Made by a program: the position numbers and the translations under genes
Source of the DNA: a virus
Taxonomy: Duplodnaviria > Caudoviricetes
Strand: one strand, 5' to 3'
IMG/VR virus record: IMGVR_UViG_3300032167_000004
Coordinates: 64,001 to 128,000 of that record
Length of the DNA stretch: 64,000 nt
The notes under the pieces: generated by a model
Databases searched by the model: none
What the model was told of the DNA's origin: nothing
Seen by the model: only the letters and a program-made list of their open reading frames with translations
Shown: positions 1-64,000 of the stretch, in pieces
Layout of the letters: each line of letters opens with the position of its first letter
Position numbering within the stretch: the stretch's first letter is position 1

Positions 1-48
1 TGTTTTACAGTAGAAAAATCACTCATAAGAGGTAGGTGCTAGAGAATT

Positions 49-2553
49 ATGATAATGAATACTATTGTAAAAGATATAAAAACTCTTGTGAATAATAGCA
101 CTATTAAGATAGATAGTGTTGCAAAACAGTATGAGACATTAGAATCTATTAGTGATTCTGATAGATATATTTCAGCAGTGCAGAAAACTGATAGATTTGA
201 TTTATATAGTACATTTGATATTGATGCTGTTGGAGAAGCTTTTACTAGTGAAACTGGACAATTGTTAATTGATGAAGAATTACAATTTCAATATGCAAAT
301 AATCCTCATCTTATCCCAGAGCAATACAAAGATAAAGTATTAAATAAACAACGAGAATATATTATTAGGGATTATGTAGAAATAAATGACTATTACAGAA
401 TGTTACATGGTTTACCAAATATTAAAACTGATGAGAGTGAATTCATCAGATTAACTGATGATCAATTATCTCGCTCAGGTATTATAAATTATGATTATAT
501 CCATACATTCTCTAATGATGAAATTTATAAAGTTGAAGAATCTGGAGTATTAAATGAAATAATATCTCAATATCCTCAATATAAATATTTAAATTATTTA
601 GGTAAGAATAAAATTGATATTGTAACTGCTAGAATTACTAATAATTTTGGTATATTAAAAATTAATAATGAATCTATTCCTGATTATTTTTATAATAAAT
701 TTTTACAGATATATGAAGAATCTCGTCAATATTTTATGACAGTTATTTATATTCAAAGTTATAGTAATAGTTATAAATTATATGATAATTTTATTGGTTT
801 ATGTATCATGTTTATGACTATTCAAAGAATAGTTTCTAGTATATTTAAATTTGGTATTGAAAGAGAATTTTATGATTGGTCATTCATACAAAATTTATAT
901 AAGACTTATAATGTACCTTTCATCAATACTCTACCCATTGAATATCATATTATAATTATTAAAAATCTTAATCATTTATTACGTTATAAATCCACAGACA
1001 AAGTTTTATTTGATATTGCATCATTATTAGGATATGAACGAATTAAAATATTTAAATATTATTTAGTTAAAAAACATAAATTGAATGAGAATGAAGAACC
1101 TATCTTTTTTTATAAATATAAAAAAGATGAAGATGGTTTTTTTGTATTTGATGATAATGGTAAACCAGTTATGGTTGAAGATATAGAACGCATGTATGAC
1201 ATATATTTTCAAAAAGTTGATATTAATACAGATAATTTACCTGCAGCTCTCCAGGATACATCAAACAGTTTACCGTATAATGAAACTATAATAGATGATC
1301 CATATTGGTATGAAGATGCTAATTTAACAGAAATGAAATATAATGAAATATATAACTATGTCGAAACGAAATATATGAGTTTAAATTTAATGTATAAAAT
1401 GAGTGAAATGTTATTTGAATTAACATATGGATTTAGAATGATAATAGATAAAAAAGATGAAATAGAAAATATAATGGTCACGTTACCTAAAATATACTTA
1501 GATACAGATTTTAAATTATTTGATGTGGTTATTTTTATGATCGCATTGATGTGTAAACTACATGGTTTTAAAGATGGATTAATTACTACTCCATCTAAAA
1601 TTTCCCATATTTATGGATTTAATTTTGATCAAAATACTATTGATGAAATAAAATCAATTATATTAGATAATAAAAAGATAATTGATCAAGATTTGTTAAA
1701 TTATTTTAATAATTTAACAATCAATGAAGCTGATGATGTTAATAATTTATTTATTAAAATTAGAGAATATAATAATTTAATTATAGATAAAATGAGATCT
1801 ACTAATAATATTGATCAATATAGATTATATAAAAAAATATTTACGATATCAATGGTATCTGAAACTCAAACTGATATGTTCAAAATATCATATCATGATA
1901 AAAATACTGGTATTATTGAAGAAACACCTGCAAAAACATATTCAGAATATCTAGAATATAAATCACCGATATTAGCTCAGATTTTAAAAGATACTACAGT
2001 AGAAAATATACCTGCTATGATGAATCATTTAATTTCTGTTATTAATGATGTCATAGAATCTATGAAGTATTTATTCATTATTAATGATAATAACAATCCT
2101 GTATTTACAGCATTAGTATCTTTAATAAACTTTTTTAAATCCTATACTGTTGATATTCATAGTTTAAATGTTATATATTTATTTGATAGCAAATACTATA
2201 ATTTATTAAAATTTGTTGAAGATATTCATTTAATAAAAGCAAATATTGATATTGATGGATCACTTGACCAACTATATACTGATGATATTTGTAGTATTGG
2301 TGTTCATTTAGGTGATTATAAAGATAAATATAAATTAAAAGATATATATGAATCGTATATGAGTATGCTATTACGTGATAAATCTAAAGATATATTTATG
2401 AAAGATAAAATTAATGACATGTCTAAACATATTGAATATAGAGGTAGTTTAGATCATCAATATAATACTGATCTATTAATTAATCATACTAGTTTGAAGC
2501 ATAAAGATAAATATAAAATGAGAGATGATATAGTATTAACTTGGGAAAGTTAA
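49..2553 (+). CDS. Large conserved jumbo-phage protein, probably virion structural (baseplate/tail)
   Basis: 834-aa ORF, upstream GAGGTAGG/GAGA RBS-like sequence, next to late structural and RNAP genes; function inferred from context only. Confidence 0.5.
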   Translation: MIMNTIVKDIKTLVNNSTIKIDSVAKQYETLESISDSDRYISAVQKTDRFDLYSTFDIDAVGEAFTSETGQLLIDEELQFQYANNPHLIPEQYKDKVLNKQREYIIRDYVEINDYYRMLHGLPNIKTDESEFIRLTDDQLSRSGIINYDYIHTFSNDEIYKVEESGVLNEIISQYPQYKYLNYLGKNKIDIVTARITNNFGILKINNESIPDYFYNKFLQIYEESRQYFMTVIYIQSYSNSYKLYDNFIGLCIMFMTIQRIVSSIFKFGIEREFYDWSFIQNLYKTYNVPFINTLPIEYHIIIIKNLNHLLRYKSTDKVLFDIASLLGYERIKIFKYYLVKKHKLNENEEPIFFYKYKKDEDGFFVFDDNGKPVMVEDIERMYDIYFQKVDINTDNLPAALQDTSNSLPYNETIIDDPYWYEDANLTEMKYNEIYNYVETKYMSLNLMYKMSEMLFELTYGFRMIIDKKDEIENIMVTLPKIYLDTDFKLFDVVIFMIALMCKLHGFKDGLITTPSKISHIYGFNFDQNTIDEIKSIILDNKKIIDQDLLNYFNNLTINEADDVNNLFIKIREYNNLIIDKMRSTNNIDQYRLYKKIFTISMVSETQTDMFKISYHDKNTGIIEETPAKTYSEYLEYKSPILAQILKDTTVENIPAMMNHLISVINDVIESMKYLFIINDNNNPVFTALVSLINFFKSYTVDIHSLNVIYLFDSKYYNLLKFVEDIHLIKANIDIDGSLDQLYTDDICSIGVHLGDYKDKYKLKDIYESYMSMLLRDKSKDIFMKDKINDMSKHIEYRGSLDHQYNTDLLINHTSLKHKDKYKMRDDIVLTWES

Positions 2554-2570
2554 TAATCTATATCTATGAA

Positions 2571-2582
2571 AACATTAATGTA
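2571..2582 (+). promoter_or_regulatory. Late-type promoter motif AACA-N6-TA
   Basis: AACATTAATGTA upstream of 2612 ORF; same motif recurs upstream of many late genes and matches the AR9 late consensus. Confidence 0.6.
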
Positions 2583-2611
2583 AGAAATTACTTAGAAAGG
2601 ATTAATATGAT

Positions 2612-3484
2612 ATGAATACATTAAATCTTAGAGATAATTTAAATAATAAAGATTCTGTGTCATTTTCTAATAAACGTAGTCCGTTTGTTAGAACTAAGAT
2701 TGTTGCAGGTTATGATCCTTATAAAGATAAAAATGGTGTAACTCAGTTTGGTGAAACTGTTTTTGAAACTGAGAATATGATTGTTCTTGGTGGTTCTTTA
2801 TTTACTCTTGAAAAAGTATTCGGTCTTAATTCTCCTATTGCTATTAGAGATTTGAGAGATGTGATGACTTTACCTTCTAAAGATACTCCTGTTACTAATA
2901 ATAAAGATACTTATGTGTGTTTATTTGGTGTAGGAACTGGTGGTGCAGGTGAAAGTATTACTGATGTTAAGGATGTAGAATACTATGAAGATACTATTTA
3001 TGACATGATTCCTTTCCGTCAGACCGAAAATGAACTTACTCCTGAGGAAACTGCTAAGTACTGGTTTAAGAAGCCTGTCACTATTAATATTGATGGTGGT
3101 CAGATTCATAAAACTGCATACTATTTAAAGAGATTTGAAACTGTTCCTGAAATTCATGTTCTTTGGAGAGATGCTGAAGGTGATGAGGATGGTTCTGAAG
3201 TCGGTGATAATGTTCATGAAACCCCTTCTACTAATACCACTCCTATTGAAACTTTCATTGAGTTGACTTTAAAAATTACTAAGAAGGATGCTAGAGAATT
3301 CTTTGATGATAATGGTAACATTGAAGCTACTCGTATTAATAGTATTGGTTTATTTACTGGTGTTCGTAATGAAGGTGATGATGATTACCAACAAATCAAG
3401 TTATTCTCTAAATTAAATATTAATAATGAGATCTTAGTTTTAGCCAAAGACCTTACTATTTCTTATAGAATTTATACTTCTTAA
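2612..3484 (+). CDS. Putative virion structural protein (baseplate/tail-associated)
   Basis: 290 aa, codon usage of a highly expressed gene, LFGVGTGG and RINSIGLF motifs of phage baseplate-like proteins, late promoter upstream. Confidence 0.5.
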   Translation: MNTLNLRDNLNNKDSVSFSNKRSPFVRTKIVAGYDPYKDKNGVTQFGETVFETENMIVLGGSLFTLEKVFGLNSPIAIRDLRDVMTLPSKDTPVTNNKDTYVCLFGVGTGGAGESITDVKDVEYYEDTIYDMIPFRQTENELTPEETAKYWFKKPVTINIDGGQIHKTAYYLKRFETVPEIHVLWRDAEGDEDGSEVGDNVHETPSTNTTPIETFIELTLKITKKDAREFFDDNGNIEATRINSIGLFTGVRNEGDDDYQQIKLFSKLNINNEILVLAKDLTISYRIYTS

Positions 3485-3501
3485 TATATAATAAAAATTA
3501 T

Positions 3502-3537
3502 AATAAGAGATACGATATATAATTCGTATCTCTTATT
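3502..3537 (+). terminator. Intrinsic terminator-like hairpin
   Basis: AATAAGAGATACGA/TCGTATCTCTTATT inverted repeat after stop codon. Confidence 0.6.
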
Positions 3538-3561
3538 TCATTTATAAGGAAGTGATTTTAT

Positions 3562-4770
3562 ATGGTAGTTTTAAAAGAAGAATATAAACAGATGTTATTA
3601 AAAATGAAACCTGATGATATTACTTCAGATTTTGTTTTTGAATATTTGGCAGATACATCTAAAAAAGTAAATGGTAAATTAGTTCAAGTTCCTAGTAAAA
3701 TTAAAACATATGATACATTTACTTTAAAAAAAGGTGAATATTTTAATACAGAAACTATCACTACTAATGTAGGATTATTTATATTTAATAAATTTCTTAT
3801 TGAAGAATCATTTAGTAAAGTAGTTGGTTATATTAATACTCCTGTTAATGCTAAAATACAGAAAAATATTGAAGCTAAAATTAGCCAGGCTTTATTAGAT
3901 GATATCATTACTGTAGAAGAAATGGTTAAATATTTAAATAAATTACAATGGTTATCTAAAGAATTTAATGCTGTTTTTTCTGGTTCTTTTACAATGAAAA
4001 CTTTAAAACCTGTTCCTAAGGTTATGAAACACAAAGAAAAACTTGTAAAAGAAAATAAAGAAGCATTAGATAAAGGTGATATTGCTGTAGCAGTTAATAT
4101 TGAAAAAGAGTTATTAGATATGGCACGAGAAGAGTTAAAAGGTGATCCTGGAATGGATTTATATAACTCAGGGGCTCGTGGTTCTTTTGATAATAACTAT
4201 AAAAATATAGCTGTTATTAAAGGACCTGTATATAATCCTGTTACAGATAAATATGACTTTGTTTCTTCTAACTTTATGGAAGGAATTAAAAAGGAAGAAA
4301 TTCCTATTGTAGCTAATAGTATTCCCGCTGGAGCATATCCGAAAGCAGTCGGAACACAAACCGGAGGCTACTACAACAAACAGATTTCCGCAGCATTTCA
4401 AGGTGTTGTTTTAGATAAACAAGGATCTGATTGTGGTACTAAATTAACTCTTGAAGTATTACTTACTGATTCTAATAAATCTCAATTCTTACATAGATAT
4501 ATTGTATCTGGTAGTAATTTAATTTTATTAGATAGTAATAATATTGATAAGTATATTAATAAAAAAGTAAAATTTAGATCACCTATGTTCTGTAAAGGTG
4601 ATAAATTATGTAGTAAGTGTGCAGGTATTCTTTATTATAAATTAGGTATTGAGAATATAGGTTTAACTGCTACCAAATTGGCTGGTACATTATTGAATCT
4701 TAATATGAAAAAATTCCATAATAGTACAGCTAATATTAAAAAGATTGATCTTAATGAAATTGACTTATAA
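3562..4770 (+). CDS. RNA polymerase beta'-like subunit, C-terminal half (probably virion RNAP, phiKZ gp80-like)
   Basis: beta' C-half motifs: SGARG, GTQTGGY (TADSGY-like), DCGT, RSPMFC...CSKCAG Zn site, NIG...MKKFH trigger-loop-like. Confidence 0.85.
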   Translation: MVVLKEEYKQMLLKMKPDDITSDFVFEYLADTSKKVNGKLVQVPSKIKTYDTFTLKKGEYFNTETITTNVGLFIFNKFLIEESFSKVVGYINTPVNAKIQKNIEAKISQALLDDIITVEEMVKYLNKLQWLSKEFNAVFSGSFTMKTLKPVPKVMKHKEKLVKENKEALDKGDIAVAVNIEKELLDMAREELKGDPGMDLYNSGARGSFDNNYKNIAVIKGPVYNPVTDKYDFVSSNFMEGIKKEEIPIVANSIPAGAYPKAVGTQTGGYYNKQISAAFQGVVLDKQGSDCGTKLTLEVLLTDSNKSQFLHRYIVSGSNLILLDSNNIDKYINKKVKFRSPMFCKGDKLCSKCAGILYYKLGIENIGLTATKLAGTLLNLNMKKFHNSTANIKKIDLNEIDL

Positions 4771-4775
4771 TTATA

Positions 4776-4804
4776 AGAGAGTATAGGAAATCCCTATACT
4801 CTCT
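4776..4804 (+). terminator. Intrinsic terminator
   Basis: AGAGAGTATAGG/CCTATACTCTCT hairpin plus T-run. Confidence 0.7.
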
Positions 4805-4823
4805 ATTTTTTATTATATTTTTT

Positions 4824-4836
4824 AAATATATATTAT
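4824..4836 (+). promoter_or_regulatory. Early promoter motif AAATATATATTAT
   Basis: Same or one-mismatch motif at 8461, 12647, 17234, 20126, 38368, mostly just after a terminator and before a gene cluster; resembles phiKZ/AR9 early TATATTA motif. Confidence 0.7.
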
Positions 4837-4880
4837 TACCTTGACATAAATATAATAAAATATTTTTAAAAAGAGGAGAA

Positions 4881-5306
4881 ATGTTTATGTTCGGATTAGT
4901 TAGTGAAATTAAATATAATCAACTTGATAAAAAATATGCATCGACTCAAAAAGAGTTAGATGATATTAAAAAGAATTGTGTAATGGTAAGAAAGTCTGAT
5001 ATGGATGTTTTAATGGCGGATATGAAAAAACTTGAAGAAGATAATAGAATGCTTCTTAAAAGATTAGAAGAATATGAAAATGTTATAGATAAAATGCGTA
5101 GATTATCTAATACACCTCTATATACCAGTACAGAATATAAAGGTTTAGATACTGATGCATATTGGGTTACTGAAGAAGGAAAACCTTTAGTGTGTAGTAA
5201 ATGTGGATATAGTTTTTGGAATGGTACCGATCAGTATGTGACCCATTGTTCGGGTTGTGGTCGTCGGATGATAAATATTGTACAGGGTAAAATTAATGAG
5301 GAGTAA
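4881..5306 (+). CDS. Coiled-coil plus Zn-ribbon protein (MFGLVS family)
   Basis: GAGGAG RBS; CSKC/CSGC motifs. Confidence 0.7.
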   Translation: MFMFGLVSEIKYNQLDKKYASTQKELDDIKKNCVMVRKSDMDVLMADMKKLEEDNRMLLKRLEEYENVIDKMRRLSNTPLYTSTEYKGLDTDAYWVTEEGKPLVCSKCGYSFWNGTDQYVTHCSGCGRRMINIVQGKINEE

Positions 5307-5929
5307 TGATTATGTTTGGTTTAGTTAGTAAAAAAGAATATGACATACTTGTAGAGCAGAACAACATGCTTAGTCGTGAAATTTCCCATTATCAACATAT
5401 TATTCATGAATCTGGATTTTGGTATATTCAAAATTATCATGAGAATTTATATAGATGCTCTAATTGTAATTCTGAATTAACTTTTACTTTGGATAGTATT
5501 CCTGCAAAATGTCCTATATGTGAAAAACATATGTATGCATTGAAAAATGATCCCAGACGTATACCTAAAAATCCTGAAGTCGAAGAACTTAAAAAGGAGA
5601 ATGAAAAACTTAAATTACAAATTTCTAGTATGCAAGTAGATATAAATGGATTAGAAGATTCTAATAGACATTATAGAGATAAGTATCTTGATATTTGTGA
5701 TGTTATGAGGGAGATCAATAATACCATATCTGATGAGAATGATCAGATTCCTAATAAATGTCCTGATTGTGGAGGTAACATTTTCTATAATTGTATAGGT
5801 CATTATGGAATGTGTATAAAATGTGGTAAGAATTATAAAATGAGTAAGATGTGGGAAACTTTAAATCTCAAGAAACCTGAAGTTCCTTGTAATAAATGTA
5901 AATATAAGAATAATACTGAGGAGAAATAA
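5306..5929 (+). CDS. Multi-Zn-ribbon coiled-coil protein (MFGLVS family)
   Basis: Five CxxC motifs; N-terminus shared with 4881 and 6474. Confidence 0.7.
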   Translation: MIMFGLVSKKEYDILVEQNNMLSREISHYQHIIHESGFWYIQNYHENLYRCSNCNSELTFTLDSIPAKCPICEKHMYALKNDPRRIPKNPEVEELKKENEKLKLQISSMQVDINGLEDSNRHYRDKYLDICDVMREINNTISDENDQIPNKCPDCGGNIFYNCIGHYGMCIKCGKNYKMSKMWETLNLKKPEVPCNKCKYKNNTEEK

Positions 5930-5931
5930 TT

Positions 5932-6201
5932 ATGCAAGAAGTTACACTCAAAGTTACTAAACGTAAAGCTATTCCATACATCGTCAATTTAAAATGTGAA
6001 TGTGGAGGTAATTTTAGTAAGTCCATACCTATAGCATATGATTATGAAACTAATACCATTAAACATACCTGTGAGAATTGTGGTAGAGTGATCAATTCTA
6101 AATATGAATTCCCATATTCTATGAATTTATCTGATGAACCTGAAGAAGAATATGGTACTTTTAATGTTCTTGAAGGATGTAAAAATACTATCGGACTATA
6201 A
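5932..6201 (+). CDS. Small Zn-ribbon protein (CxCGG...CxxCG family)
   Basis: CECGG, CENCG; GAGGAG RBS. Confidence 0.7.
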   Translation: MQEVTLKVTKRKAIPYIVNLKCECGGNFSKSIPIAYDYETNTIKHTCENCGRVINSKYEFPYSMNLSDEPEEEYGTFNVLEGCKNTIGL

Positions 6202-6232
6202 TAAAAATATAAATAAAGAGGAGAAATTAATT

Positions 6233-6463
6233 ATGGCAAAGACTATGAATAACAACACCCCTATTGTAAATACTACTATTACTGAACCCAAGCCTGCAAA
6301 TACACCTTCTAGTGTACAGTATGCATTATCTATTACCTGTCTTTGTGGTGGTAGATATGTACCTTTGACACATAAAATTGCTGATGTTAATAATGTTTTC
6401 TATAGATGTACTAAATGTGGTAGAGATATTAATATAAAGCGCACACCTATAACTAATAAATGA
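6233..6463 (+). CDS. Small Zn-ribbon protein (CxCGG family)
   Basis: GAGGAG RBS favours start at 6233 rather than 6134; CLCGG, CTKCG. Confidence 0.65.
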   Translation: MAKTMNNNTPIVNTTITEPKPANTPSSVQYALSITCLCGGRYVPLTHKIADVNNVFYRCTKCGRDINIKRTPITNK

Positions 6464-6473
6464 GGTATTCGTT

Positions 6474-6803
6474 ATGTTTGGATTTGTTAGTAAGAAAAAA
6501 TTCAAATATTGTGAAAGTGAATATATTAGAGTTAATACTGAAAATAATGAGCTTATAAAAGAGAATGAAAAACTTAAAAGATTAATGGAAATTGTAAATG
6601 AAGATAATCAAGTTCTTCGTAATGTGAATGATTTTTATCTTAAGAAATATAATGATGCAAAAAATATTATTAGAACTCTTAATAATGAAAATCCTGATAA
6701 GATTAAAATTCCTAGTAAGTGTAAAGTGTGTGATGAATTATTAAATTATAATGAAAACTTACATATTGCAGTATGTCCAAATTGTAATCAAACTTTCAAG
6801 TAA
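6474..6803 (+). CDS. Coiled-coil plus Zn-ribbon protein (MFGLVS family)
   Basis: MFGFVSKK start; CKVC/CPNC. Confidence 0.7.
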   Translation: MFGFVSKKKFKYCESEYIRVNTENNELIKENEKLKRLMEIVNEDNQVLRNVNDFYLKKYNDAKNIIRTLNNENPDKIKIPSKCKVCDELLNYNENLHIAVCPNCNQTFK

Positions 6804-6819
6804 TAGAAGGATAGTATAT

Positions 6820-7155
6820 ATGGATAGAAAAGTTATTAATAAAAGTTTTAGTAGTAACAACTACTTCTAAAATTGAATTAGAATATACTTGTGGTGGTAT
6901 CTTTAATAAGGTTCCTGGAAAAGTTGATAATAAAACTAAACGTCTTATGTATAGATGTAATAGATGCAGAATGAAGTATATCTTGATCCTAATATTACAT
7001 CTATTTAAATGGAATCTATGTCTAATAGACATATTATTGGTACTAAGTCTGTATATATTGATAAACCTTATACATGTGATTGTGGTGGTATGATATTTTA
7101 CATTGGCAATAATCCTGGTAGATGTATTAAATGTAATAAAACTTATGAGGTATAA
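6820..7155 (+). pseudogene. Frameshifted double Zn-ribbon gene (CxCGG family)
   Basis: RBS and ATG at 6820; pieces ELEYTCGG...RCNRC and TCDCGG...CIKC lie in different frames with an internal stop. Confidence 0.5.
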
Positions 7156-7157
7156 TA

Positions 7158-7427
7158 ATGAAATTTACTGAAAAGACAGTATTTAAAACAGCTAGAGCTT
7201 GTACTCCTATATATGTTGAATTAGAATGTGTATGTGGAGGTCATTATATTACTAAGGATATTAAAGTAGAAAATAAGTATCTTGCTACATGTGATAAATG
7301 TGGAGATGAAATTTATACTTTTGGAGAATATCCCCATATTGATTATCAGCCGTTTGGTAGAGATCCAATATATTCAGAACATGTACGTGCATTTGTTGAA
7401 GAAAAGGAAAAAGTAAATGAAATTTAA
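7158..7427 (+). CDS. Small Zn-ribbon protein (CxCGG family)
   Basis: TPIYVELECVCGG...CDKCG, paralog of 5932. Confidence 0.7.
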   Translation: MKFTEKTVFKTARACTPIYVELECVCGGHYITKDIKVENKYLATCDKCGDEIYTFGEYPHIDYQPFGRDPIYSEHVRAFVEEKEKVNEI

Positions 7428-7593
7428 TATTTATACACTTAATGATAATGGTTCTGGAATGAAATATTCTAATAAAGAAGATTTCATGAAAGAAATTGGT
7501 TTAATGGTAGATGACTGTACTGCTAATGGCGGTACACAATTTACTATTCATATAGATGCTGATGCAAGTTGTTTTTATAAAGATAATGAGTGA
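7417..7593 (+). CDS. Hypothetical protein, 58 aa (not in ORF track)
   Basis: AAGGA RBS; MKFNIYTLNDNGSG...DADASCFYKDNE followed by a terminator. Confidence 0.6.
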   Translation: MKFNIYTLNDNGSGMKYSNKEDFMKEIGLMVDDCTANGGTQFTIHIDADASCFYKDNE

Positions 7594-7600
7594 TTAAATT

Positions 7601-7632
7601 AATGGTAACGGATAAGATTATTCGTTACCATT
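7601..7632 (+). terminator. Intrinsic terminator
   Basis: AATGGTAACG/CGTTACCATT hairpin plus Ts. Confidence 0.6.
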
Positions 7633-7655
7633 TTATAATTTAAGGAGAATATTTT

Positions 7656-7865
7656 ATGTGTAGTACATGCAATCATACTAAGTATGAAGAATTTGAAATT
7701 GAAAATAAGTTTGGTAAAACTAAAAGATTGAGAAATACTCATGATGAATTAGATATTCATTGTGATATGAATGGTAAGAATTTTAAAATCGGTAATTTTT
7801 CTATTTTGAGATGTCCTATTTGTGGTAGAGAATTATTTGAAAATCATATGACCACTAGAAAGTGA
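7656..7865 (+). CDS. Small Zn-finger protein
   Basis: CSTC...CPICGREL; AAGGAG RBS. Confidence 0.65.
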   Translation: MCSTCNHTKYEEFEIENKFGKTKRLRNTHDELDIHCDMNGKNFKIGNFSILRCPICGRELFENHMTTRK

Positions 7866-7872
7866 ATTACAT

Positions 7873-8043
7873 ATGAGAAAACTAATTAATTATATTCGCT
7901 CATGTTTTTGTAAACATGAATGGGAAATGATATTTGATACTGAAATTCATGATCATTATAGTAGAGAAATATATAATATGTTTCATGTAAAAACATATCG
8001 TTGTAAAAAGTGTGGCTATTCTAAGAAATATAAGTCTTATTAA
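7873..8043 (+). CDS. CxH...CxxCG small Zn-binding protein, 56 aa (not in ORF track)
   Basis: CFCKHEW...RCKKCG. Confidence 0.6.
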   Translation: MRKLINYIRSCFCKHEWEMIFDTEIHDHYSREIYNMFHVKTYRCKKCGYSKKYKSY

Positions 8044-8060
8044 AAAGGAAGTATATTCTT

Positions 8061-8447
8061 ATGTTAAAAATTGTATATTGTAAAGATGGTATACCTATTT
8101 CTGATTTTAAAGTATATGAAACTGTTGATCGTATGATAGATACATATTTAACAGCTAGACATTCTAGAAGTGTATATATTGGTACAACAACTACTGTTGT
8201 ACCAATATATAACTATGAATATAGAACTTCCAGTGAGTTATGTCTTTCAGTATTTAGTCTTCGTGTTCTTGAAGAAAAAATTCCTATTAATGAAATTGAG
8301 TTTTATCTTGAAGATGAAAAATTGGAGTTTGATAAATATAAAGGTTTAAAAATTCCTAATGGTAAACAATTGGGATTTTTGGGAGAGGTAACTAGACAAG
8401 CTGTGAAAATTGGTATTGAAAAGTTGATTAGAGATAAGAAATCGTAA
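8061..8447 (+). CDS. Hypothetical protein resembling the C-terminal tail (DUF3696-like) of defence ABC-ATPases
   Basis: TSSELCLSVFSLRVLEEKIP...IEFY...FDKYKGL...GF pattern. Confidence 0.4.
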   Translation: MLKIVYCKDGIPISDFKVYETVDRMIDTYLTARHSRSVYIGTTTTVVPIYNYEYRTSSELCLSVFSLRVLEEKIPINEIEFYLEDEKLEFDKYKGLKIPNGKQLGFLGEVTRQAVKIGIEKLIRDKKS

Positions 8448-8460
8448 AGTTTATCTGATT

Positions 8461-8473
8461 AAATATATATTAT
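8461..8473 (+). promoter_or_regulatory. Early promoter motif
   Basis: AAATATATATTAT. Confidence 0.7.
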
Positions 8474-8510
8474 TTACATAAGATAATATATAGAAAGGGG
8501 GTAAACTTAT

Positions 8511-8912
8511 ATGAATAAGCATGAGTTGGAAATCATTAATTTTGTTGATACTCTCAGAAATAAAAATATTGATGTTCGATATAATGCAAAATTAATGAAT
8601 GGTGGCGCATTCATCAAAATTAATCTTAAAAATGGTGAATATGCTGAAGTTATTTGTACGGATCGCACCAACTGGAGATTCATGAACAGTAAGAATTGTA
8701 CACTATTCGGTAAAGATTATCGACCTGGTACATATATTGTTGATATTTCCGTATTCATCAATGATGTTACTAAATATTTTAATAATGAAGTTGATGATAA
8801 TCTGCTTTCTCTTACTGCACTCGGTTGGCTGAAATCTGTAAATTATTCTGCAAAGACTCATGAAGAGCGGATGATTTTGATCGATGCTGCAAGAATCGCA
8901 TATCCGTATTAA
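8511..8912 (+). CDS. Hypothetical early protein
   Basis: 133 aa, GGGGG RBS, between early promoter and terminator. Confidence 0.7.
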   Translation: MNKHELEIINFVDTLRNKNIDVRYNAKLMNGGAFIKINLKNGEYAEVICTDRTNWRFMNSKNCTLFGKDYRPGTYIVDISVFINDVTKYFNNEVDDNLLSLTALGWLKSVNYSAKTHEERMILIDAARIAYPY

Positions 8913-8926
8913 TTTTGTCACAAAGG

Positions 8927-8948
8927 GAGGGAGAGTAAAATCTCCCTC
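8927..8948 (+). terminator. Intrinsic terminator
   Basis: GAGGGAGA/TCTCCCTC hairpin plus T-rich tail. Confidence 0.6.
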
Positions 8949-8984
8949 TTTAATTTTTTATTTAAAAGAAAGGAAAAAAGTTAT

Positions 8985-9428
8985 ATGTCTGTTGTAATGG
9001 AGTTGTTGAAACCTGTAGAGGTTGAATGTCTCGGAGAATGTCCTAACAGTATAATCAAAATGATTTGGTCTGATAATAAAAATCATGATCATATTGATTT
9101 TTCAGATCTCCGTCTAATTTATAGAAAGGAAAGATTCTGGAATAGAATTGCAAATAAGTTTGAAGGACTTTCCGCTAATTATTGTCCTAATGGATATAGT
9201 AAGGGACATATTATCATTCCTGTTGATACAGTCCAGTATGCTCAGGGATATTTCTTTAATGATAGATATTTTAAGAGAAAGTATTGGTATAACGTCTGTA
9301 ATACCAAGCGTGGAATGATTGATTTCTTTAATAGATATATTGATTATTCTATGGATGGTGCTAGAGAAGCAACTAATAGGTTTATTGATTCCTGGGAAGA
9401 TGGAATGATTTTCATTTGTAGTTTCTAA
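8985..9428 (+). CDS. Hypothetical protein
   Basis: 147 aa, GAAAGGA RBS. Confidence 0.7.
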   Translation: MSVVMELLKPVEVECLGECPNSIIKMIWSDNKNHDHIDFSDLRLIYRKERFWNRIANKFEGLSANYCPNGYSKGHIIIPVDTVQYAQGYFFNDRYFKRKYWYNVCNTKRGMIDFFNRYIDYSMDGAREATNRFIDSWEDGMIFICSF

Positions 9429-9443
9429 TGGAGGTATTATTTT

Positions 9444-9839
9444 ATGATGACTGGTATTATTTTATTCTTTATACTTGCATTTCTATCTGTTCCTGTATTT
9501 ACATTAATAAAGAATAAATATTATGCTCATAGTTGGATAATATCTACTATATATGTAATATTTATCATTGTTTTAGCAATTCTTATAACATTTCTACCTA
9601 TATTAATTAGTCACTATATTGTTATCGGTGATGCTAAATCCATTTATGTATATGACGAGAGTGGTACATTATATTATGATTCAGATGAAAATATATATTT
9701 TTATTCTGAAGTTAGTGAGTGGGAATATCCACATATGGTCAATAGAGTTAATATTGAATATGAACTTGGTAAAAATATTCATAATGCCGCACATCTAATC
9801 GAAAATTCTGAATATATATTCAATTCTATGATTGAATAA
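9444..9839 (+). CDS. Two-TM membrane protein, paralog of 11272
   Basis: Two hydrophobic segments; shared GDA...GT.YYD.DEN.YF motif. Confidence 0.65.
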   Translation: MMTGIILFFILAFLSVPVFTLIKNKYYAHSWIISTIYVIFIIVLAILITFLPILISHYIVIGDAKSIYVYDESGTLYYDSDENIYFYSEVSEWEYPHMVNRVNIEYELGKNIHNAAHLIENSEYIFNSMIE

Positions 9840-10023
9840 GGGGGGATTATTTATGGGAAAGAAAACTTTATGGGAGAAGATTTATTCATTCTTTGGGTTT
9901 TGGAAATATACTTCAATCACTGATACAGGTAAATACCGAATTTATTATTGGTGTTGTTTTCCCTGGAAGTTCTATAGAAAGTTTGATATTTTCAGAATTA
10001 AGGTAAAATAAAGGAGAATTTTT

Positions 10024-10290
10024 ATGAAAATTGTTGAATGGATGAGCGGTATCTGGCATTGTCTCGGACCGTTTCCTGGTACCTTTAATATTTGTGATGA
10101 ATCTATTAGTTTGATTCAAAATCACAATAATGACTTTATTGTTATGAGAGTAACTAAAGTTATTGATTCGGATTATGGTATTCCTATTAATACTTTTTAT
10201 TATTCTACGTATGATGAAGCAAAAGCTCAATATGACAAGTTTAAATCTGAATTGGAGTGGCATGTAAAACAAACAGCCGAATCTAATTAA
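10024..10290 (+). CDS. Hypothetical protein
   Basis: 88 aa, AAGGAG RBS. Confidence 0.65.
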   Translation: MKIVEWMSGIWHCLGPFPGTFNICDESISLIQNHNNDFIVMRVTKVIDSDYGIPINTFYYSTYDEAKAQYDKFKSELEWHVKQTAESN

Positions 10291-10302
10291 AGAGGTAAAA
10301 GT

Positions 10303-10587
10303 ATGTGTGAAAAACTTATTCTTTATTTAGATATACCACCATATATTGGATGTTGTACATACCGAGAAACACTCAATAAAATCAATAATGGTTATGAAGT
10401 AGTAAATACAACACAACCTGCTTTTCTTCAGTTTAAATATGCTAAACGTTTATTTGTTAGAGTAAAAGGTGAAGAACATGAAATTACTCTCGGTAAATGT
10501 GAAGGAACTGATAAAGAAATTCGTAAAGTTCATAACATTGAAAAGATGTTATTGAATGGAGCTTTTGATTACTTTAGAGGGATTTAA
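10303..10587 (+). CDS. Conserved phage hypothetical protein
   Basis: 94 aa, GAGGT RBS. Confidence 0.65.
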   Translation: MCEKLILYLDIPPYIGCCTYRETLNKINNGYEVVNTTQPAFLQFKYAKRLFVRVKGEEHEITLGKCEGTDKEIRKVHNIEKMLLNGAFDYFRGI

Positions 10588-10589
10588 AT

Positions 10590-10919
10590 ATGACAAAAGA
10601 CATTGAAAATTATAATAGTATAGAATGGTTATTTACTTCTAAATTTGAGAAATTGGTATGTCTTGTTACAGTATGCTATAAAAATAAACAGAGATTGCAT
10701 CTTAATATCGGATTATGTTTAGATTTTGAAACCATGAGTATTGACATTGTGGATGATTTAAATTTTAAACAATGGAATGATTTACAGTGGTTCTTTGCAT
10801 CTAAGTATAAGAGAGCAATGTATCTCATTAAATTAGCATATTCATGTAAAAGATCATTTGATTTCAATAATGGTATAGTTTTAAACTTTAAAACTATGAC
10901 TATTGAGGAGCGTTATTAA
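10590..10919 (+). CDS. Hypothetical protein with internal duplication
   Basis: Two copies of W.F.SK...Y...N.G..L.F.TM.I. Confidence 0.6.
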   Translation: MTKDIENYNSIEWLFTSKFEKLVCLVTVCYKNKQRLHLNIGLCLDFETMSIDIVDDLNFKQWNDLQWFFASKYKRAMYLIKLAYSCKRSFDFNNGIVLNFKTMTIEERY

Positions 10920-10920
10920 T

Positions 10921-11208
10921 ATGGATTATCGACATATGACCAGACCCCAATTTAAATTTGTTGATCGTTATCATGGATCTGTATGGGATAAGACCATTCA
11001 ACATATTTATATTAATCGTTATATGGCAACTATTACAGTAATTGATGATCGTGTTCTTACCGGTTATATTGATGGTTTTGATGAACAAACTATATATCTT
11101 ACAACAAATACTAATCTCGGTAGATCTAGTACAATCTTTCCTAAAGCACATATCACATCTATTAGTTTCTCAGGAGAAAATCTCTTTAGAAATTATGGTG
11201 ATGAATAA
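10921..11208 (+). CDS. Hypothetical protein, possibly Sm/SH3-like beta fold
   Basis: GAGGAG RBS; ITVIDDRVLTGYIDGFDEQTIYL...IFPKAHITSI resembles Hfq/LSm pattern. Confidence 0.45.
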   Translation: MDYRHMTRPQFKFVDRYHGSVWDKTIQHIYINRYMATITVIDDRVLTGYIDGFDEQTIYLTTNTNLGRSSTIFPKAHITSISFSGENLFRNYGDE

Positions 11209-11220
11209 AGAAACTTATTA

Positions 11221-11247
11221 ATAAAGAGGGATAAACTCCCTCTTTAT
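11221..11247 (+). terminator. Intrinsic terminator
   Basis: ATAAAGAGGGA/TCCCTCTTTAT plus T-run; near-identical stem at 20076. Confidence 0.7.
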
Positions 11248-11271
11248 TTTTTTATGAAAGGATGTGTTATT

Positions 11272-11646
11272 ATGATTACTAAAATTATTTTATATATTAT
11301 TTCAATTATAATTATGATTCGTATTTTATCTAAGAAATGTAAGAAATATTTAATTTTATTATGTGGTGTCATTTTATTATCAATTATTATAATATTAGCA
11401 TCATCTACAGAAAACGATCTTAATTCACTTGTTGGTGATGCTGAACTTATTGGTACTTATGAAAATCTTGGTACTATATATTATGATGAAAATGATAATA
11501 TGTATTTTGTTATTAATGTTAATCCCTGGAATTTATTTGAATCATTTAAGAAAACTGATATAGATTATAATTTAGGTGAAATAGCACACATCGCTTCACA
11601 TATTACAAATGAAATGGAAAATCTTATTGAAAGTTATTATAAATAA
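11272..11646 (+). CDS. Two-TM membrane protein, paralog of 9444
   Basis: Hydrophobic N-terminus, shared C-terminal motif. Confidence 0.65.
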   Translation: MITKIILYIISIIIMIRILSKKCKKYLILLCGVILLSIIIILASSTENDLNSLVGDAELIGTYENLGTIYYDENDNMYFVINVNPWNLFESFKKTDIDYNLGEIAHIASHITNEMENLIESYYK

Positions 11647-11674
11647 CTTTTTATTATACTACTAACATATATTT

Positions 11675-11756
11675 AGGTAGATTTTTCTTTTTTCCTTTCT
11701 TTCTTTTGTGTAAGAGAGGTATAAATAATAATTCCAATAAAATTATACCTCTCTTA
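11675..11756 (+). ncRNA. Candidate sRNA A: pyrimidine tract plus 14-bp hairpin
   Basis: AACA-N6-TA at 11664-11675, 26-nt U/C tract 11682-11707, stem 11711-11724/11743-11756, no ORF. Confidence 0.4.
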
Positions 11757-11831
11757 ATATTAAATTTAATTTTTTTATTAACATTCATTTAGAAGGAAAA
11801 TTTTACCATATTATAAAGGAGATATTAATTT

Positions 11832-11954
11832 ATGAAGAATCTTAAAGTTCTTAAGACTGAAAACCGTATTCATGCTCTTACTCAGAGAGATCCTGTTATT
11901 AATAAGAATATTATTAATAAATTGAAGAGAACTTTACGTAATATTAAAAATTAA
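11832..11954 (+). CDS. 40-aa basic peptide (not in ORF track)
   Basis: Late motif 11780-11791, AAAGGAG RBS, MKNLKVLKTENRIHALTQRDPVINKNIINKLKRTLRNIKN. Confidence 0.65.
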   Translation: MKNLKVLKTENRIHALTQRDPVINKNIINKLKRTLRNIKN

Positions 11955-11980
11955 TTATTTATATAACATATATTTATTAG

Positions 11981-12197
11981 GTATATAGATCTGGTTCCAT
12001 CAGTAAATAGTTGATGGGTAAAGAGACGGAATATACATATTGTATTAATCTTTTCCATGATCTTTATATATACATTATAAGAGAGTGAAATAGTAATTAT
12101 CTGGTATATATTCCATTCATTAATGGAGAGTGAAGTACATTAATGATACAGCTTGCCTGGAACCGTTCACTATAATCTAGTAGTAACTCTCTTATAA
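11981..12197 (+). ncRNA. Candidate structured RNAs B (11981-12073) and C (12075-12197)
   Basis: Late motif 11965-11976; B closed by GTATA-AGATC/GATCT-TATAC arms, C closed by 12-bp TTATAAGAGAGT/ACTCTCTTATAA with inner TCATTAATG/CATTAATGA stem; no ORF. Confidence 0.5.
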
Positions 12198-12269
12198 ATT
12201 AAATTTAATTATTTATATAACATTTATTTATAGAAGTAAAATAATCTTTTGATTATTTTATATACATAT

Positions 12270-12378
12270 GGGTCTTATAAGTGATTTACATAGCTTGCCT
12301 TCCTTTGATTTGTCTGGTTCAGCATCCTTCCAACTCATAGGATATGAAATCATCGCTGGTTAAGTTCAGCAAAGACCC
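12270..12378 (+). ncRNA. Candidate structured RNA D
   Basis: Late motif 12219-12230; closing GGGTCTT/AAGACCC, inner GTGATTT/AAATCAT and ATCCT/AGGAT stems; GC-enriched. Confidence 0.5.
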
Positions 12379-12388
12379 CCTCTTTCTG

Positions 12389-12631
12389 TTTTCCGGGAAG
12401 GGTGAGAGAAAAAAGGAATTCGTTCATAGTAAAAAATATTAAATTAAGAAACATTTTATGATGTCACCGCCATAGATGTCATTTTATCATATGATTTTGC
12501 CTGCCTGTCTGCAGTTTGCCGTCAATGACTGCATTCCCGCGCCATTACGTTGATACCTCCATCCCCTGTTTCTTAGTAATCCATACTGTATTTAATATTT
12601 TTTGGGTTTCTTTTAATCCCTTCCCGGAAAA
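12389..12631 (+). ncRNA. Candidate structured RNA E (~243 nt)
   Basis: Nested stems 12389-12402/12618-12631 (14 bp), 12431-12444/12590-12603 (14 bp), 12445-12453/12567-12575 (9 bp) enclosing a GC-rich domain; strand inferred from flanking promoter motifs. Confidence 0.55.
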
Positions 12632-12707
12632 TTCAAATTATTTTTTGAATATATATTATTGATATAACATATAAGTAAATATAATATTAATTTATGTTTT
12701 GTAATAC

Positions 12708-12794
12708 CCCGGGTTGGCGGAATAGGTAGACGCAAGGGACTTAAAATCCCTCGCTGGCGACAGCGTACCAGTTCGAAGCTGGTATCCGGGACCA
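12708..12794 (+). tRNA. tRNA-Leu(UAA)
   Basis: Cloverleaf CCCGGGT/ATCCGGG, anticodon arm AGGGA-CTTAAAA-TCCCT, long variable arm, TTCGA T-loop, encoded CCA. Confidence 0.95.
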
Positions 12795-12800
12795 TGAAAA

Positions 12801-12838
12801 TCCCGACTACAGAGGAAAATATAAATCTGTAGTCGGGA
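12801..12838 (+). terminator. Hairpin after tRNA-Leu
   Basis: TCCCGACTACAGA/TCTGTAGTCGGGA plus Ts. Confidence 0.6.
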
Positions 12839-12861
12839 TATTTTTATTAATTATATAATAT

Positions 12862-12937
12862 GGGTCCATAGCTCAGTTGGTAGAGCAACGCCCTTTTAAG
12901 GCGTGGGTCAGCAGTTCGAGCCTGCTTGGACTCACCA
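12862..12937 (+). tRNA. tRNA-Lys(UUU)
   Basis: 76-nt cloverleaf GGGTCCA/TGGACTC, ACGCC-CTTTTAA-GGCGT, CCA end. Confidence 0.95.
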
Positions 12938-12946
12938 CTCCATTAT

Positions 12947-12978
12947 ATCCCTATACTGGTATGTCCAGTATAGGGATT
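12947..12978 (+). terminator. Hairpin after tRNA-Lys
   Basis: ATCCCTATACTGG/CCAGTATAGGGAT. Confidence 0.6.
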
Positions 12979-13013
12979 ATTATTTGTCAAATTTTAAGAA
13001 AGGAAAATAAAGA

Positions 13014-13823
13014 ATGCTAAATATTGTTATTAATACACCTACAGACAGAGGTATATATACTGATATATATGCTATTGATGAAAGAGATAAATACTATCAT
13101 CAATTATATCATGCAAGATGTAAGGTATGTGGAACTGAAATAAAAAGTCGTTTAATAGATATTAATCGTAAAAATTCAGTATGTGTACATAAATATATTA
13201 AAACATTTATACGAGATTATCGTATAAATAAAATATTTCAAGGAATGAAACGTAGATGCTATGATAAACACGATAAAGCTTATAGAATGTATGGTGCTAA
13301 AGGAATAACAATTTGTGATGAATGGTTATATACTCCATATAAATTTGAAGAATGGTCGTTACAAAATGGATATCAAGATGATTTAACAATAGACAGAATA
13401 GATTCATCAAAAGGATATTCACCAGATAATTGCAGATGGATTGACTCTGAAACTAATTCTAAATATAAAAAATCCACTAAAGTATTATATGTTAATGGTA
13501 TGGGATTAAGTATGAGGGATTGGTCTAAAGTTATGGGACATGCCAATCATTATATATCAAAATATAATAAAAAACATGGTGAAAAAGCTACTATTCATTT
13601 GATTAGAAAATATATAAGACAACATAAATCATCTTCTGAAAGAATGTTAATGCAATTACATCCTTTTATTCTTAATGAAAAAGATAAATATTATAATATT
13701 GATATAAATCATCCTAGTATTGAAACTGAAACTACTCTTGATAAAATTACTGATTATATTAAGAATAATAAAGTTCCTGTAGATGAGAATGGTTATTATA
13801 ATATTAATATTAAAGTGAATTGA
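13014..13823 (+). CDS. Free-standing HNH homing endonuclease
   Basis: MKRRC...YGAKGITIC.EW...LTIDRIDSSKGYSPDNCRW signature. Confidence 0.85.
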   Translation: MLNIVINTPTDRGIYTDIYAIDERDKYYHQLYHARCKVCGTEIKSRLIDINRKNSVCVHKYIKTFIRDYRINKIFQGMKRRCYDKHDKAYRMYGAKGITICDEWLYTPYKFEEWSLQNGYQDDLTIDRIDSSKGYSPDNCRWIDSETNSKYKKSTKVLYVNGMGLSMRDWSKVMGHANHYISKYNKKHGEKATIHLIRKYIRQHKSSSERMLMQLHPFILNEKDKYYNIDINHPSIETETTLDKITDYIKNNKVPVDENGYYNINIKVN

Positions 13824-13849
13824 TAATATTGAAAGGGAAATAATAAAAA

Positions 13850-14263
13850 ATGGATAATCATAATATTGTATTAGCTAGATTAAGAGCATTGAATATGTTT
13901 GCTCGTTATGGTATTTGTACATATGATACATCATATAGAAAGGTTAATAATGATGTTATTATTGGAGATTTTATTAAATATTTAATTAAATTTCAATTAA
14001 TTATCGGTGATACTAAAAATAATACACTGATATTTAAAATTCCTAAAAATGAAGGTTCTCATATTGATTATTTTATTTTATATGATAATGTAAAAGATAG
14101 ACTTTTTATGGTTAAAAATAATGACCGTTGTAATAAAATCAAAATTTGTTATAAAAAAGTCGATATGGATAATAATGAAAATACATTATTTTATAGTAAT
14201 CATGAATTTGAACACATTATTGAATCAATTATTACTAAAGTATTTACATGTAGTCATAGTTAA
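13850..14263 (+). CDS. Hypothetical protein
   Basis: 137 aa, GAAAGGGA RBS. Confidence 0.55.
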   Translation: MDNHNIVLARLRALNMFARYGICTYDTSYRKVNNDVIIGDFIKYLIKFQLIIGDTKNNTLIFKIPKNEGSHIDYFILYDNVKDRLFMVKNNDRCNKIKICYKKVDMDNNENTLFYSNHEFEHIIESIITKVFTCSHS

Positions 14264-14377
14264 TAACAAATAATTATACATATAACATATAAATATAGGG
14301 TTCTAATTTTTAGAACCCAAATTAAAAATAATTAATACTATAACATAATATTAGAGAAGGTATTAAATATTATATAC

Positions 14378-14454
14378 GGGCCTGTAGTTCAGTTGGTTAG
14401 AACCCTTGGCTCATAACCGAGTTGTCGCGAGTTCGAAGCTTGCCAGGCCTACCA
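14378..14454 (+). tRNA. tRNA-CAU, most likely Ile2 (lysidine-modified, reads AUA)
   Basis: 77-nt cloverleaf; GGGCCTG acceptor is Ile-like; lacks initiator features (C1:A72 mismatch, three G-C anticodon pairs); CCA end. Confidence 0.85.
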
Positions 14455-14467
14455 AAATACATATCAT

Positions 14468-14727
14468 GGTGCATTTCATGCATCACCAAAAAAATCCTTA
14501 GTACCAACCAAGGATGGTTCCTTATCTCTGAGCCTCTCCTATGTGAGAGCAATGCAGAAGAATAGAGTCTGGTCTTTCTTAATCCTTCTCCCAGACTCTA
14601 TTCATTTTTTACATATGGGGTAAATTTTATCCCCGCCCATCAAGTCAAGCGTTTGAATATAGAGACCCTACATATTGTTATATTCAAACAACCCTTACAA
14701 CCCCATAATAGGATATCCTATTATGGG
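14468..14727 (+). ncRNA. Array of hairpins with C/U-rich loops downstream of tRNA-CAU
   Basis: 13-bp stem 14560-14572/14591-14603, TATGGGGT/ACCCCATA-closed unit with inner GTTTGAATATA/TATATTCAAAC stem, terminal palindrome 14702-14727; no ORF. Confidence 0.45.
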
Positions 14728-14770
14728 TCTATATTTAAAATTTTTCATATTGTATAAAGGAGAATAAAAT

Positions 14771-14998
14771 ATGGTTTATATTTTAGAGTTATTTATTATA
14801 ATTAGTATAATTTTTCTTATTACTGGTATTATTTATTTGAAAACTGGTTTATTTAAAGTTTTCTTTCATGATATTTTAGAATGGCATATGCCTAATAATT
14901 CTAGACAATATTATGATGGGTGTAATATTCATTGTGTATGTAGACATTGTAAATGTGAAATTATACAAGATAGTCAAGGTAATTGGTTTAGAGCTTAA
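14771..14998 (+). CDS. Membrane-anchored small Zn-binding protein
   Basis: N-terminal TM, WH...CRHC...QDSQGNWF. Confidence 0.65.
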   Translation: MVYILELFIIISIIFLITGIIYLKTGLFKVFFHDILEWHMPNNSRQYYDGCNIHCVCRHCKCEIIQDSQGNWFRA

Positions 14999-15020
14999 AG
15001 TATAGAGGTTAATAAAATAT

Positions 15021-17179
15021 ATGAAGAGAATTGAGAAATTAAAAGAACAGTTTAGTTATTTTAGTGAATCACATCTCATAGAAACATTATGTCCATATGA
15101 TATTGATAAAGAATTAGAAAATTGTGATAAAGAAACACTTAGACTTAAACATGAACCTCCTGCATTTAAATCAGGTTGTAGAGGAATAACCTGTGAAGAA
15201 TGTTGGGATAAAGAATTATACTAAAGAGGATATTAAAATGGAAATGTATTGTATTGAAGGTACTGATTATGATGAAAATATTATTGTTATCGGTTATACA
15301 ACAACAGAAGAAAAAGCTAAAAGAATGGTTGAAGTTATGAGAGAAACCGATAGATTCGATTCTTATTATGAATATAAATATCGTAAAATTTATGTCGATA
15401 TGTTAATTATTAATGATAAAAAGATTGAATTTTGATTTTATATAAGAGGAAATATATTAATATGGAAAATACTATTGAAGAAATTTATGAAATTCTTATA
15501 AATAAAGAATATTGTATAACTGAACATGATGCTGGAAAAATTGAAGGTGATGATTCTCATACCGTATTAGATATTAGTATGTTAAATACTGCTAATGCAA
15601 TATTTTGGGATGGTTATATATGGAATTTAGTATTCGGACTATATTCACATACATATAAAAAATTTATTGCATGTAATCATGCATCATTAAATGATATTAT
15701 TAATGATGACAATATCTATTTAATTATAAGTGTAGAAAGTGCAGAAGTTAATAGAAATTGTACTGTTAAATTATCTTATATAAAAAATAAAATTATTGAT
15801 AAAAGGGTAGAAGGAAATAAATGTATATTTAAATTGAAAACTGTAGGAATCGATAGAAAGAAAGAAGAAGATAATAGTATAAATATTAAAGTTCCTGAAT
15901 GGTGTAAAATAGGTAAACGAGTGTATTGGAATTCACCACGAATTACAGGAATGGAATGGGTTAGAGAAAGAATCTTAGGATATGGATTAGATGGATTCTT
16001 TCATAGTGGTGGTAATACGCCAGTATATTATAGTAAATTTTCAGAATTCGGTAAAACTGTTATGTTAGAAGAACCAGATAAAAATTTATATAGAGGGATG
16101 TCGTATTATGAGTATATATGAAAATATGAGCTCACAACCATATAGAGATATTAATAATGATGTAGAATCTGAACCTAAGAAACATACAAGAGAAGCTTTA
16201 ATGAGGTATATGAATAAAGATAAGAAACGTTCATATACTAAAAAGACTAATTTTACATATGAAGAAATTGCAAAATCTTTAATTATTCTTATGGATAATG
16301 GAATTGATCCGGATGATGCTTGTGGAGTATTAACTGCTATAGGACATAGTTTATTAGATATTGAGATTTTTAAGAATATTGATCAATATATATTAGGTGA
16401 TACAATTACAACTCTTAGATCAAAAGAGGTATAATGATGAAAGTAGATTTATATTATTATGAACAACATGTTCATTTTCAATATATACAACAGATTTTTC
16501 CTGATACTGATCATGAATTAAAACCAACTTATATAGGATATATTGAAGTTGAAAAATTTGATCTAGAAGAAATATTTCATTTATGCAATTGGAGTCATTG
16601 GTTACCTGAAAAACCTGTAAATTTATATTCTAAAATTAAATCTTGTGGTCATGGGTTAATGATGATTAATCCAGAAAATAATCAAAGATATCTAGCAAAA
16701 TCTATGGGTTGGTTAATAGGTAATGAAGATACTATAAATAAATATGTGGAAGAAAATAGATATCGATTATATTGGAGATAATAATGTTACTACTTATTGG
16801 TGTTAATTGTTATGTTACAATATGTGTATCATTTTTAGATACAACGATTATTAAACCTATATTTCCTAAAACAGATGATGGTGTTATAAAAGTTGATAGT
16901 GAACTTATACGAGGTGGAGATTCATATAAATATATTTTAACTGTTAAATTAGATATATCAGAGTATAATCTTCATAAACATAATTTATCAGAATATGTAA
17001 AAATAAAAGCTAAGGATCATGAATTGTATAAGGAAAGAATACAATGGTGTGTTAAAGAATATGGTAAAGGTAGAGAATATAACGTATATACATCATTTGA
17101 TGATCATGATTTAAATTTAAGAGATTATGTATATAAAGATGGAAAAGGTAATATAATATTAAGGAATTATTATGGATAA
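15021..17179 (+). CDS. Run of six hypothetical genes (15021-15224, 15238-15435, 15462-16121, 16108-16434, 16434-16781, ~16784-17179)
   Basis: Tightly packed ORFs with GAGG RBSs ending at terminator 17176-17208. Confidence 0.6.
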
Positions 17180-17233
17180 AAGAGAGATAATAATTATCTC
17201 TCTTTTATTTTTTTTCGTTTATTTATATATTAT

Positions 17234-17246
17234 AAATATATATTAT
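17234..17246 (+). promoter_or_regulatory. Early promoter motif
   Basis: AAATATATATTAT just after terminator. Confidence 0.7.
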
Positions 17247-17299
17247 TAATATAATAATATGAGAAGGAAAACTCAGTAAACCAAGAAAGGAAAATAAAT

Positions 17300-20064
17300 A
17301 TGGAATACTATCTGTTAGATGTTAAAAGCATTATTTATGTAAATGGTGCTGAAGTTGCATTTGATTATATCAATACGTATTTCGATCCGAAGAAAGCAGT
17401 TGATGAGGCAACTATCCTTTCGTCAAAGGATAATGTGATTTGTGTATCTGTTCATAAGTGGTATGTAAATGAAAAGGGTCGACATACTCATTCCGGCGAT
17501 ATTCTTTATCATTATGAAAAGAAGTTTACAAAATTGACAGATTTGACTAAATGATAATTTAGAGAGGAAAAAACTATGGAAAATCATATCAAGAAGCTTT
17601 ATGAAGCAACTAAAAATATTGAAATTTTTATCGCCAGTGCATGTGATTGGGTTGACGGTAAAAATGTTCCTTCTCTGGGTATCAGAGATCGAGAAAACAA
17701 GGGTTGTGAAATCGATGGTGTTTTCTGGCTCATTGCAGGTACAGTCAGATTAAAGGATACACATAAGCCTGTACAGTATCTCAGTATGCTGAAAGCTGAC
17801 ATTGATAATATCTATATCGATTTACGGGCACAAGCAATTCCTTATGGTGAATGTACTGTAACTGTTGATCTTGGTAAAAGAAAGATTATACATACTGAAA
17901 TGGGTGAAGATAGAATCTTTGCTCATCTTGAGGTGATGTGATGAATACATATATTGTAACATTGCTACCATATGGTGATAAAATGTTACCATATAAAATT
18001 ACTGTAACCTCTGATACATCTGATGATGCTATTATCAGAGCAAAACGATTTGTTGCTGAAACTGGATATTGGCCTCGACATCTTAATATTGAAGAAATAA
18101 TGGATTGTCTTGAAGTTAGTGAAATTACAATTTCAGCAACAAATATTACTTCATCTTTTTAATAAGGAGATAATTAAATGATTAATTGTGTAAATATCGA
18201 AACCAAAACTGCTATTTTTGGTTATGGTGGCATTAAAGTGGATGTTTCCGTTTATCGTTTAGGACTTTATGGAATCAGACCTCCTGTCGGTGCTGGAACC
18301 CAAATTCTCGATTCTAATGGAGAAAAAATCGGAGATTGGGAATATACTGGAGAACATTTCATCATATGTTTTGGTACATATGATGAAGCTAAATCTGTAT
18401 ATGAGCATCTCGAAGAAATCGAAAAGAATCAAGGTGGAATATTCAAGCATGACGGAATCACATTTGATTTCACTTGGTATCGTCAGGCAAGTATTGATGT
18501 TGTAAAGAAAGCCATGCGTTTTATTATTGGAAACTTTTTACAAGTAATGGCTTGTTAAAATTGGAGGCATTGTACAATGAAATATGTAATTTCACCACCA
18601 AGATTGAAACACTTCGTTAGAAGATATAAAGACGATATGGAACGTCTTAGCAAATATCCTGAACACAGTAAAGAAAGAGATCTGTTAGAGAGAAGAATTG
18701 AAAGACATAAACAAGATATTATCAATTATGTAATAAGTGAATCTTTTGAAACAGTTCTTAACACATTAGACCCGTAGAGAAAGGAAATTATATGGATATT
18801 ATTTTCTATTTTGTAATCTCCACATTTGCTGCATTTATCATATATGTCATTGGACCTCTTATTCATAAAGGGTTCAATAACTATGATTCTAAGGAATATG
18901 AGTTTGTGGATCGTGAGATTCCTGAGAAAAAGAAAAGACATAAGCCTAAGAAGGGTGTTATTTATGAGTAAAAAATATTATGATCTCATTAATTATTCCA
19001 GTATTAAAGACTCTGTTGATTTCTGGAATAGTCCAATGGCAGTCGGTTTATCTCATGAATTCAAAGGTAAGAATGTATTCCAAGCTATTGAATACTGGAA
19101 AAGCCGTGCTCTAAAGACAGATAAAATTGAATCATCTTTGGTAGTATATCTTGAAAATCATGATTTGCTATATAGTGATTATGAAATCAAGTTTATTACT
19201 GAATTACTGAATCATCCTGAAAGGGATAGATTTAGACTTATTCATGACGGTAGTTACTACAGTCATAGAATATGGTTCCATGTTGACCCAGATGATAAGA
19301 AGATTCATATTTCTCCAAGTATTTCTTGGTATGATGGTGGTAAATCTCTTAAACCTTTGTCTGATGAAATGAATATTTTACCTGTAGAGGATAAAATTCA
19401 ATTTCTATTGGATCACTTTGAAGTTGTCTATATTCAGATGCATATTGTAAAAAATCGATCTGATATTAGAGATATTATTTCTGATAGTGTACATGAATAT
19501 GCCTTGTTAGATTTTGATTTCTAAAAAAATAAAGAGGATTAAATTATGACTAGAGAAGAACAGCTGAGAAAAGAATACGAAGATAAGCTAAATGCTTTAA
19601 GAACAGAACAAAGAAATTGTACACATGAATGGGATGAAGTTAAATATGACCCGGAGATTAAAATGGAACCATGTGGATATAAAACGGTTACACAGGGTGT
19701 TCATGTATGGCGAGAAGCAACAGATTATCGTAGGGTAGAAGAAAAAAGATGGAGTAGAACTTGTAAGAAGTGTGGTAAGGTCGAGTATACGAAAGAATTA
19801 GTTGTTGTAAAGTATGAACCAAAGTTTTAAAGGATAATATGAGGTATAATAAAGAAAGGAATATGCATCATGAAGTTATATAATATTCTTTCTGTTATTA
19901 GCGGAGGTACTCACATTATCATTTATGATGGATGTGCAGAAGTTTTCAATGGAAAGATGTGCGAAGTATCTAAGACTGAATGGGATGAGAAGATGGATAG
20001 ATATATGAATAATGATATTATTCGTGTGAATACTATCGATGGAGCAATTACCATTGCAGTTTAA
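17300..20064 (+). CDS. Early operon of hypothetical genes (17300-17554, 17576-17941, 17941-18162, 18178-18558, 18577-18777, 18792-18971, 18964-19524, 19546-19830, 19870-20064)
   Basis: RBS-preceded ORFs between early promoter and terminator 20076-20111; 19546 has CTHEW...CKKCG. Confidence 0.6.
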
Positions 20065-20125
20065 TATACTTTTATAAAAATAAAGAGGGATTTATTTCCC
20101 TCTTTATTTTTTTATCTTTTTTTAT

Positions 20126-20138
20126 AAGTATATATTAT
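20126..20138 (+). promoter_or_regulatory. Early promoter motif upstream of RNAP gene
   Basis: AAGTATATATTAT. Confidence 0.6.
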
Positions 20139-20214
20139 ATTTATATGAACGGAATTTAAGATATAATTTTCGTTTTAACAGCATTATAATGGATACAACT
20201 AGAGGAGGATTAAT

Positions 20215-20406
20215 GTGAAACGTATTAAAGAATTTATATGCGATGATTATTGTATTCCAACAGATGAAGAATTGTTAGAATGCATTAATATCGCTAAATC
20301 CGAAAATTGTATTGTATATTTACATTATACACTACCAATGAGTCGTACACATACTTTATATATTGATAGTACGACAACTTTTGAAGAATTAAAAGAAAAT
20401 TTATAA
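20215..20406 (+). CDS. Hypothetical protein
   Basis: GAGGAGG RBS with GTG start. Confidence 0.55.
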   Translation: MKRIKEFICDDYCIPTDEELLECINIAKSENCIVYLHYTLPMSRTHTLYIDSTTTFEELKENL

Positions 20407-20427
20407 TATTATATGAGGTGATTTATT

Positions 20428-23400
20428 ATGAGCAAAAATAATAATACAGGTGTCCAATTAGAGAAACTTAATTGGGATAAAGAATGTGAATTAGATCTTA
20501 TGTTAGGTCGAGGATTCATTGTTTCTGAACCTGCAATTACTGGTAAAGACACTAAGTCTATGTATGGTATCCAATCACCTCTGTTTGCATCTGATTGGTC
20601 AGATGGAGAAGATGCATTCGCTGACCGTTTTAAATGTGCATGTGGTGCTATGAAAGGTAAAATTTTCGAAGGAGAAATTTGTCCTGAATGTAAAACTAAG
20701 ATTGAGTTTAGGGATGTCGATCTTAGCTATACCGGCTGGATAGTCATTAATAATCATAAGATTATTCAACCTATTTATTATAATAAATTAGCATCTATTA
20801 TTGGTAATAAAACTTTTAATGAAATTATTAAATATGATAAGTTTATCGATAGAGATGGACATGTACAAGAAAAGACAACAGATAGTAATCCTTTTAGAGG
20901 AATTGGATTGATTGAATTTAGAGAAAGATTCCAAGAGATATTGGATTATTATAAAGTAAAGAAAAAGAATAAATGGGAAGAAATCAGAGAGATTGAAGAA
21001 GATAAAGATAAAGTATTTACTTCATGTATTCCTGTGTTCAGTTCCGTAAATCTTTAATGCGGCTATATAAAGTGATTTATATAGTGAACTCTTTTAATTG
21101 CTGGGAACTCTAGAAATAGACAATCAGCAGCCAACCCTATAAATTGCATAATAATTAATTTAAAGAAGGTGTTTTAAATACTTTTTGAACGTATAGTTGA
21201 AATATTTTTACCATTTTATTACGAAGGTAAAAAGACAATATATCTTGTCAGTGATGCTGGTAGAATTATGAATGGTAAAAGTGGTAGAATATTAAAAACT
21301 CGTATAGAGAAAGATTATGAACGTGTTGGTTTATCACTTAATGGTGTAGATAAAGATTTTTCTGTACATCGTTTAGTGGCAATGGTATTTATTCCTAACC
21401 CTGAAAATAAACCAACAGTAAATCATATTAATATTCATAATTTAAGTGCTGCAGAAAATAAACAAGATAATTGTATTGAAAATCTCGAATGGGCAACATA
21501 TCCAGAACAAGCTGAACATGCTCTGAGAACTAAATTACGAGAACCATTACGAGGTGAAGATAATCCTGCAGCAAAATTAACTGAAGAAGATGTTAAAAAT
21601 ATATCAATGATATTTACAATGAATGAATTAACTATTTCAGAAATAGCAACTCTATTTAAAGTAGATTATGAAACAATACGTGATATATATTGTGGTAATA
21701 CATGGAGACATATTACATGTGACTATGATTTCAGTAATTATACTAAATTAGGTTGTGAAATATATACTGATGAACAAATTCATCATGTATGTAGATTTCT
21801 GGAAGAAAATAAATTACTGGTTTCAGAAATATCTAAAGAAACAGGTGTTGATGAATTCAATATTAGACATATTATAAGGAAAGATTCATGGTTACGAATT
21901 TCTAATAATTATAATATATCTAATTATGATAAAATTAGACCTGTTACAAAAAACACTGAAGAACAAATTCATCATGTGTGTAAATTATTAGAAGAAAATA
22001 AATTAACATTACATGAGATTTCTGATATAACTAGTGTAAAATATAAAGTAGTTAATGCCATTCTTAACGGTAAAAATTGGAAACATATCTCTTCACTATA
22101 TAATATCAACTATACCGCATTTGAGATTAAAAAATAAAAAAAATAATTATGCATTTTATAGGAAGGTTCAACGACTATTAAGTACATCCTAATGTAGATG
22201 GAAATGGAGAGCATCTTTAATAATAAGATGAAGATATAGTCTAGTCTTTATAGAAATATAAAGAAGTTCTATATAGAGAACTGTATAAGAGTAACGATCT
22301 TATATGAATATAACAATTAAGACCAGTGTCGTTCAGAAATGATAGTTTCTTTTATTCGACGATTGATAAGAAATACAATAGTATATTCTCGTCTGCACGT
22401 CTGTTAAATGATACAGACTTGTATGAAAAGAGAAGAAAGAAATGGACAAAGGAAAAAAGAGAAAGAATGGACATTGCTACTATTCTTTCAACAATTCAGG
22501 AAAAATTAATGCAGTTATGGGAATTAGTATTCGACCTTATAAACCAGAAGGATGGATTCATAAAATCGGAGATACTCGGTGGAATAAAACTAATTGTTCC
22601 TATACATAGTAATATGTATATAAAACTTTCTTAATTGCTGGGACATCATATATGGACAATCAGCAGCCAAGACTATCTAAAAAGATAGTAAGGTTCAACG
22701 ACTATTAGATTCAAGTGAATCATAATGGAAAGCTCCTTTTAATAAAAGGATGAAGATATAGTCTAATCTTTATAGTAATATAAAGCTGTTATTAAATTAA
22801 CGATATAAGAGTAATGAACTTATATGAATATTATTGGATTAATTTCTCTAGCCGTTGTAAAAATAATGCAACGTAACTCTTTTAATTGCTGGAAAGTCTA
22901 GAAATAGATAATCAGCATCCAAGACTATCTAAAAAAGATAGTAAGGTTCAACGACTATTAGATTCAAGTGAATCATAATGGAGAGCAACTTATTATAATA
23001 AGTTGAAGATATAGTCTAATCTTTATAGTAATATAAAGCTGTTATTAAATTAACGATATAAGAGTAATGAACTTATATGAATATTATTGGTTATTATTCC
23101 TGATCCTGAATTGAAAGCAGATGAAGTAAAACTTAACTATATGGCATTAAATTAAAAGTGTCCTCATATAGTAATATATGATGTAAAAACTTTCTTAATT
23201 GCTGGGAAATCCTATACGGACAATCAGCAGCGAATACTCTTTATAAAAAAATATAAAAAGGAGATACAGTATGAAATACGAATTTACGATAAAACCTATA
23301 GAAGGAGAAACCTATACTATATTAAAAGATATTGATGGTAATGATACTGAATTTTTAATTAGTAAAAATGGTTATATTACACCTTCTAATACTATCATTG

Positions 23401-24782
23401 TTGAAATATGGAAACCTATTTTTATAAATGGTGAAAAAACTCATTATTTGATCAGTGACTATGGTAGAATCAAAAATTCAAAAAAGAATAAAATACTTAA
23501 ACCTAAAACAAATGCATATTGGGGATATAAACAAGTTGATTTATCTATACATAATGTAAAGTATCAGTGTAAAGTTCATAGATTAGTAGCAGAAGCTTTT
23601 ATTCATAATCCTGGAAATAAAAAGACTGTAGACCATATAATTGTAACTTCTCCAAGTGAGATTGGTAAAGCTATTAATACAGTATTTAATTTACGATGGG
23701 CTACTCAAGAAGAACAAGCTAAATATGCTATTTCGTCTGGAGCTAGACATGGTGTTAAAGGATCTAAAAATCATCTTGCTAAAATGGATGAATTAATGGC
23801 ACATGCAATTTGCAAAGAAATTGTAAAATATGAGTTATCTATTATTGAGATTAGTAAAAAATTAAATATTCCGTCGCATACTATAACAGATATTTTAGAT
23901 AAAAGATCTTGGATACATATATCATCAAATTATGATATTGATAGATCTAGAATACCTTCTAGTAGAAGAGGATTAGACAAAGAAGATTTATTTAAAATAT
24001 TTAAGTTGCGAGATGATGGATATACTTATAAATATATTGCTGATCAGATTGATAATAAGATAACATCAGGTGCTATAAGAGATATGATGAATCGACCCGG
24101 TAGTTATAAAAAAGAAAAAGAAGAATATGCATTATTATATAAAAATAATAAAGAGTAACGTTCAACGACTAATATATCTGTGTAAGATAGTAATAGAAAG
24201 TATCCTATTCATCAAATAGGATAATGATATAGTCTAATCTTTATAGTAATATAAAGCAGTTATTAAAATAACGGTGTAAGATTAACAATCTTATATGAAT
24301 AAAATGTTTTGGAACTTTATAAGTACGAGATAATCGCATATCTCGTTAAGATGGCAGGTATTACTGAAAATGAAGCCTATGAAGCTTGGTTTAAAGCCCG
24401 TATAGTTTATAATCCTAAAATTTATGAAGTAATGAATTTTATTCTTAAGAAAAGAAAGCCTAAGATCCTGATTAATCGTAACCCCACGATTAATTATGGG
24501 TCCTTGCTTTGTGTTAAGATTAAATCTATTAAGAACGAGTTTTCTGAAGATTACACGATGAGTATGCCACTGCAGATTTTAAGTGTACTGAACGCTGACT
24601 TCGACGGAGATATTCTGAATATTATTAGTCTGAAAACAAAAGCTTTAGAAAAAGAATATAATAAGATTTTTAATCCTAGATTAAATCTCTTTGTTAGTAG
24701 AAATGATGGCATGTTCAATAGTGATGTATCTTTGTTTAAAGATGAAATTATTGGATTGTGGTCCTTTAATAATATTGAATAA
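20428..24782 (+). CDS. Catalytic RNA polymerase beta'-like subunit, N-terminal half (non-virion RNAP, AR9 gp270/phiKZ gp55-like); spliced, join(20428..21047,22316..22585,22837..22858,23090..23147,24307..24782), 481 aa
   Basis: Joined exons (1446 nt) are in frame and restore the CxCG/CPEC Zn finger, IPVFSSVLRP, ILGGMINFSSRCVIIP, AFLELYK, NRNPT and NADFDGD. Confidence 0.9.
21048..22315 (+). mobile_element. Group I intron 1 with HNH endonuclease; terminal nucleotide A
   Basis: P1 CCGU/GCGG with U-G, AATTGCTGGGAA (P), AATCAGCAG (Q), GTTCAACGACTA (R), AAGATATAGTCT (S); P10 TTAAT pairs with exon ATTAA. Confidence 0.9.
21178..22137 (+). CDS. Intron-encoded NUMOD4-HNH homing endonuclease with C-terminal HTH repeats
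   Basis: VHRLVA..FIPNPENKPTVNHIN...DNCIENLEW; frame open from ATA 21178 (after AAGAAGGTG), encoding NUMOD4 EIF.P...YLVSDAGR; first ATG at 21268. Confidence 0.85.
   Translation: MLFERIVEIFLPFYYEGKKTIYLVSDAGRIMNGKSGRILKTRIEKDYERVGLSLNGVDKDFSVHRLVAMVFIPNPENKPTVNHINIHNLSAAENKQDNCIENLEWATYPEQAEHALRTKLREPLRGEDNPAAKLTEEDVKNISMIFTMNELTISEIATLFKVDYETIRDIYCGNTWRHITCDYDFSNYTKLGCEIYTDEQIHHVCRFLEENKLLVSEISKETGVDEFNIRHIIRKDSWLRISNNYNISNYDKIRPVTKNTEEQIHHVCKLLEENKLTLHEISDITSVKYKVVNAILNGKNWKHISSLYNINYTAFEIKK
22586..22836 (+). mobile_element. Group I intron 2 (251 nt, no ORF)
   Basis: P1 GGAAU/GUUCC, P/Q/R/S elements, terminal G, P10 TAATT:GATTA. Confidence 0.9.
22859..23089 (+). mobile_element. Group I intron 3 (231 nt, no ORF)
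   Basis: P1 CGUUGU/GCAACG, P/Q/R/S elements, terminal G, P10 AATAAT:GTTATT. Confidence 0.9.
23148..24306 (+). mobile_element. Group I intron 4 with HNH endonuclease
   Basis: P1 GGCAU/GUGUC, P/Q/R/S elements, terminal G24306, P10 TTAAAA:TTTTGG. Confidence 0.9.
23271..24158 (+). CDS. Intron-encoded NUMOD4-HNH homing endonuclease
   Basis: EIWKPI...YLISDYGR, VHRLVAEAFI.NP..KKTVDH...NLRW; AAAGGAG RBS; inserted in P6 loop. Confidence 0.85.
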   Translation: MKYEFTIKPIEGETYTILKDIDGNDTEFLISKNGYITPSNTIIVEIWKPIFINGEKTHYLISDYGRIKNSKKNKILKPKTNAYWGYKQVDLSIHNVKYQCKVHRLVAEAFIHNPGNKKTVDHIIVTSPSEIGKAINTVFNLRWATQEEQAKYAISSGARHGVKGSKNHLAKMDELMAHAICKEIVKYELSIIEISKKLNIPSHTITDILDKRSWIHISSNYDIDRSRIPSSRRGLDKEDLFKIFKLRDDGYTYKYIADQIDNKITSGAIRDMMNRPGSYKKEKEEYALLYKNNKE

Positions 24783-24799
24783 TAAGAGGATATATTATT

Positions 24800-26812
24800 A
24801 TGGCTAAAGATATTAATGAAGAAATTGATAGATTATTATATATAAGAAATGAAGTATATTTTTATACTAAATTATTAATTGCAGATAAAAATATAAGAAT
24901 TATAAGTAAAGATAAATTTAATCAATGGATGAATGAAAATAAATTAGATAAAGATATAATTTATTGTACAGTAGATCCAGAGATTGGTCAGTATATTGAA
25001 GGATATATTGAATAAGAGATAAATATATGGTAGTAGTAAAGATTTAATTTACTACTACCATATTATATAAATTTTTTATATAAGGATATACTTATGAAAG
25101 AAATTAAAATATTAATATATGTAATGATCATTAGTGGATTAGTATGTTTTAGAACCATTGGAAGATTTATGACTGATAAAATAAAAACAGAATGGTCATT
25201 TGAATATCTTATATTTGGATATGGTGGAGCATTAGTGTTTGTCGGTAGTGTTGAATTATTAGTATATTACATATTTTTTATATAGAGGTGTATAAAAATG
25301 GAGAATAAATTAATTATAATTGGTATTATTGCCTTTGTATTGTTATCTATTTCAATCAGCTTCTATATTGGTTATATATTAGGTTTTAAAAAATCTAAAG
25401 AGATTGATGATAATATTTTAAATGAATTAAGAGAGAAATATGTTAAACCATTTTATTTAGATGAAGATGATTATATATAAGGAGAAAACAATGGACAAGA
25501 AAACTGATAGAGGTTATTTATATATTAAAGCTGATAATCCTTATATAAATGGAATTCTTGGTACTGATATTAAATTAACCTTTAAACAGAAAATAGATAT
25601 ACTTTTTAGTAAAGGTATATGTGTATTATTAAGAGGAAATGATATCATTAAATCAAAAGGACCTTTGAAATAAATGGGATGTGAAGGATGTATTCATTAT
25701 TCATTTTGTGGATATTTTGATTTATATTATGGTAAAATGACAGAAGAAGAAAGATTTAAAGAGCATTGTGTTGGTTGTTGCTGTGGTGATGGAGCGGAAT
25801 GTAATAAACACAATGGTGAAGGTCATAAATGTACAAATTGGGAAGATGGTTCTGAACCATTAATGGGATAATATGACTGTTGAAGAATTAATTAAAAAAT
25901 TGGAAGAATTTCCAAAAGATATGGAAGTTTATGTTGGTTATGATGAAATAGAACGTGTATATGAAAGTACATGGACACATAGTAATTATCCATATAATAA
26001 ACCAGATAAACAGATAGTAATTATTGATTAATATAAGAGGAGAATAATATGTTTAAAGATGCAGTAGTAGTAACTTCTAAATTTTTAGAGTTAAGAGACA
26101 AATTAAATCATAATATTAGTATGAATAAAGGATATAACAATAGTATTATGCGAGAACATGGTAAAAGTGAAGAAACACTTAATCTGTATGAGTTACAAAA
26201 AGCTTTCGGTGAATTATGTGAACTTTTACATGATTTAGCATTATCTGCTAATAAATAAGTTGGGGAGAAACTATATGAGTTGTATTTCAAGCAATAATTA
26301 TCCTACAAAAGGAAGAAACCTTGATCTTAAGATTAATAACCCTTCATTTATAAAAGATACTATAGATTCACATATATCATATAAAGAAATCATTCTTGCT
26401 GAATGGGACATGGTGATGGATGATTTTGATGATGGTGTTGGTACTAGACTTTTACCTCATTGTACAAATTGTCATAGAGGTGTATATAAACATGATGCTG
26501 GTAAATGGTGTACATTTTGTGGAGCATTAATGAAAAACCCAATAGCATTATAATATATTAGGAGAAATATTGAATATGAAAATGTTTTCTGATTGTAGTG
26601 GAGAATGTTGTGTTTGTGCATGTGGAGATTTTTGTCTTGCGGGACATGGTGATGATGATTTCCGTTTAGCTACTAAAGAACAAATTATTTCACGATTAGA
26701 TAAAGGTCAATATAGATCATATAGATTTATGATGGTTAATACATTATTCAATGTATATAACTATGAATATACTAGATCTGAGTTAGAAATTAGAGGGGAG
26801 AAAACTGTATGA
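24800..26812 (+). CDS. Run of small hypothetical genes (24800-25015, 25094-25285, 25298-25480, 25491-25673, 25674-25871, 26049-26258, 26275-26553, 26570-26812), several TM or Cys-rich
   Basis: RBS-preceded short ORFs; terminator-like hairpin 25025-25063. Confidence 0.55.
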
Positions 26813-27594
26813 AAGTATTTTTAGGTGGAACTTGTGCTGGTTATCCTTGGAGAGATGACTTACAGACTTTATTAAACTGTGACTATTATAATCCAATTGT
26901 TGAAAATTGGAGTGAAGAAGATAGATTAAGAGAAGTACATGAAAGAGAAACTTCTGATTATGTATTATATGGAATTACTACTGGTATTAATGGTGTATAT
27001 TCTATTGCAGAAGTCGTGGATGATTCTAATAAAAGACCTGAAAAGACAATATTCCTTAATTTGTTTAAAGAATATGGTGATGAGTCTAGAAAGAAAATGG
27101 GTCATAGTCTTAAAGCAGTTGAAAACTTATTAAAATCTAATGGTGTTAAAGTATTTAATACTATTGAATCTGTTGCAGAATTTTTGAATAATAGATATTT
27201 TGAAACACAATCTAAAGCAGACTTTGCTAGTTCTGAATGTATGGTAAATTGTGTTAATGCTCATTTCGATACAAAATCAAATTTGGAAACAAAAGAACCT
27301 ATTTACATAGTTGAATTGCATGATTATGATAGTGATACTGTTGTGGGTTATTTTACAGATTATAAAAAAGCAGAAGAATGTTCTGATTATTTTAATAAAG
27401 CTAAGCCTAGTTCTTATCAGGATGTAGGATTTAAATGGCAAATAATAGAATTTGATCCAAATACAATTGACTACGCTTCTATGCTTAACGAAATTAATGA
27501 AAAAGAAAGACTCGAACGTGAAGCAAAAGAGGAAGAAGAACGACAGAAAGAATTGGCAGAACTTGCAAGATTAAAGGCTAAATATGAAACTTAA
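26809..27594 (+). CDS. Nucleoside 2-deoxyribosyltransferase-like protein fused to a C-terminal phage domain
   Basis: KVFLGGTC...WR...YNP.V.NW...E...SDYVLY.IT...GVYSIAE pattern; C-terminal part resembles ORF 15238. Confidence 0.75.
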   Translation: MKVFLGGTCAGYPWRDDLQTLLNCDYYNPIVENWSEEDRLREVHERETSDYVLYGITTGINGVYSIAEVVDDSNKRPEKTIFLNLFKEYGDESRKKMGHSLKAVENLLKSNGVKVFNTIESVAEFLNNRYFETQSKADFASSECMVNCVNAHFDTKSNLETKEPIYIVELHDYDSDTVVGYFTDYKKAEECSDYFNKAKPSSYQDVGFKWQIIEFDPNTIDYASMLNEINEKERLEREAKEEEERQKELAELARLKAKYET

Positions 27595-30500
27595 TCAATT
27601 ATTTTGTGATCATGAATTAGGAATACATGGTGGTATTTTATTTGAGTATTCACCTGATAGAAAAGTTGTTATGAATGACTGTAGTCATTTTATATGTAAA
27701 AAATGTGGAAAGTCATATAAGGAAATAACTATGATAGATATTGACAAACTTTTAGATAGTAAACATGTTACTATAAGATTTTTTGGTACACTTGGTTTTT
27801 ATAATTCATGTATACATAGCAATCAGTGTGTAGATAATAGTTGTAAAAATTGTAGTTATACTAACTATTATGTCAGATTTAAAAATGGTAATAAACACAG
27901 ATTACCTGGTTTTATACAAGTAATCTTAAGAAAGATATGGAGTTAATTATATGAGTAGTTTTGGTGATGGTAATGTTAAGACTAGGATTGAAGAAGAATT
28001 ATCTTGGATAGCAAAAAATTGCTATTCTGATAATTTCTCTGAAGATAATGAAGCAAAAAAGAATTTTCTTTTAGATGTAATAGAAGTATTGACATATATT
28101 TGTGGTGAATAATATGGTTTTATGTAATGAAAAATGTTTACCATGTTGTGATTATTGCATTTATGTTATGACTGAACGCATTCCTTATAACGGAAAAATG
28201 ATAAACGGTAGACCTATTGGATGTTTTAAAAATCATGATGAGGAACATAATAAAATTGCTGAGTCATGTGGATATTGTAAAGATTTCCATTGTAGAAATA
28301 TGAAACTAAAACAATGTGTGGAGATTGAATATGTATAATCCTTGTCATGAATGTTATATTAGATATGATAGACAGTATACAGAAGATTGTGATAATACTT
28401 GTGAATATGCTCATGTGCTGAGTAAATTAAAACCTTATGGTTCAATAGATACTATTATTGAAATTTTAAAAGGTGATTCTTTTCCTTTAGTATTTATAGA
28501 TAAGGATCATCTTGATCGTACATATCATATTGTACAAGCTGCTAAAGATGGAATAATATAAGTAAGAGGTGAAGCTATGAGTGTATACATTTGCGAAAAA
28601 TGTGGATGTATAGATAATACTTCATTAGGTGGATATTGGAAAAATGCTTTGAGAAAAGAACCTAAAATGTGTTCAGAGTGTAATACTGGAGTTTGGCATA
28701 ATGAGTTTCCAAAGAAACATTGGACTGAATATGGAATCGAAACTCTATTAGAAATGGAATACAAACATGACGGTTCTATGATAAACGCATCTACATATTT
28801 AAAATCAATAGGAGAGATGTATTAACATGATAGAAGTTTTACATAATACTGAAAAAGAAAAAGTTATGGAGTTTATTAAAAATCCTGTATTGGTTTCTGG
28901 TCGTAATAGAATGGGTTGTAATGAAAATTGGTATAATCCATATTATGCTATTAAGGAAACCTTTAGTCTACAGGAGATAACTTTAATGTCAACTGAAGAA
29001 GTTAGTAATTTAGTAAAGTTAGCTGGAGCTATTGGTGAAGCTTTATATTAACGGAGATAATTATGAGGAATTTACATATAGAAAATAGTTATAATATTTG
29101 GAGCATATCTAAAATGAAATCTATTATAGATGAGGAATGTGTAACATCATATTATTCAGATCTTCCAAAATTATATTTGAATAGAACATATCTGTCTATG
29201 TATATTGAATGGTGGTTACATAATATCGGATATTATATTACAAAACCATTTTGCTTTATTAAACGAATTGAAAAGATTAATTTAAGATGTAAAGATGTTG
29301 ATATTAATGAATGGGTGGAATATATGGCTAAAAAAGATAAAGTTATTATAGAAGGTAAAGAAATCAATACACTATATGAAGCATATATTTGGCTTAAAGA
29401 AGCCTGGATGTATGAACCGTATAATATATCTTATAGTGAATACGGGAATAAGGATTCTGATTTTTATTATGAAGTTATTAATATCGAATCAACTAAAGAA
29501 TTTGATGGTTGGGATTTTTACATCTATGATCTAGAACAATTTGAGAGTTTTATAGATAAAAATTAAAGAGGAAATTTTTATGGAAGAAATTATTTATCAA
29601 TTAAAATGTGTTCAAGAAAAACTTAAATTTATAAAATCTGAATATCCGTGTATTGAATTTGACATTGAAGTATTAGATGGATGTATTTCTCAACTTGAGA
29701 ATATTAATAAAAACGAGGATAAAAATATGGGTACTATTGTTAGAGAATATGAAACAAGGTATAATACCGGAGATGTAGTAATCTTTAGAAAAGACAACAA
29801 ATTACAAGTTGGTATTATTGAAGGTTACTATATTGATAATGATATTTTCTGGTTTAATATTAGAATATCTAAAGATGTGGTTTATACATACTCAAATCAT
29901 GGAGATGTTGGAGAATATGATATTATTGGTATTGTAGATGATACAACTAAAATGATTTGTAATGATATAATTACTAAGGATTTATTTTAAAGAGGAATAT
30001 TATATGAATAAAGCTATTCTAGTACTAAATATACCACGAAGTTGTATGGAATGTTCATTAAGATTTAGAGATGACCATTCAGATTTCTGTGGTGTAAATA
30101 TCAATGATAATCAATTAGAGGTTCATGAATTTATGTTAAAATTCACAAAACCTGATTCATGTCCATTAAAACCAATTCCAGAAAAATATGAAATTGACGA
30201 TACTATCCCACATGATAGAGATTGTGATTGGGAATATGAATATGGATATAATAAAGCTATTGATGATATTTTGGAATTAGAGGTAAAAGTATGTTAAGAT
30301 ACATATGTCCAGTATGTGGTAATGATTTAGAAGAATCGGAAGGTCTTGATAATACTGAGGTATTTCATTGTATAAATTGTGGATATACATATATGAGAAA
30401 GGTTTAAATATATGGGACTTTTTAAATGTAAACATAAGTGGCAAATTACTGAAAAGAGCAATGTGTTACAGTTGGATGAATTAGGGTATCCTCTTAGATT

Positions 30501-33500
30501 ATTTATTGTTAAATGTACTAAGTGTGGTAAAAGTGAGCATCAGTGGATTGATGTTGCTAAATCAGTATTAAATGAATTAGATACTGGTGAATCTGTATTA
30601 TTAAAATGGAGTAAAGTATAATGAAAATTTTAGTTAACGAACTACCATCAAAACCTGAAGAATGTATATTCTCTAGAGAAGAAATTGAACGTAGATTAAT
30701 TGATATTAATACTGGTAAGTTGATAACTGAATATATTCCGTATTGTATTATTGATTTAAAACAATGTGTTTTAAACTATGATAATGAATGTTGTAAATTA
30801 AAGAAGGTATAATTATGAATTTTATTATCATTAAAATCTTATGTACATTATTGGTGATTATAATGTGTTATTTCTTTATTACTGAGACAATAAAATATAT
30901 TAATAAAAAAGAATATGGATTTGCTTTAATCGGTATAGTTTTAACTATATATTATTTATATTCTGAATATAGATTATTAATAGAGGTTTAATTATGGCTA
31001 CAAAAATAACAGAATTAACTCCCATATTAGTTGAAAAAACTTGTGATAAATGTGGTGGCTATATAAGATTAGTCAAGGAATGTGATGATGGTTTCCATTT
31101 ATTAAGAAACACTAAATATTGGTATGAATATAAGTGTGAAAAATGTGGAGATACTATAGTCACAGAAAACCCAATAATATTGAGAACTATTAAATTTATA
31201 AATAAAGAGACAGATGAGAGTTATAAACTAATTCCAACTAATGGACTATTTATTCAAACATGATATAGGAGATAAAAAATAATGGTTTATATGAGTTTTA
31301 ATGATATTAAATATTATATTAATAAAAAATATCCTGGAAAATATACTGATGAAGAAATTGAGCTTATGCCTATTATAATAGTCAGTGAAACAGAATCAGT
31401 AGCATCACACATTCAGGATTCTATGATAACAGTTCAAAATACTAATGAAAAATCAAAATATGATTTTTGTGACCCTAGTATTCTACAGCCTTTACCTGCA
31501 GTAATATTTGTAGAAGCTTTTTAATATTAATATAAAATAGGAGAATTTTAATGGATAATCAAGATTTTTTAACAGGACTTATAACATATAGTTTACAAGA
31601 AGCACTTAAAAAATATGAAAATCCTGAAAGTGAAGTAAATAGAGTTTTATTTGAAGCTTTTAAACGAAGTGAAACTGTTTGGAAATCAATTAGAATACAT
31701 GGTTTAGAAACATATGGTTTAACTTATGAGCAATTTTGTAAACAATGTGAAGACAAACCAAATATTCTATTTTTATCTGATGATGAATTAAATGAATATT
31801 GTAAAGCAATGGAAATTATGAAATCAATAAAAAATATATTGGGGTAAATATGAAATTAAAAGATATTGTAAATTATATTAGAAGACCTTTTATAGTTATT
31901 ATTCCTGGTGAAAAGATTGATCATGATCAGGTACAAATGTTAGTTAAGATTGATAATAAATATTATGTCGGGCATACCATTCATGGTATAGAAGAAGATA
32001 TTGAAAATACTAGACCTGAAATAATGGATTATGAAATTGATGAATTATTATCTGTTAGAGATTATAAGGATAAATCAAGAATCGTTGTAAAATTCCTTAA
32101 ATGAAATATATAATGTATCATAGTAGGTTTTTATCTACTATGATACATATTTATAAAGAAAGAGGAGGATATATTATTATGAAAACTGTAGAATTTAATG
32201 AAAAACAAATTGATCGTATTGATGATGTTCATCATGCAGTATATGATTGTATTTTGAGTGTTATTGGAGTCGGGGTAAATAAAGAAGACTTTCCTTGGGA
32301 TATGAGTATCATTGGTCCAGTTACTGAAAATATTATCGGTACTTTGTTAGCTCATAGAGCAGTTGATAAAATTTATTTTCCTAGTAGAGTTCAGGAAAGA
32401 AATGGAGATATCCATATCGAAGATTATTATAAATTGGAAGATTAATATATGATGAAACTATCTAAATTTTTATATACATACCAAAATCGAAATGTTCAAA
32501 GAAATAGATATATCTATAGGATTGTTGATTTTAGAGATTTATCTAATTTTGTAGATGGTGATGGTGAATTTCTAACAGCTAAAGAGTTAAAAGAAAAATT
32601 ATCATCAGATTATAATTTTATAGATGAAATTCCTACTGAATTTATGGACTGTCCAGTATATAATATTACACCAGAGATTGATAATAATCAACTCTATTTA
32701 CGAATCGTTATAGTTTGAGAGGGGATTTAATAAATGTCTTATCCTAAAATTGATGAACGTATTGAAAAACATCTTAATGATTATACCTTTATAACTGCGT
32801 ATAAAGCTCTCGATGGAACAATTTTCTATGCTGATCAAGATGGAGCAATAGAAAAATTTAAAGAGCATAATAAGAAAATTATTATGGATTTGGAAAATCA
32901 AATGGGTGGCAATGTGTCAATTTATAGAGCAGATTATTTCTTTACAGGATATAAGAATGCATATGTTAAATTCCACAATGCTATTGGAAAAACTCAGTTT
33001 ATTACTTGGTGTAAATATAATAAAATTAGTCTAAAAAATAAAGATGATATCATTGATATATTAGAATTTGAAAAATGGTATGGTGTCAGTATGAGCGGTA
33101 ATATGTATCAATTGCAAACAATTGATATTGAAGAATATTTGACTAAATTTAATGAATTAAAGTATAACTTAGATAATGCTAATAAAAATGAAGTATTTGT
33201 GTAGGAGTAATACTTATGAAGGAAATTAAAGTAAATATAGCAGTATCATTTGATGGTAAAGAATTTTATGGTAATAACCGTAAAGAAGAATGTAAAGCTT
33301 ATGAACAAGAAATTATTAATAGTATCGAAAAAGAAATGTGTAATCATGTAATTATTTACCATAAAGACGTAATGTTAGGTTATGATTATCATGATGCTCA
33401 TATTTGTTTTATTACAGAATATGGTAAAGAATTATTTAATAATTGGTGTCTTGCTAATTCTATTAGAATGGATTTAACACATTTAAGTAGTTTGGAACTT

Positions 33501-33668
33501 AATAAATGGTATCATATTTACGATAATGATGGATATTCATATTATTTTAGTTCCACTAGTTTAGATGAATTAATTGTTAAATATAACAAACTTTATCATA
33601 CTTTAAATGATAAAGGTAAGCATCATATGAATGGTGAATCTGTAAGTAGTCCTTTTATTACAGATTAA
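27584..33668 (+). CDS. Run of about 20 small hypothetical genes, many Cys-rich or Zn-ribbon (e.g. 27584, 28102, 28331, 28577, 28827, 29063, 29580, 30004, 30412, 30621, 30994, 31282, 31551, 31850, 32179, 32449, 32734, 33216)
   Basis: Densely packed co-directional ORFs with RBSs; no confident functions. Confidence 0.55.
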
Positions 33669-33690
33669 TTTATGTTTAGAGGAGAATAAA

Positions 33691-34272
33691 ATGATTTTAA
33701 GTGGTAAACAAATTTTAAAAGAAATGGAAACTGGTAATATTGGAATTACTCCTTTTAATATTAATCAGTTAAATCCTAATAGTTATAATCTTAAGTTAGC
33801 TAATGAATTATTAGTTTATGATATTCCAAGGATTGAGAACGCTAGAGGATTTGGTAATGAGTTTGTAACTACTGACTATACAACACTTCAACCTTTAGAT
33901 ATGCATAAAGATAATCCTACTAGGACAATTAGAATTCCTGAAGAAGGATATGTATTATATCCTGGAATGCTTTATCTTGGTAAAACAGTAGAGTTCACAG
34001 AGACACATAATTTTATTCCTTGTGTTGAAGGCAGAAGTTCTATTGGTAGACTTGGTATTAATATTCATATTACTGCAGGACTCGGTCAAGTTGGATTTGC
34101 TGGACATTTTGTACTCGAAATTAGTGTAGTACAACCTGTAAGAATTTATCCTAATAGTGAAATCTGTCAGATTTATTATCATGAAATTAAGGGTGAAATC
34201 GAAGAATATAAAGGAAAATATCAAAATCAAACTGACACTGTCGGTTCTCGTATTTATGAGGAATGTAAATAA
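33691..34272 (+). CDS. dcd: dCTP deaminase
   Basis: MILS...QLNPNSYNL, EGRSSIGRLG, GFAG..LEI, ICQI, Y.GKYQNQ motifs of the trimeric dCTP deaminase family. Confidence 0.9.
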   Translation: MILSGKQILKEMETGNIGITPFNINQLNPNSYNLKLANELLVYDIPRIENARGFGNEFVTTDYTTLQPLDMHKDNPTRTIRIPEEGYVLYPGMLYLGKTVEFTETHNFIPCVEGRSSIGRLGINIHITAGLGQVGFAGHFVLEISVVQPVRIYPNSEICQIYYHEIKGEIEEYKGKYQNQTDTVGSRIYEECK

Positions 34273-34692
34273 TGAAATTAAAAGAATTTAATTTTAATGA
34301 TATTAAGCTTGTAGGTCCAACCGGTCTTTGTATTCGTAAAGATGGTGTAAATTATGAGGGTTTTATCGGAGAAGTTTTAAATAAAATTCCTATTGAATTC
34401 GCAGAACTTGAAATCAAAGAAACCAGATGGTATTTTAATATTTTTGTAATTGAATTATAAGAGGTATATTATGAATATCTTTAGATTTTTCAACGATCAT
34501 AATTATAGATTTTCTCAATATCCATCTTGTGATCATTTAAATTGTGCATTGAATATATTGCTTCAAGATCCTATGAAAAATAGAGTTGCTATTGAAGAAA
34601 TTTGTTATGCAGTAGTTAAAGCTGATGGATATTTTTATGATTATATAAAAGAAAAATTAATTGAGCATGGATATAGTAGATTTGTGAAATAA
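34272..34692 (+). CDS. Two small hypothetical genes (34272-34460, 34471-34692)
   Basis: RBS-preceded ORFs before bidirectional terminator. Confidence 0.55.
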
Positions 34693-34693
34693 T

Positions 34694-34729
34694 TTGTCCC
34701 CATACAGGTAAATTCCTGTATGGGGACAA
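34694..34729. terminator. Bidirectional terminator between convergent genes
   Basis: TTGTCCCCATACAGG/CCTGTATGGGGACAA. Confidence 0.8.
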
Positions 34730-34738
34730 TTTTTTTAT

Positions 34739-36919
34739 TTAATCACATTTACTATATCCACAATTTTTACATTCAATACAACCATTATTATGAATCATAG
34801 GTTCATTACATTTAGGACATCTAGGACCATTACTCTTCTCTTCTTTTTTTTCTCCCATTAATTCCTTCTGCATTTCCAATAATGCTTTACCAACAGCAGT
34901 AGGACAACATGCACCAGGAGAAGTATCATTCTTAGTAGCTTTTCTAACTGCATAAGAAGGACATACACCACAAGAATTTAATTGATCTACAATATCATCT
35001 GTAGTAACTCCAGCACGAGCACTTAAACTAATCATACGGCTTAATCCAATCATGAAATTATTACAGCCACCTGTGGAACCTTTACTCAGATAAACTTCAC
35101 GAAGATCCTTAGTTTTAGCATCAAAATATGCTAAACAATGTAAAGAACCACAACCAGTAATCAGCTTACGTTTCATACCAATCATTTCATTAGTTGCAGC
35201 AACTACATGACCTCTAGTTTCTTCAACTTTAGTTTCATTCTTAGGTTTGTCTGTTTCTAGTACAGCATCTCTAGCACAACCTGCTCTGTAGATTGTAATA
35301 CCTTTTAATCCTGCTTTCCAGGCTTCCATATAAATATTCTCAACATCTTCAACTGTACATTCATTAGGAAGATTAATTGTAGAAGAAATGGAAGCATCAA
35401 TCCATTTTTGCCAAGCAGCTTGACACCCAATTCTATCTAAAGGTTTAATATCAGAAGCAACAACAAACTTAGAAGGTAATTCTTCTTCAGTAACATTATG
35501 TCTTTTCATATACTCTGCCACAATAGGAGTATACACTTTATAATAAACTTCTTTTCCACCATGTAAGCTAATAGTTTTTCTAGTATAAGAATTTGCAAAA
35601 ATAGGCTCAATACCACCACTTATACCTAATAAGTTGGAAATAGTACCAGTAGGTGCAATAGTTAATAACTGGGAATTTCTTAAATGTTTAGTTTCAATAC
35701 CTAACTCTTTAATCATAGGAGAACTATTAACAGCTTCCATATTATATGCTTCATAAGCACCAAATTCTCCACCAAGTTCATCAGAAGCTAAAACAGCAGT
35801 TTTAAACATTTCTTTTGCAACTTTTTCACAGAATTTATTGGCAGTTTTAGAACCATATACATATCCTAATTTAATCAGACAATCTGCTAAACCAAAAATA
35901 CCACATCCAATTTGTCTCCACTTACCAACACTACGTTTCTGTTCTTCAAGAGGATGTAATTCTAATCCTTCATCTAATACTTCATTAGAAGCTCTAACAA
36001 CAATTTTGACAGCTCTTCTAAATTCATTCATATCAAATTTTGCCTTATCAGTAAAAGGATTAGTTACAAATTCAGACAGATTAATAGCAGAGAGGAGGCA
36101 TGACCCGCCAGCCGGAAGGGGCTCCTCCGCACAGGGATTAACTCCAGCATATTCAAAATTAGGATCATTCACTAACATATTATTATTAGTAATATTATCC
36201 CAGAATAACATACCAGGTTCAGCATAATCCCAATTATTTTTACATAAAGTATTAAATAACTCTTTAGCTTTGATTACCTTTTCAATTTTTTCACCAGTTT
36301 CAGGTCTAGTGAATGATAATGTGAAATCTTCATTATTTTTAACAGCTTGCATAAATTTATCAGTCACTCTAACTGAAATATTAGCATTATTAATTTTATG
36401 TAAATCGGATTTAACTTTTACAAATTCAAATATATCAGGATGCCATACCGGAATAGAAATCATAGATGCGCCTCTACGTTGGTTCTGGCCAATTATACCA
36501 GTAGTAATATCATATAGATCCATAAATGATACTGCACCAGTAGATGCTTTAGCAGCATTATTAACTTTAGCACCTCTAGGAGCGAGTTTTCCAACGTCCA
36601 CGCCACAGCCTCCCCCATACGAGAAAGTTCGTGCTAATTTCTTTGCTGCCTCAAAAATACTTTCAATATTATCCTCAGGAGGTTCAATAACATAGCAATT
36701 GGAATAGGTTTTCTTACCTTTAATACCTCTATTGGCAAGAATTCTACCACCAAATAAGAATTTCTTTTCTTTAATTAATTCTCTAACTTCTATATTTCCA
36801 CCGCTAACACGGTCTAACCATTCTTCAAAAGTTTCATTATTATATTGATATTTCTTTTTCCAAATATCAATACCAAGTTGATTATCATTACCCAACCATT
36901 CTTGAAGTTCCATAGACAT
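34739..36919 (-). CDS. nrdJ: Class II (adenosylcobalamin-dependent) ribonucleotide reductase
   Basis: SNCYV, GGGCG, RRGA, NPCAEEP active site, IAPTGTIS, C-terminal TSCPD-like domain and Zn ribbon; no tyrosine radical-transfer pair. Confidence 0.92.
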   Translation of the reverse strand: MSMELQEWLGNDNQLGIDIWKKKYQYNNETFEEWLDRVSGGNIEVRELIKEKKFLFGGRILANRGIKGKKTYSNCYVIEPPEDNIESIFEAAKKLARTFSYGGGCGVDVGKLAPRGAKVNNAAKASTGAVSFMDLYDITTGIIGQNQRRGASMISIPVWHPDIFEFVKVKSDLHKINNANISVRVTDKFMQAVKNNEDFTLSFTRPETGEKIEKVIKAKELFNTLCKNNWDYAEPGMLFWDNITNNNMLVNDPNFEYAGVNPCAEEPLPAGGSCLLSAINLSEFVTNPFTDKAKFDMNEFRRAVKIVVRASNEVLDEGLELHPLEEQKRSVGKWRQIGCGIFGLADCLIKLGYVYGSKTANKFCEKVAKEMFKTAVLASDELGGEFGAYEAYNMEAVNSSPMIKELGIETKHLRNSQLLTIAPTGTISNLLGISGGIEPIFANSYTRKTISLHGGKEVYYKVYTPIVAEYMKRHNVTEEELPSKFVVASDIKPLDRIGCQAAWQKWIDASISSTINLPNECTVEDVENIYMEAWKAGLKGITIYRAGCARDAVLETDKPKNETKVEETRGHVVAATNEMIGMKRKLITGCGSLHCLAYFDAKTKDLREVYLSKGSTGGCNNFMIGLSRMISLSARAGVTTDDIVDQLNSCGVCPSYAVRKATKNDTSPGACCPTAVGKALLEMQKELMGEKKEEKSNGPRCPKCNEPMIHNNGCIECKNCGYSKCD

Positions 36920-36962
36920 TATTTCTCCTTAAAAATATAAAATTAATTAAAAAATTGCTATT

Positions 36963-37044
36963 TATAAATTTGTTTTTACTATAATTAAAAGTAGTTTGAA
37001 ATAGTTTATAATAAGGATTTTCTTATTATAACAACATTTTTATA
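36963..37044. promoter_or_regulatory. Divergent late-type motifs (minus 36963-36974; plus 37033-37044)
   Basis: AACA-N6-TA on each strand facing nrdJ and the 37077 ORF. Confidence 0.55.
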
Positions 37045-37076
37045 AATAATAAAGATTATTTATAAGAGGTGAAATT

Positions 37077-38318
37077 ATGAGAGAATATACTGTATCTCAA
37101 ACATCTTTAGCTCATACATATGGAAATGTTACTTGTCAAATAGTTGACTATTTAAAAAAGATGTTTCCTGAAGGATATTTTAAAACAGTACATGTAAGTT
37201 CTACAATTGCATATAGACAATTTAATGTATTTCAAAATTCTAATAAAGAATTTTTAAAGAAAAGTAAACCTATGTTAATTATTAGACCTAGAATAGAAAT
37301 AAATGATTCAGATACATTCTTATACAATACGTATATGACCACTAGAATGACTGATAATTTTATGGATACTTCGTTCACTAATTTACAACCATTTATTGAA
37401 GATAATGAACGAGGAAACTGTATGAAATTTTTATTGAATAGATTAAAAATGTTATTTGATGTTACTATAATAAATGAAACACAAATAGAGCAATTAAATA
37501 TTGCTCATTTCTTTAAAAATAGAGTAAGACAGGATGCTCCTTTCTTTATTCAGACTTCATTAGAAAGTTATATTCCTAGGGAATTAATGAGAGTTATGTC
37601 AGAAGATGTCGGTATTCCAATGTATGATGAAAATGGTTCTATTGCTAATTTTTTAAATTATGTAAATGGTGTATCTGTATATCCAATTACATATAAAATG
37701 AAAAATAGTAGTGGTAATGACGAATTCTTTAGACATTATCCTGTTAATATTGATACTATAATTCAAGGATTAAGTATTGATGATGGTAGTAAAAAAGGAT
37801 TTGTATCCGATGCATTTACTACTTCGTTCACTGTATCTACTGAATTTAATTCCGCAGGTTTATATTATTATTTTGCGTATACGCCTAATCTTATTGAAAA
37901 ATTAGATGTTAATTTGAATGAGACTAGTGATAATAGAATTATTCCTCTATTTACTATTAATAATTTAGATGAAAAAAGACCTGGAGATGGTTGGAATGTC
38001 TACACCGCTCCTATTTATAAAACTACAGAAAAACCTGATATAACTGAATTTGGTACATTGATGAATAATAGTATGACTGCTGTTATTAAGTATCATAAAG
38101 ATCATAATATTCCTTTAAGTGTATTTATGAGATATAGAGTTACTAAAGATAATGTAGATTTAAGAGATAAAGTGGATTATTCTATTGATTTTGATAAGTA
38201 TACTCTAACTACATATAATTGTAACCATAGTTCTACATATAGATTTATTTTATATGTGAATACGCTATATATTAATGAATTAATTAATGACATCTTAGAA
38301 TTATCTGAAGAGAAATAA
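37077..38318 (+). CDS. Conserved jumbo-phage protein, probably virion/tail associated
   Basis: 413 aa, GAGGTG RBS, late motif upstream, terminator 38322-38350. Confidence 0.5.
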   Translation: MREYTVSQTSLAHTYGNVTCQIVDYLKKMFPEGYFKTVHVSSTIAYRQFNVFQNSNKEFLKKSKPMLIIRPRIEINDSDTFLYNTYMTTRMTDNFMDTSFTNLQPFIEDNERGNCMKFLLNRLKMLFDVTIINETQIEQLNIAHFFKNRVRQDAPFFIQTSLESYIPRELMRVMSEDVGIPMYDENGSIANFLNYVNGVSVYPITYKMKNSSGNDEFFRHYPVNIDTIIQGLSIDDGSKKGFVSDAFTTSFTVSTEFNSAGLYYYFAYTPNLIEKLDVNLNETSDNRIIPLFTINNLDEKRPGDGWNVYTAPIYKTTEKPDITEFGTLMNNSMTAVIKYHKDHNIPLSVFMRYRVTKDNVDLRDKVDYSIDFDKYTLTTYNCNHSSTYRFILYVNTLYINELINDILELSEEK

Positions 38319-38367
38319 TTAATGAGGTATAGGATTATCCTATACCTCATATTTTAATTTCATTTAT

Positions 38368-38380
38368 AAATATATATTAT
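38368..38380 (+). promoter_or_regulatory. Early promoter motif upstream of ppk1
   Basis: AAATATATATTAT. Confidence 0.7.
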
Positions 38381-38421
38381 TATAGTATATAAAATAAAAA
38401 TATTTGAAAGGTGTTAAAATT

Positions 38422-40524
38422 ATGAAAACCTCAGAAATTATTAAAAGATTAAATAAGTTCAATAATAAGATTTCTTCTAATAATAAATATATAAATAGAG
38501 ACGCCTCTTGGGTTCTATTTAATCAAAGATGTCTTCATCAAACCCTTAGAAAAGAAATTCCTATTATTGAACGTTGTAACTTTTTGAATATCACATCCTC
38601 TAATTTGGATGAGTTCATTTCTGTCAGATTATCTGCAATAAAAAATAAAATGTATAAAGATAAGAATGAACCTGAAATTTCTGGAATGAATCCAATGGAT
38701 GAATATTCACTATTGATTGAAGGTATTCGTGATTTTAAAGACCTTCAAAATTTGTGTTATGAAAAATTGGTTACTAAGTTAGATATTAAATATCATATTA
38801 AACTCACTAAGTTTAAAGAACTATCTAAGGATGAGAAGTCTTATATCGGAAAAATTTTCTATAATAATATCTTTCCCCTACTAGTACCAATTAATTATGA
38901 TACAACTAAAGAATTTCCAGAATTAATGTCTGGACAGTTGAGTATTATCGTAGCTATAGAAGATATTCATGATAAAAACTTTCAAGTTCTCTCTTTTATT
39001 CCTTTGGATAAAAATCTAAAAACTATTTATAAACTTCCTGATAAAAATAGATATATTACTTTGGAAGAAATTATTTATGGTTATCTTGATAAGATTTATT
39101 ATGGAAAGAAAATTCTTAATTATGGTATGATTAAGCTCATTAGAGAAGCAGATATTGAGTTGAGTCATAATGAAGATGTATATATTACAGATCGTATGAA
39201 AAGAACTCTTCTTAATAGAAGATACAGCTCTCCAATCTTTATGGATATGACATCAAATATTTCAAATGATCTTCAGAAATTATTAATGAAGATTTTTGAA
39301 TTAAATAAGAGACATATTTATGTAAATGACAATAGTATTAATTATAAAGCATTAGTTGATATTAGTATTATTGATGGTAAATATGATAAATTTGAACCTC
39401 AATATCCTGAAGAACTTCTTGGTGTCCATGATATGTTTGCAGCTATCGATAATGGAGACATTTTACTTCATCATCCATATGAAAGTTATGATCCTGTAGT
39501 TAAATTCTTAGAGCATTCTGCAAATGATAATGATGTATTATCTATTAAGCAGACACTTTATAGAGTATCTAGTATTGATTCTCCTATAGTTAATGCTCTT
39601 TGTAAAGCTGCAGAGAATGGAAAGAATGTTGCAGTAATTCTTGAAATTAAAGCAAGATTTGATGAAGATAGAAATCTCTCTATGATTGATAAGTTAAAAA
39701 CTAGTGGTGTTAAATTAATTTATGGTAATGAGACTTTAAAAACTCATTGTAAATTTATTACTGTAGTAAAACGTTCTGGTGATAAATTAAAAATTTATTC
39801 TCATATGGGTACTGGAAATTATAATGACAATACAGCTAAGATCTATACAGATATTTCTTTCTTTACATCTAATTTTAAAGTAGGTAGAGATCTTTGTACT
39901 ATTTTCAATATGTTATCTGGATTTGCTGATCCTAATGTAAATATTGATAAGTTATATTTCTCACCTTATACTCTTAGAAAGAAACTCATCAGTTCTATTG
40001 ATAATGAAATTAAGAATGCTAAAAATGGTAAGCGAGCAATTATTACTATTAAAGTAAATTCTATTTCTGATAAAATTATGATCGATAAACTATATGAAGC
40101 TTCTAAACATGGAGTACAAGTTGTAATTTTCTGTAGAGGTATATGTTCTATGAAGCCTATTAATGAGAATATTATTATTCGTTCCATTGTAGGTAGATAT
40201 CTTGAGCATAGTAGAATTTTCTATTTCTTTAATAATAAAGAACCCAATATTTATATTTCTAGTGCAGATTTGTTAACTAGAAATTTAGATAAACGGTTTG
40301 AATTATTGATTCCTTTAAAGGATGAAGATGTTAAAGAAAAAGCAATGAAGATTCTTAGTATGTATTATAGAGATGATTATAATACATATCAAATGGATAA
40401 ACATGGAAGATATCATAAACTTGATGGGAAAACTAATATTCATCAGTTATTTATGGATGAAGCTATTGAAAATTATAAGTTGAAGAGTATTCCTAAGATG
40501 GTAAAAAGAAATACAAAGAAATGA
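38422..40524 (+). CDS. ppk1: Polyphosphate kinase 1
   Basis: NRDASW..FN, SSNLDEF, DILLHHPYES, IKQTLYR, EIKARFDE..N, KTHCK (phospho-His), GTGNYN, GRYLEHSR, SSADL..RNL. Confidence 0.95.
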   Translation: MKTSEIIKRLNKFNNKISSNNKYINRDASWVLFNQRCLHQTLRKEIPIIERCNFLNITSSNLDEFISVRLSAIKNKMYKDKNEPEISGMNPMDEYSLLIEGIRDFKDLQNLCYEKLVTKLDIKYHIKLTKFKELSKDEKSYIGKIFYNNIFPLLVPINYDTTKEFPELMSGQLSIIVAIEDIHDKNFQVLSFIPLDKNLKTIYKLPDKNRYITLEEIIYGYLDKIYYGKKILNYGMIKLIREADIELSHNEDVYITDRMKRTLLNRRYSSPIFMDMTSNISNDLQKLLMKIFELNKRHIYVNDNSINYKALVDISIIDGKYDKFEPQYPEELLGVHDMFAAIDNGDILLHHPYESYDPVVKFLEHSANDNDVLSIKQTLYRVSSIDSPIVNALCKAAENGKNVAVILEIKARFDEDRNLSMIDKLKTSGVKLIYGNETLKTHCKFITVVKRSGDKLKIYSHMGTGNYNDNTAKIYTDISFFTSNFKVGRDLCTIFNMLSGFADPNVNIDKLYFSPYTLRKKLISSIDNEIKNAKNGKRAIITIKVNSISDKIMIDKLYEASKHGVQVVIFCRGICSMKPINENIIIRSIVGRYLEHSRIFYFFNNKEPNIYISSADLLTRNLDKRFELLIPLKDEDVKEKAMKILSMYYRDDYNTYQMDKHGRYHKLDGKTNIHQLFMDEAIENYKLKSIPKMVKRNTKK

Positions 40525-40527
40525 AAT

Positions 40528-40559
40528 TAGGGAATCCTGGAATTAACCAGGATTCCCTA
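40528..40559. terminator. Bidirectional terminator
   Basis: TAGGGAATCCTGG/CCAGGATTCCCTA between convergent genes. Confidence 0.8.
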
Positions 40560-40581
40560 TTATATTATTTTTTTATTCTTT

Positions 40582-43458
40582 TTACATAATTTCGTCAATA
40601 TTAGTATCTAACCACATTCCACCAACAGGCATACTGCTATCAGGTTCAACTGCACCAACTGATATAATAGAACTAACATCAGACATATATGCTAAAGTAT
40701 TTATTTCATTAAATGTAAGTTTACCAGACTCATTAATACCTAATTTATCAATAGTATCTTTATTTAAATGATTGTGACGTAAGGTAACAGCATCATCAAT
40801 TTCACTAGTTTCAGATGTAGGGCCACCAATGATACTACTCCATGCAACTGATCCTGCACTACCAGTAATATCAGCAGGCAGTTTACCATCTGCATTTAAT
40901 TTTAAAATTTTATTAGGAACTGCATTATTTACAACTTCATTAATAGAAACAAAATTATTATTTGCATCATTTACAGAAATTGCATCAGTAATACCATAAC
41001 CTTCTAATGTATTAGGTTTGCTCTGAACGCCAGACCATTCAACATTAGTAGCAGTTGCAGCATTACCAGTAATATCAGCAGGTAATTTACCTTCTTCATC
41101 TAACTTAAGAAGTTTACCAGCTTCAGGATTAGAAGAAACGTCTTCAACATTTACAAATGTATTATCAATATGCTCACTGGTATAAGCATCAGTAATACCA
41201 TAACCACTTAATGTAGTAGGAGTATTCTGAACACCAGACCACGGAACTGCAGTTGCAGCTGCAGCAGTATATACTTCATAACCAGCTTCAGAACCTAACT
41301 TAGATTCATCTACAACAAAATACATTTTACCCGTATTTTCAACTTTAACAGTATCACCATTTTGTACATTTAAATTTGTTAAAGAGAAACGAGCAGTATC
41401 AGAAGCTACAACAATACAACGTTCTAAAGCACCATGAGGTAAATTTGCTAATGGGATAATACCATTTAAAATACTTGCAGGTAATTTACCCTCAGTATCT
41501 AATTTAAGAATTTTACTAGGTTCTGCACTATCAACAACATCTGTTACATGAATATATTTTTCATCAGATTCAGTTTTATTATAAGCATCAGTAATACCAT
41601 AACCACTTAATGTGTTAGGAGTGTTCTGAACGCCAGACCATTCAACATTAGTAGCAGTTGCAGCATTACCAGTGATATCAGCAGGTAACTTAGCTTCTTC
41701 ATTTAATTTTAATAATTTACCAGCTTCAGGAGCAGAAACAACTTCAGATTTATTAATGAATGTATTATCAATATGCTCACTGGTATAAGCATCAGTAATA
41801 CCATAACCTTCTAATGTATTAGGTTTGCTCTGAACGCCAGACCATTCAACATTAGTAGCAGTTGCAGCATTACCAGTAATATTTGCAGGAAGTTCACCAT
41901 TTTCATTTAATTTTAATACTTTATTCGGTGTAGGTACACTTACTATATCTACATTAGAAATTGCATCAGTAATACCATAACCACTTAATGTGTTAGGAGT
42001 GTTCTGAACGCCAGACCATTCAACATTAGCTGCACTACCAGTAATATCAGCAGGCAATTTACCTTCACCGTTTAACTTAAGCAGTTTACCTGCTTCAGGA
42101 GTATCAGATACATTGTCAGTAGATACGAAATCAGTAGCACGTTTACCATCAAGAGTTTTTGCATCACCAGTAATATCTGTAGGAAGTTTACCTTCTTCAT
42201 TTAATTTTAACAATTTACCTGCTTCAGGAGTATCAGATACATTGTCAGTAGATACGAAATCAGTAGCACGTTTACCATCAAGAGTTTTTGCATCACCAGT
42301 AATATCAGTAGGTAATTTACCTTGTTCATCTAACTTAAGAAGTTTACCAGCTTCAGCATAATCAGTGATAATATTAGTGTTAACTGCATCAGTGATACCA
42401 TAACCTGCTATAGTTGTAGGTTTATTTGTAATACCAGACCAAGCAACATTAGATGCTGTGCCTGCAGAATATACTTCATAGCCGCCATCTTCATGTAATT
42501 TTGAAACGTCGACTACAAAATACATCATTCCAGTATCATTAACTTTAACAGTATCACCAAGTTGTACATCTTCAGGTGTTAATTCATATCTTGCAGTGTC
42601 ATCAGTAACAACAACACAACGTTCTAAAGCACCATGAGGTAAACTTGCAAGAGGAATTGTACCAGATAAAATAGATGCAGGAATCTGAGCATTATCATCT
42701 AATTTTAAAATTTTACCAGCTTCAGGTACTGAAACAATATCATCATTTTTAACAAATAAATTATCAACCTGAGTGCTAGTATATACGTCTTCAATACCTA
42801 AACTTCCAAGGTCTGTAGGTTTGTCGGGAAGATTTTCCCAACTAATATCAGACATATATGCGATAGGATTAGACTCATAGCGAACCCTATTATCAGCAGT
42901 ATCAAATTTATCGATAACTTCTTTATTTAAATGATTATGTTTAACAGAAACTGCATTATCAATATCTTGAACTGATGAAGTGGGTTTATTTTGTAAATTT
43001 TCCCAAGAAATCTCAGGAATTTCTTCAGATTCGAGTTCAACAGTACGTAAAGTATAATCACCCTGGACTATATTTAAAGTATAACCAGTATCCTTATTAC
43101 CAACGGTGATTAATTCACCAGGATGAACACTAGACTTATTACTGTTTACGAATCTAGTAGCTTCTTCAATAGAGGAGAAAGTTAAATTTTTACCAATTTC
43201 TTGAATAGACTTATCCGATTTGATTATACATAAACTATAATCAGTATCTTGAATATTATTAGAAATGTCACCATTTGCAACAGCAATAATCTGACCAGGA
43301 TATGCATAAGAACCAGGTTCATTAATATATGCTAATACTTCATCTTTATTATTAAAAACACTCGTAGGATCAATAGGAAATGCACCCATTCTAGAATACA
43401 TTTTCAATAATCCTAAAACGAGATTTTCATTTTCATTTATATAAGGAAAATTAGCCAT
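40582..43458 (-). CDS. Repeat-built tail fibre protein
   Basis: Repeated GKLLKL..EGKLPADITG, WSGVQN.P.TL.GYGITDA, HNH.NK and GALERC modules. Confidence 0.8.
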   Translation of the reverse strand: MANFPYINENENLVLGLLKMYSRMGAFPIDPTSVFNNKDEVLAYINEPGSYAYPGQIIAVANGDISNNIQDTDYSLCIIKSDKSIQEIGKNLTFSSIEEATRFVNSNKSSVHPGELITVGNKDTGYTLNIVQGDYTLRTVELESEEIPEISWENLQNKPTSSVQDIDNAVSVKHNHLNKEVIDKFDTADNRVRYESNPIAYMSDISWENLPDKPTDLGSLGIEDVYTSTQVDNLFVKNDDIVSVPEAGKILKLDDNAQIPASILSGTIPLASLPHGALERCVVVTDDTARYELTPEDVQLGDTVKVNDTGMMYFVVDVSKLHEDGGYEVYSAGTASNVAWSGITNKPTTIAGYGITDAVNTNIITDYAEAGKLLKLDEQGKLPTDITGDAKTLDGKRATDFVSTDNVSDTPEAGKLLKLNEEGKLPTDITGDAKTLDGKRATDFVSTDNVSDTPEAGKLLKLNGEGKLPADITGSAANVEWSGVQNTPNTLSGYGITDAISNVDIVSVPTPNKVLKLNENGELPANITGNAATATNVEWSGVQSKPNTLEGYGITDAYTSEHIDNTFINKSEVVSAPEAGKLLKLNEEAKLPADITGNAATATNVEWSGVQNTPNTLSGYGITDAYNKTESDEKYIHVTDVVDSAEPSKILKLDTEGKLPASILNGIIPLANLPHGALERCIVVASDTARFSLTNLNVQNGDTVKVENTGKMYFVVDESKLGSEAGYEVYTAAAATAVPWSGVQNTPTTLSGYGITDAYTSEHIDNTFVNVEDVSSNPEAGKLLKLDEEGKLPADITGNAATATNVEWSGVQSKPNTLEGYGITDAISVNDANNNFVSINEVVNNAVPNKILKLNADGKLPADITGSAGSVAWSSIIGGPTSETSEIDDAVTLRHNHLNKDTIDKLGINESGKLTFNEINTLAYMSDVSSIISVGAVEPDSSMPVGGMWLDTNIDEIM

Positions 43459-43476
43459 AATTACTTCCTCCTTTCT

Positions 43477-44394
43477 TTAAATTGTAACTTTAAATGTCAT
43501 ATCAGACGGGAAAGGCTGTTCAGGAATAAAACTGTATACCTTATAATCAATGGCAGTAAAATTATTAGCACCTTCAACAGGAACTATAGATTTAGTAAAT
43601 ACTGCTTTAGACTCATCATTACCCATCTCAATATATTCGACACTAGTAACATCTCTAAGGTTTGCAGGATATGCAAAAGTTGCACGAGTCTGACCTTTAA
43701 GAATATTAATAGTAAATGTAGTACCTTCAGTAGCACCATGGTTACTAGAGTTGGTTAAAGTACGAACTGTATTAGATGAATTTGCAGGAGTAGTGACAGT
43801 ATCAGTACCCCAGAAATATTTACGGAAACTAGTATAAGTTATAGGGGTGGAAGTTTTACTACCGGAAGGAATACTACCAGTAGGATAATTTTCACCAAAA
43901 TTATCTTTTTTTATTAAACCTGCAGCATAAGTTGCAGTTGCAGTATAATTTGTAACTCCAGTAATAGTTAAATTTTCAACATAAGAAATAGGAGATACGG
44001 TTGACATTTCAACTTGTACATTATTTTTCTTAATAACAATATTATTTAAAGAACCTGCATCGTTTTTGATAAACTCACCACTAATCATAATGGCTGCATT
44101 AGTACCTTCTTCATAATATCCACCAACTGTACCACTTGATACAGAAATAGAAACAGAAGGAGCGGTATATTTAGGAGGAACACGTACCTGTACCAATTTA
44201 CGAACGATAGAATCAATAGATGTTCCAGCTGCAATAGTATCACCGTTAACAAAGGAGCCAATACCATCTGTATCTAACATAACAGGAATTTCTTCAGCTG
44301 TTTTAACGTTAGCCGTTTTAGTAATTGGATGTAAAACAGTAAATGAACCATCAGATTTTTTAGTTTTCATTAAAAAATCAATAACTTCAGACAT
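43477..44394 (-). CDS. Tail-associated beta-rich structural protein
   Basis: 305 aa, Thr/Ser-rich Ig-like composition within tail operon. Confidence 0.55.
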   Translation of the reverse strand: MSEVIDFLMKTKKSDGSFTVLHPITKTANVKTAEEIPVMLDTDGIGSFVNGDTIAAGTSIDSIVRKLVQVRVPPKYTAPSVSISVSSGTVGGYYEEGTNAAIMISGEFIKNDAGSLNNIVIKKNNVQVEMSTVSPISYVENLTITGVTNYTATATYAAGLIKKDNFGENYPTGSIPSGSKTSTPITYTSFRKYFWGTDTVTTPANSSNTVRTLTNSSNHGATEGTTFTINILKGQTRATFAYPANLRDVTSVEYIEMGNDESKAVFTKSIVPVEGANNFTAIDYKVYSFIPEQPFPSDMTFKVTI

Positions 44395-44457
44395 AATTAT
44401 ATTTTCACTCCTTTACTATAATTTTATCAATATGTAAATACCGTTAATATATTATTT

Positions 44458-45159
44458 TTACCATATATCATCAGACAGATCAGTGTCAATCCATAGAATA
44501 ACTTCATTGCTGGTAGGATTAGATTTATTAACAGAAACATCTTTCTGTTCATCGATAACAATCTGTTCACCACCATCAATTGAAGTAAGACCTTCAATAG
44601 ACATAATTCCTTCATCTTCAATATCAAATACAAGTCCACCCATTACCAGGTTTGACAAATCAGCACTACCTGTATCTTCAACAATAGGAATTTCGGATTG
44701 ATCAAATAACAGTATAATACCTGTAGTAGTATCAGGATTGATAGGATCATCAGGATCAACAGGGGGAATATCAGGTTCTGTTCCAGGTTTATATCCAGGA
44801 ATTGTGATATAATGGGATGAAAACTCGTCAGGTGTTAACCAAAGTTTAGTAATAGGTTCTCTAGGTCTATATTCTGAAATAACAACAACTTTATCAGCAC
44901 CAGCACCAACAGTATCTGATAACGTAGTTTTATTCCATTTAGATTCATCATATGGACCTGTTACATAATCATCAGTAGCAGTAACAACTCGGATTTCATT
45001 ATTATCAGTATCAATGATAAATGATTTATCACCAGTATTATATATTTTATTTTGATCGTAGATCGAAATATCTCCACTACCAAAAATAAAATTCTTTAAT
45101 AAATTTAATATACCTTGTCTATCTAGAATATTATTATCAATTACAGAAAATCTACCCAT
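44458..45159 (-). CDS. Tail/baseplate-associated protein
   Basis: 233 aa, AGGAGGTG RBS, Pro/Asp linker, C-terminal P...LWIDT motif. Confidence 0.55.
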   Translation of the reverse strand: MGRFSVIDNNILDRQGILNLLKNFIFGSGDISIYDQNKIYNTGDKSFIIDTDNNEIRVVTATDDYVTGPYDESKWNKTTLSDTVGAGADKVVVISEYRPREPITKLWLTPDEFSSHYITIPGYKPGTEPDIPPVDPDDPINPDTTTGIILLFDQSEIPIVEDTGSADLSNLVMGGLVFDIEDEGIMSIEGLTSIDGGEQIVIDEQKDVSVNKSNPTSNEVILWIDTDLSDDIW

Positions 45160-45175
45160 TGTATATCACCTCCTT

Positions 45176-45838
45176 TTATACTTGAACTACTGCAAATAAA
45201 CTATTAAATATAGGTCTTATATTTTTAGTATTTTCAGTAATTTCGCCTGAATAACTAACTAAATAATTTTTAACTTTAAAAGATGTCAATACAAATCCTG
45301 CAATTACCTTACCTTTAGGAACTTTAATAAAATCATCATCTGTTAAATTAAATACCTTATGATTAATCTGATCTATTGATTCTGAAATAACAATAGGATC
45401 AGACGTTGTATCATCATTATAATATATTAATAACTCCATATCTAGTAACAAATTATTTCTTTCACTAGATATTCCTGATTTATTAACAGTAATTGCATCG
45501 ATATCTACATTAAATAATATCTTTTTACAATTATAATAGGGTATAGTTATTGTATTTGTAATATAATTTTTATCAAATTCCATTATAAAAGGTGCATATA
45601 CATCATTATCCATTTCAACATTTATAATATCTCCATAAATAGACATATTATTAGCAATTGATTTAGTTTCTATGATGTGTGACTTAAGTCGTGAATTATA
45701 ATTATATGATATAGTATCACCGGTTTGAGTTTTAACAAGAACTTCACCAGTAAACTTATCAATCATTACTTCTTCATTATACGCATCATCAAATCTATCT
45801 TTAGATAATAGCGAAACACCAAATCTATATTCCGGCAT
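45176..45838 (-). CDS. Putative structural protein
   Basis: 220 aa, late motif at 45868-45879. Confidence 0.5.
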   Translation of the reverse strand: MPEYRFGVSLLSKDRFDDAYNEEVMIDKFTGEVLVKTQTGDTISYNYNSRLKSHIIETKSIANNMSIYGDIINVEMDNDVYAPFIMEFDKNYITNTITIPYYNCKKILFNVDIDAITVNKSGISSERNNLLLDMELLIYYNDDTTSDPIVISESIDQINHKVFNLTDDDFIKVPKGKVIAGFVLTSFKVKNYLVSYSGEITENTKNIRPIFNSLFAVVQV

Positions 45839-45880
45839 GTATGTTTACACCGCCTTTCTTTTTTTATTAATATAATGTTT

Positions 45881-48508
45881 TTAAGTCTTAAGTATGGTGT
45901 TCGTATCAGGATTTAATAAAATATTATTTTCAGTGATATGTAATATATCAGGATTTAAAAATAGATCATTATCGGTATTAATAAATAATGTTGGATATTT
46001 ATCCACCATAGATTGTGTAATCTGTAAAGTATCGGGATTAATTAATTTAATATAATTCCAGAGATATTCATTAAAAAACTCTTCAATTTCTACTATGATA
46101 TCATCAATTAAATCTGGAATTGTATCCTCAATATCAGGTAAACCGTCCTCGATATCATCAATAATTTCATCAAATATTTTAGAACTGATGTCATCAGTAG
46201 GATAATCATCTCCCCAATCAAGACAATCTAAATTCTTTTGATATATTTCAAGATTTGTTAAGGTAGGTACATCTTTAAGTATAAATATATAAGGTGCCAC
46301 AATTTCTATATTAGATTCATGGAGTCGTAAACCATTTAAATATATATCATACCACTTAAAATCTAACGGTTTATTAATTTTACCAGTTAAATTAACAATA
46401 CCTTTTTTATTTATTCTTCTCTCATAATGTACCATAAAATATTTATTACTATTATATACAAGTGTATATTCATCATTAGGATCCTGTTTCATCATGCCTC
46501 TAATAGCATGAGGACCTGATGCATTATCTGAGAATAAATATCTACGCAACTTCTGAGGAATTAATCTACCATTACGATATAATAAGATATTTTTTCTATC
46601 ATTATTGATTTCTCTATCAATAATAACTTCATTACTACCTTTTACAACTTGTTTAAAACTAACCCTGTTTACATTAATATCTACAGTTTTACCAATATCT
46701 AAAGGATTAATAAATTTAATATAAATTTTTTTATAATTATAAAAATCATTAGATGTTATTTGATAATAACCACCATCAAGATATGCATATAAACTATAAT
46801 CATTTTTAGATAAATAGATATTCTGATCATCCAAAGATTTAGTGGTGACATAAATATCAGACGGTTGAATATATTGATCTTCAGGTATATTAACTTTATG
46901 ATAAGATATATTATCAATTATTTCTATGGATTGTTTATATCTATAATCTACAAATTTTTCTACAGTAATACGACTATTAGAATTTATCATTCTAATAGGA
47001 ATGTATATATAGTAATAACGATTATCATGGAATGTATATAAATCATTGGTTTGATAAGAATCAATTAATATATTAATTTTATCACCTTTTTTATATCTGA
47101 AAGTAAATAAATAACATGTTTCATTAAAGGTGACTCTTTCAGTAGTTTCTTTAATTTCTTTAAAATTATTAGACCTATATCTGTCAGTTAAATCATCTAT
47201 TTCAGATACATCAATATCAAAAGTTGGAATATATCCAATTAATTTATGTAAATAAATTGAATAATAATTACCATTTTTATATATCATATTATTCAACTTA
47301 TTCATCTTATATTTAAGATGATCTAATTTAGAATTAGTCCAATCATCATGATCATATGTCATTGAAATAGGTTTATAATTTTTAATAATATCAGGAATTG
47401 AATTATCAGCATATTTTTCTAATACATTTTTAGTAAATCTATAATATAATGACAATTCATTTTCATACTTAGATCCTATAGATTTTGTATCATCAGCATA
47501 ATATATATAAATAATCATATCATCATCATGACCAGTATATAATTCATATATATTAGGATAATGTAATATTACCTTTGTAGTATGATCAAAGAATACATCA
47601 ATTCCGGATTTTCTAAAAATGATAATATTTTCAATAGGAACAGGCATATCCTTTATAGGTAATTCAAAATACTTAGTACCTGCAGGAATATCTATAGTAT
47701 CGAAATGATTTAATAAAAAAATATTTCTAATATCTGTATGTATATTAGTTAATGCTAATACCTGCTCACTATTAAGTTTTAATTTATTTTCTTCATTTTT
47801 AAAAGCTTTAATAAATTTATATTTATACAATTGTGTATCATCATATGTTATCCATGTAGTAAAATTATTAGTTTCAGATATCATATTAGAATTTTCAAAA
47901 TTTACAATAGGAATACCATTATACTTAGGTACTATTGTATAGTTTCTTATCGTTCCTCGATTAGAATGAAGTGTAGATATATTATGAGCTTTAACAATTA
48001 AAACTGTCATTTTACTATGAGATTCAATCAAATCCCTAATTTCTAATTTAGTAAATCCATCATGTATATATCTTTCACCAGGTTTATGAACAGGACATTG
48101 TTCAAATACTCTAAATGATACAGTAGTAATATTTTCCAACATGTTAATACGATAATTAGTATACATTTCACCATTTATAAAAACAAATATATTATTACTA
48201 AATATATTTGGATTAGAATTGATTTCATCTGGAGTTAATAATTTTTTATAAAATTTTGACTGCTTAAATTTAGTTCTATTTTTATTTGTAATAAATTGTA
48301 AATTTAAATTATATGAGCATTCTGTTTCTGTAAATTTTGTCATATTAGCCATATCAAAATCAAATCTAATCATACCTGAAAGTGATTTTTGTGCATCATA
48401 TAAATTATTAAATATAGATTCTTTTATATCCCATAAAGTCTCATTCAATATTTTAATATTGAATTGATCTTTACCGATAAGTTCATATACGTGCTTATTA
48501 TCAGACAT
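45881..48508 (-). CDS. Large virion structural protein (baseplate-like)
   Basis: 875 aa with repeated F/Y.NG beta motifs; late motif at 48549-48560. Confidence 0.55.
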   Translation of the reverse strand: MSDNKHVYELIGKDQFNIKILNETLWDIKESIFNNLYDAQKSLSGMIRFDFDMANMTKFTETECSYNLNLQFITNKNRTKFKQSKFYKKLLTPDEINSNPNIFSNNIFVFINGEMYTNYRINMLENITTVSFRVFEQCPVHKPGERYIHDGFTKLEIRDLIESHSKMTVLIVKAHNISTLHSNRGTIRNYTIVPKYNGIPIVNFENSNMISETNNFTTWITYDDTQLYKYKFIKAFKNEENKLKLNSEQVLALTNIHTDIRNIFLLNHFDTIDIPAGTKYFELPIKDMPVPIENIIIFRKSGIDVFFDHTTKVILHYPNIYELYTGHDDDMIIYIYYADDTKSIGSKYENELSLYYRFTKNVLEKYADNSIPDIIKNYKPISMTYDHDDWTNSKLDHLKYKMNKLNNMIYKNGNYYSIYLHKLIGYIPTFDIDVSEIDDLTDRYRSNNFKEIKETTERVTFNETCYLFTFRYKKGDKINILIDSYQTNDLYTFHDNRYYYIYIPIRMINSNSRITVEKFVDYRYKQSIEIIDNISYHKVNIPEDQYIQPSDIYVTTKSLDDQNIYLSKNDYSLYAYLDGGYYQITSNDFYNYKKIYIKFINPLDIGKTVDINVNRVSFKQVVKGSNEVIIDREINNDRKNILLYRNGRLIPQKLRRYLFSDNASGPHAIRGMMKQDPNDEYTLVYNSNKYFMVHYERRINKKGIVNLTGKINKPLDFKWYDIYLNGLRLHESNIEIVAPYIFILKDVPTLTNLEIYQKNLDCLDWGDDYPTDDISSKIFDEIIDDIEDGLPDIEDTIPDLIDDIIVEIEEFFNEYLWNYIKLINPDTLQITQSMVDKYPTLFINTDNDLFLNPDILHITENNILLNPDTNTILKT

Positions 48509-48642
48509 TTATTTCACTTCCTTTACGTATATATTAAATATCTATTTTTATATTAATGTTAAAAAACGTAAAAGATATAGAAAACTGCGATTTGAGTTAA
48601 AAAATAAATGGATTTAGAACTTAGTCTAAATCCATTTATAAA

Positions 48643-49161
48643 TTATTGTAAGAAGTCATTATTTTCTAAATGCTCCATATATCTATCTTCAATTAATTTA
48701 GCATGATGTTCAGTAATATGATTTTTAAAATCTTGATGTTCATCACAGTAACTATTATAATGAACAATATCAAATAAAACCTGGTCATAACTATCTTTAC
48801 TATGAAGAATACCATGCATTAAATCATCACCAAATGCAAGAATCCGATTTCTAGTATTAACAGCATCTCTTTCATCATCTTTATTTTCAACAAATTCTAT
48901 TTTATCATTCATTTTTTTCATTTCAGTTTTTAAATAGTCAAAATCATTGTTCATCTTATCAATTTTAGTATTAATGTTTTGATTAATAATATCCCCAATT
49001 ATCGTTAAACCTTTTGTTAAAATTTTTTTGATAAAAGTCCAAGGATTTATTTTGATCGGAGTAATCTCAATAAAATATATTAATATTAGACCACCACTAA
49101 TAACAATATTCCTAGTTCCAATTAAGTCATATATATATTTAAATATTTCTTCAAGACTCAT
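48643..49161 (-). CDS. Holin-like membrane protein
   Basis: N-terminal TM with IEITPIKINPW, coiled coil, RIL.F.D...H..FKN pattern seen in Clostridia phage lysis regions; RBS favours start at 49161. Confidence 0.55.
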   Translation of the reverse strand: MSLEEIFKYIYDLIGTRNIVISGGLILIYFIEITPIKINPWTFIKKILTKGLTIIGDIINQNINTKIDKMNNDFDYLKTEMKKMNDKIEFVENKDDERDAVNTRNRILAFGDDLMHGILHSKDSYDQVLFDIVHYNSYCDEHQDFKNHITEHHAKLIEDRYMEHLENNDFLQ

Positions 49162-49286
49162 AATTAATAAATACCCCCTTTCTGTATTATTAATCATAAT
49201 TTTAAAGTAAGCTATTTATTAATATGTTTAAATGAAAAAATAATGGGTATATAGAAAACTATATACCCATTATTAACTATTTCATG

Positions 49287-52016
49287 TTAATATAAATCCC
49301 AAGTATTGTTACCGTCACTAATATAAGGTGAATATAAATCCCAAGTATTATCACCATTAGAAATATACATCTGATATGCATCATATTCAGAAGTTTCTTT
49401 ATTGAAAATATATACTAAACTTAAAGGCTTCCATATTGCATATAACGTAACTTCAATATTATTATGAGTTACAATATTACATATATCTTCACCATTTTTA
49501 TAAAGTATACCAGTTCCATCAGGTTTCGTATTCCAGCCTACAAATTCATACCCATCTAATATAAATCCATTAGCATTAAGAACTTTACCTGATGAATACG
49601 AACTAGACATATTTTCGGTATAACCAGATTTACTTCCATTACCATCAAAAATAATAGTATAGTTATTTGGTATATATTTTACTGTAAGAGATACATTTTC
49701 AGAACCCATGTTAAATACATATGGATTATATATACTTGTATAAGTCCCTGTCCATTTATCCCAAGTATAACCATTATTAATCTCTGCACTAACTGTAACA
49801 GATTCTTCATAATAATATGAACCACTACCACTCACACTTGAAACAGCACCACTATCAAAATTAATATTTACAATATATCTATTTCTATTATACCATAAAT
49901 CTATTATTCTAGATCCATCAGATAATATTGTAGTTGATATTACAGTTTCATTATCAACAGAACCGTGGTCATATGTAAATCCATCTATTGGTTTTGCTAT
50001 GCTAGATAAATTTATTATGGTATCTGGTGTAGCATATGCAGTATCAGTACTGTGTACATCATATGATAAACCATCAAGTTTTTTAGTATGATATATTACT
50101 TGATATTTTACAGTTGCAAGTTCCCATTGTGCATATAATGTAACTGTTTCACCATCAGTATATGTTAAATTAGATACTGATTGACCGTCTATATATAATG
50201 TACCATTACCATCAGGTCTTGTATTCCAGCCTATAAAATTATAATTAGTTTTTTCATATCCATTAGTATTTAAGTTCTTAGATACATCATATGTCATAGA
50301 CATATCACTTGTTGAACCAGAATCACTACTATTACCATTAAATTTAATAGTGTATGTAATAGGAGTCCACTGAGAATATAATGTTGTGGGTGATGAACTA
50401 GATGGCGTATATGTATTTGATACCAATTGTGATGAAGATTGTGCTTTTGACCATCCTTTAAATATATAACCATTTCTAGTTGATGTAGGTAATGTGACAG
50501 AAGAAATAATTTCTGATTCTACATCATATATAGCATATAATGTGTTATTTCCAGCATTAAATGTACTTTTATCAGTATATACAATTCCTGTTCCATTAGG
50601 ATTAGAATTCCATGATTTGAATTTATATTTGATAGTTTTATTCACAGAATCAGAATCTCTACTAGGAGTACCACCATTACCATCATATGTAATAATAGAA
50701 TAATTTGATGTTACATCATCAGATTTAGTAGCTGTAGGTAATATAATAGAAGATACTGTATCAGATTCTATATTAAATATAGCAAATAATGTAATATTAT
50801 CATGTATATCATCAGTATTTAAACTACCACTATATGAAATTCCATAACCATCAGATGAACTGTTCCATGAATTATGTATATACTTAATAGTTCTGGTAAT
50901 ACTATCAGAATCTCTACTAGGAGTACCACCATTACCATCATATGTAATAATAGAATAATTTGATGTTACATCATCAGATTTAGTAGCTGTAGGTAATACT
51001 AATGTTGTAGGTGATGAACTTTCTGAGTCATTCCATATAGCATATACTGTAGTATTATCAGTAAATATTGATGTATTATCATATTGTATACCATTGCCAT
51101 TGGGATCAGAATTCCAATGATCGAAAGTATAAATAATAGTTTTATTAACGGTATCAGATATTTTAGATACAATACCACCATTGTTGTTATATATAATACT
51201 ATAAGTATTATACTTATTAGATTTAGTAGGTTTAGATAAAGAACTTAATTCATTATTTGAATATTCAATTGATACGGTATTAGATTGTGTTGCAGTTAAT
51301 GTGGTTGATGAATTACGGCTATATTGTGTATACCACATTGTATTATCAGTATCACGCCATCCGTTAAATGTGTAAGACGTTTTATTAATTTTCATTGCAG
51401 TGATTGAAGTATTATTATCACCACTATTAGCATCACCTGTTATAGTGAACGAACGAATATTAACACTTGTAGGATTTTTATAAGGTTGGGGTAATTCAAC
51501 ATAACTTTGATTAGTCCATTTTGTTATATCAGGATCTCTCGGTGGACAGTAATCCCAAGAATATCCACCACTATCAAAATAAAGTACATATCCAATATTT
51601 TCATTAGATCCTCCACCAGAATCACCACCATCATCGTCGTCATCATCAGATGTTTTAACACTTTTACTTGTTCCATCACTAATGCTATATTGTGCAGTGC
51701 TTGGGCTTGTAACGCCAAACCATGCACTATATGAATTTTTATGAAATGATATTGTCACCGTACTAGTTGTATCACAACTTCCTGATACACCTAATGAATA
51801 ATAATCATTAAGACTACTTGGATAATATTGTTGACCACCGCTGTCTATAGTAATACCATTTAATTTAATATATCCGTCTATAACACGGTTAGTTGCCCAT
51901 TCTTCTGTTAATACAGATACATCATCTACATAAAAAGTGGAACTATTATAATGGTAATCAACTCTAACTGTAGCCCAAGATCTATTTGTATCAAAATATA
52001 GAGAACCACTAGGCAT
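49287..52016 (-). CDS. Listeria-Bacteroides repeat (Flg_new/InlB B-repeat) protein
   Basis: Many Y.I.YDGNGG...GY.F.GW...LYA.W repeats and a poly-Asp/Gly linker. Confidence 0.8.
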   Translation of the reverse strand: MPSGSLYFDTNRSWATVRVDYHYNSSTFYVDDVSVLTEEWATNRVIDGYIKLNGITIDSGGQQYYPSSLNDYYSLGVSGSCDTTSTVTISFHKNSYSAWFGVTSPSTAQYSISDGTSKSVKTSDDDDDDGGDSGGGSNENIGYVLYFDSGGYSWDYCPPRDPDITKWTNQSYVELPQPYKNPTSVNIRSFTITGDANSGDNNTSITAMKINKTSYTFNGWRDTDNTMWYTQYSRNSSTTLTATQSNTVSIEYSNNELSSLSKPTKSNKYNTYSIIYNNNGGIVSKISDTVNKTIIYTFDHWNSDPNGNGIQYDNTSIFTDNTTVYAIWNDSESSSPTTLVLPTATKSDDVTSNYSIITYDGNGGTPSRDSDSITRTIKYIHNSWNSSSDGYGISYSGSLNTDDIHDNITLFAIFNIESDTVSSIILPTATKSDDVTSNYSIITYDGNGGTPSRDSDSVNKTIKYKFKSWNSNPNGTGIVYTDKSTFNAGNNTLYAIYDVESEIISSVTLPTSTRNGYIFKGWSKAQSSSQLVSNTYTPSSSSPTTLYSQWTPITYTIKFNGNSSDSGSTSDMSMTYDVSKNLNTNGYEKTNYNFIGWNTRPDGNGTLYIDGQSVSNLTYTDGETVTLYAQWELATVKYQVIYHTKKLDGLSYDVHSTDTAYATPDTIINLSSIAKPIDGFTYDHGSVDNETVISTTILSDGSRIIDLWYNRNRYIVNINFDSGAVSSVSGSGSYYYEESVTVSAEINNGYTWDKWTGTYTSIYNPYVFNMGSENVSLTVKYIPNNYTIIFDGNGSKSGYTENMSSSYSSGKVLNANGFILDGYEFVGWNTKPDGTGILYKNGEDICNIVTHNNIEVTLYAIWKPLSLVYIFNKETSEYDAYQMYISNGDNTWDLYSPYISDGNNTWDLY

Positions 52017-52094
52017 ATATTATTCCCCCTTTAAATATTAGTTATTATGAATGGGAAAATCTAAAATTATTTTTTATATTTTATAACATATTTA

Positions 52095-52126
52095 AATTGG
52101 GTACAATCATATGATTGTACCCAATT
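52095..52126. terminator. Perfect 32-bp palindrome / terminator
   Basis: AATTGGGTACAATCAT/ATGATTGTACCCAATT. Confidence 0.6.
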
Positions 52127-52155
52127 ATTCCAATATATTAATATATTGTTTTAAA

Positions 52156-54858
52156 TCAATAAGGTTCCCAGACTCCATCTTTTACAATATGTGGTGCATA
52201 TAAAACCCATTCTTCATTGTGGCAAATGAAACATTGATAGGTTCCAATACCAGGTATTGTTGTACTTCCGAGAGTTTCCCAATTAGCATTTACAGTGATA
52301 GAACCAGTAGTTCTAGTTGCTAATTCATTTTGTAAACTTATAGTATCTGTAAATGTTGCATCTTTACCTTCATTGATACCAGTGATTACATTATTGGTAT
52401 TATCTGTCCAATTACCAAATCTGGAACCAGGTTTATTAGCTTTAGCTAATGTTACACCATATAATATATTATACGTTGCCGGATTATTACTATTATTATT
52501 ACCTCCATTTAGACTATAATTAATACTATAATCGATCGGATCGTAATAAAAATTAAATGTCATGTCCGAGTCTTCTTGATAAATGGTTTTACCCATATTA
52601 TAGTATATGATACCATCATTTTCATTTACATGACCAAATTGGTTATTTAAAATAAATCCATTAGGAATATCAGATAATGCATTATCTGTATTTAAATTAA
52701 TTGCCAATTTATAAGTATTTGTAAATGTTTCAGATTTCATTAAATAACAAGTATTAGACTCAGCATTTCCATCATTATTTTTAAATCCCCGTAATAAGTG
52801 GTTAATTCTATTAGTATATGTATTGATTTTCCAAATAGCATATAATGTTATTGAAGTATTATCTGTATACATATCACCAGGTTGATATGTTGCAATATTA
52901 TCATTACTAATACTCCATCCCATAAATGTATAACCACTTTTTACAGGAATTAAATTACTAATCTGATAATCAGTTCCATATTGTTTATATTCTATACCAG
53001 GATTATTATCAGTAGCACCATTACCATTATATAAAATAGTATATGATATAGCAGACCAAACAGCATATAATGTTATTGAAGTATTATCTGTATATATATC
53101 ACCAGGTTTATATGTTACAATATCATCATTACTAATACTCCATCCCATAAATGTATAACCACTTTTTACAGGAATTAAATTACTAATCTGATAACTAAAA
53201 CCATATCGTTTAGTTCCTGATGAAGGAATATTATTACCATCATTTCCATCATATGTGATAGTATATAAGTTATATTCAACTTCGGGTATTAATGATACAT
53301 TCTGTGTAGGCATTATAAATGTTGTGGGATTAGTATTATCAGTTATTATAAAATCACCAGACCATTTAGAGAAATAATACACATCATTATCAAAAATTGC
53401 TTCAATTGTTACTGATGCACCATGTTCATAAACACCAGCACCATTAACACTTTGAATATCTGAGGTTTTAATTAATGAAACAGTATAAGTATTTCGGGTA
53501 TAATATAAATTGATAACTAAGCTACCATCAGATTTAACAGTCACTGTTGATACGATACTACCATTAACTTTACCCTCTTTATATACGAAACCATCAATAT
53601 TAGTTATTAAATTTGAGAGGGTTAATACACTATCAGCAGTAGCTACTCTATTTTCAGATAAATGTAAAGAATATGTATTAGTTCCTACATCTTTAATATG
53701 ATGGTTTATGGTATACACTATATCATCTTTAGCTACCCATTGTGCATATAATGTTATATTACTGGTCGGTGTATATGAATCTGTAATACAATATTCAGAA
53801 GATACACTTTCACCCCAACCTAAAAAGTTATAACCTTCTCTAGTTGCTGTGGGTAAATTAATAGTAGTAGTATTATCGGAAGAAATATTCCATATTGCGT
53901 ATACTGAGGTACTATCATTAAAAGATGTGGAATCTGTATATCTAGTACCATCACCTGTAGAATTAGAACACCAATATGCAAAATTATAATTCACTGTTCT
54001 AGTGGCATTATCGGAATATCTATTTACTGTACCACCATTACCATTATAAATAACAGTAAAAGTCTCACTACCACTAGATCTGGTAGGTTTAGATAATAAT
54101 GATAATGTGTTATTATTGTAAGTTGTTGATTGTGACGATGTTTGTGTAGCAGTTAATGTGGTTCCTGAATTATGGTTATATTGTACCTGCCATATTGTAC
54201 CATCAGTAGTATCACGCCATCCATTAAATGTGTAAGACGTTATAATATTTTTTGTTGCAGATAATGTGGTATTATTATTACCGCCATTAGCAATACCTGT
54301 AATAATAAAAGACTGATTATCATTAGTAGAATTACGATATGGTTGAGGTAAATCTAATGGTGTATTTTTATATTTTCTTAACTCATTATTTGAAGGGAAA
54401 TAATCCCATGTATAACCACCATTATTTAAATATACACTATAAAATGTTGAACCAGACGAACCCCCAGAATCACCACCATCATCGTCATCATCGTCATCAT
54501 CTGTAGTTAAGTTAAATCCTGTAATAGTTGCAGAAGCAGATTTATTACCAGAACCTGTAGAACAGTTTGCATTAACAGTAATACTACTTATTGATGCAGA
54601 GCCTGAACTACTTACATTAACAGTCATTCTTTCACTACAAATTTCAACAGGAGAGCCATAAGTTGCAACACTACCACTATCACTTATTCCGCCAGATACA
54701 GTATATCTAATATCCGTACCACCGGTAAAGTCTACACGTTGTACATAAATATTAAGTGTTACGTCTCTGGATGATCCCCAAGTATCATGCTCTGTTACAT
54801 CAGCGGTAATTTTAATTACACTAGTACTACCACTTGTTGACATTTTGACAGATGCCAT
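52156..54858 (-). CDS. Listeria-Bacteroides repeat protein, paralog of 49287
   Basis: Same repeats and DDDDDDGGDSGG linker; different N-terminal domain. Confidence 0.8.
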   Translation of the reverse strand: MASVKMSTSGSTSVIKITADVTEHDTWGSSRDVTLNIYVQRVDFTGGTDIRYTVSGGISDSGSVATYGSPVEICSERMTVNVSSSGSASISSITVNANCSTGSGNKSASATITGFNLTTDDDDDDDDGGDSGGSSGSTFYSVYLNNGGYTWDYFPSNNELRKYKNTPLDLPQPYRNSTNDNQSFIITGIANGGNNNTTLSATKNIITSYTFNGWRDTTDGTIWQVQYNHNSGTTLTATQTSSQSTTYNNNTLSLLSKPTRSSGSETFTVIYNGNGGTVNRYSDNATRTVNYNFAYWCSNSTGDGTRYTDSTSFNDSTSVYAIWNISSDNTTTINLPTATREGYNFLGWGESVSSEYCITDSYTPTSNITLYAQWVAKDDIVYTINHHIKDVGTNTYSLHLSENRVATADSVLTLSNLITNIDGFVYKEGKVNGSIVSTVTVKSDGSLVINLYYTRNTYTVSLIKTSDIQSVNGAGVYEHGASVTIEAIFDNDVYYFSKWSGDFIITDNTNPTTFIMPTQNVSLIPEVEYNLYTITYDGNDGNNIPSSGTKRYGFSYQISNLIPVKSGYTFMGWSISNDDIVTYKPGDIYTDNTSITLYAVWSAISYTILYNGNGATDNNPGIEYKQYGTDYQISNLIPVKSGYTFMGWSISNDNIATYQPGDMYTDNTSITLYAIWKINTYTNRINHLLRGFKNNDGNAESNTCYLMKSETFTNTYKLAINLNTDNALSDIPNGFILNNQFGHVNENDGIIYYNMGKTIYQEDSDMTFNFYYDPIDYSINYSLNGGNNNSNNPATYNILYGVTLAKANKPGSRFGNWTDNTNNVITGINEGKDATFTDTISLQNELATRTTGSITVNANWETLGSTTIPGIGTYQCFICHNEEWVLYAPHIVKDGVWEPY

Positions 54859-54861
54859 TTT

Positions 54862-55047
54862 TTATCCCTCCTCTTCTTTAGTAGTATTATTAGGTTGATG
54901 AACCTTTAAGAATATAATTCTACCTTCATATAAATTGTTTGTAGGGAAACTATCTCTAAATAAATTACTATTAGATACAGCGTCTGCAGTCATATATTTT
55001 GTTAATAATTCTGATGCAGAATTTACAATAATTACATTATTACTCAT
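54862..55047 (-). CDS. Small tail adaptor-like protein, 61 aa
   Basis: Coupled to neighbours; P....EGRIIFLKV motif. Confidence 0.5.
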   Translation of the reverse strand: MSNNVIIVNSASELLTKYMTADAVSNSNLFRDSFPTNNLYEGRIIFLKVHQPNNTTKEEEG

Positions 55048-55049
55048 AT

Positions 55050-55736
55050 TTATTCACTCCCCACTTCTAAGAAGAACATATCATTCTCAGTTAAAATACC
55101 AGGAGGTAAAGTGTCACCATATAAATTACTAGATAATATCACAGGTTTAGTGCTGATACTGCTACCAGGTACCTTTTTTAAATATAACGTACCTTTAGGA
55201 ACATCCGGAGGAAGAATTTCACCACATACGTCTTTACCCAATATTATAGGACCAGTTAATTCTTTAATAATTACATTAATATCAACATTTTTTGTACCGT
55301 CAAATTCTACACTACCTTCAGCATCACCAATAAGTGATATTTTTCTACCAGTAGTTAATTTTTCAGCAGAACCAGAGCTATAAATTTCATAACCTGCCTC
55401 ATCATATAATAATTCATCATCTTTTACATAAAACATCTTATTGGTTTCTAATACTTTAACAGTATCACCAATTTGAACATCTTCTTTTCTTAATTCAAAA
55501 CGTTCCTCATCATTTTCAACAATAACACATCGTTCTAATGCACCTTGAGGAATATTTTCAATAGGGATTACACCTTTTAAAATATTTGCAGGTAATTTAC
55601 CCTCTTCATCCAATTTTATAATTTTATGAGGAGCAGCTTCTTCTACAACATCTGTAACAGCAAGTTTATTATCTATCTTACTAACTAATTGACTAGTAAG
55701 ATAATTCAATTCACGATCAGATACAGCTTTATACAC
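55050..55736 (-). CDS. Short tail-fibre module protein
   Basis: Shares KL..EGKLPA and GALERC modules with the 958-aa fibre; AEKLTT.R.I...G...FDG motif. Confidence 0.7.
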   Translation of the reverse strand: MYKAVSDRELNYLTSQLVSKIDNKLAVTDVVEEAAPHKIIKLDEEGKLPANILKGVIPIENIPQGALERCVIVENDEERFELRKEDVQIGDTVKVLETNKMFYVKDDELLYDEAGYEIYSSGSAEKLTTGRKISLIGDAEGSVEFDGTKNVDINVIIKELTGPIILGKDVCGEILPPDVPKGTLYLKKVPGSSISTKPVILSSNLYGDTLPPGILTENDMFFLEVGSE

Positions 55737-55827
55737 TGTTATTACACCTCCTTAAATTATTTTAAATTATATGGGTACATTCGTATGAATGTACCCATTT
55801 TTTATTTAATATACTGTTCTTTTTGTC

Positions 55828-56463
55828 TTAAGTGACATCCATATGAACACAACGATTATTCGTTCCTTCAATCTTGTAATGATATCTAATTCTAGGACGA
55901 GTATTTAAATAAGCTTCAATTTGATAAGCAGTTTTACCTTGAATGTAGAAATCCATTGCCTTACCATATAAATGTCTAGAATTAGAAACTCCACCCTCAT
56001 TTGCATTATGAACAGGACATCTAATACCACTAGTTACAATAACAGGTCCTAATTCTTCTCTCATAATATCTGCTTCTTCAAGTAATATTCTACTCATTGT
56101 AGCAGTATCACCTTTACAATGTCTGCCACCACATTTGCATGTAAATTCATCTTCTGTAAAATATTTAATACCTGCAAATACACCAGTCTTATTATTAGTA
56201 GTAGTTGTAGTATTGATAACAACTTTATTTGTAGAAGATGATGTAGTCGTTGTAGTATTTGTATTATTAATTTTAATACCTTCACCAATGACTTTTAATA
56301 TTTCTTCTTCAGTTTTAGGACCAAAAACTCCATCAGGAGTTAAATTTCTTTCTTTTTGAAATTGTTTAGTTGCTTCACTTGACTGAGCACCAAAATCACC
56401 ATCAATTTCACCTTTATATAAACCTAAATATGCTAATAAATTTTGTTTTTGTTTGTTAGTCAT
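55828..56463 (-). CDS. Endolysin: peptidoglycan-binding domain plus peptidase M15
   Basis: DGDFG...FQ....L.PDG.FGP.T; SGIRC..HN...GG..NSRH..G.A.D...VH.D. Confidence 0.9.
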   Translation of the reverse strand: MTNKQKQNLLAYLGLYKGEIDGDFGAQSSEATKQFQKERNLTPDGVFGPKTEEEILKVIGEGIKINNTNTTTTTSSSTNKVVINTTTTTNNKTGVFAGIKYFTEDEFTCKCGGRHCKGDTATMSRILLEEADIMREELGPVIVTSGIRCPVHNANEGGVSNSRHLYGKAMDFYIQGKTAYQIEAYLNTRPRIRYHYKIEGTNNRCVHMDVT

Positions 56464-56636
56464 AGACTCACCTCCTATATATTATTATAATGTGTAGAAA
56501 TATTAGTATTTTTAAATATAAGAATAAATATACATATATAGTATAATTTATCTCTGTTTATTTATATAAAAATTTATTATTAAATATGGCTCCTTTTGAC
56601 ATAATTAGTCACTTCATTTTTTAAATAAAATAATTA

Positions 56637-56674
56637 ATTATGGTTACTGATATTTAAATATCAGTAACCATAAT
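56637..56674 (-). terminator. Terminator of Kelch cassette 2
   Basis: ATTATGGTTACTGATAT/ATATCAGTAACCATAAT. Confidence 0.7.
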
Positions 56675-56684
56675 CTTTATTTAA

Positions 56685-56813
56685 TTAATAATCTTCACCA
56701 ACAATTTCTTTATACTGTTCTTTAGTAATAACACCTTTACGAACAGCCATTTTTACCATAGGCTTGCTCCAAAGACCTGCTTCGTAATTAAACTTAACCT
56801 TTTCAAAGCTCAT
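56685..56813 (-). CDS. XkdX-family small tail protein, 42 aa (not in ORF track)
   Basis: MSFEKVKFNYEAGLWSKPMVKMAVRKGVITKEQYKEIVGEDY matches XkdX pattern. Confidence 0.85.
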   Translation of the reverse strand: MSFEKVKFNYEAGLWSKPMVKMAVRKGVITKEQYKEIVGEDY

Positions 56814-56815
56814 AA

Positions 56816-57223
56816 TTATACCTCCACATCATCAAGTGTCATCATATTTTGATACTCAAGCTGAGCAGCGATGCTTGCCAGAGAAGTAGCGCTTAATTCA
56901 GCATTAGAAGCCTCAGCATCGGCTTTTTCTTTTTCGGCTTTTATAGCGGCAAGCTCTCTGGCTTCTTCGAATGCCTCAATTGTATCTAGTTTTTCTTGGT
57001 CTGTTTCACAGTTGGAAAAATCGCAACCCTGTACCATATACATATCAACCATTTGACCTAAAGTGCCGAAAAAGCCACCATTAATTTCGCCAGCAGCACA
57101 AACAACTGTAATAGAATCAAGACCAGCGATTGGATAACGCTGAATCCATTGTTCTGCCGTAAATACTTCGCCAACTGGTGTTAGAATCACATCTTGTTTA
57201 TTCCAAATTGCATATCTTTTCAT
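56816..57223 (-). CDS. Tail-fibre assembly/chaperone-like protein (XkdW-like position)
   Basis: 135 aa, near-identical paralog at 58580, between fibre tip and XkdX. Confidence 0.6.
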   Translation of the reverse strand: MKRYAIWNKQDVILTPVGEVFTAEQWIQRYPIAGLDSITVVCAAGEINGGFFGTLGQMVDMYMVQGCDFSNCETDQEKLDTIEAFEEARELAAIKAEKEKADAEASNAELSATSLASIAAQLEYQNMMTLDDVEV

Positions 57224-57243
57224 ATTATTTTCTCCTTTTATTG

Positions 57244-58371
57244 TTAGATTATAACATAAACATCGACTGTTGACATACTACTACCCACATATTGTTTATC
57301 CAAACCACCACCAAACAATGCGTAGTCACCAACGTGGGTTGCCGCTAAATTATTACGAGCCTTACTCAATGTACTCGGTGTTGTTTTAGTGAGAGATGTA
57401 TCATAGACATCAACAGTATCGTACATATTATAGTCTTCATATGCTCCTGCATCCGCACCACCACCAAACAATGCGTAGTCACCAACGTGGGTTGCCGCTA
57501 AACCGTATCTTGCCTTGCTCAATGTACTTGGCGTTGTTTTAGTGAGAGATGCATTATAGGCATCAACAGTAGAGTGTGGTATACCGTTATCAGTAGTGCT
57601 TGAATATGATGATGCACCTCCACCAAACAATGCATAGTCACCAATATGAGTCGCCGCTAGTCTACATCGAGCTACACTTAAATTTATGGGATTCGTCTGT
57701 GTAAGATATTTATCAAAAGAATGTATCGCATCAGTAACATATTCCCCGTCATTATAACACAAACCCCCACCAAACAATGCATAGTCACCAATATGGGTCG
57801 CCGCTAAATAAGAATAAGCTTTACTAAAATTTATAGACGATATCAATGTGAACGATGTGTTAAAACATTCTATTATTTCACCATTGCTAAATAATACATA
57901 ATTTCCAACACAAGATGCAGCGATGTCACATCTTTTACTTGTTTGTATCGTTGTTTGCGTAAGAAACTTGTTATATGCAGAAATAGCTTCGCCAGTTCTA
58001 AACACTGCATAATCATCGGTATGTGTCGCAGTGAAACTAACACCATACCCAGGTTTTAAAGAATCAACATTTGATTTTACCAACAAAGAGTTATAAACAT
58101 CTACATCATATTTTCGGCTAGTACTACTCCAACCACCACCAAATAAAGCATAATTACCAACATGGGTTGCTGCTAAATCATATCTAGCTGCACTTAAACC
58201 AGTTGCAGTTCCATAGTATACTAACTCTCCACCACTCCAACAAGGTCTAGCAACTCCACCAATACCTATATATGCTTTTTTAATTTTTCTAGCTACACCA
58301 TCAATACCTATATATGCTTTTTTAATTTTATGAGCAACATTATCAATACCTATATAAGCTCGTTTTGGCAT
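57244..58371 (-). CDS. Kelch-repeat beta-propeller, putative receptor-binding protein
   Basis: Repeated AR..LAATHVGDYALFGGG...VD.Y blades; N-terminal triple KAYIGI motif. Confidence 0.8.
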   Translation of the reverse strand: MPKRAYIGIDNVAHKIKKAYIGIDGVARKIKKAYIGIGGVARPCWSGGELVYYGTATGLSAARYDLAATHVGNYALFGGGWSSTSRKYDVDVYNSLLVKSNVDSLKPGYGVSFTATHTDDYAVFRTGEAISAYNKFLTQTTIQTSKRCDIAASCVGNYVLFSNGEIIECFNTSFTLISSINFSKAYSYLAATHIGDYALFGGGLCYNDGEYVTDAIHSFDKYLTQTNPINLSVARCRLAATHIGDYALFGGGASSYSSTTDNGIPHSTVDAYNASLTKTTPSTLSKARYGLAATHVGDYALFGGGADAGAYEDYNMYDTVDVYDTSLTKTTPSTLSKARNNLAATHVGDYALFGGGLDKQYVGSSMSTVDVYVII

Positions 58372-58399
58372 TAATAACCACCTCTATATAAATTTATTA

Positions 58400-58437
58400 A
58401 TTATGGTTACTGATATGTTAATATCAGTAACCATAAT
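58400..58437 (-). terminator. Terminator of Kelch cassette 1 containing an embedded late-promoter motif
   Basis: Copy of the 56637 hairpin; minus strand reads AACATATCAGTA at 58419-58408. Confidence 0.65.
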
Positions 58438-58447
58438 CTTTATTTAA

Positions 58448-58576
58448 TTAAAAATCTTCACCGACAATTTCTTTATATTGTTCTTTAGTAATAACACCTT
58501 TACGAACAGCCATTTTTACCATCGGCTTACTCCATAAACCTGCATCATAATTAAATTTAACCTTATCAAAACTCAT
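58448..58576 (-). CDS. XkdX-family small tail protein, 42 aa (not in ORF track)
   Basis: MSFDKVKFNYDAGLWSKPMVKMAVRKGVITKEQYKEIVGEDF. Confidence 0.85.
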   Translation of the reverse strand: MSFDKVKFNYDAGLWSKPMVKMAVRKGVITKEQYKEIVGEDF

Positions 58577-58579
58577 ATT

Positions 58580-58987
58580 TTATACCTCCACATCATCTAA
58601 TGTTATCATATTTTGGTACTCAAGTTGTGCAGCAATACTAGCTAAAGATGTAGCACTTAATTCTTCATTAGAAGCTTTAGTTTCAGCTGCAATCTTTGCA
58701 GCTTCAGCTGCAGCAAGATTTTCTGCTTCATCAAAAGCTTCAATTGCAGCAAGTTTTTCTTCAGGAGTATTACAATTAGAAAAATCACAACCTCTTGAAA
58801 CATACATATCAACCATTTGACCTAAGGTTCCAAAGAAACCACCATTAATTTCACCAGCAGCACAAACTACTGTAATAGAATCGATACCAGCAATAGGATA
58901 TCTTTGAATCCACTGTTCTGCTGTAAAAACTTCACCAACAGGTGTTAAAATTGTATCTTTCTTATTCCAAATTGCATATCTAGCCAT
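58580..58987 (-). CDS. Tail-fibre assembly/chaperone-like protein
   Basis: Paralog of 56816. Confidence 0.6.
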   Translation of the reverse strand: MARYAIWNKKDTILTPVGEVFTAEQWIQRYPIAGIDSITVVCAAGEINGGFFGTLGQMVDMYVSRGCDFSNCNTPEEKLAAIEAFDEAENLAAAEAAKIAAETKASNEELSATSLASIAAQLEYQNMITLDDVEV

Positions 58988-59004
58988 TTTATTATTCTCC
59001 TTTT

Positions 59005-60174
59005 TTATTTTATAGTATATACCGTGACTTCACCCGTCCCACTAGCGCCATATTGTGGTGTTGAATTATCTCCACCACCAAATAATGCATAATCACCAAC
59101 ATGAGTAGCCGCTAATTTACTAACTCTACGTAATAGTGGTGAAGAGGTTGTTCTTGTAAGTGAACTATCATAAACATCTACTATATTAGTAGGGTCACTA
59201 CTAGCATTAAAACCCCCTGCAAATAGTGCAAAGTCACCAACATGTGTTGCAGCTAATTCATATCTTGCAATACTTAATGGTTCTTGTATGGATCGAGTTA
59301 ATGACGAGTCATACCCATTAACAACATCAGAAATGTTTCTTGAGCCGTTGTTGTTACCTATACCTCCGCCAAAAAGTGCATGATTCTCCACATATGTTGC
59401 GGCTAATTTTTCTTTTCTTTCGCTTAATGAATCTAATGATTCAATTTTTGTCAGAGATGAATCATATGCATCAACAAAATTATATCCACTACTATTTGCG
59501 CCATCGCCACCTGCAATAATTGCATAATCCCCGACATGTGTTGCTTTGGCATTCCATCTGCCATAGATCATACCAATTACCACTGTTGAACGTGTCAGCG
59601 ATTTATCATACGCATCGACTATATTACTTTCAATCGCATTTCCCATATATCCAGAATTTGTTGAGCCACCTGCAATGATTGCATAATCCCCGACATGTGT
59701 GCATGATGCCCCATATTTAGAGATATTCGGTTGTGTTGGGACTATTGCAGATAATGATTCAGTAAACGCAACAATATTACTCACATTAAGAATAGCATAA
59801 GTTCCAACATGTGTTGATGAAGCAAAATTAGAGGCGGTTGTATTATAATTGTAAATTATAGATTTGATTAAATTATAGTCATACACTTCAATCGAATCAG
59901 ATATATTACTACCTGCCGTAATTGTTCCAGCCATAAATAAAGCATATTTTCCGACATGTGTGGCGGTAAGGTTATATCGTTTCAAAGATAGATCATCTGC
60001 TGATCCATAATATACTAATTCTCCACCACTCCAAAAAGGTCTAGCAACTCCACCAATACCTATATATGCTTTTTTAATCTTTCTTGATATACCATTAATA
60101 CCAATATATCCTTTTTTAATTTTACGAGCCACATTATCAATACCTATATAAGCTTTTTTTGACAAATTACTCAC
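59005..60174 (-). CDS. Kelch-repeat beta-propeller, putative receptor-binding protein
   Basis: THVGDYA..GG blades; N-terminus conserved with 57244. Confidence 0.8.
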   Translation of the reverse strand: MSNLSKKAYIGIDNVARKIKKGYIGINGISRKIKKAYIGIGGVARPFWSGGELVYYGSADDLSLKRYNLTATHVGKYALFMAGTITAGSNISDSIEVYDYNLIKSIIYNYNTTASNFASSTHVGTYAILNVSNIVAFTESLSAIVPTQPNISKYGASCTHVGDYAIIAGGSTNSGYMGNAIESNIVDAYDKSLTRSTVVIGMIYGRWNAKATHVGDYAIIAGGDGANSSGYNFVDAYDSSLTKIESLDSLSERKEKLAATYVENHALFGGGIGNNNGSRNISDVVNGYDSSLTRSIQEPLSIARYELAATHVGDFALFAGGFNASSDPTNIVDVYDSSLTRTTSSPLLRRVSKLAATHVGDYALFGGGDNSTPQYGASGTGEVTVYTIK

Positions 60175-60176
60175 CC

Positions 60177-60452
60177 TTATTCATATACAAAGTATAATTT
60201 ACCAGTTTGTAAAGCTGATACTCCTGCAGTTAAATCGGTAGGCCCATAATCATATAAATTATCAATTGCACTGGTAATCTGTTCATTAACAGGATCAGAT
60301 CCTACTTTTTCACTTAATAAATCAAATTCGTTTTTATTTGCAAAATCAGATGCATGTTTACCATCTAAAGTATCTGCATTACCACCATCTAATTTAGATA
60401 CTCCACCAAGTTTTTCCCATACACCATTTCTTTTAACCTTTAAAACAGCCAT
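60177..60452 (-). CDS. Small tail-fibre adaptor
   Basis: GGNADTLDGKHASDF fibre motif; C-terminal TGKLYFVYE. Confidence 0.65.
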   Translation of the reverse strand: MAVLKVKRNGVWEKLGGVSKLDGGNADTLDGKHASDFANKNEFDLLSEKVGSDPVNEQITSAIDNLYDYGPTDLTAGVSALQTGKLYFVYE

Positions 60453-60498
60453 TCACATACCTCCTTATTAAATTATTAATTTAATATTTATTAATATT

Positions 60499-61035
60499 TT
60501 AAGTATATTTAATGACAGTGTAATAGAATGTTCTATTTGCAATAGCAGTCCAACCGGAACCACCATAGTATTCAGCCGTAAGTGATATGGTTGTATTATT
60601 TCTTCTAATAACCCAATCAGTGAAAGCATTATAACTATCCATATGTAATGTTGTATTTAATCCACTACCATATTCTGCAAATACTGCTGTTGTAGCTTTT
60701 AATGTGCCATTATAATGTTCATTATAATGGATCATAACTAAATCTGGAATGAAGTTACAATTAATAGTTGCTGCTCCACTCGAATTAGTTGTAAAAGTAC
60801 CGCTTTCTTTTCCTCCATTGACAGGGATAGAAGATAGTGCAGATACTAAGTTACCACTTATTATAGAACTAGGCACTGTTCCACCTTTTTTCCCAATCAT
60901 AGAAAAAGCATTTAAAATATCATTTTGAATAGTATCCAAATATTTTAAAATATCATCGAGACCTATAGGGTCTGTAATTCCAACTATTTTACGAATTATA
61001 TTTGCAATTTCTGTCATTTTTGATTTTACACTCAT
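60499..61035 (-). CDS. Tail-fibre-associated protein
   Basis: T.IAN.IR N-terminal motif common in fibre proteins; beta-rich C-terminus. Confidence 0.55.
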   Translation of the reverse strand: MSVKSKMTEIANIIRKIVGITDPIGLDDILKYLDTIQNDILNAFSMIGKKGGTVPSSIISGNLVSALSSIPVNGGKESGTFTTNSSGAATINCNFIPDLVMIHYNEHYNGTLKATTAVFAEYGSGLNTTLHMDSYNAFTDWVIRRNNTTISLTAEYYGGSGWTAIANRTFYYTVIKYT

Positions 61036-64000
61036 TACCAAACACCTCCAAGAATAGCCTCATCAACATATCTTTTTATTTCTGCTATATCTTCTTCAGT
61101 CCAATAATCAATACCACGAATCGGTATCGTACCTGGATCTTCGAGAGGTGCATCCATATCAATCCACAATGTACCATCAGGAACATCTAATGGCTCATCA
61201 TTTTGTGTATAGATTGTTTCTTCATCTTCTATTGTTATAGTATCTGTACTATTATCACCTTTAGTATATGTAATTATATTACCTTCTGCAGATAGACCAA
61301 TAATTGTATTATTGAATGTAGTGTTAATTTGCTCTGATACACTATTAGTACCAACTTTTGATTTTAATTCATCAAAATCTGTACTAGATGCAAAATCAGA
61401 TGCATGTTTACCATCTAAGGTATCTGCATCACCTGTAATATCAGCAGGAAGTTTACCATTATTATTTAATTTTAAAATCTTATTAGCTTGAGATGATGTG
61501 ACGACATCATTAATACTAACAAAATCATCTGCGTGTTTACCATCAACTGTATCAGAATTACCACCATCTGCAGGAAAAGATGAAGGGATATTATTAATTT
61601 TAGTATTTATACTATCTAATTCAGATTTAATTACTTTATTCTGTACAGGATTTGTACTGTTATTAGATAATGCCTCATCGATAATAGTTTTATTAGCATC
61701 TTTTTCAACACTATCTAATTTAACCTTATCATCTTTAGATAATAAACCATCTGTAACAGAATTTGCTAAAGTATAAGTAGTATTTTCACTAGGAGGAGTA
61801 TAACCTAATGCATCAGTGACATTATTTTTTGTTATACTAATATTAATACCATCCATACTATTATTAGTAGTAATAGTTACATTATTACCTGATAAAGATA
61901 ATGTATCTGTAGTAGTATTAGCAGTTATATTAGTACCATTTACAGATACAACACTAAATGCATTTTGGTTAGGTTCAGCATTAATAGGAGCATGATCGGA
62001 ATTAGCATGAGTCTTAGCAACATTCCAATTTTCTCTCTCTTCTGATGTAATATGAATATTATTGTTATTAGTATGGGTAGTTAAATCAGTATTTATTGCT
62101 TTCGCATTAACCTCTCTCTGTAATTCATCAATCAGTCTTTTTAATTCAACACCTTGTGCTGCACTTAACGGTTGATTTGTCACATTAGTAATCAAGTTAT
62201 CGACAATATCATTCACATTAACTTTATTAGTAGTGATACCCTCAATCAAACTCTTATTACTCTTAATATAAGCAACGATTTCACTTAATTGGTCTAAAGT
62301 TATATCATCACTATCAGCTAATACATTTAATCTTTGTGTTAAATTATTGATTAATAACCGAATATCTTCATGAGAAGAGGTATTTACATTATGATTAGAT
62401 ACTGCAGTATTTGCAGTACCAGAAGGATCAGCATTTACATCAGATGATGTTAATATAATATCAGTTTCTAAAGATTTATTATTAATCGTTCTAGAAGTAG
62501 GAACTTTATTATCTAATTCAGATTTAATTATTTTATTCTGTACAGGGTTTTCACTTGTATCAGATAATAAGCTATCAACAATAGTCTTATTAGCACCTTC
62601 ATCAATAGTATCCAGTTTAACTTTATCTGAAGATAACATTAAACCATCTTTTGTATCAGATACTACATTATATGTAGTATCTTTATCGGAAGGAGTATAA
62701 CCTAATGCATCAGTAACATTATCTTTTGTAATACTAATAGTAACTTTATCATTAGCTATATCAGGAGTAATAGTAACATTATCACCTAACAATTCTAATG
62801 TATCACTAGTATTATCAGCTATAATAAATGTATTACTAACTTTGATACTACTAAACGCATTCTGGTTCTTTTCAGCATCAGTAGGAGCATGAGCGGAATC
62901 TGCATGATTCTTAGCAGCATTCCAATTAGTTCTTTCTTCACCAGTAATATGACTATTATTACTAGTATGATCAGTTAAATCACTAGTTAATGCTTTATTA
63001 TTAACCTCAAGTACTAAATTATCAATTAATCTCTTTAATTCGACACCTTGAGATGCCGATAATACTTTTTTACCATCATTAGTGACTAAGTTATCAATAA
63101 TATCATCCACATTAACTTTACTAGTAGTGACACCTTTGATCAAGGATTCATTACTTTTAATATAAGTGATGATTTCACTTAATTGATCGAGGGTTTCATC
63201 ATCACTATCAGCTAAAGTATCTAATCTTTTTGTTAAATTAGTGATTAACAGACGAATATCATTATGTGCTGTATCATTTACATTATGATCAGATATAACA
63301 TTAGTTGCAGTACCAGAAGGATCTGCATTTACATCAGATGCTGTTAATGTAATATTAGATTCTAATGATTTATTATTGATAGTTCTTGATGTAGATACTT
63401 TTTCATTTAAAGCTTCATATATAACTTTATTCTGTACAGGATTTGTACTAGTTTCAGATAAACTACTATCTACAATAGTTTTATTAGCACCTTCGTCAAT
63501 AGTGTCTAATTTAGTTTTATCATCTTTAGATAATAAACCATCTGTAGTGTTAGATGCAATATTATAAGTTGTATCTTTAACGGGAGGATAATAACCTAAT
63601 GCATTAGCAACATTATCTTTCGTAATACCAATAGTAATTTTATCATTATCCATATCAGGAGTAATAGTAACATTATCTCCAGATATTTCTAATGTATCGG
63701 TAGTTGTATCCGATGCGATAATTATATTACCAACTCTAACATTACTAAATGCATTCTGATTCTTTTCTGCATCAATAGGAGCATGAGTGGAATTAGCATG
63801 ATTTTTAGCAGCATTCCAACCAGTTCGTTCCGTAGGAGTAATATGAATATCAATATCATCTTTATGATCAGTTAAATCACTAGCTAATGCTTTATTATTA
63901 ACTTCAGTTTCTAATAAAGTAATCAATCTCTTTAATTCAACACCTTGTGCTGCACTTAAAGGCTTTTTATTATCATTAGTAATTAAGTCATTAATAATAT
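61035..64000 (-). CDS. Long repeat-built tail fibre (5' end outside window)
   Basis: Frame open to window edge; ~298-aa repeats with ALGYTP, DGL.S..DK.KLD, STNPVQNK, LSA.QG..L, HIT..ER..WN motifs. Confidence 0.8.
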   Translation of the reverse strand, partial: IINDLITNDNKKPLSAAQGVELKRLITLLETEVNNKALASDLTDHKDDIDIHITPTERTGWNAAKNHANSTHAPIDAEKNQNAFSNVRVGNIIIASDTTTDTLEISGDNVTITPDMDNDKITIGITKDNVANALGYYPPVKDTTYNIASNTTDGLLSKDDKTKLDTIDEGANKTIVDSSLSETSTNPVQNKVIYEALNEKVSTSRTINNKSLESNITLTASDVNADPSGTATNVISDHNVNDTAHNDIRLLITNLTKRLDTLADSDDETLDQLSEIITYIKSNESLIKGVTTSKVNVDDIIDNLVTNDGKKVLSASQGVELKRLIDNLVLEVNNKALTSDLTDHTSNNSHITGEERTNWNAAKNHADSAHAPTDAEKNQNAFSSIKVSNTFIIADNTSDTLELLGDNVTITPDIANDKVTISITKDNVTDALGYTPSDKDTTYNVVSDTKDGLMLSSDKVKLDTIDEGANKTIVDSLLSDTSENPVQNKIIKSELDNKVPTSRTINNKSLETDIILTSSDVNADPSGTANTAVSNHNVNTSSHEDIRLLINNLTQRLNVLADSDDITLDQLSEIVAYIKSNKSLIEGITTNKVNVNDIVDNLITNVTNQPLSAAQGVELKRLIDELQREVNAKAINTDLTTHTNNNNIHITSEERENWNVAKTHANSDHAPINAEPNQNAFSVVSVNGTNITANTTTDTLSLSGNNVTITTNNSMDGINISITKNNVTDALGYTPPSENTTYTLANSVTDGLLSKDDKVKLDSVEKDANKTIIDEALSNNSTNPVQNKVIKSELDSINTKINNIPSSFPADGGNSDTVDGKHADDFVSINDVVTSSQANKILKLNNNGKLPADITGDADTLDGKHASDFASSTDFDELKSKVGTNSVSEQINTTFNNTIIGLSAEGNIITYTKGDNSTDTITIEDEETIYTQNDEPLDVPDGTLWIDMDAPLEDPGTIPIRGIDYWTEEDIAEIKRYVDEAILGGVW

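What the first reader, a model, noticed from the sequence alone, without database searches (positions are those of the whole stretch)
11664..12631. Cluster of unannotated, separately promoted structured RNAs beside the tRNA island
Seen: about 1 kb with only a 40-aa ORF holds four AACA-N6-TA late motifs (11664, 11780, 11965, 12219), two of them within the same 19-nt TTAATTATTTATATAACAT block. They precede five end-paired units (A 11675-11756, B 11981-12073, C 12075-12197, D 12270-12378, E 12389-12631); B-E are richer in GC than the genome. By eye none resembles tRNA, tmRNA, RNase P or SRP. Inference: a late-expressed phage sRNA set (antisense silencers, protein sponges or defence decoys). This is the best candidate for an undescribed system in the window.
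Basis: partly seen in the sequence, partly recalled or inferred. Interest (0 to 1): 0.85.

Follow-up and report, generated by a model that had tools for sequence, protein, structure and literature searches.

The report
Late non-coding RNA cassette beside phage tRNAs
A gut jumbo phage related to Bacillus phage AR9 carries, just upstream of its tRNA genes, a 1-kb non-coding stretch with five late-type promoters and several folded RNA-like units; one unit is conserved with compensatory base changes, one looks like a remodelled tRNA, and the rest vary from strain to strain, so it resembles the unexplained small stable RNAs in phage T4's tRNA region more than a new kind of system.

Summary
The observation largely holds. 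Window 11664-12677 has no credible ORF except a conserved 40-aa gene. It holds five AACA-N6-TA motifs, the AR9 late-promoter consensus (0.2 expected; P about 3e-6). No unit matches Rfam or ARAGORN.

Evidence differs by unit:
- **A:** well supported. Its promoter 17-mer is invariant in six diverged relatives. Its 14-bp hairpin is 100% paired, with 4 compensatory and 3 G.U pairs.
- **D:** has a perfect 7-bp acceptor-like stem and a T-arm-like hairpin, and aligns end to end with a relative's tRNA(CAU) (2/300 shuffles reach the score). It is probably a remodelled tRNA.
- **E:** holds the strongest long-range inverted repeat in the 264-kb genome (z -4.8). It shares strand-specific sequence blocks, including an unpaired CCUCC, with a differently arranged structured unit at the same locus in another lineage.
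- **B and C:** fold no better than chance. B shrinks to a 5' hairpin in one relative.

The whole B-E block is missing in another relative, so it is accessory. No covariation could be obtained for B-E, and no transcript ends are known.

Best reading: a late, multi-promoter stable-RNA and tRNA operon, comparable to T4 RNAC/RNAD. Function is untested. Interest is moderate.

This scan has only untested first-reader notes on this stretch, and none on other DNA.

The parts
11664..11675 (+). Late-type promoter P1 (AACA-N6-TA, predicted +1 at 11675)
   Evidence: The 17-mer AACATATATTTAGGTAG is invariant in 6 diverged variants. The consensus matches the AR9 late promoter.
11675..11756 (+). Unit A: about 80-nt RNA made of a C/U-rich single strand (invariant TTCCTTTCT) and a 14-bp hairpin (11711-11756)
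   Evidence: z -2.95. The hairpin is 100% paired in 6 variants, with 4 pairs changed on both sides and 3 G.U pairs that fit only the + strand.
11759..11770 (.). Palindrome ATTAAATTTAAT between the A hairpin and P2; repeated at 12198-12209 after unit C
   Evidence: Conserved in L157, L158 and L160. Function unknown.
11780..11791 (+). Late-type promoter P2 for the 40-aa gene
   Evidence: AACA and TA are kept while N6 differs in L153, L157 and L158.
11832..11954 (+). 40-aa basic protein gene with a Shine-Dalgarno sequence (AAAGGAG)
   Evidence: Homologues at 74-93% identity in five clusters. No Pfam, PHROG or Atlas match.
11965..11976 (+). Late-type promoter P3, inside the 19-nt block shared with P4
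11981..12073 (+). Unit B: three-way junction closed by an A/U-rich stem; probably an expanded 5'-proximal hairpin
   Evidence: z -1.9. L158 has only a 33-nt hairpin here (z -3.6). The distal arm is replaced in L159.
12075..12197 (+). Unit C: 11-bp closing stem (TATAAGAGAGT/ACTCTCTTATA) around a 9-bp hairpin
   Evidence: z -2.0. 91% identical in L158, but the closing stem gains a mismatch and there is no compensatory change.
12219..12230 (+). Late-type promoter P4
12236..12261 (+). 5'-proximal leader hairpin of the P4 transcript
   Evidence: z -4.4. An equivalent hairpin follows the promoter in L157.
12270..12378 (+). Unit D: tRNA-like RNA with a 7-bp acceptor-like stem (GGGTCTT/AAGACCC), a T-arm-like hairpin (12355-12370) and a long irregular arm
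   Evidence: z -2.8. Aligns end to end with the tRNA(CAU) of relative G002, score 27.5 against 17.3 +/- 3.2 (2/300 shuffles). Not called a tRNA by Rfam or ARAGORN. 41% GC.
12389..12631 (+). Unit E: 243-nt rod with three perfect nested helices (14, 14 and 9 bp) around a GC-rich core with unpaired CCUCC
   Evidence: z -4.8. Best long-range GC-bearing inverted repeat in the genome. Shares + strand blocks with the L153 unit. A 298-nt contig from an RNA library covers 12323-12621.
12647..12677 (+). Early-type promoter (GAATATATATTAT) overlapping late-type promoter P5, both upstream of tRNA-Leu
   Evidence: AR9 early consensus.
12708..12794 (+). tRNA-Leu(UAA), followed by a hairpin and T-run terminator at 12797-12845
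12862..12937 (+). tRNA-Lys(UUU), followed by a terminator at 12947-12977

Best explanation
The stretch is a late-expressed, multi-promoter non-coding RNA cassette fused to the phage's tRNA operon.

**Proposed layout**
- The phage's non-virion RNA polymerase starts at AACA-N6-TA promoters.
- P1 makes unit A, an RNA of about 80 nt with a C/U-rich single strand and a stable hairpin.
- P2 makes the mRNA of a conserved 40-aa basic protein.
- P3 makes B plus C.
- P4 makes a 5' hairpin, D and E, and probably reads on into tRNA-Leu up to the strong terminator at 12797-12845.

**Proposed processing**
- The 5'-proximal hairpins protect the transcripts.
- The closing stems are processing handles. RNase P and RNase Z would act at the tRNA-like D and at tRNA-Leu. 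RNase III would act at the roughly 23-bp stem of E.
- The units would then accumulate as small stable RNAs, as RNAC and RNAD do in the T4 tRNA cluster.

**Proposed activity**
- Exposed C/U-rich, anti-Shine-Dalgarno-like motifs pair with purine-rich ribosome-binding sites late in infection. In A the motif is UUCCUUUCU. In E and the L153 unit it is GAUA|CCUCC.

**Shown**
- The stretch is non-coding.
- The promoter motifs are clustered and conserved.
- The A hairpin covaries.
- D has tRNA-like anatomy.
- E is exceptionally folded, and its sequence blocks are conserved.

**Inferred**
- Transcription starts and ends, processing, stability and any trans-acting role.
For: - **Promoters:** 5 motifs in 1.1 kb against 0.21 expected. 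Genome-wide copies precede Shine-Dalgarno-plus-ATG sites. The consensus equals AR9's late consensus with +1 at the final A, and AR9's tRNA is a late gene. The same extended block precedes single tRNA genes in relative G002. AACA and TA are invariant while N6 varies.
- **Non-coding status:** no ORF over 48 aa. Near-identical strains differ by single-base indels in E.
- **Unit A:** 14/14 pairs kept in 6 variants, with 4 compensatory pairs and G.U pairs that fit only the + strand. In relatives the upstream gene has its own terminator ahead of P1, so A is its own unit.
- **Unit D:** the acceptor-like and T-like stems are kept relative to G002's tRNA(CAU) by paired changes. The full-length alignment is reached by 2/300 shuffles. 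Its leader ...TATATACATAT|GGG resembles the leaders of the true tRNAs.
- **Unit E:** z -4.8. The helices are perfect while the loops between them are unrelated, which argues for selection on pairing rather than a recent inverted duplication. Shared 9-mers with the L153 unit number 14, against 1.6 +/- 1.8 expected, on the + strand only. CCUCC is unpaired with P about 0.9 in both.
- **GC content:** D/E and the stretch after tRNA-Met are the only non-tRNA, non-ORF windows with GC >= 0.45 in 264 kb.
- **Strain variants:** 7-8 of the 9 strain differences listed in units A, B, D and E fall at predicted unpaired positions.
- **5' hairpins:** P3, P4 and the late-type promoter at 14284 are each followed by a hairpin at +4 to +7.
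- **RNA library:** in one metatranscriptome the only phage-specific contig in 4.3 kb is 12323-12621. This is a weak hint, because DNA carry-over is possible.
Against: - No homologue of B, C (beyond about 90% relatives), D or E was found in 13 related jumbo-phage records, by BLAST or by a covariance model of D.
- B-E are absent in L157. B and C are reduced or altered in L158, which has a protein-coding ORF downstream of C' in place of D and E. They are therefore dispensable and turn over fast.
- B and C fold no better than about 2% of shuffles. C' in L158 has z -1.3 and a new mismatch in the closing stem.
- No canonical intrinsic terminator ends any of A-E.
- A's C/U tract pairs no better with early than with late ribosome-binding sites, and no better than shuffled versions of itself.
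- The motif order differs between E and the L153 unit, so their homology is only block-wise.
- The tRNA covariance model does not recognise D even in a 141-nt search. The D-tRNA alignment is one positive among 16 unit-by-strand tests.
- The RNA-library contig could be DNA, and GC-richer DNA assembles preferentially at low depth.
Confidence: 0.55

Rival explanations
1. Evolutionary debris at a recombination hot spot. On this view the tRNA island gains and loses cassettes. B-E are decaying remnants of tRNA genes, duplicated promoter/terminator modules and foreign inserts. They are transcribed, if at all, only because they lie in the tRNA operon, and they have no function of their own.
For: - Relative G002 has four extra tRNA genes (Thr, Ser, Ser, Asn), two of the three spacers ahead of Ser, Ser and Asn carrying a copy of the same promoter block, exactly where B-E lie.
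- D aligns with a tRNA(CAU) but no longer folds as a cloverleaf.
- B-E are absent in L157, B and C are altered in L158 (D and E replaced there by an ORF), and L153 has a different two-domain unit at the same locus.
- The promoter, palindrome and leader modules are duplicated within the stretch.
- An HNH endonuclease gene is inserted between tRNA-Lys and tRNA-Met here but not in L153 or L157.
- B and C are not significantly structured.
Against: - In a 28% GC genome, neutral GC-rich DNA should decay. D/E are among only four GC-rich non-coding islands, and the others are tRNAs or adjoin tRNA-Met.
- E keeps three perfect helices of 14, 14 and 9 bp while the intervening loops are unrelated.
- D's acceptor-like and T-like stems were kept by paired changes.
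- Sequence blocks are shared between E and the L153 unit, although the flanking gene is only about 72% identical.
- Strain variants avoid the stems.
- Unit A clearly covaries.
Confidence: 0.28
2. Purely cis-acting parts of the tRNA operon. On this view the hairpins and closing stems only stabilise and direct processing of a long late precursor that delivers tRNA-Leu, tRNA-Lys and tRNA-Met. The excised spacers are degraded and do nothing in trans.
For: - No terminator lies between P4 and tRNA-Leu.
- In L157 the equivalent late promoter and leader hairpin feed directly into the tRNAs.
- Three of the island's late promoters (P3, P4 and the one at 14284) are followed by a hairpin within a few bases of +1.
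- Long closing stems are typical RNase III handles (established for rRNA operons; inference here).
Against: - L157 matures the same tRNAs without B-E, so 650 nt of spacer is not needed for processing.
- Unit A lies upstream of a protein gene, not a tRNA, yet it is the best conserved element.
- The unpaired blocks conserved between E and the L153 unit are not explained by a processing role.
Confidence: 0.12
3. E is a DNA-level element: a foldback or MITE-like mobile insertion, or a cruciform or protein-binding site. It would not be an RNA gene.
For: - It has perfect 14-bp terminal inverted repeats.
- Both strands fold equally well (-63.9 and -65.1 kcal/mol).
- The homology with L157 resumes exactly at E's 3' end.
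Against: - The genome holds a single copy.
- None of 119 viral loci that share the 14-mer has the partner arm.
- No target-site duplication is visible.
- The arms are three separate perfect blocks split by unrelated loops, unlike a contiguous terminal inverted repeat.
- The extension of the outer helix uses G.U pairs that exist only on the + strand RNA.
Confidence: 0.05

Closest known systems
Bacteriophage T4 RNAC and RNAD (species 1 and 2 stable RNAs of the tRNA region)
   Same: Small non-coding RNAs encoded within a virulent phage's tRNA gene cluster, classed as late RNAs, and of unknown biological role (PMC3014915; PMC9697503). From my own knowledge, not tested here, they have paired termini and are matured with the tRNAs.
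   Different: No sequence comparison with T4 could be made here. The host clade (probably Bacillota), the polymerase (phage multisubunit nvRNAP rather than a modified host RNAP) and the promoter type all differ. There are more and larger units here (up to 243 nt). Each block has its own promoter.
AR9/PBS1-type late transcription units (nvRNAP promoter AACA-N6-TA/G)
   Same: The same consensus and spacing. This phage also shares AR9's early-promoter consensus. In AR9 the single tRNA gene is a late gene.
   Different: The AR9 transcriptome paper reports TSSs upstream of ORFs and one tRNA gene, and its text has no occurrence of 'noncoding'. Here five such promoters are packed in 1 kb of non-coding DNA.
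tRNA-like RNAs that keep an acceptor/T-arm minihelix (tmRNA tRNA-like domain, bacterial Y RNA YrlA, tRNA pseudogenes)
   Same: D has a perfect 7-bp acceptor-like stem next to a 5-bp T-like hairpin. It shows collinear similarity to a tRNA(CAU), and its anticodon/D region is remodelled into a long arm.
   Different: Rfam's tRNA, tmRNA and Y RNA models do not match. The T-loop has 6 nt instead of 7, and one base is unpaired between the two stems. No CCA is encoded. The phage has no Ro/TROVE protein.
C-rich, anti-Shine-Dalgarno sRNAs of Bacillota (RsaE/RoxS, FsrA, RNAIII loops)
   Same: Unpaired C/U-rich motifs are displayed next to stable helices: UUCCUUUCU in A, and CCUCC in E and the L153 unit.
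   Different: No sequence or Rfam relationship. There is no target specificity beyond what base composition gives. The resemblance is a lead from memory plus motif inspection only.

Membership tests
Any Rfam 15 family (including tRNA, tmRNA, RNase P, SRP, 6S, Y RNA, group I intron, ROOL/GOLLD) | Covariance-model match at or near the gathering score | tested here: not met
   Within 11300-14700 only the three tRNAs match at E <= 10. Weak snoRNA- or miRNA-type hits are chance. The same holds for the relatives' loci.
tRNA (unit D) | Cloverleaf recognised by ARAGORN or the RF00005 model | tested here: not met
   no call, even with relaxed ARAGORN or a 141-nt cmscan at E <= 10.
tRNA (unit D) | Sequence homology to a tRNA gene over its whole length | tested here: inconclusive
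   Best score is 27.5 with G002's tRNA(CAU), against 17.3 +/- 3.2 in shuffles (2/300 and 2/100). It is one positive among 16 unit-by-strand tests.
tRNA-like minihelix | 7-bp acceptor-like stem stacked on a 5-bp T-like stem-loop | tested here: met
   GGGUCUU/AAGACCC plus GCUGG-UUAAGU-UCAGC, with one unpaired A between them and a 6-nt loop.
AR9-type late promoter | AACA-N6-TA/G with the last base as the start site | tested here: met
   Sequence motif at five sites. It is clustered, conserved at AACA and TA among relatives, and found upstream of Shine-Dalgarno-plus-ATG sites genome-wide.
AR9-type late promoter | Transcription actually starts there, late, by nvRNAP | not testable with these tools
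   Only contigs of an RNA library were available. They cannot show starts or timing.
T4 RNAC/RNAD-type stable RNAs | Non-coding RNA gene inside a phage tRNA cluster | tested here: met
   Synteny with tRNA genes in relatives.
T4 RNAC/RNAD-type stable RNAs | Accumulates as a discrete stable RNA matured from a tRNA precursor | not testable with these tools
   No raw strand-specific reads. The single RNA-library contig at 12323-12621 is only a hint.
T4 RNAC/RNAD-type stable RNAs | Sequence or structure homology to T4 RNAC/RNAD | not tested
   No T4 RNAC/RNAD reference was compared. The phage-collection BLAST of 11600-12700 found nothing.
Intrinsic terminator (unit A hairpin) | GC-containing stem followed directly by a U-run | tested here: inconclusive
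   The stem is 14 bp and covaries. The tail is AAUAUUAAAUUUAAUUUUUUU and the loop is 18 nt, so the scan does not call it. nvRNAP termination rules are unknown.
MITE or foldback element (unit E) | Multiple copies and target-site duplication | tested here: not met
   Single copy. No paired arms in 119 other viral loci. No duplication at the ends.
Bacterial Y RNA / Ro system | Y RNA model match and a TROVE (Ro) protein partner | tested here: not met
   No Rfam hit. PF05731 is absent from the phage genome.

The most novel reading that the evidence does not exclude
AR9-like gut jumbo phages carry exchangeable cassettes of late, nvRNAP-driven scaffold RNAs in their tRNA islands. These would include a tRNA-derived RNA (D) and a rod-shaped RNA (E). 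They would display anti-Shine-Dalgarno-like motifs (CCUCC, UUCCUUUCU) to retune translation, or to decoy host factors that target tRNA or mRNA, late in infection. That would be an RNA-based takeover or counter-defence layer not yet described for phages with their own multisubunit polymerases.
Probability: 0.15. Interest if true: 0.75.

Novelty: new member of a known kind. Interest (0 to 1): 0.45.

Why it matters
Small RNAs of virulent phages are barely charted. T4's RNAC and RNAD have had no known role for decades (PMC3014915), and a dRNA-seq study of phiKZ could not confirm any phage sRNA and expected them late in infection (PMC8244752).

This locus offers concrete candidates in a polymerase-autonomous jumbo phage:
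- one conserved, covarying RNA (A);
- a tRNA turned into something else (D);
- an exceptionally folded 243-nt RNA (E).

All have predicted start sites. If they are expressed, they would show that the AR9-type late promoter drives non-coding genes, and that tRNA islands are nurseries for new RNAs.

If they are only debris, the locus still documents rapid cassette turnover at phage tRNA islands.

Tried and rejected
- **BLAST (distant mode) against 50,697 phage records:** no match for 11600-12700.
- **Flanking 130-aa protein as an anchor:** an ORFan. It has no relatives in viral contigs, and the protein search returned only itself. Its contigs are near-identical strains, differing at two bases in 6.5 kb, so they are useless for covariation.
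- **The 14-mer TTTTCCGGGAAGGG in viral contigs:** only chance hits, none with the partner arm.
- **Exact-pattern scans:** scans for the E core, the D 3' end, E/L153 motif pairs and the A promoter in viral and metagenome contigs gave nothing, or only chance AT-rich hits with no A-like unit or 40-aa ORF homologue.
- **BLAST of B-E and a covariance model of D (R1) against 13 related jumbo-phage records:** no hit other than the window itself. The same holds for the E motif pair.
- **Local alignment of the L153 unit to B-E:** at background level. Only k-mer sharing is significant.
- **tRNA ancestry of A, B, C, E, the post-Met stretch and the L153 domains:** not supported, |z| < 1.6. The exception is L153 domain 2 on the minus strand (z 2.3), taken as chance.
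- **A as a specific silencer of early genes:** duplex energies are the same for early and late ribosome-binding sites and for shuffled A.
- **The L158 gene downstream of C':** unrelated to D/E by tblastn, so D/E are not its remnant.
- **Sigma-70-type promoters:** not enriched (36 found against 29 +/- 6.5).
- **Ro/TROVE partner:** absent.
- **Atlas look-up of the 40-aa protein:** no lead.
- **Parts of the 4.3-kb stretch without cover in runs X19 and X23:** not interpreted. The joints that skip 11923-12669 and others have short sides (20-24 nt) and were used only as a pointer to the L157-type arrangement.
Full report
**Context**

The window is bases 64001-128000 of a 263,786-bp IMG/VR virus record with 28.3% GC. 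It encodes split multisubunit RNA polymerase genes whose closest named relatives are Staphylococcus and Bacillus jumbo phages, including AR9 and PBS1, at about 38-40% amino-acid identity. Near-identical DNA occurs in animal faecal and bovine gut metagenomes.

The phage uses AR9's promoter grammar. The AR9 early consensus AAATATATATTAT appears as (T)TAAA-TATATATTAT 66 times, mostly ahead of genes. AR9's late consensus is AACA-N6-TA/G with the last base as start site (PMC5312081). About 30 of the 98 AACAT-N5-TA copies here precede a Shine-Dalgarno sequence plus ATG.

**Checking the observation**

- All four motifs are at the stated coordinates, and a fifth lies at 12666. Five in 1.1 kb against 0.21 expected gives P = 2.8e-6.
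- The 19-nt block is exact at 11951 and 12205 and unique to these two sites.
- Between 11647 and 12707 the only credible gene is the 40-aa ORF.
- Rfam (gathering score, and E <= 10 with permissive filters) and ARAGORN find only tRNA-Leu, tRNA-Lys and tRNA-Met.
- Folding supports the drawn stems unevenly: E z -4.8, A -2.95, D -2.8, B -1.9, C -2.0.
- Only D (41% GC) and E (37%) stand out in GC content. Genome-wide, the only non-ORF 80-nt windows with GC >= 0.45 are D/E, the tRNAs and the stretch after tRNA-Met.
- E's 14-bp terminal repeat is, jointly with one 14-bp repeat at window 18048, the longest GC-bearing long-range inverted repeat in the genome.

**Finding relatives**

- DNA searches of the phage collection, of 13 related IMG/VR jumbo-phage records and of viral and metagenome contigs found no homologue of B-E. 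A covariance model of D found only itself.
- The upstream 130-aa gene is an ORFan, and its contigs are near-identical strains.
- The 40-aa ORF has homologues at 93-74% identity. Their contigs gave four informative lineages:
  - L159 (97% DNA identity) and L160 (90%) carry A, the ORF and B. L159 also carries C.
  - L158 (about 88%) has A and the ORF, B reduced to a 33-nt hairpin, C at 91% identity, and then a protein-coding ORF (unrelated to D/E) that begins about 45 nt downstream of C'.
  - L157 (about 80%) has A, the ORF and a late promoter with a leader hairpin. It then goes straight to an early promoter and tRNA-Lys, tRNA-Leu and tRNA-Met. The junction corresponds to window 11976|12629, so B-E are absent.
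  - L153 (ORF about 72-74% identical) has A, the ORF, then a different 376-nt GC-rich non-coding stretch, then tRNA-Leu, tRNA-Lys and tRNA-Met.
- A more distant relative (G002) has tRNA-Thr, Ser, Ser and Asn where B-E lie, two of the three spacers ahead of Ser, Ser and Asn carrying TTATTATTTA(T/G)ATAACAT.

The locus is therefore a hot spot of cassette turnover inside a tRNA island, and this promoter type serves stable-RNA genes.

**Unit A**

- The promoter plus start, AACATATATTTAGGTAG, is identical in six variants whose coding flanks are 72-97% identical.
- The C/U tract varies in length but keeps TTCCTTTCT.
- The 14-bp hairpin is paired in all 84 cells. Four pairs changed on both sides and three changed to G.U. 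All slid controls fall to 40-60% paired. The U.G and G.U pairs would be mismatches on the other strand, so the structure belongs to the + strand RNA.
- In relatives the upstream gene ends with its own terminator before P1, so A is an independent unit.
- Its tract is complementary to purine-rich ribosome-binding sites. However, duplex energies do not separate early from late sites, and shuffled tracts do as well. The pairing idea remains only a composition-level possibility.

**Units B and C**

- B's closing stem survives in L158 as a simple hairpin right after the start site (z -3.6). In L159 the distal arm is replaced.
- Together with the hairpins that follow P4 (12236-12261, z -4.4) and the promoter at 14284 (z -3.8), this suggests a promoter plus 5'-hairpin module. 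Protection from 5' exonuclease is my inference.
- C is conserved at background level (91%). It shows no compensatory change, has a new mismatch in its closing stem, and C' is not significantly folded (z -1.3).
- C's closing stem and the palindrome and promoter after it are a duplicate of the A hairpin/palindrome/P2 module.

**Unit D**

- D has a perfect 7-bp stem starting GGG, one unpaired A, and a 5-bp hairpin with loop UUAAGU. The rest forms a long irregular arm.
- The leader TATATACATAT|GGG resembles those before tRNA-Met (TTATATAC|GGG) and tRNA-Lys.
- A full-length alignment places G002's tRNA(CAU) collinearly within D: D arm, CTCATA anticodon loop, variable region, T arm and 3' acceptor. 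The score is 27.5 against 17.3 +/- 3.2 (2/300 shuffles).
- The acceptor (GGGCCTT/AAGGCCC to GGGTCTT/AAGACCC) and the T stem (CACGG/CCGTG to GCTGG/TCAGC) differ by paired changes.
- This is one hit among 16 tests, and the tRNA model rejects D.
- I therefore read D as probably tRNA-derived (about 65%), keeping only the acceptor/T minihelix.

**Unit E**

- E has three perfect helices (14, 14 and 9 bp) separated by unrelated, asymmetric loops. They enclose a 45% GC core.
- Its outer helix extends to about 23 bp with two G.U pairs.
- The L153 stretch at the same locus also folds strongly (z -4.6) into two end-paired domains.
- The L153 stretch is not alignable with E but shares + strand words far above chance: k=9 gives 14 against 1.6 +/- 1.8, and k=10 gives 7 against 0.5. 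The blocks are GATACCTCC, GCCTGCCTGTCTG, ATCCATACT and GATGTCACCG, partly in a different order.
- In both RNAs CCUCC is predicted unpaired (P about 0.9) next to a helix. ATCCATACT is wholly unpaired in E and about half unpaired in L153, and lies just before the 3' strand of a long A/U helix.
- E is single-copy, lacks target-site duplications and has no paired arms elsewhere, so a mobile foldback element is unlikely.

**Expression hints**

- Among near-identical strains, seven to eight of the nine listed differences in units A, B, D and E (substitutions and 1-4-nt indels) fall at predicted unpaired positions, roughly P = 0.003-0.01 by my rough estimate. The single-base indels in E confirm it is non-coding.
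- In a metatranscriptomic run the only phage-specific contig across 4.3 kb is a 298-nt piece covering 12323-12621. Contigs from low-depth DNA runs also favour this GC-richer part, so this is weak evidence.
- No canonical terminator ends B-E. Strong terminators follow tRNA-Leu, tRNA-Lys and the tRNA-Met region.

**Interpretation**

The best fit is a late stable-RNA and tRNA operon with internal promoters. A is a conserved small RNA. D is a tRNA-derived RNA. E is a selected, rod-like RNA. B is a 5' hairpin and C is of doubtful standing.

Maturation by tRNA- and rRNA-type nucleases and any anti-Shine-Dalgarno action are inferred.

The closest known case is the pair of small RNAs RNAC and RNAD from the T4 tRNA region. 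They are late RNAs and still without a known role.

The main rival is debris from cassette turnover (0.28). It explains B, C and the patchy distribution. It does not explain the GC richness, the perfect helices, the conserved unpaired blocks or the covariation in A.

**Verdict**

This is a real, non-random feature. Interest is 0.45.

Noticed in passing
window 14455-14745 (also L153:5926-6195, L157:1096-1352): The non-coding stretch after tRNA-Met is conserved in three lineages. It holds a terminator hairpin whose stem sequence differs between the three lineages but remains self-complementary, a GGGG..CCCC hairpin, a near-invariant block CCC(R)TCAA(R)TCAAGCGTTTGA, and a hairpin CCCATAATAGG..CCTATTATGGG that is identical in all three. 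GC reaches 51%. It may be another small RNA or a regulatory site.
   Followed up: partly
window 13014-14263: An HNH endonuclease gene (269 aa; PHROG 3377, E 3e-38) and a 137-aa ORF lie between tRNA-Lys and tRNA-Met. In L153 and L157 the three tRNAs are contiguous, so this is a lineage-specific insertion into the tRNA island.
   Followed up: partly
window 22576-22785 and 22835-23038: Two Rfam group I introns (84.6 and 83.7 bits) lie 50 nt apart, flanked by HNH endonuclease genes at 21268-22137 and 23271-24158. They probably interrupt a polymerase subunit gene, as in AR9.
   Followed up: no
window 12647-12660 and genome-wide: The AR9 early-promoter consensus (TAAA-TATATATTAT) occurs 66 times in this genome, mostly before genes. 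Many early leaders share a block of the type GAGAAGGAAAACTC...AACCAAGAAAGGAA. tRNA-Leu has both an early-type and a late-type promoter.
   Followed up: partly
window 11832-11954: The 40-aa basic protein (MKNLKVLKTENRIH...KRTLRNIKN) is conserved at 74-93% identity in five clusters. It always sits between unit A and the RNA/tRNA block and has no known family. It might be an RNA-binding partner.
   Followed up: partly
window 14284-14325: A late-type promoter (AACATATAAATA) is followed at +4 by a perfect 9-bp hairpin (GGGTTCTAA..TTAGAACCC) and then, 30 nt on, by another late promoter for tRNA-Met. It is either a very short transcript or a stabiliser module. L157 has an equivalent.
   Followed up: partly
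window 12150-12158, 12292-12300, 14432-14439: The GC-rich 9-mer AGCTTGCCT shared by C and D also occurs, as AGCTTGCC, at the T-stem/acceptor junction of the phage's own tRNA-Met. This hints that C also contains a tRNA fragment.
   Followed up: partly
window 4767-4813, 17151-17233, 11711-11756: Many hairpins after genes in this phage share the stem core AAGAGAG/CTCTCTT, including unit A and the closing stem of C. This may be a preferred terminator or a protein-binding stem for the phage polymerase.
   Followed up: no

Follow-up and report, generated by a model that had tools for sequence, protein, structure and literature searches.

The element described here occupies positions 12388-12632 of the window, by which we mean the whole stretch of DNA that was analysed, 64,000 nucleotides long and corresponding to bases 64001-128000 of an IMG/VR virus record that is judged complete at 263,786 bp. 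The RNA polymerase beta-type subunit encoded at 3562-4770 has 38-40% identity with that of Bacillus phages AR9 and PBS1 and of Staphylococcus jumbo phages, and 62-63% with that of two uncultivated IMG/VR phages; because of these identities the source genome is, by sequence, that of an AT-rich AR9/PBS1-like jumbo phage carrying its own multisubunit RNA polymerases. Public sequencing runs that hold the stretch come from 18 studies and are labelled animal faeces, bovine gut, and gut metagenomes.

The element lies within 750 nt devoid of credible ORFs (11955-12707), directly upstream of tRNA-Leu(UAA) and tRNA-Lys(UUU), with tRNA-Met(CAU) 1.6 kb further on; all genes and tRNAs around it are on the plus strand. 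Between tRNA-Lys and tRNA-Met is the gene of a free-standing HNH homing endonuclease, which starts 380 nt downstream of the element and has more than 1,500 homologues in metagenomes. This gene seems to be absent from a related strain, because the DNA run of that strain (X8) has zero depth over 13020-13220, within the gene. The features of the locus and the natural variants found in it are collected in the table.

Some further observations concern the surroundings. Immediately upstream of the RNA cluster, ORF 11832-11954 specifies a very basic product of 40 aa, whose pI is predicted to be 11.6. It has an AACA-N6-TA motif of its own, and its ribosome-binding site, AAAGGAG, is strong; a PHROG search with it returned no match, and it could be a small RNA-binding protein. 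For ORF 10903-11208, neither Pfam nor PHROG gave a match at the thresholds used. Directly behind tRNA-Met, at 14455-14760, is another non-coding stretch rich in GC (40-45%), which has no sequence similarity to the element. Outside the window, at genome positions 48190-48450, TATAACA-N6-TA is followed by a short G-rich segment and then by about 170 nt of 0% GC, rich in long-range AT-only inverted repeats; this region could be an origin or another RNA gene. Finally, one X8 contig joins 11923 to 12669, omitting the whole cluster of RNAs B-E (745 nt), which, if real, would make the RNA cluster a cassette present or absent among related strains; the joint has 21 letters on one side only and is too weak to count.

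Features of the element and its surroundings, with natural variants (positions in the window)
Feature	Position	Strand	Basis or remark
AR9-type late promoter motif TATAACA-N6-TA	12216-12230	+	predicted start A12230
5' hairpin right after the predicted start	12236-12261	+	MFE of 12225-12640
RNA D domain, closed by 7-bp GGGUCUU/AAGACCC	12270-12378	+	MFE
Unpaired C/U-rich linker CCCCCUCUUUCU between RNA D and the element	12375-12387	+	MFE
Helix H1	12388-12402 / 12618-12632	+	15 bp; MFE and perfect inverted repeat
Helix H2	12403-12411 / 12607-12615	+	9 bp, two G.U; MFE
Asymmetric internal loop AAAGGAAUUCGUUCAUAG, 5' side, between H2 and H3	12412-12429	+	18 nt
Helix H3	12430-12444 / 12590-12604	+	15 bp, all A-U plus one U.G; MFE and inverted repeat
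Helix H4	12445-12453 / 12567-12575	+	9 bp; MFE
Hairpin A, 8-bp stem, loop ACCGCCAUA	12458-12482	+	MFE; loop unpaired probability 0.76
Irregular hairpin B	12485-12555	+	apical 7-bp stem 12510-12516/12527-12533; MFE
Junction tract CCUCCAUCCCC, anti-Shine-Dalgarno-like	12556-12566	+	predicted unpaired, probability 0.74-1.0
3'-side bulge between H4 and H3	12576-12589	+	14 nt; MFE
A/U-rich tail UCAAAUUAUUUUUUGAAU, possible transcript end	12633-12650	+	read from sequence
Next TATAACA-N6-TA promoter, serving tRNA-Leu	12663-12677	+	downstream limit of the unit
tRNA-Leu	12708-12794	+	76 nt downstream of the element
Free-standing HNH homing endonuclease ORF	13014-13823		between tRNA-Lys and tRNA-Met; PHROG E = 3e-38
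Variant, 1-nt deletion	12376		linker; C-run length polymorphic
Variant, 7-nt deletion	12405		diverged variant; removes 5' strand of H2
Variant G>U	12406		weakens G.U pair in H2
Variant U>C	12430		U.G pair becomes C-G, strengthening this H3 pair
Variant G>A	12469		hairpin A loop
Variant, 1-nt deletion	12518		hairpin B apical loop
Variant, 1-nt deletion	12563		unpaired C-run; seen in the X15 RNA contig
Variant G>A	12588		3' bulge

Promoter, strand and ends of the transcript

[quoted passage not shown] A motif of this type, TATAACA-N6-TA, is located 160 nt upstream of the element. Genome-wide the motif occurs 11 times on the plus strand and twice on the minus strand, and five of the 11 are packed into 2.4 kb (11962, 12216, 12663, 14281, and 14339). 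Each of the five stands shortly upstream of an RNA gene, the genes being those of RNAs B/C and D/E, of tRNA-Leu and tRNA-Met, and of a hairpin at 14296. In a related phage (G002) the same motif precedes a tRNA-Ser. Matches to sigma-70 promoters are not enriched.

Between RNA D and the element there is no TATAACA-N6-TA motif, and as the element lacks its own promoter motif, co-transcription with RNA D is probable. A single transcript of about 400 nt is therefore likely to carry both RNAs, with “RNA E,” as the element has been labelled, as its 3' domain, and the order along this transcript would be 5' hairpin, RNA D, C/U-rich linker, and rod. The plus strand is the most likely assignment for the element, given the promoter and the orientation of the genes. 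The CCCC runs of the region are clustered in the RNA island. In RNA D itself, the hairpin GCUGG-UUAAGU-UCAGC ends one base before the 3' strand of the closing helix, so placed that hairpin and closing helix loosely resemble the acceptor/T-arm pair of a tRNA; no tRNA model matched RNA D at E <= 10.

The 3' end is not that of a canonical terminator: a consensus terminator scan called none at or after the element, and instead of the short GC-rich hairpin with an immediate U run that defines an intrinsic terminator, the “loop” here is about 200 nt and the U run starts about 10 nt past the stem.

Fold and natural variation of the element

In the minimum free energy (MFE) fold of 12388-12632 (245 nt), four nested helices of 15, 9, 15, and 9 bp, 48 bp in total, follow one another along the element, and we believe that they form a rod closing off a GC-rich three-way core. 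The core is predicted by the same fold to be a three-way junction made of hairpin A, hairpin B, and the unpaired tract CCUCCAUCCCC. An initial annotation of this DNA had described three nested stems of 14, 14, and 9 bp enclosing a GC-rich domain of about 113 nt, and most of that description stands: the two pairs of 14-bp arms (12389-12402/12618-12631 and 12431-12444/12590-12603) are present, each lengthened to 15 bp in the MFE fold; the 9-bp helix 12445-12453/12567-12575 is found again; and the enclosed domain, 12454-12566, is indeed GC-rich. What had been overlooked is the fourth helix, H2 (12403-12411/12607-12615).

The GC content is 46% in the core (113 nt), 37% in the whole element and 28% in the window, so that the core resembles the neighboring tRNAs in its high GC within AT-rich surroundings. 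The structure is thermodynamically exceptional, with a plus-strand folding energy of -65.7 kcal/mol (z = -4.88) and not one of 200 shuffled sequences as stable. The minus strand folds with z = -4.07, and the energies of the two strands set side by side are alike (-65.2 kcal/mol for plus, -65.6 kcal/mol for minus); folding does not, therefore, distinguish the strands. The outer stem also stands apart within the genome. The 264 kb hold 79 perfect inverted repeats of at least 14 bp within 300 nt, nearly all of them short-range, terminator-like hairpins with stems of 14-19 bp and small loops; few are long-range (more than 100 nt apart), and the outer stem of the element is the only long-range one with substantial GC (8/14). 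Among the segments left open by the helices, the internal loop AAAGGAAUUCGUUCAUAG contains the palindrome GAAUUC and has a mean predicted unpaired probability of 0.75.

Natural variation in the element is compatible with this fold and is far too little for proof. The variants fall in loops, bulges, and unpaired runs as well as in H2 and H3 (see table), and in the contig of the diverged variant the resemblance to the window ends beyond 12491. Covariation gives no support, as the only full relative, a 44.8-kb JGI contig (L032), is 100% identical to the element and uninformative on conservation.

The element does not code for protein. The only sizeable ORF on the plus strand, 12516-12662, is broken by natural 1-nt indels at 12518, 12563, and 12567, and a homologue search with it found none.

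RNA libraries, relatives and alternative readings

Contigs assembled from one DNA and three RNA libraries were compared with positions 11000-14000; depths are low (3-10), and the runs had been chosen because words of 11700-13000 occur in them. In a gut metatranscriptome (X15), the only closely matching contig is 298 nt long and runs from 12323 to 12621 with 0 mismatches and one 1-nt gap, bridging the junction of RNA D and the element; the rest of the 3 kb is without cover except for contigs, 80-90% alike, over the tRNA genes. A bovine gut metatranscriptome from a different study (X20) contributed a 151-nt contig spanning 12476-12626 with one mismatch, and a second contig of higher depth that is a diverged variant of 12379-12491. 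Other matches in the RNA runs, on tRNAs, belong to other organisms, as they are only 80-90% alike. The flanking protein genes have zero or near-zero depth in the RNA runs, and most of 11000-12300 and of 13020-14000 has little or no cover in the RNA contigs, a weak hint only, while the DNA run X8 covers the flanks, with a contig extending to 12675. The element is thus present in RNA libraries of two studies, and because the close matches of both are confined to 12323-12626, they suggest a stable RNA more abundant than its neighbors, from contigs that show neither strand nor true ends nor abundance. On this point the initial annotation holds: the nested-helix scaffold around a GC-rich domain is a real feature at the RNA level, most likely of the plus strand.

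One explanation of these data would be a purely cis-acting 3' structure, ending or stabilizing the RNA D transcript or insulating it from the tRNA-Leu unit, with no function in trans. The position of the element fits this, as it lacks a promoter of its own and is directly behind RNA D, with a U-rich tail and the next promoter coming after it; moreover, the RNA contigs of the two studies end 5 nt apart (12621 and 12626), close to where the outer helix H1 finishes, while the DNA contig continues. We consider it unlikely, however, because the phage's other terminator-like hairpins are of the small-looped type described above with nothing comparable to the element in 264 kb, because termination needs no branched, GC-rich core of 113 nt, and because the terminator scan does not call the element.

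The searches for relatives found none beyond the identical contig. Rfam at gathering thresholds placed nothing on the element in the whole window, and at E <= 10 with the laxest filters (11700-13000 and 12200-12680) no family on 12389-12631 on either strand; the matches obtained are tRNAs and, elsewhere, group I introns only, with no support on the element for 6S, SRP, RNase P, tmRNA, Y RNA, T-box, ROOL, GOLLD, or RsaE. The element is single-copy in its own genome, and blastn of 50,697 phage records and 72,556 plasmids returned no relative. Neither BLAST nor a covariance model (R1, built on 12430-12604) detected it in 13 related IMG/VR jumbo phage records, and exact-pattern scans returned nothing, whether for two words of the core in IMG/VR or, in JGI metagenome contigs, for one core word and the 5' arm of the outer stem. 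IMG/VR gave no close relatives of the neighboring ORFs 11254-11646 and 13014-13823; synteny with the two nearest relatives breaks off immediately behind the RNA polymerase beta gene, and their tRNA islands contain no extra GC-rich non-coding RNA. Since it was not found in the 13 related records or in these tRNA islands, the element is young or dispensable, and our verdict is that it is restricted to one phage lineage. Two further candidates found no support: a bacterial Y RNA (YrlA type) has no Rfam match and no TROVE domain in the 264-kb genome, and a retron msr-msd RNA has no RVT_1 anywhere in the genome, the downstream ORF being the HNH endonuclease; both readings lose their partners, because no TROVE/Ro protein and no reverse transcriptase is encoded. 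RNase III is likewise not encoded in the genome.

The initial annotation had proposed a translation-blocking antisense RNA, and the corresponding alternative is a regulator or sponge in which CCUCCAUCCCC and CCCCCUCUUUCU pair with the Shine-Dalgarno (SD) sequences of host or early phage ribosome-binding sites and block translation, as the C-rich motifs of RoxS and RsaE do. The sequence 12540-12560 is CGCCATTACGTTGATACCTCC, as had been stated; its description as the exact complement of GGAGGU-N9-AUG-GCG, however, restates the minus strand. The tract CCUCCAUCCCC, whose CCUCC is exactly complementary to the core SD, is open according to the prediction (unpaired probability 0.74-1.0). Positions 12540-12555 are mostly paired inside irregular hairpin B, which contains most of the 21-nt “SD-N9-AUG-GCG” complement. 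The second “anti-AUGGCG,” CCGCCAT at 12467-12473, is present but naturally polymorphic (12469 G>A), and the length of the C-run is variable. In favor of such a regulator, the RNA seems abundant, CCUCC is invariant in the three near-identical strains that cover it, and CCTCC is rare on the plus strand (3 in 34.5 kb); with 1.3 expected, though, a single CCTCC is within chance, and the four CCAU/CCAT of the element are not significant either (P = 0.08). A target could not be found in the phage: no site in the 264 kb complements 12540-12566, its halves, or 12552-12566 better than shuffled queries do, and the exposed loops show no pairing with the other RNAs and tRNAs of the island beyond that of shuffled sequences. 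The anti-RBS segment also does not appear conserved, since the diverged variant has no resemblance beyond 12491, and there is no Rfam match, RsaE included. We judge this reading to be quite unlikely.

The related suggestion that the domain was built from captured host sequence finds no support, as the matches are short, in unrelated contexts, and at approximately chance frequency. One is an exact 22-mer, GCAGTTTGCCGTCAATGACTGC (12512-12533, in the apical hairpin), inside an 819-aa ORF of Gemmiger formicilis (L044:6797-6818), with a weak amino-acid echo of 11/13; about 0.07 random 22-mer matches are expected in the 596-Gb collection under a uniform model, and more for codon-like sequence. A 41/50 match at the same spot is found in another genome, in a different gene that looks like the pyruvate formate-lyase type, and both matches are centered on GCC-GTC-AAT-GAC (Ala-Val-Asn-Asp). 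In about 700 sampled Bacillota genomes the remaining matches are short, AT-rich, or intergenic; neither a 30-nt AT-rich match in a 5' UTR, which is short and at chance level, nor an 18-nt complement of the junction tract in an intergenic spacer without a start codon is evidence of capture. We take the bacterial matches to be due to chance.

Decidedly improbable, in our opinion, is a selfish or accidental palindromic insertion that resembles a MITE, or the GC clusters found in AT-rich mitochondrial genomes, and owes its transcription to its position alone. The inverted-repeat arms with about 48 paired nt on each side, the GC-rich core, the lack of finds in related phages, and the mobile-DNA hot spot implied by the nearby homing endonuclease gene are what one would expect of such an insertion. 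It would be surprising, however, for the element to be single-copy in its genome, to have no target-site duplication at 12388/12632, and to have no copies in the phage and plasmid collections, in the approximately 700 Bacillota genomes, or in the exact scans of IMG/VR and JGI; its presence in RNA libraries above that of its neighbors favors a stable RNA instead. Hardly credible at all is the minus-strand element that had been offered as an alternative, in which GGAGG-N9-AUG would start a 7-aa leader (MARECSH) upstream of a decayed c-di-GMP-I-like riboswitch: the minus strand does read GGAGGT-N9-ATG and folds about as well as the plus strand, but neither c-di-GMP-I nor any other Rfam family matches either strand at E <= 10 with the laxest filters, a riboswitch of this type (GEMM-I) would have no minus-strand gene downstream, where only plus-strand RNA genes and ORFs are found, no AR9-type promoter motif faces that way, and the strand bias of the extended motif is 11:2 for plus.

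Proposed mode of action and comparison with known phage RNAs

We favor, with moderate confidence, the reading of 12388-12632 as a 3' domain within a non-coding RNA some 400 nt long: a stable rod with a few exposed segments that acts in trans. The plus strand would be transcribed late in infection by the AR9-type RNA polymerase of the phage, from about 12230 to about 12630-12650. The rod probably shields the RNA from degradation, and such protection would explain why this part of the phage appears in gut RNA libraries. Action in trans would most likely be through the 18-nt internal loop, the loop of hairpin A, the CCUCCAUCCCC junction, and the CCCCCUCUUUCU linker, and these exposed segments would bind a protein or another RNA. 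The rod is thus best read, on the predicted fold, as a stabilizing scaffold that presents a few open segments, and the element is a real, if orphan, structured RNA domain of a phage, probably plus-stranded, late-expressed, and stable.

A more speculative version, which we think rather unlikely, is that of a decoy RNA of a new class: a very stable rod, made late by a jumbo phage with its own polymerase, that soaks up Shine-Dalgarno sequences by means of CCUCC and the C/U tracts or traps a host protein. The protein trapped could be, for example, a defense sensor, a dsRNA-binding nuclease, or the RNA polymerase of the host, and the RNA would belong to an “RNA island,” made up of tRNAs and decoy RNAs and propagated by a homing endonuclease.

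The element can be compared with RNAs that are already known. The tRNA region of phage T4 encodes two small and stable RNAs whose function is unknown, “RNA species I and II” (alternatively RNAs C and D), together with the free-standing homing endonuclease segB (PMC2330249). The likeness is in the setting, stable RNAs among tRNA genes with a homing endonuclease (here the HNH gene, there segB); the element, however, has no sequence similarity to any deposited phage. The stable RNAs of T4 are processed from tRNA precursor transcripts, whereas the element has a predicted phage-polymerase promoter of its own and a much longer rod.

Beside the tRNAs of phage K are abundant lncRNAs that the authors of the study likened to GOLLD and ROOL (PMC9241854), and RNAs of the GOLLD/ROOL type are non-coding RNAs adjacent to tRNA genes that phages of Firmicutes transcribe abundantly (PMC9241854; bioRxiv 10.1101/2024.12.08.627333). 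The element shares this position, 76 nt from a tRNA-Leu gene in a phage genome, and its habitat fits that of ROOL, its runs being labelled animal faeces and bovine gut/bovine metagenome. ROOL is named for its rumen origin, and GOLLD and ROOL RNAs are roughly 600-800 nt in size. Unlike them, the element is 245 nt (about 400 with RNA D), is a simple rod rather than an ornate multi-domain fold, and has no match to either model at E <= 10.

With 6S RNA the predicted fold of the element has in common a rod with paired 5' and 3' ends and large internal loops. The prediction includes the closing stem, but in place of a two-sided central bubble it shows two one-sided loops, 18 nt on the 5' strand and 14 nt on the 3' strand, offset from each other by a 15-bp helix; the 6S model does not match. 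If a 6S-like role were true, a phage with its own RNA polymerases could gain by trapping the host enzyme. The RoxS/RsaE-type sRNAs of Firmicutes are similar in that the C-rich tract CCUCCAUCCCC, predicted to be unpaired, would be able to pair with SD sequences; the element differs from them in being much larger, in having no family match, and in lacking a phage target with extended complementarity. In all, the element resembles the loose group of phage RNAs from tRNA islands and is a member of no defined family.

At present, as a lineage-restricted orphan without covariation support, the element is a lead and not a discovery. Abundant non-coding RNAs encoded next to tRNA genes recur among large phages, as RNA species I and II of T4, the lncRNAs of phage K, GOLLD, and ROOL show, and the element adds an example from an AR9-like gut jumbo phage with its own polymerases, one with a clear promoter, a simple architecture, and a presence in natural RNA samples. 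If its partner were found, it would reveal the purpose of such RNA islands, be it anti-defense, host shut-off, or translation control.

Follow-up and report, generated by a model that had tools for sequence, protein, structure and literature searches.

How can an RNA polymerase gene that is broken into five pieces, two of them micro-exons, still yield an intact subunit, and why should four introns have accumulated in it? The question is raised by positions 20428–24782 of the window (the whole stretch of viral DNA analysed, 64,000 nt), where a phage record of 263,786 bp has its sole non-virion RNA polymerase (nvRNAP) β′-N gene, orthologous to AR9 gp270. Judging from the sequence, we consider it very probable that four mobile group I introns, all from the same family, invaded this single-copy gene and that splicing restores its reading frame. 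The exon and intron boundaries (Table 1) were set from P1/P10 pairing together with the alignment to orthologues.

Table 1. Features of the β′-N locus, in coordinates of the window
Feature	Position	Strand	Length	Description
Candidate AR9-type early promoter	20126..20145	+		AAGTATATATTAT-N6-A; ~300 nt upstream; weak
Exon 1	20428..21047	+	620 nt	residues 1–206 and 2 nt of codon 207; ORF 20428–21057
Intron 1	21048..22315	+	1268 nt	group I; endonuclease ORF in P6 loop
Intron 1 endonuclease ORF	21178..22137	+	289 aa from ATG 21268	I-HmuI-like HNH with HTH repeats
Exon 2	22316..22585	+	270 nt	from codon 207 (base 3) to codon 297 (base 2); (V)LRPVSFRND...KSEILGG(M)
Intron 2	22586..22836	+	251 nt	ORF-less group I; 3′ end ...UAUUG
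Exon 3 (micro-exon)	22837..22858	+	22 nt	base 3 of codon 297 (M) and INFSSRC
Intron 3	22859..23089	+	231 nt	ORF-less group I without P2; 3′ end ...UAUUG
Exon 4 (micro-exon)	23090..23147	+	58 nt	VIIPDPELKADEVKLNYMA and first base of codon 324 (F)
Intron 4	23148..24306	+	1159 nt	group I; endonuclease ORF in P6 loop; 3′ end ...AAAUG
Intron 4 endonuclease ORF	23271..24158	+	295 aa	NUMOD4 and HNH, I-HmuI-like; AAGGAG and ATG
Exon 5	24307..24782	+	476 nt incl. stop	(F)LELYKYEII...NADFDGD...FNNIE-stop; catalytic aspartate triad

Joined together, the five exons amount to 1446 nt and form a 481-aa frame without an internal stop. The junctions of introns 1 to 4 fall at V207/L208, M297, C304/V305 and F324, with the predicted joins ...GTTCCGT/ATTAAGA..., ...GGTGGAAT/GATTAAT..., ...CCGTTGT/GTTATTA... 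and ...ATGGCAT/TTTTGGA..., respectively. When compared with uninterrupted orthologues, the spliced product showed no gaps across any of the four junctions. Its identity to orthologues is 75% (L003), 73% (L006), 69% (L009) and 59% (L010), and the exon pieces of L008 are 59–92% identical to the exons of the window and gapless at the junctions. The same holds for 86 uninterrupted proteins of the family, which align to the spliced model with 0 gaps and in which R209 is 100% conserved. DNA-level alignments are ungapped at all four junctions as well.

The motif NADFDGD occupies residues 419–425 of 481 and aligns to E. coli β′ 458–464; the protein terminates shortly past this triad, as a split β′. 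The best solved relative of the intron-less orthologue L006 is the AR9 nvRNAP β′ chain (7S00/7S01 chain d, E 4e-48), compared to E 1.4e-15 for 7OGP_A and 1e-9 or weaker for cellular β′. The spliced product is 32% identical to the AR9 gene (E 6e-41). These values bear out the original prediction, which had named a catalytic β′-N subunit with exons joining to a 481-aa protein and had proposed its alignment to AR9 gp270. The gene would therefore encode the N-terminal, catalytic half of β′ of the non-virion (late) RNA polymerase. A second, distant β′-like gene at 11.6–13.6 kb of G000 (E 4e-5; phrog_2986) is likely the virion paralogue.

The larger exons are also recognisable individually. Exon 1, which is preceded by the ribosome-binding site GAGGTGA 8 nt upstream, holds a Cys-rich zinc-finger-like stretch, ends in ...IPVFSS(V), is 33% identical to phiR1-37 g274 and aligns to orthologues without gaps. 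The product of exon 2 matches the same phiR1-37 protein (tblastn) and is 76–91% identical to L006 and L008; aligned by motif, its LRP corresponds to D248-LRP251 of E. coli β′. Exon 5 matches Pfam RNA_pol_Rpb1_2 (E 2.7e-6) and is 36% identical to phiR1-37 g274.

All four intervening sequences have the features of group I ribozymes. Rfam RF00028, with a gathering score of 50, matched intron 2 over the full model (84.6 bits, E 4.4e-20) and intron 3 with 83.7 bits (E 8.2e-20). Introns 1 and 4 were each matched in two halves flanking an endonuclease ORF, namely at 21038–21199 (30.8 bits, E 4e-5) and 22147–22263 (36.0 bits, E 1e-6) for intron 1 and at 23200–23270 (22.6 bits, E 0.012) and 24202–24254 (31.3 bits, E 3e-5) for intron 4. 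All these halves score below the gathering score, as expected for introns that bear ORFs. A U·G pair is located at the 5′ splice site in four of four P1 helices (U21047·G21059, U22585·G22596, U22858·G22868 and U23147·G23158), the pairings from intron 1 to intron 4 being CCGU/GCGG, GGAAU/GUUCC, CGUUGU/GCAACG and GGCAU/GUGUC. P10 comprises 5–6 bp in every intron and begins at the first base of the 3′ exon, in exact register (AUUAAG/UUUAAU, 6 bp, in intron 1; UUUUGG/UUAAAA in intron 4). The P10 helices are A/U-rich and of marginal predicted stability (−0.5 to −1.5 kcal/mol).

The intron cores are 70–84% identical with P/Q/R/S blocks common to all four, and introns 2 and 3 are 84% identical to each other. 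For nine ORF-less family members, RNAalifold yielded 45 pairs, 21 of them with compensatory changes (in P3, P4, P5, P6, P9 and P9.2). Four group I introns with a U-G pair in P1, with P10 and with P/Q/R/S cores had been predicted, and all are found at the expected positions. Each intron's own guide would pair with both flanking exons, at the 3′ end of the upstream one (P1) and at the 5′ end of the downstream one (P10), so the four ribozymes should excise independently and restore the 481-codon frame. A spliced or intron-free copy of the exact same allele was not present in the protein and contig collections searched. From the sequence features, we infer that all four introns are spliced out of the β′-N pre-mRNA.

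The 3′ end of intron 1 differs from those of its sisters. Exon ligation by group I introns normally requires a terminal G. This omega-G is present in introns 2, 3 and 4 (G22836, G23089 and G24306), and a terminal G was found in 13 of 13 sister introns read, i.e. these three and ten from relatives and the own genome, whereas the last base of intron 1 is A22315 (or A22316). The position of the end is fixed by the frame, by the in-frame TAA at 22311–22313, by P10 and by the gapless VLRP in 86 orthologues. The guanosine-binding pair in P7 of intron 1 appears to be a canonical G-C.

An adenosine at this position, next to an unchanged P7 and an endonuclease ORF without a canonical start ahead of its conserved N-terminus, could indicate a broken or crippled gene, in which exons 1 and 2 stay unjoined or are ligated via a cryptic G, leading to an inactive gene or a truncated or altered protein. 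However, the sequence, including A22315, is identical base for base in two independent assemblies (L011 and L012), and the intron 1 endonuclease protein is recorded in 38 blocks of the collection, indicating that the phage is widespread. The five exons are all open and conserved in a genome without a second copy, and the ribozyme core of intron 1 shows no decay. Two cryptic sites would not help either, since use of G22306 would lead to the in-frame TAA and use of G22321 would delete L208-R209, of which R209 is invariant in 86 orthologues. A broken gene is thus considered very unlikely. We slightly favour the view that intron 1 ligates its exons precisely despite the terminal adenosine and the canonical P7 G-C pair.

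The two micro-exons encode conserved parts of the subunit. Exon 3 corresponds to E. coli β′ residues 346–353, within the GKRVDYSGRS motif, and is gapless in L003, L006, L008 and L009 (GGMI(N/S)(F/W)SSR(C/D)) and in the 86 orthologues; it contributes five bases to the P10 helix of intron 2 and six to the P1 helix of intron 3. Exon 4, part of the ORF fragment 23087–23155, corresponds to residues 354–373 and is gapless to orthologues. Both were said to be invisible to ORF callers, and gene calling on independently assembled copies of this DNA indeed misses both. Loss of exon 3, of exon 4 or of both (80 nt) shifts the frame, exon 2 being the only exon whose loss preserves it. The price for the phage is that every one of the four excisions has to be accurate, as the frame does not survive the loss of a micro-exon. 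The concern that micro-exons might be skipped is fair, given the exon skipping reported for phage Twort in a review (PMC3073962). The suggestion of a regulatory isoform does not hold, because skipping of the micro-exons shifts the frame and would lower the yield without giving a useful isoform.

It had also been proposed that splicing gates the early-to-late switch, either through the four splicing events or through regulated skipping of micro-exons, which would time or throttle the nvRNAP. This would be compatible with the role of the enzyme in AR9, where it transcribes late genes (PMC5312081), with the skipping in Twort, and with a possible early-type promoter upstream at 20126. The candidate promoter precedes a 63-aa ORF, which is followed by the β′-N gene, and has two mismatches to the AR9 early consensus AAATATATATTAT-N6-G (PMC5312081), a stringency at which 23 matches were obtained in the window against a chance mean of 14.8, i.e. 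not clearly above chance. Intron-free orthologues are common, however (L004, L006, L009, L010 and 86 full-length family proteins), and close relatives have different introns at different sites. One intron is present in L003, two in L020 and five in L008, mostly at sites other than those of the window, and ten or more sites are occupied across the relatives. A strain with an identical exon 5 segment even carries an additional intron. Neither a sensor nor an alternative structure was seen. With relatives carrying 0, 1, 2 or 5 introns, mostly elsewhere, the introns are dispensable and subject to quick turnover, which speaks against the proposed gate; we regard it as very unlikely.

Instead, the distribution of the introns fits selfish homing into conserved codons. 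In the same genome, other RNAP subunit genes, gyrA and the terminase gene are also invaded by introns. The micro-exons would then be by-products of three independent homing sites within 27 strongly conserved codons (the block GG-M-INFSSRC-VIIPDP...YMAF-LEL) and not a designed control device. An intron with an endonuclease lies no more than ~350 bp from the ORF-less introns 2 and 3, which most likely were carried along with it by co-conversion or once had an endonuclease themselves and lost it. An intron of L020 at the same site as intron 3 carries an endonuclease.

The endonuclease ORFs of introns 1 and 4 are both I-HmuI-like. The frame in intron 1 is open from 21178, but its first ATG, GTG or TTG is at 21268, and only ATA codons (21178, 21193 and 21202) follow the GAAGGTG site. 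Homology begins upstream of the ATG, pointing to a non-AUG start or a truncated N-terminus. Read from 21178, the product matches, from its eighth residue onwards, the HNH endonucleases of phrog_59 (E 4.7e-48), and it matches I-HmuI (PDB 1U3E) over residues 18–116 (E 2.7e-9). The intron of a relative at the same site bears a 309-aa NUMOD4 ORF. For the ORF of intron 4, matches to Pfam NUMOD4 (E 7e-10), phrog_59 (E 2.4e-29) and 1U3E (E 5e-4) were obtained. Both ORFs align to the N-terminal DNA-binding and HNH region of I-HmuI, the HNH nicking endonuclease from the SPO1 DNA polymerase intron. They differ from it in size (295 and 289–319 aa against 174 aa), in extra C-terminal HTH repeats and in longer loops within the HNH motif.

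Such enzymes may have a further function, compatible with and additional to selfish homing, if they cut or nick the intron-free β′-N genes of co-infecting related phages. This would give the phage an edge and explain the differing intron sets of co-circulating relatives. The endonuclease of the PhiPA3 gp210 intron, likewise in an RNAP gene, acts in this way against PhiKZ (PMC11620839). Within the same data sets, the intron content of relatives varies over ten or more positions of this one gene, and both endonucleases of the β′-N gene are I-HmuI-like. In contrast, the empty sites of the sampled relatives differ from the exon junctions of this phage at 11–19 of 42 bases, and the intron 1 endonuclease may be truncated. 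We consider such a role in competition conceivable, but rather unlikely.

Comparable introns are known from other phages. The β′-N gene of AR9, gp270 of Lavysh et al. and BI022_gp269 in RefSeq, is annotated as two pieces around the HNH gene BI022_gp270, so that the orthologous gene is likewise interrupted by an intervening sequence bearing an HNH/NUMOD4 endonuclease. An intron is also described for the virion β′-N gene of AR9 (PMC12350094), and the statement that group I introns are known in AR9 RNAP genes is therefore correct. AR9 has a single intron here, located inside the catalytic DYDG/D, and no micro-exons, whereas the window has two micro-exons and four introns at other positions, none of them in the catalytic motif. 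Group I introns with HNH endonucleases in conserved motifs of multisubunit RNAP genes of jumbo phages are shared with PhiPA3 gp210, an intron in the RNAP β gene with a demonstrated competitive role (PMC11620839), and with the phiKZ gp55/56/56.1 arrangement, reflected in the chain name PHIKZ055 / PHIKZ056.1 of PDB 7OGP. Both cases involve one intron each, in Pseudomonas phages that form a nucleus.

Phage Twort likewise has a protein gene that contains multiple related group I introns and whose short internal exons can be skipped (Landthaler and Shub 1999, as summarised in PMC3073962 and PMC11878797). There, three similar introns lie in a gene of unknown function and skipping was demonstrated experimentally, whereas the window has four predicted introns in an essential polymerase subunit. 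According to PMC11878797, the DNA polymerase and terminase genes of Bastillevirinae contain up to three group I introns. Multiple introns of related sequence in one essential gene are thus common to both, although the host genes differ and the reported maximum is three; the text searched in this source contains no micro-exons for these introns.

Taken together, the β′-N locus would represent a crowded instance of the known selfish-intron habit in an AR9-like 264-kb phage. If intron 1 indeed ligates its exons precisely, the omega-G requirement would be relaxed in its family, or another factor, such as the 6-bp P10, a neighbouring ribozyme or a protein, would position the 3′ splice site. Precise ligation by an intron ending in A would then be taking place in a gene that is essential to a widespread phage.

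The gene under study encodes the beta'-N subunit of the non-virion (late) RNA polymerase (RNAP) and is located in a virus record of 263,786 bp that is rated complete, the window being its bases 64001-128000. The G + C content is 20-34% across window 18-27 kb. Among cultured phages, the closest relatives of this gene are found in Yersinia phage phiR1-37, Staphylococcus jumbo phages and Bacillus phage AR9/PBS1. Phages of these types possess two multisubunit RNA polymerases. The spliced product shows 32% identity to the AR9 gene (E 6e-41); exon 5 contains a Pfam RNA_pol_Rpb1_2 match and encodes NADFDGD as residues 419-425. For the intron-less orthologue on contig L006, the best solved relative is the beta' chain of the AR9 non-virion RNAP (7S00/7S01 chain d, E 4e-48), followed by the phiKZ nvRNAP. 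A second beta'-N copy was not found in the genome; the one beta'-like paralogue, at 11.6-13.6 kb, is distant and probably belongs to the virion enzyme. Two tRNA genes are located upstream in the window.

The Rfam group I intron model recognised two complete introns (gathering score 50), and a permissive scan yielded four additional partial matches. Each of two long ORFs is enclosed by one pair of partial matches, the hallmark of group I introns that carry an ORF. Once the ORFs are removed, all four introns can be aligned as members of a single family (70-84% identity). Common to all four cores are P3, P4 (AAUUGCUGG / AAUCAGCA), P6, P7 (ACGACUA / UAGUC), P8, P9 and two 3' hairpins. RNAalifold analysis of nine ORF-less family members (introns 2 and 3, four introns of contig L008, two from elsewhere in this genome and one of contig L020) resulted in 45 pairs, 21 of which keep pairing via changes on both sides. 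A segment repeated in introns 2-4 was also matched in bajarodcaudo virus 1, where it adjoins an endonuclease gene; since this is an unrelated 98-kb phage, the intron family crosses phage groups.

Coordinates of the beta'-N gene, its introns and related features (window positions unless a record or contig is named; G000, whole phage genome record)
Feature	Coordinates	Details
beta'-N gene	20428-24782	exons 620, 270, 22, 58, 476 nt; introns 1268, 251, 231, 1159 nt
Complete group I match	22576-22785	84.6 bits
Complete group I match	22835-23038	83.7 bits
Partial group I matches	21038-21199; 22147-22263; 23200-23270; 24202-24254	
Long ORF, intron 1	21268-22137	
Long ORF, intron 4	23271-24158	
tRNA gene	12862-12934	67.9 bits
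tRNA gene	14378-14451	57.3 bits
Closest relative found	L008:6082-9590 (IMGVR_UViG_3300001528_000285)	five introns at five other sites, 5/5 ending in G
87%-identical relative	L020:581-3524 (ENA ERZ28633317)	intron at the intron-3 site encodes a 328-aa NUMOD4 endonuclease
Single intron of L003	L003:6256-7602	ribozyme core 7358-7560 (RF00028, 51.9 bits)
Three RNAP subunit genes	G000:C1 11643-13575; 43389-47500 (-); 188629-191190	one group I intron each; basis phrog_2986; phrog_38251, 3148, 14872; Pfam Rpb2_6
gyrA	G000:C1 159242-162605 (-)	split by endonuclease-ORF intron
Terminase large-subunit gene	G000:C1 242516-246299 (-)	at least 2 introns
Group I ribozyme	G000:C1 181870-183443	adjoins TnpB (OrfB_IS605) gene
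bajarodcaudo virus 1 (rodent faeces)	PQ006092.1 56414-56455	42 nt, 98% identical to the segment repeated in introns 2-4

Independent derivation of the splice sites returned those of the original prediction, with a U.G pair in P1 (the guide/5'-exon helix) and a P10 (the guide/3'-exon helix) in exact register at all four introns. The last exon U pairs with a guide G (U21047.G21059, U22585.G22596, U22858.G22868 and U23147.G23158), and the nucleotides immediately upstream of each guide form P10 with the opening 5-6 bases of the following exon. The introns account for two thirds (2909 nt) of the 4355-nt gene; the joined exons comprise 1446 nt, corresponding to 481 stop-free codons. An in-frame stop occurs 3-16 codons past each 5' splice site, as is common in bacterial and phage introns (PMC3073962). 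All four introns are predicted to be spliced. In E. coli beta' numbering, intron 1 is located beside a motif matching L249 of DLRP and intron 4 at A373 of KKMALELF. Introns 2 and 3 are found at R346 and after S353, and thus in or at the end of GKRVDYSGRS. They are separated by just 22 nt, and half of this micro-exon serves guide pairing.

Comparison with orthologues provides an additional means to assess the exon model. Five IMG/VR orthologues are uninterrupted at all four sites, namely L003 (75% identical), L006 (73%), L009 (69%), L010 (59%) and L004 (36%), and so is L008, the exon pieces of which are 59-92% identical. The predicted protein aligns gap-free to all six at V207-L208, G296-M297-I298, C304-V305 and A323-F324-L325. 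The DNA alignments are likewise ungapped across each junction, and one uninterrupted L008 exon reads ...SEILGGMINFSSRCVIIPDPELKADEIRLNYMAFLELYKYEII.... A MAFFT alignment of 86 full-length family proteins showed zero gaps in 72 junction columns (residues 197-220 and 288-335), and the junction stretches are better conserved than the protein mean (top-residue frequency of 0.78-0.81 vs 0.64). Because the orthologue alignments are gapless across the junctions, exons 3 and 4 are real coding exons, as had been claimed from the sequence. Gene calls on other assemblies of the window DNA omit both micro-exons; the polymerase gene is split into pieces of 209, 102/55 and 143 aa, and 80 coding bases are lost. 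With intron-less orthologues as queries, neither spliced nor intron-free copies of the window allele were found in protein collections. The junction sequences of exons 2-3-4 and exons 1-2 had no match in JGI metagenome contigs. Neither of these negative results is evidence of absence.

The ORFs of introns 1 and 4 are both placed in the P6 loop. They match HNH endonuclease PHROGs (E 4.7e-48 and 2.4e-29, respectively) and I-HmuI of phage SPO1 (PDB 1U3E, E 2.7e-9 and 5e-4). The intron-4 ORF features NUMOD4 and a strong ribosome-binding site. In intron 1, the similarity to I-HmuI begins 13 codons ahead of the first ATG; the frame is open from 21178, and ATG, GTG and TTG are absent from it between this position and the first ATG. 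A GAAGGTG site ahead of the ORF is followed only by ATA codons, one of them at 21178 (window 21165-21268). A relative's ORF at the same intron site comprises 309 aa. The reading frame points to either a non-AUG start or a truncated ORF; a non-AUG start is a known means of damping intron ORFs (PMC3073962). The intron ORFs are presumed to encode active endonucleases, from which a competitive benefit might arise, and the ORF-less introns may be spread by co-conversion.

Introns 2 and 3 end in ...UAUUG and intron 4 in ...AAAUG, while intron 1 reads ...UAACA at the aligned position and thus ends in A instead of the usual terminal G. The 6-bp P10 marks 22316 as the first exon base after intron 1. 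Two alternative ends were rejected. With G22306, the only usable frame would retain a TAA stop; with G22321, the protein would lose L208-R209, and R209 is shared by all 86 orthologues. Whichever 5' site ending in U is combined with a 3' site ending in G, the conserved VLRP is lost. The terminal A is not an assembly slip, since contigs from ENA ERZ27248306 and JGI 3300019378 reproduce the window sequence exactly over 18268-24866 and 18268-23835, respectively. The other introns read (five in L008, two in L020, one in L003, two elsewhere in this genome and introns 2-4) all end in G (13/13). With A as the terminal base, exon ligation should be crippled unless the guanosine-binding pair changes too, and this P7 pair looks unchanged in intron 1. 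Either intron 1 tolerates its terminal A or its splicing is poor. The reading of the polymerase gene as a pseudogene was rejected as the main explanation. A near-exact pattern search for the intron-1 3' end in other phages yielded no match, and a looser pattern found 117 loci, all chance matches. Two relatives (public proteins P0128 and P0134) have an intron at the intron-1 site, and one contig stops before the intron end. The P10 guide of intron 1 (UUUAAU; 21051-21058) also matches bases 2-6 of exon 3 (AUUAA; 22838-22842), preceded by G22837; mis-splicing of exon 1 to this point would have a proper terminal G, yet be out of frame.

Intron load differs between relatives. The gene has no introns in L004, L006, L009 and L010, and a single one in L003 (after DYTMS408) and AR9 (within DYDG/D). 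The L003 intron harbours its entire ribozyme core at the 3' end, with about 1.1 kb of extra sequence between P1 and core, an unusual place for cargo. L020 lacks introns at the sites of introns 1 and 2 and has two others, an endonuclease-bearing one at the intron-3 site and an ORF-less one 4 nt downstream of the intron-4 site, resulting in a 62-nt exon; the endonuclease-bearing and ORF-less roles are swapped compared to the window. The five introns of L008 follow I223, G288, I386, D421 (NAD/FDGD) and G473, and its last exon is 26 nt in length. According to truncated ORFs in public data, all four window sites are reused in other lineages. Protein P0157 (ENA) is 100% identical to exon-5 residues 339-412 and then continues as intron-like ...FLNCWKLL (the AAUUGCUGG block), which hints at a strain of this phage in which MPL412 is followed by a fifth intron. 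Elsewhere in this genome, members of the intron family also interrupt gyrA, the terminase gene and three further genes for RNAP subunits. Such a pattern matches selfish homing at conserved codons, in which introns are often gained or lost and their endonucleases often decay.

Splicing had been proposed to gate the early-to-late switch, with micro-exon skipping as a possible regulatory step. The widely varying intron loads of the relatives, intron-free orthologues included, speak against such a gate. Loss of exon 3, exon 4 or both shifts the frame, so that skipping can only waste transcripts; the frame is kept only upon loss of exon 2. A regulatory role for the introns or for skipping was thus rejected. 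Cognate and non-cognate P1/P10 duplexes were too weak and A/U-rich for their energies to be informative on the risk of skipping in either direction. Shuffled sequences contain the AR9-type late promoter motif (AACA-N6-TR) more often than the window does (145 vs 98), and single matches near the gene therefore mean little. In intron 4, AACA-N6-TA occurs within the P9.2 hairpin (24284-24295), and its final base lies 12 nt ahead of exon 5; the corresponding position in sister introns reads AACG or AATG. Given the under-representation of the motif, this likeness is probably due to chance.

HNH-bearing group I introns in jumbo-phage RNAP genes are already known, from AR9 (PMC12350094) and PhiPA3 gp210 (PMC11620839), and the structure chain name indicates an intron with an HNH gene in phiKZ gp55/56.1. 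Related introns that share a single phage gene have been described as well: one gene of Twort has three and shows exon skipping (PMC3073962), and Bastillevirinae have a maximum of three per gene (PMC11878797). Compared to these, the window gene features four and L008 five introns, plus a 22-nt internal exon, which is a step beyond these published cases, yet the same kind of thing.

For annotation, the case means that an essential polymerase gene is fragmented by gene callers, so that surveys of jumbo-phage RNAPs will miss or misjudge it. Within this phage clade, introns occupy at least 10 different sites of one gene, and strains differ too; this diversity makes the gene well suited to measurements of homing, of the loss of endonucleases and of competition between phages. 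With four ribozymes of one family in 4.4 kb, all of which have to fold and cut correctly, the gene also offers a natural test of how cross-splicing is avoided by group I introns. If the A-ending intron 1 does work, a textbook rule of group I catalysis would be challenged.

Follow-up and report, generated by a model that had tools for sequence, protein, structure and literature searches.

A group I intron in the RNA polymerase beta′ gene of a jumbo phage is predicted to end in A in place of the usual G

The last nucleotide of group I introns, termed omega, is taught to be a universal G that is essential for the second step of splicing. Omega G-to-A mutants of the Tetrahymena intron ligate their exons very slowly. 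Work on the Tetrahymena ribozyme by Michel et al. 1989 and by Been and Perrotta 1991 is said to have combined the omega G-to-A change with a change in P7 (G264A:C311U), and to have shown that P7 and the terminal base act as one recognition pair. A natural intron ending in A has reportedly been described by Raghavan et al. 2007 (J Bacteriol 189:6572), namely the self-splicing Cbu.L1917 intron in the 23S rRNA of Coxiella burnetii, which is said to have an ordinary P7. Omega-G in group I introns is near-universal but not absolute (PMC8146996). The hexacoral mitochondrial ND5-717 intron has omega-A, and its exons were found to be perfectly ligated in vivo by RNA-seq and RT-PCR (PMC8146996, PMC6545197). 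It was suggested by the authors of the former study that omega-A may block 3′ splice-site hydrolysis and circularisation (PMC8146996). A preliminary description of the locus reported here held omega-A to be very rare, to have been described for Coxiella and to impair exon ligation. Its list was incomplete, the ND5-717 intron, which splices accurately in vivo (PMC8146996, PMC6545197), being a further case. The group I introns of phages have been reviewed (PMC3984707), and no description of omega-A in a phage intron was found in the literature searched.

The window analysed here is a stretch of 64,000 nt, bases 64001-128000 of a 263,786-bp IMG/VR virus record with a CheckV completeness of 100%. 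Its source is an AR9/phiR1-37-like jumbo phage of 263.8 kb, the genome of which is a metagenome assembly. Positions 20428-24782 code for the N-terminal half of the beta′ subunit of a multisubunit non-virion RNA polymerase (nvRNAP), which is interrupted by four related group I introns. The exons and introns are as follows:

Exon 1: 20428 to 21047, plus strand; 620 nt, ending ...TTC AGT TCC GT; placed by tblastn and by colinearity with 120 homologues.
Intron 1: 21048 to 22315, plus strand; group I intron of 1268 nt; bounds from P1/P10, intron-less alleles and the family tail.
Exon 2: 22316 to 22585, plus strand; 270 nt, starting A TTA AGA CCA, which completes Val and continues with Leu-Arg-Pro.
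Intron 2: 22586 to 22836, plus strand; no ORF, ends in G; Rfam 84.6 bits, P1/P10.
Exon 3: 22837 to 22858, plus strand; 22 nt.
Intron 3: 22859 to 23089, plus strand; no ORF, ends in G; Rfam 83.7 bits, P1/P10.
Exon 4: 23090 to 23147, plus strand; 58 nt.
Intron 4: 23148 to 24306, plus strand; NUMOD4 endonuclease ORF, ends in G; from Rfam partial matches, Pfam and the sequence.
Exon 5: 24307 to 24782, plus strand; 476 nt, with the NADFDGD catalytic motif; Pfam RNA_pol_Rpb1_2.

Together the five exons (620+270+22+58+476 nt) form an open frame of 481 codons. The predicted spliced protein contains CACG...CPEC (the N-terminal Cys4 zinc motif), SSVLRP (the (V/L)RP lid-base motif) and the NADFDGD catalytic loop. 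Exon 1 matched the beta′/RpoC genes of Yersinia phage phiR1-37 and Staphylococcus jumbo phages by tblastn, with several of the matches annotated as 'non-viral RNA polymerase beta-prime subunit'. A megablast search of GenBank phages with the beta′ gene returned no close match, and no RNA run was listed among the runs holding this gene. One copy of the nvRNAP beta′ gene was found in the whole phage genome. The same genome contains at least 10 introns of the intron-1 type, and all of the others end UG. Introns 2 and 3 (22586-23089) have nearly identical 3′ cores and different guides, and are separated by an exon of only 22 nt.

Intron 1 was assigned by eye as IA2-like, with a homing-endonuclease ORF within the P6 loop. 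The Rfam model RF00028 gave two partial matches, at 21038-21199 (P1-P6, 30.8 bits) and 22147-22263 (P7-P9, 36 bits), either of which by itself falls under the gathering score of 50 bits; the match is split because the 1-kb ORF interrupts it. The ORF-less sister introns 2 and 3 have the same core blocks. Introns 2-4 are laid out like intron 1, with a P1 that ends in a U.G pair and a P10 directly adjoining, and their last base is G (intron 4 was checked by hand). The elements of intron 1 are as follows:

P1: 21044 to 21047 (CCGU, 5′ exon) with 21059 to 21062 (GCGG), plus strand; computed pairing, terminal pair U21047.G21059.
P10: 21054 to 21058 (guide UUAAU) with A22316 to A22320 of exon 2, plus strand; 5 bp, the wobble G22321.U21053 being a sixth pair.
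P7 5′ strand: 22173 to 22177, plus strand; GACUA, guanosine-binding helix, identical in the G-ending sister introns.
P7 3′ strand: 22237 to 22241, plus strand; UAGUC.
J7/9 UAG: 22242 to 22244, plus strand; P9.0 is G22244:C22314, plus U22245:A22313.
Conserved 3′ tail GAAUAUAAC: 22306 to 22314, plus strand; from the family comparison in IMG/VR.
Omega: 22315, plus strand; A, not G.
Nearest downstream G: 22321, plus strand; in-frame alternative 3′ splice site.
Homing endonuclease ORF: 21178 to 22137, plus strand; 319 codons from stop to stop, Pfam NUMOD4 (E=6e-6) and HTH_28.

A search with the endonuclease returned distant matches only. Its ORF has no ATG, GTG or TTG upstream of the NUMOD4 motif, and the first ATG lies near 21269. 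A possible unusual start codon is ATA at 21178, located 7 nt downstream of the sequence AAGGTG (21165-70).

Positions 22306-22325 read GAATATAAC-A/ATTAAGACCA, where the slash marks the splice junction, and the sequence around the 3′ junction is ...CTTATATGAATATAACA/ATTAAGACCAGTG. Five independent lines of comparison agree (P1/P10, colinearity with homologues, intron-less alleles, the family tail and P9.0) and confirm A22315 as the predicted last base of intron 1. The product of the 21047/22316 junction (481 aa) aligns without a gap at the junction to 120 homologues. At the junction the columns are I-P-V-(Y/F)-S-(S/A)-V-L-R-P, in which Arg is conserved in 121/121 and Leu in 114/121 sequences. 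An intron-less relative of 71% identity (L015) is contiguous at this point (...TTCTCGGCTGTCCTTCGTCCGATT...) and encodes SAVLRPI (...SAVLRPISFR). Likewise, an intron-less strain with an exon 1 that is 96% identical (L062/L063) is contiguous (...TCTTCTGTACTTCGTCCTGTT...) and encodes SSVLRPV (protein ...SSVLRPVSFRND). The in-frame TAA at 22311-13 excludes 3′ splice sites upstream of 22311 and, as G is absent from 22311-22320, no G-ending intron keeps Leu-Arg-Pro. Among the sisters, introns 2 and 3 end GAAUAUUAUUG, and intron 4 ends GAAUAAAAUG. The junction of intron 1 can slide by one base (21047/22316 or 21048/22317), since the first base of the intron and the first base of exon 2 are both A; both registers leave a terminal A and only 21047 follows a U.

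The preliminary description had placed the 3′ splice site after A22315 on the grounds that the guide aligns CCGT/ATTAA, that SSVLRP is preserved and that the ends of the sister introns match intron 1 in spacing. It had also regarded P7 (GACTA with TAGTC) as canonical. The site itself is borne out by the five lines above. The computed P1 and the P10 of 5-6 bp agree with the position given by the guide, the spliced protein is colinear and the intron-less alleles uninterrupted across SSVLRP, and the sister introns have the sequences and the spacing claimed. GACUA and UAGUC are present in P7, as they are in the G-ending sisters.

A survey of homologous introns had also been proposed. IMG/VR was scanned for the P7 3′ strand plus J7/9 UAG, followed 45-75 nt downstream by GAATATAAC. 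Thirty three distinct introns with the tail GAAUAUAAC were found and the next base was G in all (33/33), at the position where intron 1 has A22315. A metagenome scan demanding a non-G base after the tail gave one chance match and one true intron, which reads AAC-C-G. The third base of J7/9 covaries with the base preceding omega (omega-1), its partner in P9.0, in about 190 family members. A G as third base is accompanied by C at omega-1 in at least 75/96, the apparent exceptions being mostly tails such as AAGCG that were mis-parsed by the simple rule used, and an A as third base is accompanied by U in 86/94. With the UAG of intron 1 and C22314, the P9.0 register therefore sets omega at 22315.

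Further candidates for omega-A introns were rejected upon inspection. Seven of these (L061, L201, L128, L262-L265) are chance matches, in two (L253, L144) the motif runs on into an ORF or an insertion, and one (L060) ends AAC-C-G. The GAATAT motif of L266 encodes Glu-Tyr within an exon, and the terminal base of the intron there is G. A remaining candidate, L125, reads …AAAC-A-G, and its 5′ exon falls outside the locus. L266 (IMGVR_UViG_3300044568_004442, 4015-6759) is a giant-virus-type major capsid protein gene (…LNFNHPVKEIVWV…) with two group I introns. These have the core GAUAUAGUCUAG as in the phage family, one of them has an endonuclease ORF and both apparently end in G.

The codons flanking the insertion site show synonymous recoding between alleles. 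In the intron-plus allele (21036-21047 + 22316-22337 compared) they are AGT TCC GTA TTA AGA CCA, while the intron-less alleles have TCT TCT GTA CTT CGT CCT (L062) and TCG GCT GTC CTT CGT CCG (L015). Leu-Arg is encoded by TTA AGA only in the intron-plus allele, which fits the guide UUAAU, whereas the intron-less CTT CGT does not. As only the intron-plus exons match the guide, the exon flanks appear to travel with the intron, and they match the guide at exactly the 21047/22316 junction. This recoding may also alter recognition by the endonuclease. Other phages were searched for an intron at the intron-1 site of beta′ and none was found; the relatives retrieved are without intron 1. In L062/L063 sites 1-3 are empty and introns are found after QKDG and at site 4, and in L015 (5983-8760) all four sites are empty and a single intron lies before LPIQILSVLNADFDGD. 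The truncated proteins P0040 and P0115 indicate yet another intron site, after FFY(N/S)(S/T)I. Judged by these predicted sites, the N-terminal beta′ gene is an intron hot spot.

A second omega-A intron of the same family was found in a large-terminase gene (L078, IMGVR_UViG_3300035498_001516, minus strand, 2372-2775). It has J7/9 UAG and the tail GAAUAUACC-A/AAAACU, its P1 is GGGU with GCCC and its P10 is AAAA with UUUU. The junction LLRG/KTLQIIWYDE is gap-free against the terminase of Bacillus phage BpSp and fits the contiguous LLRGKTL...W(Y/F)DE of ~70 close homologues; a G-ending alternative would add three residues that are present in no homologue. The orthologues that occupy this terminase site in two related phages (L267 and L268) end GAAGAUAUUG/AAAACU and GAAGGUACUG/AAAACA. 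Their tails are 10 nt long as in L078, and the last base is G. Taken together, L078 and intron 1 suggest that omega-A arose at least two times in the family. Both omega-A introns adjoin a G:C P9.0 pair.

The sequence data at 22315 were inspected, as the preliminary description had proposed, in Logan contigs (assembled, not reads) of four runs placed on the beta′ gene. Run X6, from another sample, contains a contig of 1804 nt (20692-22495) with 0 differences, and run X10, which belongs to another study (a gut metagenome of 2022), contains a contig at 22274-22363 that also has 0 differences. A second X10 contig (20485-21401) spans the 5′ splice site and has 21 differences. The 18 that fall in exon 1 affect 15 codons and are all synonymous, which points to a gene under purifying selection. 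The last ~200 nt of exon 1 ahead of intron 1 are free of differences, a pattern like that of a co-conversion tract left by homing. The X10 contigs cover little sequence at low depth (~2.6-5.4), and those at the 5′ and 3′ junctions are separate records that may come from different strains. Read with that limit, the contigs suggest that the omega-A allele is present in at least two diverged strains. Site 22315 is uncovered in run X8. Run X12 contains related introns only, one contig of which matches through 22314 and then reads GAAATATGG, a G-ending relative. Where covered the base is A, and no variant at 22315, G included, is listed in the contigs of the four runs, minor alleles below the contig level being possible. 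The preliminary description had allowed for a sequencing error at A22315, with G as the true base. Single-base errors do occur in metagenome assemblies and the relatives carry G at omega without exception, but an error is extremely improbable because the independently assembled X6 and X10 contigs show the same A. A22315 is confirmed not to be an assembly artefact.

If the A is real, the allele might still be one that cannot splice, either because the gene is broken, as in a defective or helper-dependent phage, or because the N-terminal part of beta′ is made as two polypeptides. In support of this, efficient exon ligation in model introns needs omega-G, and the RNA polymerase subunits of jumbo phages are often divided between separate genes (PMC7598289). 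However, the allele is found in many samples and in the diverged strain with only synonymous changes in exon 1, the genome has a single copy of the gene, and P1, P10 and the core of the ribozyme are intact. Moreover, neither piece would hold the invariant Arg: read-through from exon 1 stops after ...SSVNL, and translation downstream of the intron could begin at GTG 22326 at the earliest. We therefore regard loss of splicing as unlikely. Mutant group I introns without omega-G can splice at cryptic G residues nearby. Use of G22321 in place of A22315, another option of the preliminary description, would recruit the closest G and preserve the frame, giving a beta′ without Leu-Arg (…SSV-PVSFR…). 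It is nonetheless highly improbable, being disfavoured because the Arg that is invariant in all 121 sequences would be deleted and P10 would be almost absent, collapsing to scattered pairs. No homologue is gapped at this point, the P9.0 partner would be A22320 and not C, and the tail would exceed that of any relative by 6 nt. A further reading is that omega-A is selected, not just tolerated, or alternatively that it throttles the supply of late RNA polymerase. The published idea on hydrolysis and circularisation in ND5-717 (PMC8146996) is in keeping with selection, as are two origins in the family, each beside a G:C P9.0 pair. Yet this too is very unlikely: only 2 clear cases are found among the ~185 family members sampled and the terminase orthologues at the same site retain G, so that omega-A looks sporadic and tolerated. 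Of the options in the preliminary description, a natural variant is the best reading; its further suggestion, that such a variant would limit the production of RNA polymerase, finds no support in this analysis.

We thus consider it probable, on the features described above, that intron 1 is a mobile, endonuclease-carrying group I intron in which the omega G has mutated to A, and that it is still accurately spliced at U21047/A22316. In an ordinary step 1, free GTP bound in P7 would attack immediately 3′ to the U.G pair of P1. For step 2, the 3′ splice site would be kept in position by the P10 of 5-6 bp with the guide, by the P9.0 pair or pairs (G22244:C22314 and U22245:A22313) and, as a third element, by the conserved tail GAAUAUAAC. 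With all three in place, a weakly binding A would be able to fill the guanosine pocket sufficiently for exon ligation. P7 and the J8/7 region do not differ from those of G-ending relatives, which indicates that the pocket has not been re-tuned to adenine, and without a compensating change in P7 the A should bind it poorly. The exons flanking intron 1 are probably ligated more slowly than those at the sister introns. That the exons are ligated in vivo is what we infer from purifying selection and from the persistence of the allele across samples. It is decidedly unlikely that the G:C P9.0, P10 and the GAAUAU-NNC tail would define the 3′ splice site tightly enough to make omega-G dispensable, and that omega-A is kept for a benefit.

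As omega-A has already been published for Coxiella and ND5-717, intron 1, as predicted here, adds one more case to a rare class that was already known. What it contributes is a firmly supported junction, three omega-G sisters within one gene, a second, independent case that has omega-G orthologues, and the covariation in P9.0. A natural omega-A intron in an essential phage gene would provide a small system in which to set P9.0, P10 and the tail against the guanosine pocket in the choice of the 3′ splice site, with the omega-G sister introns 2-4 of the same transcript as built-in controls. An annotation tool that insists on a terminal G would put the junction in the wrong place and drop the invariant catalytic-cleft Arg from the predicted polymerase.

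Like intron 1, ND5-717 has omega-A within a protein-coding gene. However, ND5-717 is organellar, vertically inherited, fixed in its clade and host to giant insertions, whereas intron 1 is a mobile phage intron with relatives that have G, its omega-A is a sporadic substitution, and its splicing is predicted from sequence. The Coxiella intron Cbu.L1917 is also a bacterial-type group I intron that is without the canonical omega-G, but it lies in a bacterial rRNA gene, not a phage protein gene, and belongs to another intron lineage. In the engineered Tetrahymena ribozyme the pocket was changed to match the last base; the P7 of intron 1, in contrast, is unchanged and offers no compensation. The group I introns found in RNA polymerase and other genes of AR9/PBS1-like jumbo phages, and those of other phages, resemble intron 1 in that they are mobile, bear endonucleases, reside in essential genes and have a P7.1/P7.2-type core. 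Set against the family members collected here, in which omega-G is the rule (33/33 of those with the same tail), intron 1 departs at its last base, and the beta′ gene is densely occupied, with four introns in a coding sequence of 1.45 kb.
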